A stretch of DNA of 27,191 nucleotides, taken from the NCBI GenBank assembly GCA_029974275.1, contig JARKSN010000333.1:1-27191 (forward strand). Direction: 5' to 3'. The notes beneath the pieces are model-generated. The model did no database searches. It saw only the letters and a program-made list of their open reading frames with translations, and had not been told where the DNA came from. Positions 1-27,191 of the stretch are shown piece after piece (positions within the stretch are counted from its first letter, which is position 1; the number at the start of each line of letters is the position of its first letter). This DNA comes from Candidatus Hydrogenedentota bacterium (GTDB lineage Bacteria > Hydrogenedentota > Hydrogenedentia > Hydrogenedentales > SLHB01). Both the position numbers and the translations under genes were made by a program.

Positions 1-1353
1 CTCGAAGAGCACATGCGCGTGCGCTCCGGCGTCGAGTTGCACGGCGAGATTCAGTACAAGGGCACGATCGTCATCGGCACGGTCTACCAGGACGTCCACT
101 CGATCGGCAAGGACCTCGCCAAGACGCTCTTCGAGAACTACGGCTACCGCGTCATCGACCTTGGCGTGATGACGCCGTTGCAGGACTACCTCGACGCGGC
201 GAAGGAGCACAACGCGACGGCCATCGGCATGTCGGCGCTGCTCGTGCAGACCTCGAACCACATGATCGCCGTGTCGAAGATGATGCAGGAGCAGGGCCTT
301 GCGCATGTGCCGGCGCTCATCGGCGGCGCGCCGGTGAATTGGCGGCACGCGGCGTATGTCGCGATGGCCGGCGGCGACGATGCGGCGCAGATGCGCGATA
401 ATGTTTTTTACTGCGCGACGGCGATGGACGGCGTGAACGTCATGAACGCGCTGCGCAACGTGGAGGGGCGCGATGATGTCCTCGCGAAAAACCGCGAAAA
501 ACTTCACGCAAACCTTGAGCGGGCGCAGCGTATGTCGCGCGAGGAAGACAAGCTCTTCGCGACGTTGCCGCGTCGCGTGATCGGTTTCGACGAGCACCGC
601 GTGCCCGAAGGCGCGTATATGCCGCCCAAGGTCGTGACGTTCCGCCTCGAAGAATTCGCGCCGCGTCTCGACAAGCGCACGTTGTTCGCGCTGAATTGGA
701 AGTTTGGCGGCAGCGCCGCGCGCGAACGGCAAGGCGAGACCGCCGACAAGCTCGAACGCCTGTTCGCGGAATGGATCGCGCGCGCCGGACGTGAAGGATG
801 GGTGCAGCCGCAGGGCGTCTACGGTTTGTTTCCCTGCCAGTCCGAAGGCGATGAGGTCGTCGTGTACCATCCCGACGATCTCGCAACGCCGATCTGCCGT
901 TTTGATTTCACGGTCGTGATCGGGGCCGAACGCAAGGACACTGTCTGCGCGGCGCAGTACTTCATGCCTGCGGATCCCGGGCGTTTCGACGTCATCGGCA
1001 TTCAACTCTCGACAAGCGGCCCGCAGGTGGACGATCAATTGGCGCGTTTTCGCGAGGAGCAAGACTCGGAGTCCAGCCTGTATTTGCAGGGCCTATCCGA
1101 CCGCGTCGCCGAAGACATGGCCGACTACCTCCACGCGCTTCAACGCGAACAATTGGGATTCGATCCGCACCACGGCATCCGCTGGTCGCCCGGCTACCCC
1201 GCCATGACCCACACCGCCAACAACCGCACGATCCTCGACATTCTCGACGCCGAACGCCTTCTCGGCGTCCGCATCACCGACGCCGGAGAATTCTCCCCCA
1301 CCGGCGCCACCGCCGCCGTTGTGTCGTTCCATCCACAAGCGCGCTACACGTGA
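1..1353 (+). CDS. metH: B12-dependent methionine synthase, C-terminal part (cobalamin-binding and AdoMet activation domains); 5' truncated by window
   Basis: Frame is open to position 1. Contains the DxHxxG cobalamin motif (GTVYQDVHSIGK), VIDLGV, GMSALL, LIGGA, and activation-domain motifs DRVAED and RWSPGYPA, ending FHPQARY. Confidence 0.85.
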   Translation, partial: LEEHMRVRSGVELHGEIQYKGTIVIGTVYQDVHSIGKDLAKTLFENYGYRVIDLGVMTPLQDYLDAAKEHNATAIGMSALLVQTSNHMIAVSKMMQEQGLAHVPALIGGAPVNWRHAAYVAMAGGDDAAQMRDNVFYCATAMDGVNVMNALRNVEGRDDVLAKNREKLHANLERAQRMSREEDKLFATLPRRVIGFDEHRVPEGAYMPPKVVTFRLEEFAPRLDKRTLFALNWKFGGSAARERQGETADKLERLFAEWIARAGREGWVQPQGVYGLFPCQSEGDEVVVYHPDDLATPICRFDFTVVIGAERKDTVCAAQYFMPADPGRFDVIGIQLSTSGPQVDDQLARFREEQDSESSLYLQGLSDRVAEDMADYLHALQREQLGFDPHHGIRWSPGYPAMTHTANNRTILDILDAERLLGVRITDAGEFSPTGATAAVVSFHPQARYT

Positions 1354-1441
1354 GCGCCATGCCGGAAAACGTTTCGAAAGAGAAGATTCGTCTTTCCCGC
1401 GAGCGTATGATGGGTATTCGATCAATGGATGTCTGGTTCCG

Positions 1442-1470
1442 TTGACCGTTCCCGGATAGGCTGCTATGAT
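1442..1470 (+). promoter_or_regulatory. sigma70-type promoter of adenylate cyclase gene
   Basis: TTGACC (1442-1447), 17 bp spacer, TATGAT (1465-1470) with an extended -10 TG; GGAGA RBS before ATG 1495. Confidence 0.65.
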
Positions 1471-1494
1471 CGTGGTTGAACGGAGAGATCGCCT

Positions 1495-3138
1495 ATGCCG
1501 CAGCTGATCATTGAACAGCCGGGCGTGCCGCCTCGAACGGTGGCGATGTCTGAAAACGAAGTGCGCCTGGGACGCGCGGAGGACAACACTGTCCCCTTGG
1601 TTGCGGACGAGGTGTCGCGACATCACGCCCGGATCGTGCGTCGGGATTCCGGTTTTGTCATTCTCGATCTGAATAGCCTCAACGGCACCTATGTCAACCG
1701 CCAGCGCATCGTCGAGCGCGTGTTGTCGCATCTCGATGAGATATGGCTGGGCAGCAAGTGCCGGATGGTCTATCGCGACGACACGGATTTCACCAAGCTT
1801 GGCGGCCCTTTGCCGGGCGATTCGTCGTTGCGCGAAGACATCAGCCGCATCCGCGAGGAGATGAGCCGGGTCGACAGCAATTTGACCCTTATCGGCAAAC
1901 GGGGTCGCACTCCGGTCGAACAGGCCACCTTGCTGTTGCCGGAGGCCACCGCCGAAGATGTCGTCAAGATGGGGTTGGCCTATCGGCGTCTTTCCGCGCT
2001 GTATCAGGCCAGCAAGGAGATCGCTTCCGAATTTGATCTGCAAAAACGCCTCGCTTCGGTTTTGGATACGGCCATTTCCGTGGTGGACGCCGATCGGGGA
2101 TTTGTGCTGCTGCGAGACGAGGCGTCGGGCGCCTTGATGGTCAGCGTGGCGCGCGAGATGGGCAAGGATTTGGACGCCAGTTCGCCGAGCATGGGCATTG
2201 CGGGCCAGGCCGCCTTTGACGGACAGCCGATCCTCATGAACGTTGGGCAGGGAACGGCCAACGGCGATCTGGCCACGCGCGCCAGCGTGATTCAACAGAG
2301 AATCAGCAGCGCGATGTGCGTGCCGTTGCGCGTCGAGGATCGCGTGCTGGGCGCCGTCTATCTCGATTCGCGCCGGGCCGGGCATGAGTTTACGCACGAA
2401 GACTTGGAACTTTTCGAATCGCTTGCCGCCCAATCGGCCATGGCCATCGAAAACGTGCAGCTCTACGCGCGGATGGTCGAGGCGGAAAAGAAACGCGCCA
2501 ATCTGGGGCGCTTCTTGTCGCCCGCGATCGTCGACGAGATCATGAAGCAAGACAAGGTCCTCGAGTTGGGCGGTCAAAAGCGCGTGGTTACCACGATGTT
2601 CTGCGATATTCGCGGGTTCACGCCCATCGCCGAGCGCCTTTCTCCCGCCGATTTGGTTGCGTTGTTGAACGAGTACTTCACGGCGATGACCGCGATTATT
2701 TTCGAGCATCAGGGGACCCTGGACAAGTATATCGGCGATGAAATCATGGCCGTGTTCGGCGCTCCATTGAGCGGAGTGGACGATCCCGCCCGGGCCGTTC
2801 GCGCCGCGCTCAAGATGCAGAAGGTGAACGCGCAGCTCAATGCGCAACGCGCGGCGTCCGGCGCACCTTTGTTTGAGATCGGCATCGGGATATGCACGGG
2901 TGAAGTGATCGCCGGGTATGTCGGTTCGCCCGACCGCCTGGAGTTCACCGTCGTTGGCGATCGCGTCAACACGGCGCGGCGTCTATGCTCGCTGGCCGAG
3001 CCTGGCCAGGTCGTCGTGGCGTATCCGACGTACGAGCACATCCGGGATATCGTCAACGCGCGTCCGATCGGCACCGTCATGTTGAAGGGCAAGGAATCGC
3101 CAGAGCATGCGTACGAAGTTTTGAGCATGAAGGACTAG
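1495..3138 (+). CDS. FHA + GAF + class III adenylate cyclase
   Basis: FHA motifs LGR, VSRHHA, DLNSLNGTYVN; GAF motifs SAMCVPL, LGAVYLDS, FTHEDLELF; cyclase motifs MFCDIRGFT, DKYIGDEIMA, FTVVGDRVNTARRL. Confidence 0.92.
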   Translation: MPQLIIEQPGVPPRTVAMSENEVRLGRAEDNTVPLVADEVSRHHARIVRRDSGFVILDLNSLNGTYVNRQRIVERVLSHLDEIWLGSKCRMVYRDDTDFTKLGGPLPGDSSLREDISRIREEMSRVDSNLTLIGKRGRTPVEQATLLLPEATAEDVVKMGLAYRRLSALYQASKEIASEFDLQKRLASVLDTAISVVDADRGFVLLRDEASGALMVSVAREMGKDLDASSPSMGIAGQAAFDGQPILMNVGQGTANGDLATRASVIQQRISSAMCVPLRVEDRVLGAVYLDSRRAGHEFTHEDLELFESLAAQSAMAIENVQLYARMVEAEKKRANLGRFLSPAIVDEIMKQDKVLELGGQKRVVTTMFCDIRGFTPIAERLSPADLVALLNEYFTAMTAIIFEHQGTLDKYIGDEIMAVFGAPLSGVDDPARAVRAALKMQKVNAQLNAQRAASGAPLFEIGIGICTGEVIAGYVGSPDRLEFTVVGDRVNTARRLCSLAEPGQVVVAYPTYEHIRDIVNARPIGTVMLKGKESPEHAYEVLSMKD

Positions 3139-3206
3139 GCCCTCCAGACGAGGGGGGAGCGGCGCATTGGGGGAAACCATGAATCCAGCAGCGCGAGGCG
3201 CGTGAC

Positions 3207-4490
3207 ATGGCGCATCAAACCTTGAAATCGGCCTATGAGCGCCTTTCCGATCGTCTCAACCGCTTTCCGCAGGGCGCCCCTTCAACGGATCTTCTTTTCG
3301 CCATCCTGAAGATGCTCTTCAGCGAACGCGAAGCGGGTTTGGTTTCCCAGCTTCCCATCAAGCCGTTTACGGCGGCCAAGGCGTCGCGGATATGGAAGAT
3401 GGACGAGGCGGAAGCGGAGCGCGTGCTCGACGAGCTGGCATCGCGGGCCGCGCTGCTCGACATGGAAGATGATCGCAACGGCCGTACGTACGTGTTGCCG
3501 CCGCCCATGGCGGGTTTTTTCGAGTTCTCTCTCATGCGCGTGCGCGGCGACATCGACCAGAAGGCGCTGTCCGAGCTTTTTTACCAGTATCTGAACGTTG
3601 AGGAGGAGTTCATTCGCCAACTGTTCACGGACGGCGAGACGCAGTTGGGCCGCGTGTTTGTCAACGAGGAGGCGCTGCCGGAAGACAACGCCCTGCATGT
3701 CCTCGACTACGAGCGCGCGAGCCGCGTCATCCAGTCCGCGACCCACATCGGCATCGGGATGTGCTATTGCCGCCACAAGATGCAGCACATGGACCGCGCC
3801 TGCGACGCGCCCATGGACATCTGCATGACCTTCAACACGGTGGCCGCTTCGCTCACGCGTCACGGCGCGGCGCGCCCCGTTTCGGCGACGGAATGCATGG
3901 GACTGCTCGATCAGGCGTACGCACACAACCTGGTGCAGTTTGGCGAAAACGTTCGCGAGGGCGTCAGTTTCATCTGCAACTGCTGCAAATGTTGCTGCGA
4001 AGCGATGATCGCCGCGCAGCGTTTCGGAACGCTGAACCCTGTCCACACCACCAACTACCTGCCCGCGGTGAACGCCGAGACCTGCACCGGTTGCGGGCGC
4101 TGCACGGTCGTGTGTCCGGTTGACGCCGTGAAGCTGCGCGCCGAAACCGCTGGGAACGACGCGCCTGTGCGCAAGGCCGTCATCGACGAAGCGTCTTGCC
4201 TGGGCTGCGGCGTGTGCGCCCGCGCCTGCGGGCAGAACGCGTTGCGCATGCAGGCGCGGCCCGAGCGCGTGATCACGCCCGTCGACGGCGTCCATCGGGC
4301 CGTTGTGATGGCGATCGAGCGCGGCAAATTGCAGAATTTGATATTCGACAATCAGGCGCTTGCGAGTCACCGCGCGATGGCCGCGATTCTCGGGGCGATC
4401 CTGCGCCTTCCTTTGGTAAAGCGCGCGATGGCCAGCAAACAGATGAAGTCGCGCTATCTGGAAGCCTTGTTTACGCGCGTGAAGGCCTGA
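3207..4490 (+). CDS. 4Fe-4S dicluster domain-containing Fe-S protein
   Basis: CTGCGRCTVVCP and CLGCGVCARAC ferredoxin motifs, plus CYCRH and ICNCCKCCC cysteine clusters. Confidence 0.85.
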   Translation: MAHQTLKSAYERLSDRLNRFPQGAPSTDLLFAILKMLFSEREAGLVSQLPIKPFTAAKASRIWKMDEAEAERVLDELASRAALLDMEDDRNGRTYVLPPPMAGFFEFSLMRVRGDIDQKALSELFYQYLNVEEEFIRQLFTDGETQLGRVFVNEEALPEDNALHVLDYERASRVIQSATHIGIGMCYCRHKMQHMDRACDAPMDICMTFNTVAASLTRHGAARPVSATECMGLLDQAYAHNLVQFGENVREGVSFICNCCKCCCEAMIAAQRFGTLNPVHTTNYLPAVNAETCTGCGRCTVVCPVDAVKLRAETAGNDAPVRKAVIDEASCLGCGVCARACGQNALRMQARPERVITPVDGVHRAVVMAIERGKLQNLIFDNQALASHRAMAAILGAILRLPLVKRAMASKQMKSRYLEALFTRVKA

Positions 4491-4503
4491 AGGCGCTGAG
4501 CCG

Positions 4504-4537
4504 GCGGATGCGCGCAGGCTGCCCCGCACGCATCCGC
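4504..4537. terminator. GC-rich hairpin between convergent genes (possible bidirectional terminator)
   Basis: GCGGATGCG (4504-4512) is complementary to CGCATCCGC (4529-4537); lies between stops at 4490 and 4549; no clear U-tract. Confidence 0.45.
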
Positions 4538-4548
4538 ATGTCGACCGT

Positions 4549-5607
4549 TCACCTTTTCCCTTTTTCGATTCGTCGCACGTCCATGGCGATTCGTCTCCAC
4601 CGCGCTTTTTCGGCCAGCTGCGCCGAGCGGTCCTGCGCGCGCGCGAGATATTGCGCCTCGCGTTTGAGCTTGCGGTAGCCGTTGAATCGCGCGTCGGACA
4701 GGAAGCCCTCGTCGATCGCCTGGCGCACGGCGCAGCCGGGTTCTTGTTCGTGCGTGCAATCGCGGAAGCGGCATCCAACCGCCAGCGCGCGAATGTCGTC
4801 GAAGGTTTCCTCGATGCTTTCTTCGCTGGCCCAGAGCTGCAATTCGCGCATGCCCGGCGTATCTATGAGCAGCGCCCGGGAGGGTAGCGGCATGAGTTCG
4901 CGCCGGGTCGTGGTGTGGCGGCCCCGCGAGTCGTCTTCGCGCACGGCCTGCGTCTCCTGCACGGTCCGCCCCATCAGCGCGTTTACAAGGGTCGATTTTC
5001 CCGTTCCGGAGGAACCCAGCAGCACAGCCGTTTTTCCGCATGCGAGATACGGTTGCAGTTCGCCGAGTCCGTTGCCCGTGGCGGCGCTGATCACATGCAC
5101 CGGCGCGCCCATCGCCACTTCCTCGGCCTCCCGCATGCGCGTCTGGGCATCGTCGCACAGGTCGGCCTTGTTCAAGACGACCACCGGGGTTGCGCCGCTC
5201 TCCCAGGTCAGGGTCAGGTAGCGCTCGATCCGGCGCGGAGAAAAGTCGCCATCGAGACCGCATATCAGAAATGCCCAATCGACGTTTGCGGCCAACACTT
5301 GCGGCGCCGTTGCCTTGCCGGGAGCCTTGCGCACAAACGCGCCGCGCCGATCCAACAAGGCCAGAATCTGTGTTGGCGCGTTCGGGCGCTCCCGCGCCGC
5401 CACCCAGTCGCCTACGGCCGGACGCGTCAACCCCGACGCCAACGATCCGCCTCGCGCGGCCTCGGCGGGCCTGTCGCCTCGCTCGGTCAAGATCAGATAA
5501 CTGGTCCCGTAATCACTCGCCACGCGGGCAGGAAATGCCTGTGCATCGCCCAACCCGGCAAAGGATTTCTCGAAATGCTCATCCCATCCAAGCTCTGTCA
5601 AGTTCAT
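4549..5607 (-). CDS. rsgA: ribosome small subunit-dependent GTPase A
   Basis: OB-fold PAVGDWV; circularly permuted GTPase motifs NKAD, GSSGTGKST, GRHTTT, DTPGMR; Zn finger CRFRDCTHEQEPGC. Confidence 0.95.
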   Translation of the reverse strand: MNLTELGWDEHFEKSFAGLGDAQAFPARVASDYGTSYLILTERGDRPAEAARGGSLASGLTRPAVGDWVAARERPNAPTQILALLDRRGAFVRKAPGKATAPQVLAANVDWAFLICGLDGDFSPRRIERYLTLTWESGATPVVVLNKADLCDDAQTRMREAEEVAMGAPVHVISAATGNGLGELQPYLACGKTAVLLGSSGTGKSTLVNALMGRTVQETQAVREDDSRGRHTTTRRELMPLPSRALLIDTPGMRELQLWASEESIEETFDDIRALAVGCRFRDCTHEQEPGCAVRQAIDEGFLSDARFNGYRKLKREAQYLARAQDRSAQLAEKARWRRIAMDVRRIEKGKR

Positions 5608-5639
5608 GATAGAAAAACCTTCTTCGGTTGTCGTGTTGC

Positions 5640-5668
5640 AGAATACACCGCGCGCTTGCGCGTCACAA
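5640..5668 (-). promoter_or_regulatory. possible sigma70 promoter of rsgA
   Basis: Minus strand TTGTGA, 17 bp spacer, TATTCT, about 30 nt upstream of ATG 5607. Confidence 0.4.
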
Positions 5669-5801
5669 AAGACGGCAAGGCGTTATCGTTTACGTGATTG
5701 AGAACGGAATGACGTATGGGAAAAAGGCGAGAGCCCCTGGCCCGATAGGGCTTCAGGGGTGGGCGGGGGAGTTTCAGACGGATTGTCGCTGCGGCAATCG
5801 C

Positions 5802-5858
5802 TCAGCGCAGTCCTCGACGCCGTTCGCCTTTTCCCGTGATGACAATGGCCTGCGACAT
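5802..5858 (-). CDS. putative 18-aa leader peptide/uORF MSQAIVITGKGERRRGLR inside a structured intergenic region
   Basis: Strong RBS (AGGAAGGAG) 8 nt upstream of ATG 5858; stop TGA at 5804-5802; overlaps a long stem (see findings). Confidence 0.45.
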   Translation of the reverse strand: MSQAIVITGKGERRRGLR

Positions 5859-5955
5859 GGGGCATGCTCCTTCCTGGTTATTGTTCCGTTCCACAAACGC
5901 TTCGCTCTTCATCCAATAGGATGAATATGCATACCGCGCCTATAGGAGCCTTGGT

Positions 5956-7893
5956 CTATTTCACCGCGAAGCACCGCGTCTCGCTGGGTTTCATGTCGAA
6001 ATCCAGCCGCGTTCCGCTCCACGTGAAGGGCGTATCGCAGAAAAGCTCCTTGAGGCGCACGGGATTGGGAAAATGCAGTGTCTTCGGGCCGGCATCGCGG
6101 GCATGCAACGCAATCATGCCGTTGCCCGCGTACAGCGCGTCGTCGCTCTCGCTGAACAAATGCACCCCCGCGTCGCGGGCCGCGGCGCGTATGTCGTCGA
6201 GGGTGATCTTTTCGCTGAACCAGATCAGTTTTCCTCTTCCCGTTTGTTTCGTGACGGGATAGGGCGAGGAGGCGTCCACGCCGAGAAGCTTGTCGCTGAG
6301 AGCGCGATCCACGTGTAACGAGGAGCCTTTGCGCCTTCCTTCTCCCGCCGGCCCCGCGAAAATCAGCGTTTTCCCTTTCCGCTGCAACGCACGGATCGCC
6401 CTGCGCTCCTTGTCGGTCAAGTCGATGGCGTTGGGAAACACATACACCTTGTACTCGGACGCTGCGGGCAGATCGTCCAGGAGAAACGCGTCATACGGCG
6501 CGCCGAGTCTCGGGAATTCCGAAGCCAACACGTTCAGGTTATGAAACAGGAACGCGCTGTCGGGGGGCTGCCGATAGCAACTCTTCGCATCCACAAACAG
6601 CGCGACTTCCGCCTTGGGCCGCCACGCGCCTGGGTTGGTCTCGCCGAATTCGCGCTGTTGGCGAAACAGATCGAGGATGACGGGGTCATCGAACCAGCCC
6701 CCTTGCTGGTCCATCCACCACAGCCCCGCCTGCTTGGTTAGGACGTGCGCGTATTCGCGTTTGAGAACGTTCAGCGTTTCCTGAAGGTCTGCTGCGCGCC
6801 CCAGGTCGCTCTTGGCAAGATGGGTCCGATTGTCCGCCTCGTCCCACCAGAATTTGCCGCGTTTGACGATGGACTCCGTGAGCGACATGAAGGTGCTTGT
6901 GCCGCCGGGACCGCGCCCCGAGTAGCTGGCTGGCGAGACCAAGACGTCGATGTCGGGGCAGTCGATGGCTTCGCGCAGGCCCAAATGCTGGCTTTCCTGC
7001 GACCTTCCGCCATATTGAAGCAGATATCCATAGAAATACGCCACCAGAAAGTCGCGTCCGCCGCCTCGTTTGGCCGCCGCCGCAAGCTGCGTGATGGCCT
7101 TCGTCGTCCCGCGCCAATAGAAATCATAGAAATCGATGATGTCTTGCTGCTCGGGCGGCGTGCGCAACGGACCGAAATCGGCCTCGCGTCGTGCGCGCGA
7201 AGGCATCTCGGCGCTCTCGAAGGAAATATCGCGTCCCCACGCCGCGCACAGGGCCTTTTGCGTCTTGTACTTTCCGCGCAGGTAGGCGCGCCATGCCGCG
7301 ATCGCGGGTTTACTGAAATCGCCGCGGCGTTCCCCCGAACCCTCGTCCCACAGTCCCCACGATTGCCACTCGTCGGTAACGCCGGAGCAGATGTGCATGC
7401 CGATCACGTGGCTTGCGTATGCGGACTGCCGCACATGCCGGGCATACTCTTCGACCCACCGGCAGGCGTCTTCGAGCCACGCTTGTGAAAACATGGATTG
7501 CGGCCCGAGCGATCCGTCGTCAAAAACCACGCGTTCGTCGGGGTGGCGTTCCAGCCACCATGAGGGGGCGGTCACGCTTACGCGCGGCAACGACAGCGCC
7601 TGCGGCTGACATTTCACAACGACAGCGAAACCGTTGTCGCACGCGGCGCCGTTGAATCCATCCGGCCTGTTGCCAAGATCGCTGCCTTGCGTGAAAAACC
7701 GGACGCCCTGTTCGGCGAACTGCTGATAGTATTTGCCGACATCTCCCGCACACGGCAAGAAAGCGTAGGCGAATTCGGGTTTTCCATTGATCCAAATCGC
7801 AGGAGCGTTGCGATAGGGACGCACCTCGGCGCGAACGGGAGTTTGCGGCGCGGCGGCAATCATCCATCCCGCGAGAATCAGACTTGTCAGCAT
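5956..7893 (-). CDS. secreted glycoside hydrolase, beta-galactosidase (GH42-like) type
   Basis: N-terminal signal peptide; PSWWLERHPDE, HVIGMHICSGVTDEW, WRAYLRGKYKT..LCAAWG motifs; trimerisation-like C-terminal domain (YKVYVFPNA); AGGAGG RBS. Confidence 0.65.
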   Translation of the reverse strand: MLTSLILAGWMIAAAPQTPVRAEVRPYRNAPAIWINGKPEFAYAFLPCAGDVGKYYQQFAEQGVRFFTQGSDLGNRPDGFNGAACDNGFAVVVKCQPQALSLPRVSVTAPSWWLERHPDERVVFDDGSLGPQSMFSQAWLEDACRWVEEYARHVRQSAYASHVIGMHICSGVTDEWQSWGLWDEGSGERRGDFSKPAIAAWRAYLRGKYKTQKALCAAWGRDISFESAEMPSRARREADFGPLRTPPEQQDIIDFYDFYWRGTTKAITQLAAAAKRGGGRDFLVAYFYGYLLQYGGRSQESQHLGLREAIDCPDIDVLVSPASYSGRGPGGTSTFMSLTESIVKRGKFWWDEADNRTHLAKSDLGRAADLQETLNVLKREYAHVLTKQAGLWWMDQQGGWFDDPVILDLFRQQREFGETNPGAWRPKAEVALFVDAKSCYRQPPDSAFLFHNLNVLASEFPRLGAPYDAFLLDDLPAASEYKVYVFPNAIDLTDKERRAIRALQRKGKTLIFAGPAGEGRRKGSSLHVDRALSDKLLGVDASSPYPVTKQTGRGKLIWFSEKITLDDIRAAARDAGVHLFSESDDALYAGNGMIALHARDAGPKTLHFPNPVRLKELFCDTPFTWSGTRLDFDMKPSETRCFAVK

Positions 7894-7946
7894 GGCATAA
7901 GCCTCCTGCTCTGCGACGTCCGTGCGCAGGCTCTCTGAGAAGCGGA

Positions 7947-8534
7947 CTATCTTGCGGCAAGCAATTTGAAAGCCAACCCTGCCAGCGCAAGAGTTCCCAA
8001 CGCCAAGACCATCTCAGGCCCCCATCGGCGGAATGCGCTAAGGGGCGGCGGCGCCTCGGGAGGAACTTCCGTCATGGTTGTCTCCGGGGCGATGGGATTC
8101 GGGGCGGATGCAGTTTGGCCATTGTCTTGATCGTCGTTTTCGCCCGCCAATTCACGGGCGCGTTTGGCCAGCGCGATCTGGTCTTTTTGCACCCACAACA
8201 CGCCGCTGGGCGTCTCGAGCATGCGGTATCCGTCGCGGCGCCCCTGCGCTTCCCAATCGCGTTGTTGCCTGTCCTTGCGGGCCATCGGACGCTCTGGTTC
8301 AGGGCCCGAGGCAATATCGCCGAGAAGAATGGTTTGGAGCGTTTCGCGTTTCCATGGCGGCGTGTCCACGCGCAACAGATATGCCCGATCGTTCTTGTTG
8401 ACGATCGTCCCGTATACGGTCGTCCCGTCACGCAGGGTGATCGACACCGTCTCCGCCTCGGACGTCTTTGGCTCGGGCGATTCCGCGGCGGCTCCGATCA
8501 ACGCGAGCGCTATGAACATTGCATGAACCCACAT
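7947..8534 (-). CDS. hypothetical exported protein with C-terminal membrane anchor
   Basis: Real start likely ATG 8534 (MWVHAMFIALALIGAAA signal peptide); C-terminal hydrophobic helix followed by KLLAAR; the longer ORF-track extension overlaps aspS. Confidence 0.65.
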   Translation of the reverse strand: MWVHAMFIALALIGAAAESPEPKTSEAETVSITLRDGTTVYGTIVNKNDRAYLLRVDTPPWKRETLQTILLGDIASGPEPERPMARKDRQQRDWEAQGRRDGYRMLETPSGVLWVQKDQIALAKRARELAGENDDQDNGQTASAPNPIAPETTMTEVPPEAPPPLSAFRRWGPEMVLALGTLALAGLAFKLLAAR

Positions 8535-8584
8535 GACGCCAGTATACGGCCTCGACTGCCCTCGGGCAAGAGGGCGCGAATGGG

Positions 8585-8613
8585 AAAAAAGCGGCGTGCG
8601 GGAAGCCGCTTTT
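8585..8613 (-). terminator. Rho-independent terminator downstream of aspS
   Basis: Minus strand AAAAGCGGC-loop-GCCGCTTTTTT, about 22 nt after the aspS stop. Confidence 0.65.
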
Positions 8614-8635
8614 CGGCGTGTGGAATAAGCCAGCC

Positions 8636-10411
8636 TTATTTGGCCTTGGGCGGGTATTTGATCTGCAAGTGCAGTTCGTCGAGCTGTTTCTGCGCGACCT
8701 GACTCGGCGCGCCCATCATGAGGTCCTGGGCCTTCTGATTCAACGGGAACGCAATCACCTCGCGAATGTTCGGTTCGTCGGCGAGGATCATCACGATGCG
8801 GTCGAAGCCAGGGGCGATGCCTCCGTGAGGCGGCGCGCCAAAGTGGAACGCGTTCCACAGTGCCGGAAACTTCGACGTGACGGTGTGCTCGTCGTACCCG
8901 GCAATCTCGAAGGCCTTCAGCATCACCTCGGGTCGGTGATTGCGGATCGCGCCCGACGACAGTTCGATGCCGTTGCAGACCAGGTCGTATTGGTATGCGA
9001 GGATATCGAGCGGGTCCTTGTTGAGCAGCGCTTCGAGTCCGCCCTGCGGCATCGAAAATGGGTTGTGCGAGAAATCGATCTTCTTGTCGTCCTCGTTGTA
9101 CTCGAACATCGGGAAGTCGACGATCCAGCAGAACTCCGCGCGGGTCTTGTCGATGAGGTCGAGCGCGTTGGCGAGGTACACGCGCACCTTGCCCAGCAAC
9201 GCGTTCGTGGCTGGGCGTTCGCCCGCGCCAAAAAACAACGCATCGCCTTCGACGGCGCCGGTCCGTTCGACCAACGCGGCTTTCTCCGCGTCGCTCAGGA
9301 ATTTTACGATCGGGCCTTTCCACTCGCCGTCGCGCAGCGCGATCCACGCGAGGCCTTTCGCGCCTTCACTCTTCGCGAAGGCCTCCGCATCGTCGAAAAA
9401 CTTGCGCGGCTGAGCGGCCACGCCTTTCGCACAGATCGTTTTCACCGCGCCGCCGCTGCCGGCGACGGCAAACACCTTGAGCTGCGACTGGGCAAACACG
9501 TCGGTGACGTCGATCATCTCAAGGCCGAAGCGCAGGTCGGGCTTGTCGTTGCCGTACTTCTCCATGCTCTCGCGATAGGGAATCCGGCGGAACGGCGCGG
9601 GCGAGAATTCTTTGTTGGAGAGTTCCGTGAAAATGCGCGTGATCAGCAGCTCGATCTCGTGGAACAGGTCGTTCTGCGTGATGAACGACATCTCGATATC
9701 GATCTGATAAAACTCGCCGGGGCTGCGGTCCGCGCGCGAGTCTTCGTCGCGGAAACACGGGGCAATCTGGAAGTACTTGTCGAAGCCCGCAATCATCAGC
9801 AACTGCTTGAACTGCTGCGGCGCTTGCGGCAAGGCATAGAACTCGCCGGGATACAGACGGCTGGGCACCAGAAAGTCGCGCGCGCCCTCGGGCGATGAAC
9901 TCGTGAGGATCGGCGTGTGATATTCCGTGAAGCCGCGTTCGGTCATGTGCTTGCGCGTGAGTTGGGCGACCTGCGAGCGCAACAAGATATTTTTGTGCAA
10001 GTGTTCGCGGCGCAGATCGAGGAAACGATAGGCGAGGCGCGTCTCTTCCGGATATTCGAGGTCCTGGTTGACCGGGAAAGGCACTTGGTCGGCCTCGGCC
10101 TCGACGTGCACGTCTTTTGCAACAACCTCAATGGCGCCGGTATCGAGGTTGGCGTTGATGGTTTCCTCCGAACGCGCCACCACCTCGCCGGTGATCGTTA
10201 GCACGCTTTCATAGCGGACATGTTCGCACGCGGAAAAATAGGGATTGTCGGGGTTGACGACGATCTGCGTCAGGCCGTAATGATCGCGCAGGTCGATGAA
10301 GATGACCCCGCCGTGATCGCGTTTCCGGTGAATCCACCCGGAAAGACGGACCGTCTGCCCAACATCCGATTTGCGCAATGCCCCGCACGTATGCGTTCTG
10401 AAGGGATGCAT
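8636..10411 (-). CDS. aspS: aspartate--tRNA ligase (probably non-discriminating Asp/Asn)
   Basis: Start [10 protein letters not shown] with [60 protein letters not shown]. Confidence 0.97.
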
Positions 10412-10457
10412 GGATACACTTCTCCACCGTGTTGATTCGCCCAGATAAAGAAAGGCA

Positions 10458-10486
10458 ATGGTACTTTCGGGACCTTGCCTTGTCAA
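10458..10486 (-). promoter_or_regulatory. sigma70-type promoter of aspS
   Basis: Minus strand TTGACA, 17 bp spacer, TACCAT. Confidence 0.7.
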
Positions 10487-10523
10487 ATCCCCGAATTCCT
10501 CGTGATGCGTTTCGAGGGTTGGG

Positions 10524-12689
10524 TCAATAACGCAAGCGCAACGTGCACCGGCTTTTTTCGAAGCGCAACGTCAACGCCAACATGGCGTCGCGTTCCTGCG
10601 CCGTGCACATCACGCCATCGCCGTCAACGGCTCGTAGGGCCATTTCTTCGGGAAGGGCAAACCAGTAGGTCTCTTCCGTATTCGGGATAGCATGGAGCTC
10701 GATCGTCAATATCCTGTCTTCCCAGCGTTCATCGAGGATGCTGATTGCGTCCATGCTGACGTGGCGCGTCGAGGCGAGGAATTGTGGACGGCCCGCGTCG
10801 GGAACGAGCGCGAGTATCTGGCAATGACCAAGGTCGAGCGGTCCGCATGCCAGTTTCCCGCTGACCGCGCCGAGCGGTTTGCGCGCCCAGAAATCGAAGA
10901 CGTGGTAGGTCTTCGCAGGGTCGAGTCCGAGCGATTCCAACGGGACATCGCACGCACGCAACGGGATCGTCGCGAAACGCCCGGCCACGCACCACTGCCG
11001 TCCGCCGCGCTCCAAGTGAAACGACCACAACGCGCCCAACGGATGGTCCTCGTGCATTGTCGGATATACGCCCGCCATGTTCATCGCGTCTTCGATGTTG
11101 GCGTCCTCGGCTTGTACGACGTTCTCGCGCGGCACGGCGAATCCGTGCAGTTTGGTCCACGTAAACGCGGGATAGGTTGCGTCCAACGGTCCGGTTTCCC
11201 CTGCCGTTGTTTCCAACGGCGGCAAACACCGCTGCAACATGTAGATGCGTTCCTCGTCGTTGTACACGTCCAGCGGGTCGCTCAACATGAACAGCCCGCC
11301 GGTCAACGACACCAAGCTCGCCACGCTCCGCGCCCATTCGATACGCGCCCGCGCACAGATATGGTCGGGGTCCATCACGAACAGAATGCGTTGCGCGTGA
11401 AACCAGCGCGCCGATTCGACGAGTTGCATGCGGCACCCGGCCCACGTCGGGTTCGCATCCATCGAGATGCGGCAAGCATCCGCCACGCCGACGACCTGGC
11501 TCAACACGCCCCACGACGACAACAGGTACACGTCGTTGCCCATGCCATCGCGCACGGTCTGCATATACGCGCGGAAACGGCGCTCGGCGTCTTCGTTCGT
11601 GAGAATGCCATTCGCCACGGCCTGTTGCAGCCCGTCATAAAGCAGGTGCCGCACGCCGTCGATCTTCACATAGCTGTAGCCCGCCGCTTTCAAGCCGTCG
11701 TAGATGGGTCGGATATGCCTCGCGAGCGCCGCGTCGGTGCAACTCAACAGATAGCCCGCCCAAATGCCCGTGACGAACGTGCCGTCTTCGAGTCGCAGCA
11801 TGTCGTCCGGGTGCGCCTTGGGGAAATCGTCGTTGATGATCGCCGAGCACGTCCAGATGCCAGGTTCGAGGCCCTGGTCGCGGATACTCGCGATGGCCCT
11901 TGCATGTCCGCCGGGAAACTGGTCGTTCGTTTCGAGCCACGAGCGCGGCATCGGTTCATGGCCAAACGCGGGCACCGGCATCCGCTCGTAGCCGTCGTCG
12001 ATTTGGATGTACTCGAAACCGTACGGGCGCAACTTCTCGCCGAAAAGCCGCGACGCGGCGTCGATATTCTCCTCGGTGACATCGCGCCGGTAGGCCTCCC
12101 ACGAGCACCAGCCCGAGACGCCTTTCTGATTGGGGCGCCACGCCCACGGTTTGTGGAAGGTGTAACCGAGGTGAGCGCGGTAGAAATGCGGCTTGACGTT
12201 CATGAACCACGGCATTTTGCCCATCGTCACTTCGAGGCGCGCGGTGAGATCGCCATCGCCATTCGGCGTGAGGCGTGTGTCGAGCCAACGCCACGCCATG
12301 CCGTGCCACTCGACGAGCAAGTCCTGCGCGATATCGTACAAGCCATTCACGCCAGCGGCGAGCGGACGCCCCACCTGACCGCGGATCGCCTGACCCGGCG
12401 CGGCGCGATGTGGCCGCATGTTCACGGCATCGGCGCTGAGTTGGAACGTCACCTCGACTGTCGCCGGCGTGTCGAGCATGAAATAGAGCTGCTGGTGGAA
12501 CGGGGCGCCGACAAGGTCGCCATCGGAGGTGTGGCGGAACCCCGGTTCCTCGGTCCCCGGAAAAGTCATCGAGAGCAACGGTCTGCCGTTGTAGACGTAG
12601 ACCAATTTGCGGGTCTTCTCGTCCCACACGTGCGAGGCGTGGACGATGGGAGCTTCGGACAAAATGAGGCCGTATTCTGTCTTGCGCAT
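10524..12689 (-). CDS. alpha-galactosidase-like glycoside hydrolase (clan GH-D, GH27/GH36)
   Basis: [33 protein letters not shown] (nucleophile), CRISMD, DPDH motifs; start MRKTEY with AAGGGA RBS. Confidence 0.8.
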
Positions 12690-12777
12690 GATGGTTCCCT
12701 TGTAGTGCGAAGGCGCTTCGGATGATCCGGAAGCGGGGGGATTGTGCCATATCCTGCTCGATCCGAGCAAACGAAGA

Positions 12778-12917
12778 ACTGACCTGTGCCAAAATATAGG
12801 ACGCGGTTTCCATCATACTATTACGGCGGAAATGTAACGGATGGGACGCTTGGTTTCCAGTTTGAAGAGAGTTTGCGGCGCGAGGAGGTGTTTTTGGGAG
12901 AGTCGGCGATGTTGCGG
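12778..12917 (-). repeat. copy 1 of ~140 bp dispersed non-coding element
   Basis: Reverse complement aligns with 25683-25823 with about 13 differences in 141 columns (manual alignment). Confidence 0.9.
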
Positions 12918-13061
12918 TGATTTCGCAACATCATTGCAAGCGCTTCCTCAATGCGAGTGAGTGCCGATATTGAGCGAGACCAACCCGAAACGGAAATGTT
13001 CCGACTCCAGAACGGAACGCTCCAAAGGAAAGCCTCTGCAAGGATCGCGAAAACGCGTCGG

Positions 13062-14162
13062 TTACTTCCAGCGCGCTATCCGATCCAGCACGTATTCGGC
13101 CTCGTCCGCGTTGGAGACGTGCACGGCGGACCAGACGCCTTCGGGTCTCAATTCCGTGGTAAGCCAATCCAATTCGTCGAGATCGATAGGCGGAACGATC
13201 TGGATTCCTTTGCCGGCTTGCTGGCAGCGCTTGTAGATATGGGTCCAGTCGGACGCTCGTCCGTGTCCTGCGCCATATATCCACTGGACTGCATTGAGTT
13301 CGGGTATCTCGAGCAGACTGTCGAGGTGTTGCAGGGCATTGGGGCCGTCCAGGTGGTATAGCGAAGCCTCGGCGAAACGGCATTCGTCGCGGATTTTGTC
13401 CAGGAAAAACGCGTCGAACATTTCCTTGGAGATCATGCAGGAGAAGTCGCACTGCGGAACGTGCCATCGCAAGGAACTCACAATGCCCGGCCATGCCGTG
13501 CATGCTTGCTTCGCGTCATCAAGCATGTCGTTGCTGACCTGGAACACGTGCTGGAAGACCGCATGCACCTCGTCGAGCATGCGCTTGACCGGTTCCGGAT
13601 CGAGCAGCAAATCCGTGTTCAGTTCGATCGTGCCGCGGAACGCCGCCAAGGCGTCTCCGCCGGGATGTATGTCCGTCATGCCCACATAGAACCGCCCTTT
13701 TCCCGCTTCGAGGAGGGCGCGGGTCATTTCCTGGACCTTGATCCAATACGGATTTTGTTCGGAGAAGCGAACGTGTTCCGTCCGCGACCAGTCTTCGATC
13801 GCGGGAGTGGTCCACGTAGTCGTCTCGGCGAAGGTTAGCTCCAGCCCGAAGAAGGCTGAAAAGACTGTCGGGCCCAAGTTGGGGAACAGGGAAGGCAACG
13901 CATCGCCCGCGTAGACAGTGTTGGCCACGGCTGCGCGCGCCGTTTCCGCGAGATATTCCACGTCCATCCAACGATCGCGAATCGTTGTGTGCGCGCGAGG
14001 AGGAGGGGGCGGAACGTTCGGTGTCGGCGCTTCCCATTGCATGCACACCATGGGGCGGTCCAAAACGGCCCGATGCCAGAAGGCGTCCTGACGGGCCAGA
14101 CGAGTCTCCCAATCGGGAATGGTTTCGATCGGCATTCGCGAAGACCGTCGCTGATCGCTCAT
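13062..14162 (-). CDS. uroporphyrinogen decarboxylase/methyltransferase-like family protein (often annotated trimethylamine corrinoid protein 2)
   Basis: PNLGP..FSAFFG, DIHPGGDALAAFRG, QCDFSCMISKEMF, YHLDGPNALQHLD, AVQWIYGAG; start MSDQRR with AGGAAAGGG RBS. Confidence 0.7.
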   Translation of the reverse strand: MSDQRRSSRMPIETIPDWETRLARQDAFWHRAVLDRPMVCMQWEAPTPNVPPPPPRAHTTIRDRWMDVEYLAETARAAVANTVYAGDALPSLFPNLGPTVFSAFFGLELTFAETTTWTTPAIEDWSRTEHVRFSEQNPYWIKVQEMTRALLEAGKGRFYVGMTDIHPGGDALAAFRGTIELNTDLLLDPEPVKRMLDEVHAVFQHVFQVSNDMLDDAKQACTAWPGIVSSLRWHVPQCDFSCMISKEMFDAFFLDKIRDECRFAEASLYHLDGPNALQHLDSLLEIPELNAVQWIYGAGHGRASDWTHIYKRCQQAGKGIQIVPPIDLDELDWLTTELRPEGVWSAVHVSNADEAEYVLDRIARWK

Positions 14163-14573
14163 GAAGGCATGCCCTTTCCTCTGTGATTCTCGGCCGTGAC
14201 CTGCGCGATGAGCGTGATCCCTGGACTGGCCAAGCGGACACGGTTTCGGTGCGGCAGGACATCTTCCCAGTGTACGTAGCTCAGCAAACAACTTCAAAGG
14301 CGCGGCAACGCGCGCGAATCGTCATCTCCCTCCCGGCATCAACCGTGGCGCGTTCCACCGGCGTCGCGCGGGTCGCGCCCCGTAAGAGAAATTCGATTAT
14401 CAAGGGCAAATCGTGTATGCTTCCGGCCCGGCTGGATGCGTTTTTCCGTCCGGCAGCATAAGCCGCGCCGCAATATTCCACGGCTCAATTGCGGTTGCGC
14501 CAAAACTCGTGAACGAGAGCGGCACGAGGCCGCCTTGTATCAATACGGGCACATTAACGAAGGAGTCGCCATT

Positions 14574-16406
14574 ATGGAACATCCAGCCAACGTCAAAAAT
14601 CCAAGTCTTCTCCAATGGGTAGAAGAGATTGCAGCCCTCTGCAAGCCCGATTCGATCCGCTGGTGCGATGGGTCCCAGAAGGAATACGACGACCTCTGCG
14701 AGCAGATGGTCCAGTCGGGAACGTTCACGCGGCTCAACGAGCAAAAACGCCCAAACAGTTACTTGGCGTTTTCGGATCCCGGCGACGTAGCCCGTGTCGA
14801 AGACCGCACCTTTATCTGTTGCAAAAAAAAGGAAGACGCCGGCCCCACCAATAACTGGGTCGCTCCGGCGGAGATGAAGGCCACGTTGAACGGCCTGTTC
14901 GACGGCTGCATGCGCGGCCGGACGATGTACGTCATCCCCTTCAGCATGGGCCCGTTAGGTTCCTCGATTGCCCAAATCGGCATTGAACTCACCGATTCGC
15001 CATACGTGGTCGTCAACATGCGCATCATGACCCGCATGGGCGCCAAAGTGCTCGATGTTCTCGGCAACGGCGATTTCGTGCGGTGCGTCCACTCGGTCGG
15101 CATGCCGCTGGACAAGGGACAAGCCGACGTCGCCTGGCCCTGCAACAAGGACCACAAGTACATCGTTCACTACCCGGAAGAACGCGCCATCTGGTCCTTC
15201 GGCAGCGGCTACGGCGGCAACGCGTTGCTCGGAAAGAAATGCTTCGCCCTGCGTATCGCCTCGACGATGGCCCGTGACGAAGGCTGGCTCGCCGAGCACA
15301 TGTTGATTTTGTGCGTTGAATCGCCCCAAGGCGAGAAGACCTATGTCGCGGCGGCATTCCCGAGCGCCTGCGGCAAAACCAACTTCGCGATGCTCATTCC
15401 GCCGACGGCCATGGAAGGCTGGAAAGTCACGACCATCGGCGACGATATCGCCTGGATCAAGCCGGGCCCCGATGGCCGCCTCTATGCCATCAACCCCGAG
15501 GCGGGCTATTTCGGCGTCGCCCCGGGCACCTCGATGCACTCGAACCCCAATGCTATGTTGAGCATCGAGAAAAACAGCATCTTCACCAATGTCGCCTTGA
15601 CGCCCGATGGCGACGTGTGGTGGGAAGGCATGACCAAGACCCCGCCTCCGCAACTGACCGACTGGCAGGGCAAGCCGTGGACCCCGGATTGCGGGCGCAA
15701 AGCGGCCCATCCGAACGCCCGATTCACCGCACATGCGTCGCAGTGCCCTTGCATCGACCCCGACTGGGAGAACCCCGCAGGCGTGCCGATCAGCGCGTTT
15801 GTCTTCGGCGGCCGCCGCAGCAACACCATCCCCTTGGTCTACGAGGCGTTCAACTGGAACTACGGCGTGTACATGGCGGCGACAATGGGTTCGGAAATGA
15901 CCGCCGCCGCCGCCGGAACCATTGGTCAGGTCCGCCGCGATCCCTTCGCCATGCTGCCGTTTATGGGGTATCACGCCGGCGATTATGTCAACCATTGGTT
16001 GGGGATTGGACGTCTTATAACGGAACCGCCGCGCGTTTTCGGCGTGAACTGGTTCCGGACGGACGCCGACGGCAAGTTCCTGTGGCCAGGCTATGGCGAA
16101 AACATGCGCGTCCTCAAATGGATCGTGGAACGGGTGCGCGGCCGGGCATATGCGGTGGAGAGCCCGATCGGTTGGATGCCGCGCTACGAGGATATCGATT
16201 GGCGCGGCCTCGACGACGTTACGCAGGACCTCTTCTACGAACTAATGTCTATAGACCGCGGCATCTGGGAGCAGGAGTTGCTGAGCCACGAGGAATTGTT
16301 CATCAAATTGAGCGATCGATTGCCTAAAGAGCTCCTTTTCAAGCGCCAACTGCTTCTTTCGCGCCTTTCGCGATCGTCCATGCGGTGGGAACTGCCCAGG
16401 GGCTAG
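14574..16406 (+). CDS. pckG: phosphoenolpyruvate carboxykinase (GTP)
   Basis: [78 protein letters not shown] before ATG 14574. Confidence 0.96.
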
Positions 16407-16560
16407 ACCCCAGGGCGGATCCTTGCGGCGCGGGAAAGTTGCAACGCGGCCTACAGACAAGAGTATAGTGTTAGGCAGTAGGCGGCGCCGAGTCCGGCTT
16501 GTTGAGGATAGGCGCGTTCGCCGAAAACCGGGGACCATTTCCCCACGGAGGCACAGCGCG

Positions 16561-16713
16561 ATGAAGGGACACATAAAGACCATTTCCTCCTATGGGCAGG
16601 CCGTGAAGCTGGCCGCCGATCCTGGCGTTGTCCATGCCAAGGAATTTGGGGTGACCATCTTGACGGCTGTCAACAATCTGTTGACCCGCAAGGCGTCGGC
16701 CAGCAACAGCTGA
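16561..16713 (+). CDS. small peptide 1 of MKH array (50 aa): MKGHIKTISSYGQAVKLAADPGVVHAKEFGVTILTAVNNLLTRKASASNS
   Basis: GGAGG RBS at 16547-16551; similar leader and core to the three neighbouring small ORFs. Confidence 0.75.
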   Translation: MKGHIKTISSYGQAVKLAADPGVVHAKEFGVTILTAVNNLLTRKASASNS

Positions 16714-16762
16714 GGCCGGACGCACCATCGGAAGGGCATAAAAGATCAGGAGAATAGGTCGA

Positions 16763-16894
16763 GTGAAACACATCCGGCCATTGCCGAGACGCGCTTTCGC
16801 CGAGGCAGGACGCAATACGCCCTTTGCCGATATCGCCATACGGCTTTTGACGGGGTTGGAGGCGTTCAAGACTGGAAAATTGACGCGCCGGTAG
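16763..16894 (+). CDS. small peptide 2 of MKH array (43 aa, GTG start, not in ORF track): MKHIRPLPRRAFAEAGRNTPFADIAIRLLTGLEAFKTGKLTRR
   Basis: Translated by hand; AGGAG RBS at 16748-16752; TAG at 16892-16894; MKHI leader; core aligns without gaps to peptides 1 and 3. Confidence 0.75.
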   Translation: MKHIRPLPRRAFAEAGRNTPFADIAIRLLTGLEAFKTGKLTRR

Positions 16895-17073
16895 CGATTC
16901 TCCGCTTGACGTCTTCGGCGATCGGACTCGTACGCGGGTCTTGTGCTTCGACAGGCAGAGAGGTTTTTTTCCGAGTTTCGAGCGTATTCGCGGCTCCTGT
17001 TGACCGGAATGTGAGGGCATACGATACGGCACGAGAGTTTTCCGGTTTTCCGGAAAAAAAGGGAGAAAGTTGC

Positions 17074-17217
17074 ATGAAGCATATGAAACGAATCAGCATC
17101 GTCAAGCCACAGCGGGCGCAATCCACCAATTTCCGGGCGAAATTGAATTTTGCGCTTGGCGCCATCGACAATGGCACTTCGTATTTCACAAACAAACGAT
17201 GGGACGGCCGCTTGTAG
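17074..17217 (+). CDS. small peptide 3 of MKH array (47 aa): MKHMKRISIVKPQRAQSTNFRAKLNFALGAIDNGTSYFTNKRWDGRL
   Basis: GGGAG RBS at 17061-17065; MKH leader; AQ..NF...LNF shared with peptide 4. Confidence 0.75.
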   Translation: MKHMKRISIVKPQRAQSTNFRAKLNFALGAIDNGTSYFTNKRWDGRL

Positions 17218-17270
17218 CCGGACGTTCGAGGGTCTTTGCGCATTCCATCAAACCTTCGAGAGGAACTGTC

Positions 17271-17441
17271 ATGAAACATCGCACCAAGCATGTCTACGCC
17301 ATCACCGTTGCGCCTGTCGTTGCCCAGAACAATTTTCAGACCCTGCTCAACTTCAAGACCTCCGTCATGACACGGTTCTCTTCGCTGCAACGCTCGGCCC
17401 AATGGGGCATCAGCTTTAAGGGCTCCACGACGACGACATAG
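17271..17441 (+). CDS. small peptide 4 of MKH array (56 aa): MKHRTKHVYAITVAPVVAQNNFQTLLNFKTSVMTRFSSLQRSAQWGISFKGSTTTT
   Basis: GAGAGGA RBS ending at 17264; MKH leader; AQ.NF...LNF motif. Confidence 0.75.
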   Translation: MKHRTKHVYAITVAPVVAQNNFQTLLNFKTSVMTRFSSLQRSAQWGISFKGSTTTT

Positions 17442-17474
17442 CTTGCCGCATCGCGGGTCTTTCCGCGCGCCCTT

Positions 17475-17960
17475 TTAGGGGATGCGAGCCGTGAGGGCCT
17501 GGAAACGCGGGTGTTCGCGCAGCTTGGCGAACAGCGGAAACCGGGACAACTCGGAGCGAAGAGCGGGGGCGCAGTCCAACGCTTTCTCGAGGGCGTCAAG
17601 CGCGTCCGTTTCGCGCGGAGCCGGCAACGCAAGGTAAAACTGAGCGAGGTCGAGGTGGCCCTCGACGTTGCGGGGTTCGAGATCGGCGCCAAACCGGATC
17701 CGTTTCTCGGCTTCCTGATGTTCGCCGCATTCCCAGAGAACGCGTCCCAGCAGACGATGGGCGGGAGCCCAAGTCGGCGCCAGCTTCACGCAAGCGTTCA
17801 GCGAACGCCGGGCGGCGTCAAGATCGCGCGCCGAATAGGCGTCCACTCCTTTCTTCCACGCCGCCGCTGCACGGCGGCCCCGCGTCCATTCTCGACCCAG
17901 CCCCAGTCCCATCAACGCCAACACGACCAATACGAGCGCGATATGCATTACAACGTCCAT
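17475..17960 (-). CDS. membrane-anchored TPR repeat protein
   Basis: N-terminal TM helix; TPR-like repeats (LAPTWAPAHRLLGRVL, LEPRNVEGHLDLA, ALDALEKAL); overlaps the end of the upstream gene. Confidence 0.8.
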   Translation of the reverse strand: MDVVMHIALVLVVLALMGLGLGREWTRGRRAAAAWKKGVDAYSARDLDAARRSLNACVKLAPTWAPAHRLLGRVLWECGEHQEAEKRIRFGADLEPRNVEGHLDLAQFYLALPAPRETDALDALEKALDCAPALRSELSRFPLFAKLREHPRFQALTARIP

Positions 17961-20188
17961 GTGTCTCCTGTGTCCGTCAGGCGACGCAAGCTCAGCACAA
18001 GGCCGGCGAACGCCACGATGACGAGGGCGATTGCGCTGATGACGCTCCCAAGCATAAACGGCAAGGGACGGTAAAGGAACTGAAGGACATGTGGTCCTTC
18101 GGGCGTGTACACGCCTCGAAACAAGACGTTGACGTCAAGAATAGACGCCGGGCGACCGTCGAGCGTCGCGGTCCATCCTGGTGCGCGGGTGTCGGTTAGA
18201 ACGATGATGCCGGACTGGGGGACGTCAACGCGAACGGTGATGCGCTCGGGCGTTGTTTCGTCAATGACGCAGGAAAACGGCGGCGGCGTTTGCGGCGGCG
18301 CGGGAGAATCGGGCAGGGAGCCTGCCGTGTGGCGATCGACGACGCATTCCGCCGCAAGATTGAAGTCCGGCCGCATCAACGTATCCAGAGCGGACTCCTC
18401 CGGCGCGGTCCTCCATGCCGGCGTCCAATATGCCCGCGGCAGGGCGTCTTCGTTCTGAAATACGCGCAATGTGCCAGCTTGCGACGCTTCCCGTAGCCGC
18501 GCCCCTCGGGCCAGCAGCCGTTCGGCATGGCCGTGCGCGCCGGAATCTTCCATCAGCGCGCGCACGCTCATCGCGTGCAGGAGGTTCGCCGTGCGTTTTT
18601 CCCGGTGGCCGTCGCGCGCATCCTGATTCGCGAAGAGCGCGTCGCGCCATTCCCGCTGTCTGGGCGTCATGGCGCCGACATCGCCGTTCGCAGCGGATAT
18701 GCCGTACAAAAGCCCCACTTGTTCCGGAAGGGCGCGGGTGAGCAGCATGGCCCTTCCGCCGAAAGATTGTTCCTGGAGCGCGGTGATTGACTGCTGATGC
18801 CGTTCATACGCAACGGCGGCGGCGTCGAATGGGCGAGCGCCAGTCACCCGGCCGGCCTCCCACAAGTCCGCATACAAAAACAGCGCCAGGAGCATTCCCG
18901 AAAAGGCGCTGCTCCATCGCGTGCGGAAGAGCAGAAAAGGGAGCAGCGCCAAGACGCAAGCGAACACTCTGCCCCGGATATCGCCGCCTGCCGCCACGAA
19001 TAGGACGAGGGCAAGGAGCAGCGTCACGATCGCGGGTTTCCAAACCGGCTCCGATCGAAAATCCTGCCATGGAGTGAGCAGCCGGTCGGCGCCAATGCCC
19101 GCGAGAACCGTGAAACAGAAAACGGCAGGAAAGGCGAGCGCTTCGCGCGGAAAGCCGAGCGGCAACCGTTCTACGGTCGCTCCCGCAGTTGTCAGAACGA
19201 TGAGGAATCCGCATACGAGAGCGCTTTCGCGCCAATACCTCCGGTGCAGCGCGGCGGCCGGAGCCAGAAGCAAGGGGATAACGCCAAGATATGCGAGTCG
19301 AGGAACTATGCCGGGGCGCGGCGCAAGCATCTGCAGCGGAAGATCGCGCAGCCGATGCGGCGTTTCGGCCTGGCCGACGGATCCCCACAATGCACGCGCG
19401 GGCTGGTCCAGTTGGGAAAGCCAGAACAACGCCGGAAGCCATTGGATAGCGGTCAGCGTCAGCATGATGCCGAGGGAGAGTCCAATTCCAATGAGGGCGT
19501 CGCGCCGGTGCATCCGGCTCCCGGTTATAACGGGCGGACGCATCGCCGCAAGGAACAGAAAAAGCGCCGCAAGCGCAAGGAACATCGTGGCTGCGGCCGT
19601 TGCCCCGGAGAGAAGCAGCAACCCTCCGCTCACTCCGACGCCCAAGGTTTGGCCTTTGCCGGGATTTCTGCGGAATTCGCTCGCCGCCCAGACAAGAACC
19701 GGTCCCCATGCCAACGCGGCGGCGACGGATGGAAGGCACATGCCCGAGACCGCCGCGCCGGAAAATGCATATGCCACTCCTGCCAGAAGAGAGGGCGTGT
19801 ATCGCACTCCCAACGATCGGACAAACAGGGTCGTAGCCGTGCCCATCAGGACAAGGCTGAGTAGGGCGTTGAGCGGAGCCGCGCGTTCGGGCGAAACGAA
19901 CAGGAAGACCCAATTCAGCGGCTGAAACAGGCCCACGCGCGGATCGGCCAGGAAGGGCGCGCCGCAGAGCTGGCGCGGGTTCCAGAGCGGCACATGTCCG
20001 GCGCGGAGTTGTTCAAAGCCGTACTGCAAGGACGGATAGACGACGTGGCGGAGGTCGGCCTGTTCATGAGGCGTCATGCCTCTGTCCGGCGGCGGCGCAA
20101 CGCCAGTCCAGAACACCGGCGCGGCAACGATAAACAGGAGGGCCGCCCCGAAAAGCCGCCGCGCACTGTATCGGCTCTCTGCTTCCAT
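17948..20188 (-). CDS. YfhO-family polytopic membrane protein (GT-C fold glycosyltransferase-like)
   Basis: PLWNPRQLCGAPFLADP N-terminal motif; many TM helices; C-terminal ALPRAY, PGWTATLDG, NVLFRGV, G.HVLQFLYRP. Confidence 0.8.
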   Translation of the reverse strand: MEAESRYSARRLFGAALLFIVAAPVFWTGVAPPPDRGMTPHEQADLRHVVYPSLQYGFEQLRAGHVPLWNPRQLCGAPFLADPRVGLFQPLNWVFLFVSPERAAPLNALLSLVLMGTATTLFVRSLGVRYTPSLLAGVAYAFSGAAVSGMCLPSVAAALAWGPVLVWAASEFRRNPGKGQTLGVGVSGGLLLLSGATAAATMFLALAALFLFLAAMRPPVITGSRMHRRDALIGIGLSLGIMLTLTAIQWLPALFWLSQLDQPARALWGSVGQAETPHRLRDLPLQMLAPRPGIVPRLAYLGVIPLLLAPAAALHRRYWRESALVCGFLIVLTTAGATVERLPLGFPREALAFPAVFCFTVLAGIGADRLLTPWQDFRSEPVWKPAIVTLLLALVLFVAAGGDIRGRVFACVLALLPFLLFRTRWSSAFSGMLLALFLYADLWEAGRVTGARPFDAAAVAYERHQQSITALQEQSFGGRAMLLTRALPEQVGLLYGISAANGDVGAMTPRQREWRDALFANQDARDGHREKRTANLLHAMSVRALMEDSGAHGHAERLLARGARLREASQAGTLRVFQNEDALPRAYWTPAWRTAPEESALDTLMRPDFNLAAECVVDRHTAGSLPDSPAPPQTPPPFSCVIDETTPERITVRVDVPQSGIIVLTDTRAPGWTATLDGRPASILDVNVLFRGVYTPEGPHVLQFLYRPLPFMLGSVISAIALVIVAFAGLVLSLRRLTDTGDTWTL

Positions 20189-20195
20189 TACCCCC

Positions 20196-21194
20196 TCACG
20201 CCAACATGTCGCGCACGCAAACGCGTCTGTCCTCTTTAATGGCGCGAACGACGGCGTGAGTTGCCGCCAGACTGTTCAGGTTCCGCGCGCCGCTGGTTTC
20301 CGGCTCTTCGCCGGTGTCCAAGGATCGGGCGAACGCCTCCAGCAAATAGGCCTGATGTTGCACCGGCATTTTCACCAACGGCACGCGCTTGGCCGCGCCA
20401 TCGGCATGGGACACGCGCAACACGTCGTTCGTCCATTCGAGCGTTCCCGACGCCCCCGCAAACCGCCAGTCCGCATTCCACGACGTTTCGGCCCCTTGCG
20501 CCACCCAACTTCCGAAATAGTTCACCGCGCATCCATTGTCGAGCACGAATTGCGCCATGGCCGTCGCGTCGCCTTTGTTCCAGTTCCACGGCGCATTGAC
20601 GCTCGTCGCCTGCACCGAAACGATGTCGCATCCCGTGATGCAGCGGATCATGTCGATGTGATGGATCGACATGTCCAGCACAAGCGGATAGGCCATCTCT
20701 TCGCGAAACCCGCCGAAACGCGGGCCCTTGTGAAAGGAGACGCCGATATAGCCGATCGGTCCGATCGTCCCGTGCTGCGCCAGGCGCCGTGCGGTCTGGG
20801 TGGCGGGCTGAAACCGGTAGTTCTGCGCGACCATGTACGTGCGGTTCGCCTTCGCGGCGCTTTTCACGATGGCCTGGGCATTGCGGAGGGTATCGGCCAG
20901 CGGTTTTTCGGAGAGCACATGCAGTCCCCGCGCAAAAGCCGCCTGGCAAACGCCCTTGCGAAATTGCTGCGGGGTCACGTCGATCAGGGCGTCCGCCTCG
21001 ACGTCCGCCAACGCCTTGTCCAGGTCCGTGTAGCACCGCGTCTTGGGGACGCCGTACTGTCGGGCCGCCGCAGCGAGATGGTCCTTGTTCGTATCGACAT
21101 AGGCCGCCGCTTTCCAACACGTCGAGCCCGCAACGGCGGCCGTCCACACGCCGCCCATGCCGCCCACGCCAACAACGATGATGTTCCGTTTCAT
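20196..21194 (-). CDS. Gfo/Idh/MocA family oxidoreductase
   Basis: Start MKRNIIVVGVGGMG (Rossmann fold) with GGAGG RBS; HVLSEKPLA, QNYRF, DMSIHHID. Confidence 0.9.
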   Translation of the reverse strand: MKRNIIVVGVGGMGGVWTAAVAGSTCWKAAAYVDTNKDHLAAAARQYGVPKTRCYTDLDKALADVEADALIDVTPQQFRKGVCQAAFARGLHVLSEKPLADTLRNAQAIVKSAAKANRTYMVAQNYRFQPATQTARRLAQHGTIGPIGYIGVSFHKGPRFGGFREEMAYPLVLDMSIHHIDMIRCITGCDIVSVQATSVNAPWNWNKGDATAMAQFVLDNGCAVNYFGSWVAQGAETSWNADWRFAGASGTLEWTNDVLRVSHADGAAKRVPLVKMPVQHQAYLLEAFARSLDTGEEPETSGARNLNSLAATHAVVRAIKEDRRVCVRDMLA

Positions 21195-21291
21195 ACTTGC
21201 TTGCTTCCTCCCTCCACGGTGAAAAATCATGCTTCGGCGAATCGTACCACTTGGCTTCGGGCGCTTTCCATGCGTGCGCCGCGCGCGTCCG

Positions 21292-22728
21292 TCAAAACGC
21301 CTTAGGAGACGCGCCCGCGTCTGGCTGCGCTTGACGCAGTGCGGCGTCTGCGGCGCGTTTGAGATCGCGGACGGCCTGATCGGCCGTTTTGAGACGGGCC
21401 AGGATGGACGTTTCGGCCAATTCGACGATGTCGCGCACCCGTTGCCACCCGGCCAGGTTAGGCTCGGGACGCGCATACGACAGGCAATCGAACGCGGTGC
21501 GGTTGTCGGGCCATTCGCTCCAAAACGCTTGCATGCCGGGGTCGCTCGCGACGGATCTTCGCACCGGCATATAGCCCGTGCCCAATGCCCATCGCGCAGA
21601 TATTTCCGGAGACGTGAAAAACGTGACGAAGGCCCATGCGGCGCGTTGTTGCTCGGGCGTAGTGTTGAAAATGACCACGTTCGGGCCATAGAGCACGGTG
21701 TGCGGGTCGGCTGGATCGGCTTGGGGAATGGGCGCGATGCCCCAGCGGCTGTGGTCGCCCTCCATGAGCGTCTCCATGCTGGTCCGATGCGAACTCGATC
21801 GGAACGCGAATGCGGCGCGATCCTGCGAGAGGGCGATGCGGTCGTCGTAGGTGTCGGGCGTGATGGGGTAGGCGAGCCCCTCCTGGCTGAGGGTTTCGAT
21901 AAGCCGAAAGACTTTCAAGGCTTGCGGCGAATCGTACAAAGTCTCGCGCCCCCGGACGACGTCGCCCCCCATGCTGTAGATCATGCCATTGATGGTCGAA
22001 CAGTCCACGCTGATGGGATAGGCGGCCCGGCCGGTTTTTGCCTTGATCCGCCGGCACTGGCCGAGAAACTCGTCCCATGTCTTCGGCGGCGCATCAATGC
22101 CCGCCTCGGCCAACAGCCTTTTATTATAATACATGACTAACACGCTTTTGGCAAAGGGAAACGAGAACATCTTGTCGCCGAAGTCGGGGTAACGGTTCGT
22201 TTCGAGCACCGCCGGGAAAAAATCGTCGCGCGCCGCCGAATCAAGACCGGTTCGCGGGTCCGCCGCCAACGATTCCAGATCGATGACGGCGCCCGCCAAC
22301 ACGTACTCCGCAGTCATGCTTTCGTATGCGACCGCCATTGCAGGAAGCTTCCTGGCCTGGATGCTCGCCGACACCTTGCGAAAAATTTCGCCGTACCCTC
22401 CGATGTACTCCGCCTCGATGGACGGTCCCGGGCGGTTCGCGTTGAACTCGCGAATGAATTCCTTGAGGAGTTCTGCGGTTTCCGTGGTCTGACGGTCCCA
22501 GAAAAGGGCTTTTTCGGAATCGATCGGCAGAAAAGGCGATCCCGCGGATGTTCCGGTCGAAACGGGCTTGATGCATGCGGCAACGACCATCACGACAGCG
22601 GCGATCCCCAACGCGCCGCAACAGGGCAGCGGTCGAAGGCGCGCGGCGAACCTTGGCGATCGGAGACGGACGCGCCGGCTAGCGCACGTCGCGCGAGAGG
22701 CTGTCTTGAACCAATGGAGCGAGGGCAT
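21292..22728 (-). CDS. ABC transporter sugar/G3P-type solute-binding lipoprotein (start uncertain)
   Basis: Hydrophobic stretch with lipobox-like VAAC; FPFAKSVLVMYYNK, PPKTWDEF, AAWAFVTF, TGYMPVR. Confidence 0.85.
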   Translation of the reverse strand: MPSLHWFKTASRATCASRRVRLRSPRFAARLRPLPCCGALGIAAVVMVVAACIKPVSTGTSAGSPFLPIDSEKALFWDRQTTETAELLKEFIREFNANRPGPSIEAEYIGGYGEIFRKVSASIQARKLPAMAVAYESMTAEYVLAGAVIDLESLAADPRTGLDSAARDDFFPAVLETNRYPDFGDKMFSFPFAKSVLVMYYNKRLLAEAGIDAPPKTWDEFLGQCRRIKAKTGRAAYPISVDCSTINGMIYSMGGDVVRGRETLYDSPQALKVFRLIETLSQEGLAYPITPDTYDDRIALSQDRAAFAFRSSSHRTSMETLMEGDHSRWGIAPIPQADPADPHTVLYGPNVVIFNTTPEQQRAAWAFVTFFTSPEISARWALGTGYMPVRRSVASDPGMQAFWSEWPDNRTAFDCLSYARPEPNLAGWQRVRDIVELAETSILARLKTADQAVRDLKRAADAALRQAQPDAGASPKAF

Positions 22729-23641
22729 GAGCGATTTCCTCGTGGCCTGCGCGGGTTAGATGGACGCGGTCGATGAAAAGGTCCGCGCGAACAGGAATTG
22801 CCGGCGCGAGATCCTTCCACGGAATGCGGCGCGCGTCCAATGCGGCGGCAATTCGCGCCGCCTGCGCGGAACGGTCCGGCGCATACTGATCCGGCAAGAG
22901 GACGACCAGCAAACGCGCCACGCTCGCCAGTTCTGCGGCGAGCCCCTTTAGGGCATCGGCGTTGGCCTCGACGCACTGGTCTTCGTTCAGGGCGTGGCCT
23001 GCCCACACCACGGGATAGGCGAACGCGTCTAAGCCGAAACGATCCTTCAAGCGGAAAATTGCCATGCCCATCGCTTCCGGCAGCGCCCAAGAAGGCTTTC
23101 GCGTCGGGAAAAGAGGGCTTTCGCCTCGCAGTTCCACCTTGGGAGGACGCGTGAAATCGCGGACGATCGCGCACACAACGACAAGGTCCGGCGCGAGAGC
23201 CCGCAGATTTCCCCGGTACAACGCCGCCATCTGCCCTATCGAGTAGCCGTTGACGCCGGCATTGATGACTTCCGCGCCGGATAATCGCTCTTCCAAGCGA
23301 GACGTGAAGAGGCCGTCCTGGCGCTCGCGAACGCCGCCCCATGTGACCGAATCGCCGAGAATCAGCACGCGCCGCACATCCGGGTCTTTCGCGTCAAAAG
23401 CACGGCTGTCCCGCACGCCCCATCGATTGATGGAGATGGCGTTGCGCCCATACGTAACCGTCTGGCTGGGCTTGAGGCGGTACCCCGCTTCCGAGTCCTT
23501 GACGTACAAGATCGGGCGCGACAGCCCCAGCCACCGCAACGTCAACTCCAGAATCGCCAACGCGATCGCCCCCACAAGGACTCCGTTCCGAAACGCGCGG
23601 GTACGAGCGGCGCGCAATTCTGTCGAGGTCGAGTCGTTCAT
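22679..23641 (-). CDS. SGNH/GDSL hydrolase-family protein with N-terminal membrane anchor
   Basis: LGDSVTWG, EVINAGVNGY, DRVHLTRAGH catalytic blocks; LELTLR TM motif. Confidence 0.85.
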   Translation of the reverse strand: MNDSTSTELRAARTRAFRNGVLVGAIALAILELTLRWLGLSRPILYVKDSEAGYRLKPSQTVTYGRNAISINRWGVRDSRAFDAKDPDVRRVLILGDSVTWGGVRERQDGLFTSRLEERLSGAEVINAGVNGYSIGQMAALYRGNLRALAPDLVVVCAIVRDFTRPPKVELRGESPLFPTRKPSWALPEAMGMAIFRLKDRFGLDAFAYPVVWAGHALNEDQCVEANADALKGLAAELASVARLLVVLLPDQYAPDRSAQAARIAAALDARRIPWKDLAPAIPVRADLFIDRVHLTRAGHEEIAHALAPLVQDSLSRDVR

Positions 23642-23704
23642 GAGGCGTCCTGCTTGCCGACTCCGGCTCGCGCATGCGGCCGGGGCGGAGCGTCCCGTTC
23701 CATG

Positions 23705-24454
23705 CTATGCGTGGCGCGGGGCGATCTCTTCGGGCGGATTAGGGCAATGGCCGCGCGTGACAGCCGCCAATCCCGAGGGGGCCGCCCATCGCACGCTGTT
23801 GTAAATGACCTTCAACACGAGTTCGTTGTGGTAGATAGGCAATGTTTCGTGCCCCGGGCTGAAGTAGAAGACCTTGCCGCGCCCGCGATGCCAGCAGCAG
23901 CCGCTGCGGAACACTTCGCCTCCCTGGTACCAACTGATGAACACCTGCTGGTCCGGCTGGGGAATATCGAAGTGTTCGCCGTACATTTCCGTCTCGGGGA
24001 TTTCGATGCACTCCGGCAGCCCTTCCGCGATGGGATGCGACGGGTCGACGACCCACACGCGCTCGCGTTCGCCGATCTCGCGCCACTTCAACTCGCAGCC
24101 AGTGCCCATCAGCGCTTTGAATATTTTCGAGAAATGGCCGGAATGCAGCACGACCAGCCCCATGCCGCCTTGCACCACGCGATGCTGCACCCGCGCCACG
24201 TTTTCGTCCGTGACGAGATGATGCGCCATGTGTCCCCACCAGGTCATGACGTCCGTCGTGTTGAGAATCTCATCCGTCAGGCCCTGCTGTTCGTCCGCAA
24301 GCTCGACCGCGCGAACGGACGCGATGCCGGGCTGGCGTTCGAGATATTGCGCAATTCGGCGCCCCATTCCCATGGGGTAAACCTTTTGCACCGCCTCGTG
24401 CTCGCGTTCATGCACCCCTTCGTTCCATACCGTCACGCGAAGTCCACTGCTCAT
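23705..24454 (-). CDS. thuA: trehalose utilization protein ThuA family
   Basis: RVTVWNE, YP.GM, WWGHMAH, GMGLVVLHSGHFSK, EMYGEHFDIP, GGEVFRSG, YFSPGHET; GAGGAGG RBS. Confidence 0.88.
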   Translation of the reverse strand: MSSGLRVTVWNEGVHEREHEAVQKVYPMGMGRRIAQYLERQPGIASVRAVELADEQQGLTDEILNTTDVMTWWGHMAHHLVTDENVARVQHRVVQGGMGLVVLHSGHFSKIFKALMGTGCELKWREIGERERVWVVDPSHPIAEGLPECIEIPETEMYGEHFDIPQPDQQVFISWYQGGEVFRSGCCWHRGRGKVFYFSPGHETLPIYHNELVLKVIYNSVRWAAPSGLAAVTRGHCPNPPEEIAPRHA

Positions 24455-24708
24455 GTCACACCTCCTCATTCACATTTCCATACATCGGGAGTTCATTTTT
24501 CAAGGAAAGGCCCCCCAGGGGCAATCTCTTTTGTTGCAGCATCTTTTTCTATCGGCGTTTATCCAGGGTTCTCTTTCGCATCGTTCCGCGCTGGAGGCCA
24601 TGGCGCGCTACGATGGCCTGGCGCCGCGTGGCGGCGGTCCAAAACTTTCACACAAACCGCGCCGCATGTCAACCGCGCCGCTTTCCGGATCAGTCGTAGG
24701 CCGTGACG

Positions 24709-25323
24709 TCACCCGCGCGCCGCCAACAACGACCGGATGTCCTTGATCAGGCGTTGCATTTGGCTGGGGTCGATGCCGTCATAATATCCCCGGATATGAC
24801 CCGTGCGGTCGACCAGGACCAATCGCGAGCTATGCTCCGCAGGGTCGTCCAACCGGCCCAGCTTGAAGCCCTTTGCCGCCAGAAGATGTATCGTCTCCGA
24901 GGGCCCCGTCAGGAAATGCCACATGCGCGTATCGGCGGAAAATCGCGCGGCATACGCCTTGAGAATCTCCGGCGTGTCATTGTCCGGGTCGATGCTAACG
25001 GAAACGAACTGCAGCCCGGAGGTTCCGCTGAACTCGGCCGCCGCTTTGCTCACGTTTGCGTTCATCACGACGCAGGATTCTTCGCAGCGGGCGGAAAAAA
25101 AACCGATAACCCATACCGAGTCCGCCAACGACTCGCCCGAAAACTCCCGGTTGTCGGAGTCGATCAACGCAAACGGCGGAACGCTGTGCAATACGGGCAG
25201 ATCGGGCTCCTCCCGGTGCGCCGTTCGATGCTTCGTTCGCGCATTGTGGACCCACGCCGCCGCCGCCAATGCCGCCGCCAGCGCCGCCATGCTCAACGCC
25301 AATGCCACGCGCCGTCGTGCCAT
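24709..25323 (-). CDS. SCO1/SenC family protein
   Basis: N-terminal TM; F..RCEESC (CxxxC), SVSIDPDNDTPEILKAY, WHFLTG, HSSRLVLVD. Confidence 0.88.
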   Translation of the reverse strand: MARRRVALALSMAALAAALAAAAWVHNARTKHRTAHREEPDLPVLHSVPPFALIDSDNREFSGESLADSVWVIGFFSARCEESCVVMNANVSKAAAEFSGTSGLQFVSVSIDPDNDTPEILKAYAARFSADTRMWHFLTGPSETIHLLAAKGFKLGRLDDPAEHSSRLVLVDRTGHIRGYYDGIDPSQMQRLIKDIRSLLAARG

Positions 25324-25466
25324 TTCGAGACTGCGCCCCCCTTCGGTCAATCGGCCTATCCCAGATCATCGCATGCTCACTGTCCGTGAGAGAACGTTCT
25401 CGCGCACGGTTTGCGGCACAGCAGGATGGTGTATCATACCGAAGCGCTGAGGCCGACGCAATTGGG

Positions 25467-25601
25467 CGACGCCCACATCAGGGCGTAGGAATAGGCAACA
25501 ACGTCTTGGACACAACCTTTGTGCCCCAGACCCAAGGAACCATCCGGTGCAAACGCCAACTCGGCGGAATCATCAAAGACTACTACAGAGACGCCGCCTG
25601 A
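25467..25601 (+). mobile_element. C-terminal remnant of an integrase-core-domain (rve) transposase
   Basis: RRPHQGVGIGN...GTIRCKRQLGGIIKDYYRDAA* matches, from recall, the R.HQG..N / C..RLGG.L..Y.R.AA C-terminus of rve-type IS transposases; upstream part is missing. Confidence 0.65.
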
Positions 25602-25682
25602 GCACGTAGGCATTTTGTCGGGCACGTTGGCCAATGTCTGTACTGCGTCTATAGTTATATCTATTTATAAACATTACCCATT

Positions 25683-25823
25683 CCGCAACATCGCCAGCCC
25701 TCCCGAAAACACCCCGTCGCGCCGCAAACTCTCTTCAAACTGGAAAACCAGGCGTCCCATCAGTTACATTTCCGCCGTAATAGTATGATGGAAGCCGTTT
25801 GCTATATTTTGGCACAGGTCAGT
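25683..25823 (+). repeat. copy 2 of ~140 bp dispersed non-coding element
   Basis: About 91% identical to the reverse complement of 12778-12917 (manual alignment). Confidence 0.9.
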
Positions 25824-25919
25824 CTTGGTCGCCAGGTTGTCCCGATCGTCGTAGGCATAGTCTTCCTCATACTGGCGCACATCGCTCGCGTCCTTGTATG
25901 CCGCCGGCTCCACCGTCTT
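25821..25919 (-). pseudogene. Rhs/YD-repeat fragment
   Basis: Hand translation KTVEPAAYKDASDVRQYEEDYAYDDRDNLATKT, a YD-type repeat; preceded by an in-frame stop and cut off at the repeat element. Confidence 0.55.
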
Positions 25920-25943
25920 CTATTCCCCGCCCTATTTCCCATA

Positions 25944-26540
25944 CTATTTACATGGAACTACAAGGCGCATATCTGGCTCGAGCGGAACAACCGGAGGTTT
26001 TCCAACCTTTACTGTTGAATCCGTGCGCGCGGCACGTCGTGCAGCGCGCCAAGCATCATCTTCTGGGGAAGGGATATCCTTGCTTAGGTCGTCCAAAACT
26101 ACCTTAACACCTTTGAAATCGCCTTCGGATATCACGGCCACGACGTCGATAACAGTTCCAACAACACGAAACCCTCGTTCCCGTATATCAACGCACTTGA
26201 GTCTTGTACCAGCGGGAATAAAGCCAAGGACATCAGGGTACTTGGTTGGGTCAGCGTCATATTCTGCTCTAGACTTCGGGCCATCCCAATAGCCACTACC
26301 TCTAACATTTCCGGTCGGCACAAGAACACAAAATGACGAGTCAATTTGCTTCTTGAGAACCGAGCATTCTAGTGTCACCTGATACATACCATCAAGAACA
26401 TACCCACCATGGAGTGACTCATTTGCTTTCACACTTCTATTGACGTAGGAGGCCCATCCAATTAACGGCCTAACACATCCAATAATACAGATCAACAAGG
26501 TAAGGAGTGATACCGCCCTTAGGCAATATACTAGTCGCAT
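25944..26540 (-). CDS. putative immunity lipoprotein for the Rhs toxin
   Basis: Immediately downstream of the Rhs gene, low GC, signal peptide ending in lipobox-like IIGC. Confidence 0.55.
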   Translation of the reverse strand: MRLVYCLRAVSLLTLLICIIGCVRPLIGWASYVNRSVKANESLHGGYVLDGMYQVTLECSVLKKQIDSSFCVLVPTGNVRGSGYWDGPKSRAEYDADPTKYPDVLGFIPAGTRLKCVDIRERGFRVVGTVIDVVAVISEGDFKGVKVVLDDLSKDIPSPEDDAWRAARRAARTDSTVKVGKPPVVPLEPDMRLVVPCK

Positions 26541-26598
26541 GTCCGAAAATCCTTCCTTTGTTGCATTTTTACTCTATTATAAACAGAATCTTTCTCGG

Positions 26599-27191
26599 CT
26601 ATTTATTGGGACATGCACAAGGCTCTCCTGTGCGCTTGTCTGGTTTAGTGAAGGACTTGGAGCCGCCGATTTGCACCGCACGCCAATAGAGCCACGCGCA
26701 CGCTTTACAGAGTTGTCTTCCAGCATATGACCCTCCACAGGTTGACCTCATGTTCTTATAAAAATCACGGTCGCACTGTGGCTTTGTTTTGCTTTTGTAT
26801 TCTCCACAGCCACTATAGCAATTGTCATGTTCTTGGCATGCCGGGCTGAATTTCTTGCTAAACGGATTGCAGTATTCCGGAACAACAGCCTCACCTACTC
26901 CTTCTCCTGCTCCACACGGCCCCCGTTGCCACCCCAGTCCCAACGGGTCAAGAAAATTGATAGGATTTCCTACGACATAGGCACGGAGATTGGGCCCATC
27001 CAACATCCCGGCTGGGTCTGGCGATATCCAACGCTGCAATGTTGGCGAGTAGAACCTATACGGAGCACCGTATAGCTGCGCAGTCGCGTCCCATTCATGT
27101 CCCGTAAATAGAAGTCTTTCTGAGGTGCCCGATGTACTATACATCGTGCCATATGGTGTATACGCAAATTCACCCAGAGCACTTCGATTCG
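26599..27191 (-). CDS. Rhs repeat-associated core protein with phospholipase A2-like C-terminal toxin domain; 5' truncated by window
   Basis: Frame open to window edge (EFAYTPYG...FTGHEWD...RFYSPTLQRWISPDPAG..GPNLRAYVVGNPINFLDPLGL); tip contains ACQEHDNCY and CDRDFYKNM. Confidence 0.88.
   Translation of the reverse strand, partial: NRSALGEFAYTPYGTMYSTSGTSERLLFTGHEWDATAQLYGAPYRFYSPTLQRWISPDPAGMLDGPNLRAYVVGNPINFLDPLGLGWQRGPCGAGEGVGEAVVPEYCNPFSKKFSPACQEHDNCYSGCGEYKSKTKPQCDRDFYKNMRSTCGGSYAGRQLCKACAWLYWRAVQIGGSKSFTKPDKRTGEPCACPNK

Follow-up and report, generated by a model that had tools for sequence, protein, structure and literature searches.

An array of four MKH-leader small genes in a Hydrogenedentota genome and a candidate pathway for processing their products in trans

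Introduction

The described system that comes closest to the locus reported here is that of the SCIFF peptides, or ranthipeptides (precursor TIGR03973; maturase CteB/ScfB, TIGR03974; structures 5WGG and 5WHY), in which a precursor with six Cys in 45 residues (TIGR03973 cut-off 50 bits) and a Cys-rich thioether-donor core is paired with an active radical-SAM/SPASM maturase. According to PMC8326336, SCIFF peptides are near-universal in Clostridia, and the RRE of CteB binds the precursor leader as a beta strand.

Other systems that share features with the locus are the prochlorosins of marine picocyanobacteria, which have Nif11-type leaders and lanthionine rings that need Ser/Thr and Cys, the RiPPs tailored by GNAT acyltransferases, and the Rce1 CAAX proteases with their bacterial CPBP counterparts in bacteriocin loci. 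Many prochlorosin precursors are encoded at a distance from the gene of their enzyme, selidamide GNATs acylate the side chains of Lys or Orn, and CAAX processing follows a lipidate-then-trim logic. In PMC10783134, ProcM is described as a single promiscuous enzyme that serves many precursors with a common leader and differing cores. GNAT tailoring of RiPPs is described for the selidamides (PMC8784127) and for acetylated and lipidated lasso peptides (9IY3, bioRxiv 10.1101/2024.12.31.630886).

Results

Four small genes between pckG and a TPR gene

The window, meaning the whole stretch of 27,191 nucleotides that was analysed, contains four co-oriented ORFs on the plus strand between pckG (PEPCK_GTP, 14436-16406) and a convergent TPR gene (17475-17960), each with a Shine-Dalgarno (SD) sequence upstream, just as the initial annotation had described. 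P1 (16561..16713, 50 aa) is preceded by GGAGG at 16547-16551, has a GC3 of 0.75 and begins with an MKGH leader, while P2 (16763..16894, 43 aa; GC3 0.68) uses a GTG start downstream of AGGAG at 16748-16752 and carries the leader MKHIRPLP. P3 (17074..17217, 47 aa; GC3 0.67; leader MKHMKRISIVKPQRAQ) follows GGGAG at 17061-17065, and P4 (17271..17441, 56 aa; GC3 0.75; leader MKHRTKHVYAITVAPVVAQ) follows GAGAGGA at 17258-17264 and ends in WGISFK-GSTTTT. The GC3 range of 0.67-0.75 compares with 0.71-0.77 for the neighbouring genes, the annotated frame of each ORF ranks best of six frames by codon score, and P1, P2, P3 and P4 were all called by gene finders from several sources, with P2 being a called protein in a public collection. 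By these measures and by their SD sites, the ORFs look real. All four products start with MK(G)H, contain no Cys and have no acidic residue within the first 13-14 positions, again in agreement with the earlier description. A chance origin of the MKH-start array is excluded, because 26 of the 19,177 SD-preceded small ORFs in this genome start with MKH and 13 of these 26 appear family-like by eye. Searches of the nucleotide sequence produced no Rfam match over 16000-18000 at E<=1, and the 1 promoter (0.5 expected) and 2 terminators (1.9 expected) that were predicted are not above shuffles.

A sister strain has a variant of P1 with 2 substitutions that retains both the ORF and the Gly of MKGH, and a variant of P4 with 1 substitution and an intact ORF. 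In G018, a member of genus g19, syntenic orthologs of P3 (39% identity, E 2e-7) and P4 (E 2e-7, with WG[IV].F common to both) lie in the same order downstream of pckG, which itself is 76% identical. Searched as DNA against 40 other genomes, the 1068-nt stretch gave a sole match of 40 nt inside a 315-aa ORF of G013, which we have taken as chance. A search with P4 against 5.8 billion proteins retrieved its own cluster only, and of the 595 pattern matches obtained by scanning metagenomes with P4, 0 were confirmed. A functional tie to TPR and YfhO, which follow downstream, was considered and rejected, as neither adjoins the pckG-peptide loci of G018, G019 and G017.

Mismatch-free contigs from four RNA libraries tile 16492..17446, with the strand not given. 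The runs (X1, X3, X4 and X5, from 4 studies of activated sludge and biofilm) were picked for containing the array stretch, and 10 of their 27 records lie wholly within 16492-17446 with 0 differences; the contigs reveal neither strand nor level, and carried-over DNA may contribute. Over the array these runs have 10 mismatch-free contigs, against 0 over the body of pckG or over TPR and YfhO. Differential expression of the array relative to pckG, TPR and YfhO was nevertheless rejected as a reading, because presence of the array was the criterion for choosing the runs, and contigs provide no ranking of genes.

Leader, core and C-terminal Lys

The leader consensus of the family is M-K/R-H-[ILV]-x-x-[ILV]-[ST]-x-x-P-A-x-A, extending over roughly 14-16 residues. 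Among 41 peptides found in the enzyme cassettes of relatives (see below), M1, K/R2, H3 and S/T8 are each present in 41, I/V/L7 in 39, I/V/L4 in 37, and Ala at position 14 in 30, with M1 and H3 also being invariant in 19/19 rows of the leader alignment A3. The P1 leader has a one-residue Gly insertion within MKH. The cores that follow are unalignable, and the family as a whole shows the conserved leader and variable core characteristic of RiPPs.

The initial annotation had proposed a gap-free 19-residue core shared by P1-P3 and an amphipathic helix formed by it. Neither held up: the stretch has 3-4 identities of 19, phmmer --max detected no similarity among P1, P2 and P3, and 16-79% of shuffles reach the same hydrophobic helical moment as the cores. 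Its proposal that the leader is cleaved after the Ala likewise gained no support. The motif AQ-x(1-2)-NF-xxx-LNF, on the other hand, can be read directly from the sequences of P3 and P4 as claimed. The conserved T-x-K end stands in a wider sense, as a last Lys that is 6 (P1), 4 (P2), 6 (P3) and 6 (P4) residues from the C-terminus, a position that matches the cassette peptides of relatives, in which the tail behind the last Lys is exactly 5 residues long in 20/41 and 4-9 in 33/41.

Cys is absent from 12 of the 15 candidate peptides of this genome, and no GG motif is present within the first 20 residues of P1-P4. NCBIfam yielded 0 matches for P1-P4 (E<=10) and 0 for 11 other peptides of this genome (E<=0.01), the 19 rows of alignment A2 had 0 relevant matches in Pfam, a PDB profile search with the same alignment gave 0 at E<=10, and an ESM Atlas search with a conserved cassette peptide returned no usable match. 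The P2 core has no significant relative by BLASTP among 153,997 small ORFs.

A family spread over the order

This genome contains about 15 MKH-leader small ORFs, in arrays of 1-4. Leader profile A3 matched small frames in 40/41 order-level genomes (E<=1), with 3-14 matches per genome, and at E<=0.01 matched 84 of 101 genomes of the phylum. P1-P4 belong to a multi-copy family of the order, which probably extends to the phylum Hydrogenedentota. Arrays away from the enzyme cassette are the rule among the relatives, as in G019, which has such an array of 4 members, and in the single-contig genome G035, in which 3/8 leader matches lie outside the cassette. The host phylum is uncultured, little studied and common in activated sludge.

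A cassette headed by MKH-leader peptides

All 16 of the regions fetched from upstream of a CteB-like enzyme gene in relatives contain MKH/MRH small ORFs, 1-5 each, of which 41 were kept as the cassette peptide set and 3 were dropped by eye as noise. In the three loci annotated, the gene order is peptides, GNAT, GNAT (Acetyltransf_3), Rce1-like CPBP protease (PF02517), ABC_tran, ABC-2 and enzyme, so that each cassette has three GNAT domains, two stand-alone and one fused to the enzyme. The transporter consists of a separate ABC_tran ATPase and ABC-2 permease with no Peptidase_C39 match, and the pairing of a GG/GA/GS motif with a C39 exporter that marks double-glycine bacteriocins and pheromones was not found in P1-P4 and the cassette. 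No metal-related genes are present in the cassette. No annotation source names the window peptides, and the cassette peptide of one relative is labelled 'hypothetical protein'. The cassette of this genome is on contig C174, where MKH-leader peptides also stand at its head. The array in the pckG-TPR gap is on a different contig rather than directly upstream of the cassette and is physically unlinked to it.

The CteB-like protein of this genome (contig C174, 21983-23908, 642 aa) comprises an RRE, a barrel, a SPASM remnant and a fused GNAT. By sequence it matches CteB (5wgg) with E 2.4e-18, over the RRE and the start of the barrel and over the SPASM region, with residues 6-196 aligning to CteB 6-196, RRE included. 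In the predicted model, residues 8-73 form three strands followed by three helices, and the fold matches 5why/5wgg with TMt 0.67-0.71. The RRE is the best-conserved part, ten of its residues (H8, R9, D20, C24, F25, C26, F27, E28, D30 and W34) being invariant in 27 sequences. The three cluster Cys of 5wgg are replaced, and CxxxCxxC is present in 0/27 homologs; the enzyme has lost the radical-SAM cluster motif. It does have a conserved CxCxxC, and four Cys persist in the SPASM remnant. Its C-terminal domain has GNATs as fold matches over about 170 columns, e.g. SpeG and the lasso-peptide acetyltransferase 9iy3. The gene is single-copy, and its product is alone in this genome in having a TIGR03974-like match, at 48 bits where the cut-off is 425.

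Two further radical-SAM neighbourhoods were examined and discarded. An MKH-like ORF on contig C99 was considered as the head of a B12-radical-SAM RiPP cluster, but its neighbours (DarG, DarH, an acyl carrier protein and a lipid-type B12-rSAM) identify a lipid module. The B12-rSAM near a peptide on contig C204 is HpnJ-like and was treated as unrelated.

Linking the window peptides to the cassette

An independent leader profile was built from the 41 cassette leaders, none of which is from this genome, and searched against 153,956 small ORFs. It recovered P3 at rank 11 (E 0.0098), P4 weakly at rank 22 (E 0.48) and P2 marginally at rank 27 (E 2.4). P1 failed (rank 843, E 190) because of the Gly inserted in its MKH. 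By BLASTP among the 153,997 small ORFs, the top non-self matches of P1, P3 and P4 are all cassette peptides, with best E-values of 0.11-1.1: P1 retrieved a cassette peptide of G025 (39% over 46 aa, E 0.11) and P4 retrieved the first peptide of the C174 cassette in the genome to which it belongs (38% over 39 aa, E 0.33).

Across the 101 phylum genomes, enzyme and leader are both present in 83, both absent in 6, and found singly in 11 (enzyme only) and 1 (leader only). The enzyme is thus present in 94, of which 11 lack a leader match at E<=0.01, and the one genome with a leader and no enzyme is 88% complete. Five of the six joint absences are in family f3 and one in f14; confined as they are to two families, they represent few independent losses. 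The enzyme, which has an RRE by its CteB alignment, is genomically associated with the peptides by adjacency in 16/16 regions and by co-occurrence. The central proposal of the initial annotation, a diversified family of leader-bearing precursors with enzymes encoded elsewhere, is supported, as the same leader heads the cassette on another contig and in relatives and co-occurs with the enzyme phylum-wide; nothing was found in favour of its suggestion of surface-filament subunits.

Discussion

The system resembles SCIFF in having precursors of 40-60 aa, in an enzyme that is a CteB homolog (E 2.4e-18, TMt about 0.7) with an N-terminal RRE, barrel and SPASM region, and in being near-universal in its clade, as SCIFF is in Clostridia; this last likeness would point to a role in physiology and not to one as antibiotics. 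The first leader residues of the MKH peptides may also resemble those of SCIFF leaders. Unlike SCIFF precursors, P1-P4 have 0 Cys to donate to thioethers; the SCIFF models matched neither the window peptides nor the cassette peptides, and a six-frame TIGR03973 scan of this genome gave 3 matches, best E 1.17, none at a peptide. The enzyme lacks CxxxCxxC and falls far below the TIGR03974 cut-off, the precursors are multi-copy and scattered, and the fused GNAT, two more GNATs, CPBP protease and ABC-2 exporter set the locus further apart. In the literature we found no paper pairing the leader motif with SCIFF and no published description or name for the MKH-peptide and cassette pathway, so this peptide-modifying and export pathway is apparently undescribed.

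One enzyme, many precursors, a shared leader and varied cores would make the system analogous to the prochlorosins and ProcM, although leader family, enzyme fold and phylum are all unrelated and the prochlorosin rings require Cys. A likeness to GNAT-tailored RiPPs lies in a conserved Lys that is available as a candidate acceptor and in 9iy3, which ranks with the closest structural matches to the C-terminal domain of the enzyme. In contrast to selidamides and lasso peptides, however, a dead CteB-like scaffold carries the GNAT as a fusion, lasso cyclase and proteusin-type genes are absent, and acyl transfer would be a proposed activity. The Rce1-like protease (PF02517) and a conserved residue fixed a few positions from the C-terminus recall CAAX processing, with the differences that the residue is Lys rather than Cys, that a prenyltransferase is absent, and that tail removal is a proposal only.

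We consider it reasonably probable that P1-P4 are translated orphan RiPP-like precursors processed in trans by the cassette elsewhere in the genome. Each peptide has three parts, a leader, a freely evolving core, and a conserved Lys with a short tail. The leader would dock in beta-strand form onto the RRE of the genome's single CteB-like protein, and the CteB-like/GNAT fusion and the two stand-alone GNATs may then acylate or acetylate the peptide, for which the Lys near the C-terminus is the obvious candidate site; this chemistry is our guess. The Rce1-like CPBP protease would trim the leader and/or the C-terminal tail, and the ABC-2 exporter would secrete the product. The window array would accordingly form an orphan substrate set served in trans, much as one ProcM acts on the prochlorosin precursors. 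A fuller version, in which almost all members of the order retain an RRE/SPASM scaffold that has lost radical chemistry, has acquired a GNAT and acylates a scattered library of MKH peptides at Lys, the Rce1-like protease clips the tail in a Lys-based prokaryotic equivalent of CAAX processing, and the lipidated products act in the envelope or in signalling in a housekeeping and not an antibiotic role, with the pckG-linked array providing four substrates, is speculative and, taken whole, doubtful.

The peptides may instead be used unmodified, as signalling, bacteriocin-like or membrane-active peptides, with the N-terminal tag serving as an ABC-2 export or sorting signal and the GNAT and CteB-like proteins acting elsewhere. 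The short, Cys-free cores would suit such a use, as would the incapacity of the CteB-like protein for radical chemistry and the resemblance of the ABC ATPase, ABC-2 permease and CPBP protease to bacteriocin immunity and export loci. We nevertheless regard it as unlikely, given that the RRE, with its ten invariant residues in 27 sequences, is the best-conserved part of a single-copy enzyme which both co-occurs with and adjoins the peptides, and that the three GNAT domains per cassette have no other evident substrate. An alternative use of the leader itself is suggested by the invariance of M1 and H3 (41/41 cassette peptides, 19/19 A3 rows). ATCUN sites are characterised by a His as the third residue from a free N-terminus, and a retained Met-Lys/Arg-His start could bind Cu(II)/Ni(II) in metal-binding or redox peptides. 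This seems highly improbable to us, since conservation continues past position 3 ([ILV]4, [ILV]7, [ST]8 in 41/41, A14 in 30/41), which suits the docking of a strand onto an RRE and goes beyond what ATCUN requires, since the MKGH of P1 breaks the X-X-His spacing, and since the cassette contains no metal-related genes.

The window ORFs could also be copies of cassette precursors that are decaying or have lost their function, maybe transcribed and no longer processed or needed. The Gly that interrupts the otherwise invariant MKH of P1 and its failure against the leader profile fit such decay, as do the weak scores of P2 and P4 and cores without significant relatives except the G018 orthologs. Start, SD, frame and C-terminal Lys are nevertheless retained in all four genes, the P3/P4 order downstream of pckG persists in a genus at just 76% pckG identity, P1 and P4 are intact in the sister strain (2 and 1 substitutions), and relatives as a rule have orphan arrays, from the 4-member array of G019 to the 3/8 matches outside the cassette in G035; we judge decay to be quite improbable. 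Processing in trans by the cassette is the reading we prefer for P1-P4.

In each genome of the order, some 3-14 real small genes are at present without an informative name. If the preferred reading is correct, RiPP genome mining would gain a handle in the leader profile together with the fusion of a dead rSAM protein to a GNAT, and the enzyme could possibly be useful for leader-directed peptide acylation. The pathway would represent an undescribed class of ribosomal peptide pathway, in which the scaffold of a radical-SAM maturase has apparently been turned into a platform that binds leaders for acyltransferases, and one enzyme serves many scattered, fast-evolving precursors. As the system is single-copy and present in 94/101 sampled genomes of the phylum, a core physiological rather than an accessory function is suggested.

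Four small ORFs between pckG and the TPR gene

The gap between pckG (14436-16406, PEPCK_N + PEPCK_GTP) and the convergent TPR gene (17475-17960), after which a gene for a YfhO-like membrane protein follows, is 1,068 nt long and has 56% G+C overall. As described in the initial annotation, it holds four co-oriented small ORFs with ribosome-binding sites, here called P1 (16561-16713, 50 aa), P2 (16763-16894, 43 aa, GTG start), P3 (17074-17217, 47 aa), and P4 (17271-17441, 56 aa); each site is purine-rich and lies 6-9 nt upstream. The sequences bear out the MK(G)H start of all four, the absence of Cys and of acidic leader residues, and the AQ..NF...LNF common to P3 and P4. GC3 is 0.67-0.75 in P1-P4 versus 0.71-0.77 in the pckG, TPR, and YfhO genes, and in all four ORFs the annotated frame tops the six-frame score of a codon model trained on long ORFs of the same genome. 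Public protein collections already list all four as called proteins, and the versions in a sister strain differ by two substitutions in P1 and by one in P4. The peptides matched no Pfam or NCBIfam family, and the region matched no Rfam family.

Two further proposals fell away. The 19-residue core said to be common to P1-P3 is not above chance (3-4 of 19 identities), and phmmer at maximum sensitivity with P1, P2, or P3 against 85,766 six-frame genome ORFs retrieved only the query itself. Likewise, the hydrophobic moments behind the claimed helical periodicity of the cores were reached by 16-79% of shuffles.

Immediately before the ribosome-binding site of P3 stands a perfect palindrome, TTCCGG-TTTT-CCGGAA (17040-17055), with a run of A after it. 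The genome has only five TTCCGG-N(2-6)-CCGGAA sites; this one could act as an operator or form a hairpin in RNA. The 90%-identity clusters of P3 and of the second peptide on contig C174 (46-47 aa) also contain proteins of 488-618 aa, among them an ABC subfamily B protein and a Salinimonas histidine kinase, which look like clustering artefacts. Elsewhere in the window, a 181-aa ORF on the minus strand (26599-27144) contains a domain of the prokaryotic phospholipase A2 family (PF09056, E 2.2e-9).

Eleven public runs contain part of the stretch, nine of them recorded as RNA. Four of the RNA runs, each from a different study (activated sludge, biofilm), contributed 27 contig records, 10 of which lie wholly within 16492-17446 without a difference, and the contigs of one RNA run tile 16599-17282. 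Because these contigs carry no strand, ends, or level and the runs were selected for containing this stretch, the records place it in RNA libraries and do not prove transcription.

A cassette with a CteB-like enzyme

The initial annotation had also proposed searching the genome and its relatives for more arrays and for co-occurring peptidase, transporter, and modifying genes, and both were found. On contig C174 of the same genome, three MKH peptides are followed by six same-strand genes with abutting or overlapping stops and starts (C174:17439-23908 with the peptides; locus L043 9440-15909). These encode, in order, two GNATs (a weak one of 178 aa, then one of Acetyltransf_3 type), an Rce1-like CPBP protease, an ABC ATPase with an ABC-2 permease, and P0002, a 642-aa CteB-like/GNAT fusion. 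A near-consensus promoter (TTGACA-17-TATAGT) is present upstream of the first peptide. One to five MKH/MRH small ORFs were present in all 16 regions retrieved upstream of the enzyme gene, followed by the same gene series (annotated in three loci); a regular expression picked 44 such ORFs, and three were discarded by eye as Arg-rich noise, leaving 41 cassette peptides.

Against the SCIFF maturase model TIGR03974, P0002 gives the genome's only match, at 48 bits, well under the cut-off of 425. It aligns to CteB (PDB 5WGG, E 2.4e-18) in two stretches, residues 6-196 spanning the RRE and the first part of the barrel, and 343-432 the SPASM region. For the AlphaFold model (27 homologs, mean pLDDT 79.5), the PDB fold search ranks CteB first (E about 1e-15, TMt 0.67-0.71, about 480 columns), followed over about 170 columns by GNAT acetyltransferases, including SpeG, RimJ-like enzymes, and the lasso-peptide acetyltransferase 9IY3. 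Non-Cys residues stand opposite the CxxxCxxC cysteines of CteB, and the motif occurs in none of 27 sequences (P0002 and 26 homologs). In that alignment a CxC in the RRE is kept in all 27 (CxCxxC in 26), as are four Cys of the SPASM remnant (C395, C398, C404, and C427); a capacity of P0002 to bind metal or one auxiliary cluster may thus persist. The homologs, from Candidatus Hydrogenedentes, are named in databases only as "SPASM domain-containing protein", "GNAT family N-acetyltransferase", or hypothetical.

Relation of P1-P4 to the cassette peptides

All 41 cassette peptides have M1, K/R2, H3, and S/T8, and most have I/V/L at positions 4 (37) and 7 (39), with A14 in 30, A12 in 22, and P11 in 19; the core that follows is variable and often hydrophobic. 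To avoid circularity, a leader profile was built only from the other 16 genomes (20-residue leaders of the 41 peptides) and scored with all filters off against 153,956 start-codon ORFs (25-110 aa) of the window's genome. P3 ranked 11 (E 0.0098), P4 ranked 22 (E 0.48), and P2 ranked 27 (E 2.4), many of the better ranks belonging to a few family ORFs counted again from other start codons; P1 failed (rank 843, E 190) because a Gly interrupts its MKH. In BLASTP searches of these ORFs plus the 41 peptides, the best non-self match of P1 and P3 was one cassette peptide of a relative, G025 (E 0.11 and 1.1), and that of P4 was the first C174 peptide (E 0.33), while P2 retrieved only noise. Each of these E-values is weak, but with cassette peptides making up about 44 of 154,000 entries, three top matches among them are unlikely by chance. 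The T-x-K end reported for the cores stands as part of a wider pattern, a Lys followed by a short tail, which is a family trait: the distance from the last Lys to the C-terminus is exactly 5 residues in 20 of 41 cassette peptides and 4-9 residues in 33, and the tails of P1-P4 are 6, 4, 6, and 6 residues.

Distribution

The window's genome holds about 15 candidate members: 26 of 19,177 SD-preceded small ORFs start with MKH, of which 13 are family-like by eye, and the total is completed by P1 (MKGH) and an MRH ORF. They stand in arrays of one to four, namely four on C224 (the window's contig), three each on C174 and C268, and singles on C11, C24, C99, C204, and C231. The C268 array (111546-112285, minus strand; L042 9547-10286) has Trp-rich cores and may be a separately regulated subset; upstream lie the genes for an ECF sigma factor and a 522-aa protein of no known kind, and downstream those for proteins of 442 and 219 aa without a family match. 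The C99 ORF (16394-16534, minus strand; L046 9395-9535) heads an ABC-2/DarG/DarH/ACP/B12-radical-SAM lipid module, and its membership is doubtful because it falls outside the top 45 of the independent profile.

The neighbourhood of pckG was inspected in 11 relatives, and in three of them small ORFs with the same start adjoin it: G018 has two downstream, G019 has one downstream, and G017 has one that is divergent and upstream. The two in G018, set in DNA that cannot be aligned to the window and beside a pckG only 76% identical, are orthologs of P3 and P4 in the same order (39% identity, E 2e-7 for P3; E 2e-7 and a common WG[IV].F for P4); the pckG-linked array is conserved across genera. The G017 member (L011:4023-4283, 86 aa) joins an ordinary leader and core to a long Gly/Asp/Thr repeat tail of GGDT-like units, unique among the members seen. 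A second, partial pckG at a contig end in the window's genome (C272:4-738, 75% identical to the window copy) could be a paralog or contamination (the estimate for the assembly is 3.58%).

At E<=1, a broader leader profile (22 positions, 19 rows) finds 3-14 small open frames per genome in 40 of 41 order-level genomes, and at E<=0.01 it has matches in 84 of the 101 genomes that sample the phylum. The enzyme gene, essentially single-copy, is present in 40 of 41 and 94 of 101, respectively. Both occur in 83 of the 101, the enzyme only in 11, the leader only in one (88% complete), and neither in six (83-97% complete), of which five belong to family f3 and one to f14. Loss of the enzyme goes with loss of the leader; since relatives are not independent, the co-occurrence represents a few co-losses and is not a statistic.

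Proposed pathway and alternatives

We think that P1-P4 are probably orphan RiPP-like precursors whose leader docking, modification, trimming, and export would be provided in trans by the cassette. In CteB, the RRE binds the precursor leader as a beta strand that lies between its helix 3 and strand 3 (PMC8326336). Similar docking is suggested for P0002 by its strongly conserved RRE and by the strand-like pattern of the leaders. Three GNAT domains and the loss of radical chemistry make N-acylation the plausible chemistry, for which the conserved Lys would be the obvious candidate acceptor; alternatively, the Acetyltransf_3 (RimJ/RimL-like) enzyme may act on a newly formed N-terminus. Removal of leader and/or tail would fall to the CPBP protease, and export of the product to the ABC-2 pump. 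Relatives also have orphans, including a four-member array in G019 and three of the eight matches in G035, a single-contig genome, that lie apart from the cassette, and the window array, like these, would be served in trans. Such service would resemble that of the prochlorosins, whose many precursors share one enzyme, the solitary and promiscuous ProcM (PMC10783134).

Export of the peptides unmodified is unlikely in our estimation, though it is the strongest of the rival readings. That P1-P4, one of which fails the independent profile, are decaying copies we regard as improbable, and an ATCUN-type metal site at the peptide N-terminus as very improbable. The pathway is RiPP-like, the definitional RiPP features that can be tested in silico being present. 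P1-P4 are not SCIFF members, because they have no SCIFF HMM match and no Cys and the partner maturase is not active.

Judged by titles and the beginnings of abstracts, the literature on Hydrogenedentes RiPPs yielded no description of this system; searches on inactive radical-SAM/SPASM-acetyltransferase fusions in RiPPs retrieved nothing relevant, and no paper combining the leader motif with SCIFF was retrieved. New here is that such peptides also form orphan arrays far from the cassette, as are the cross-genus pckG-linked array, the Lys-plus-short-tail trait, and the joint loss of enzyme and leader. The near-universal, single-copy distribution of the enzyme argues for a physiological role, as has likewise been argued for SCIFF in Clostridia (PMC8326336).
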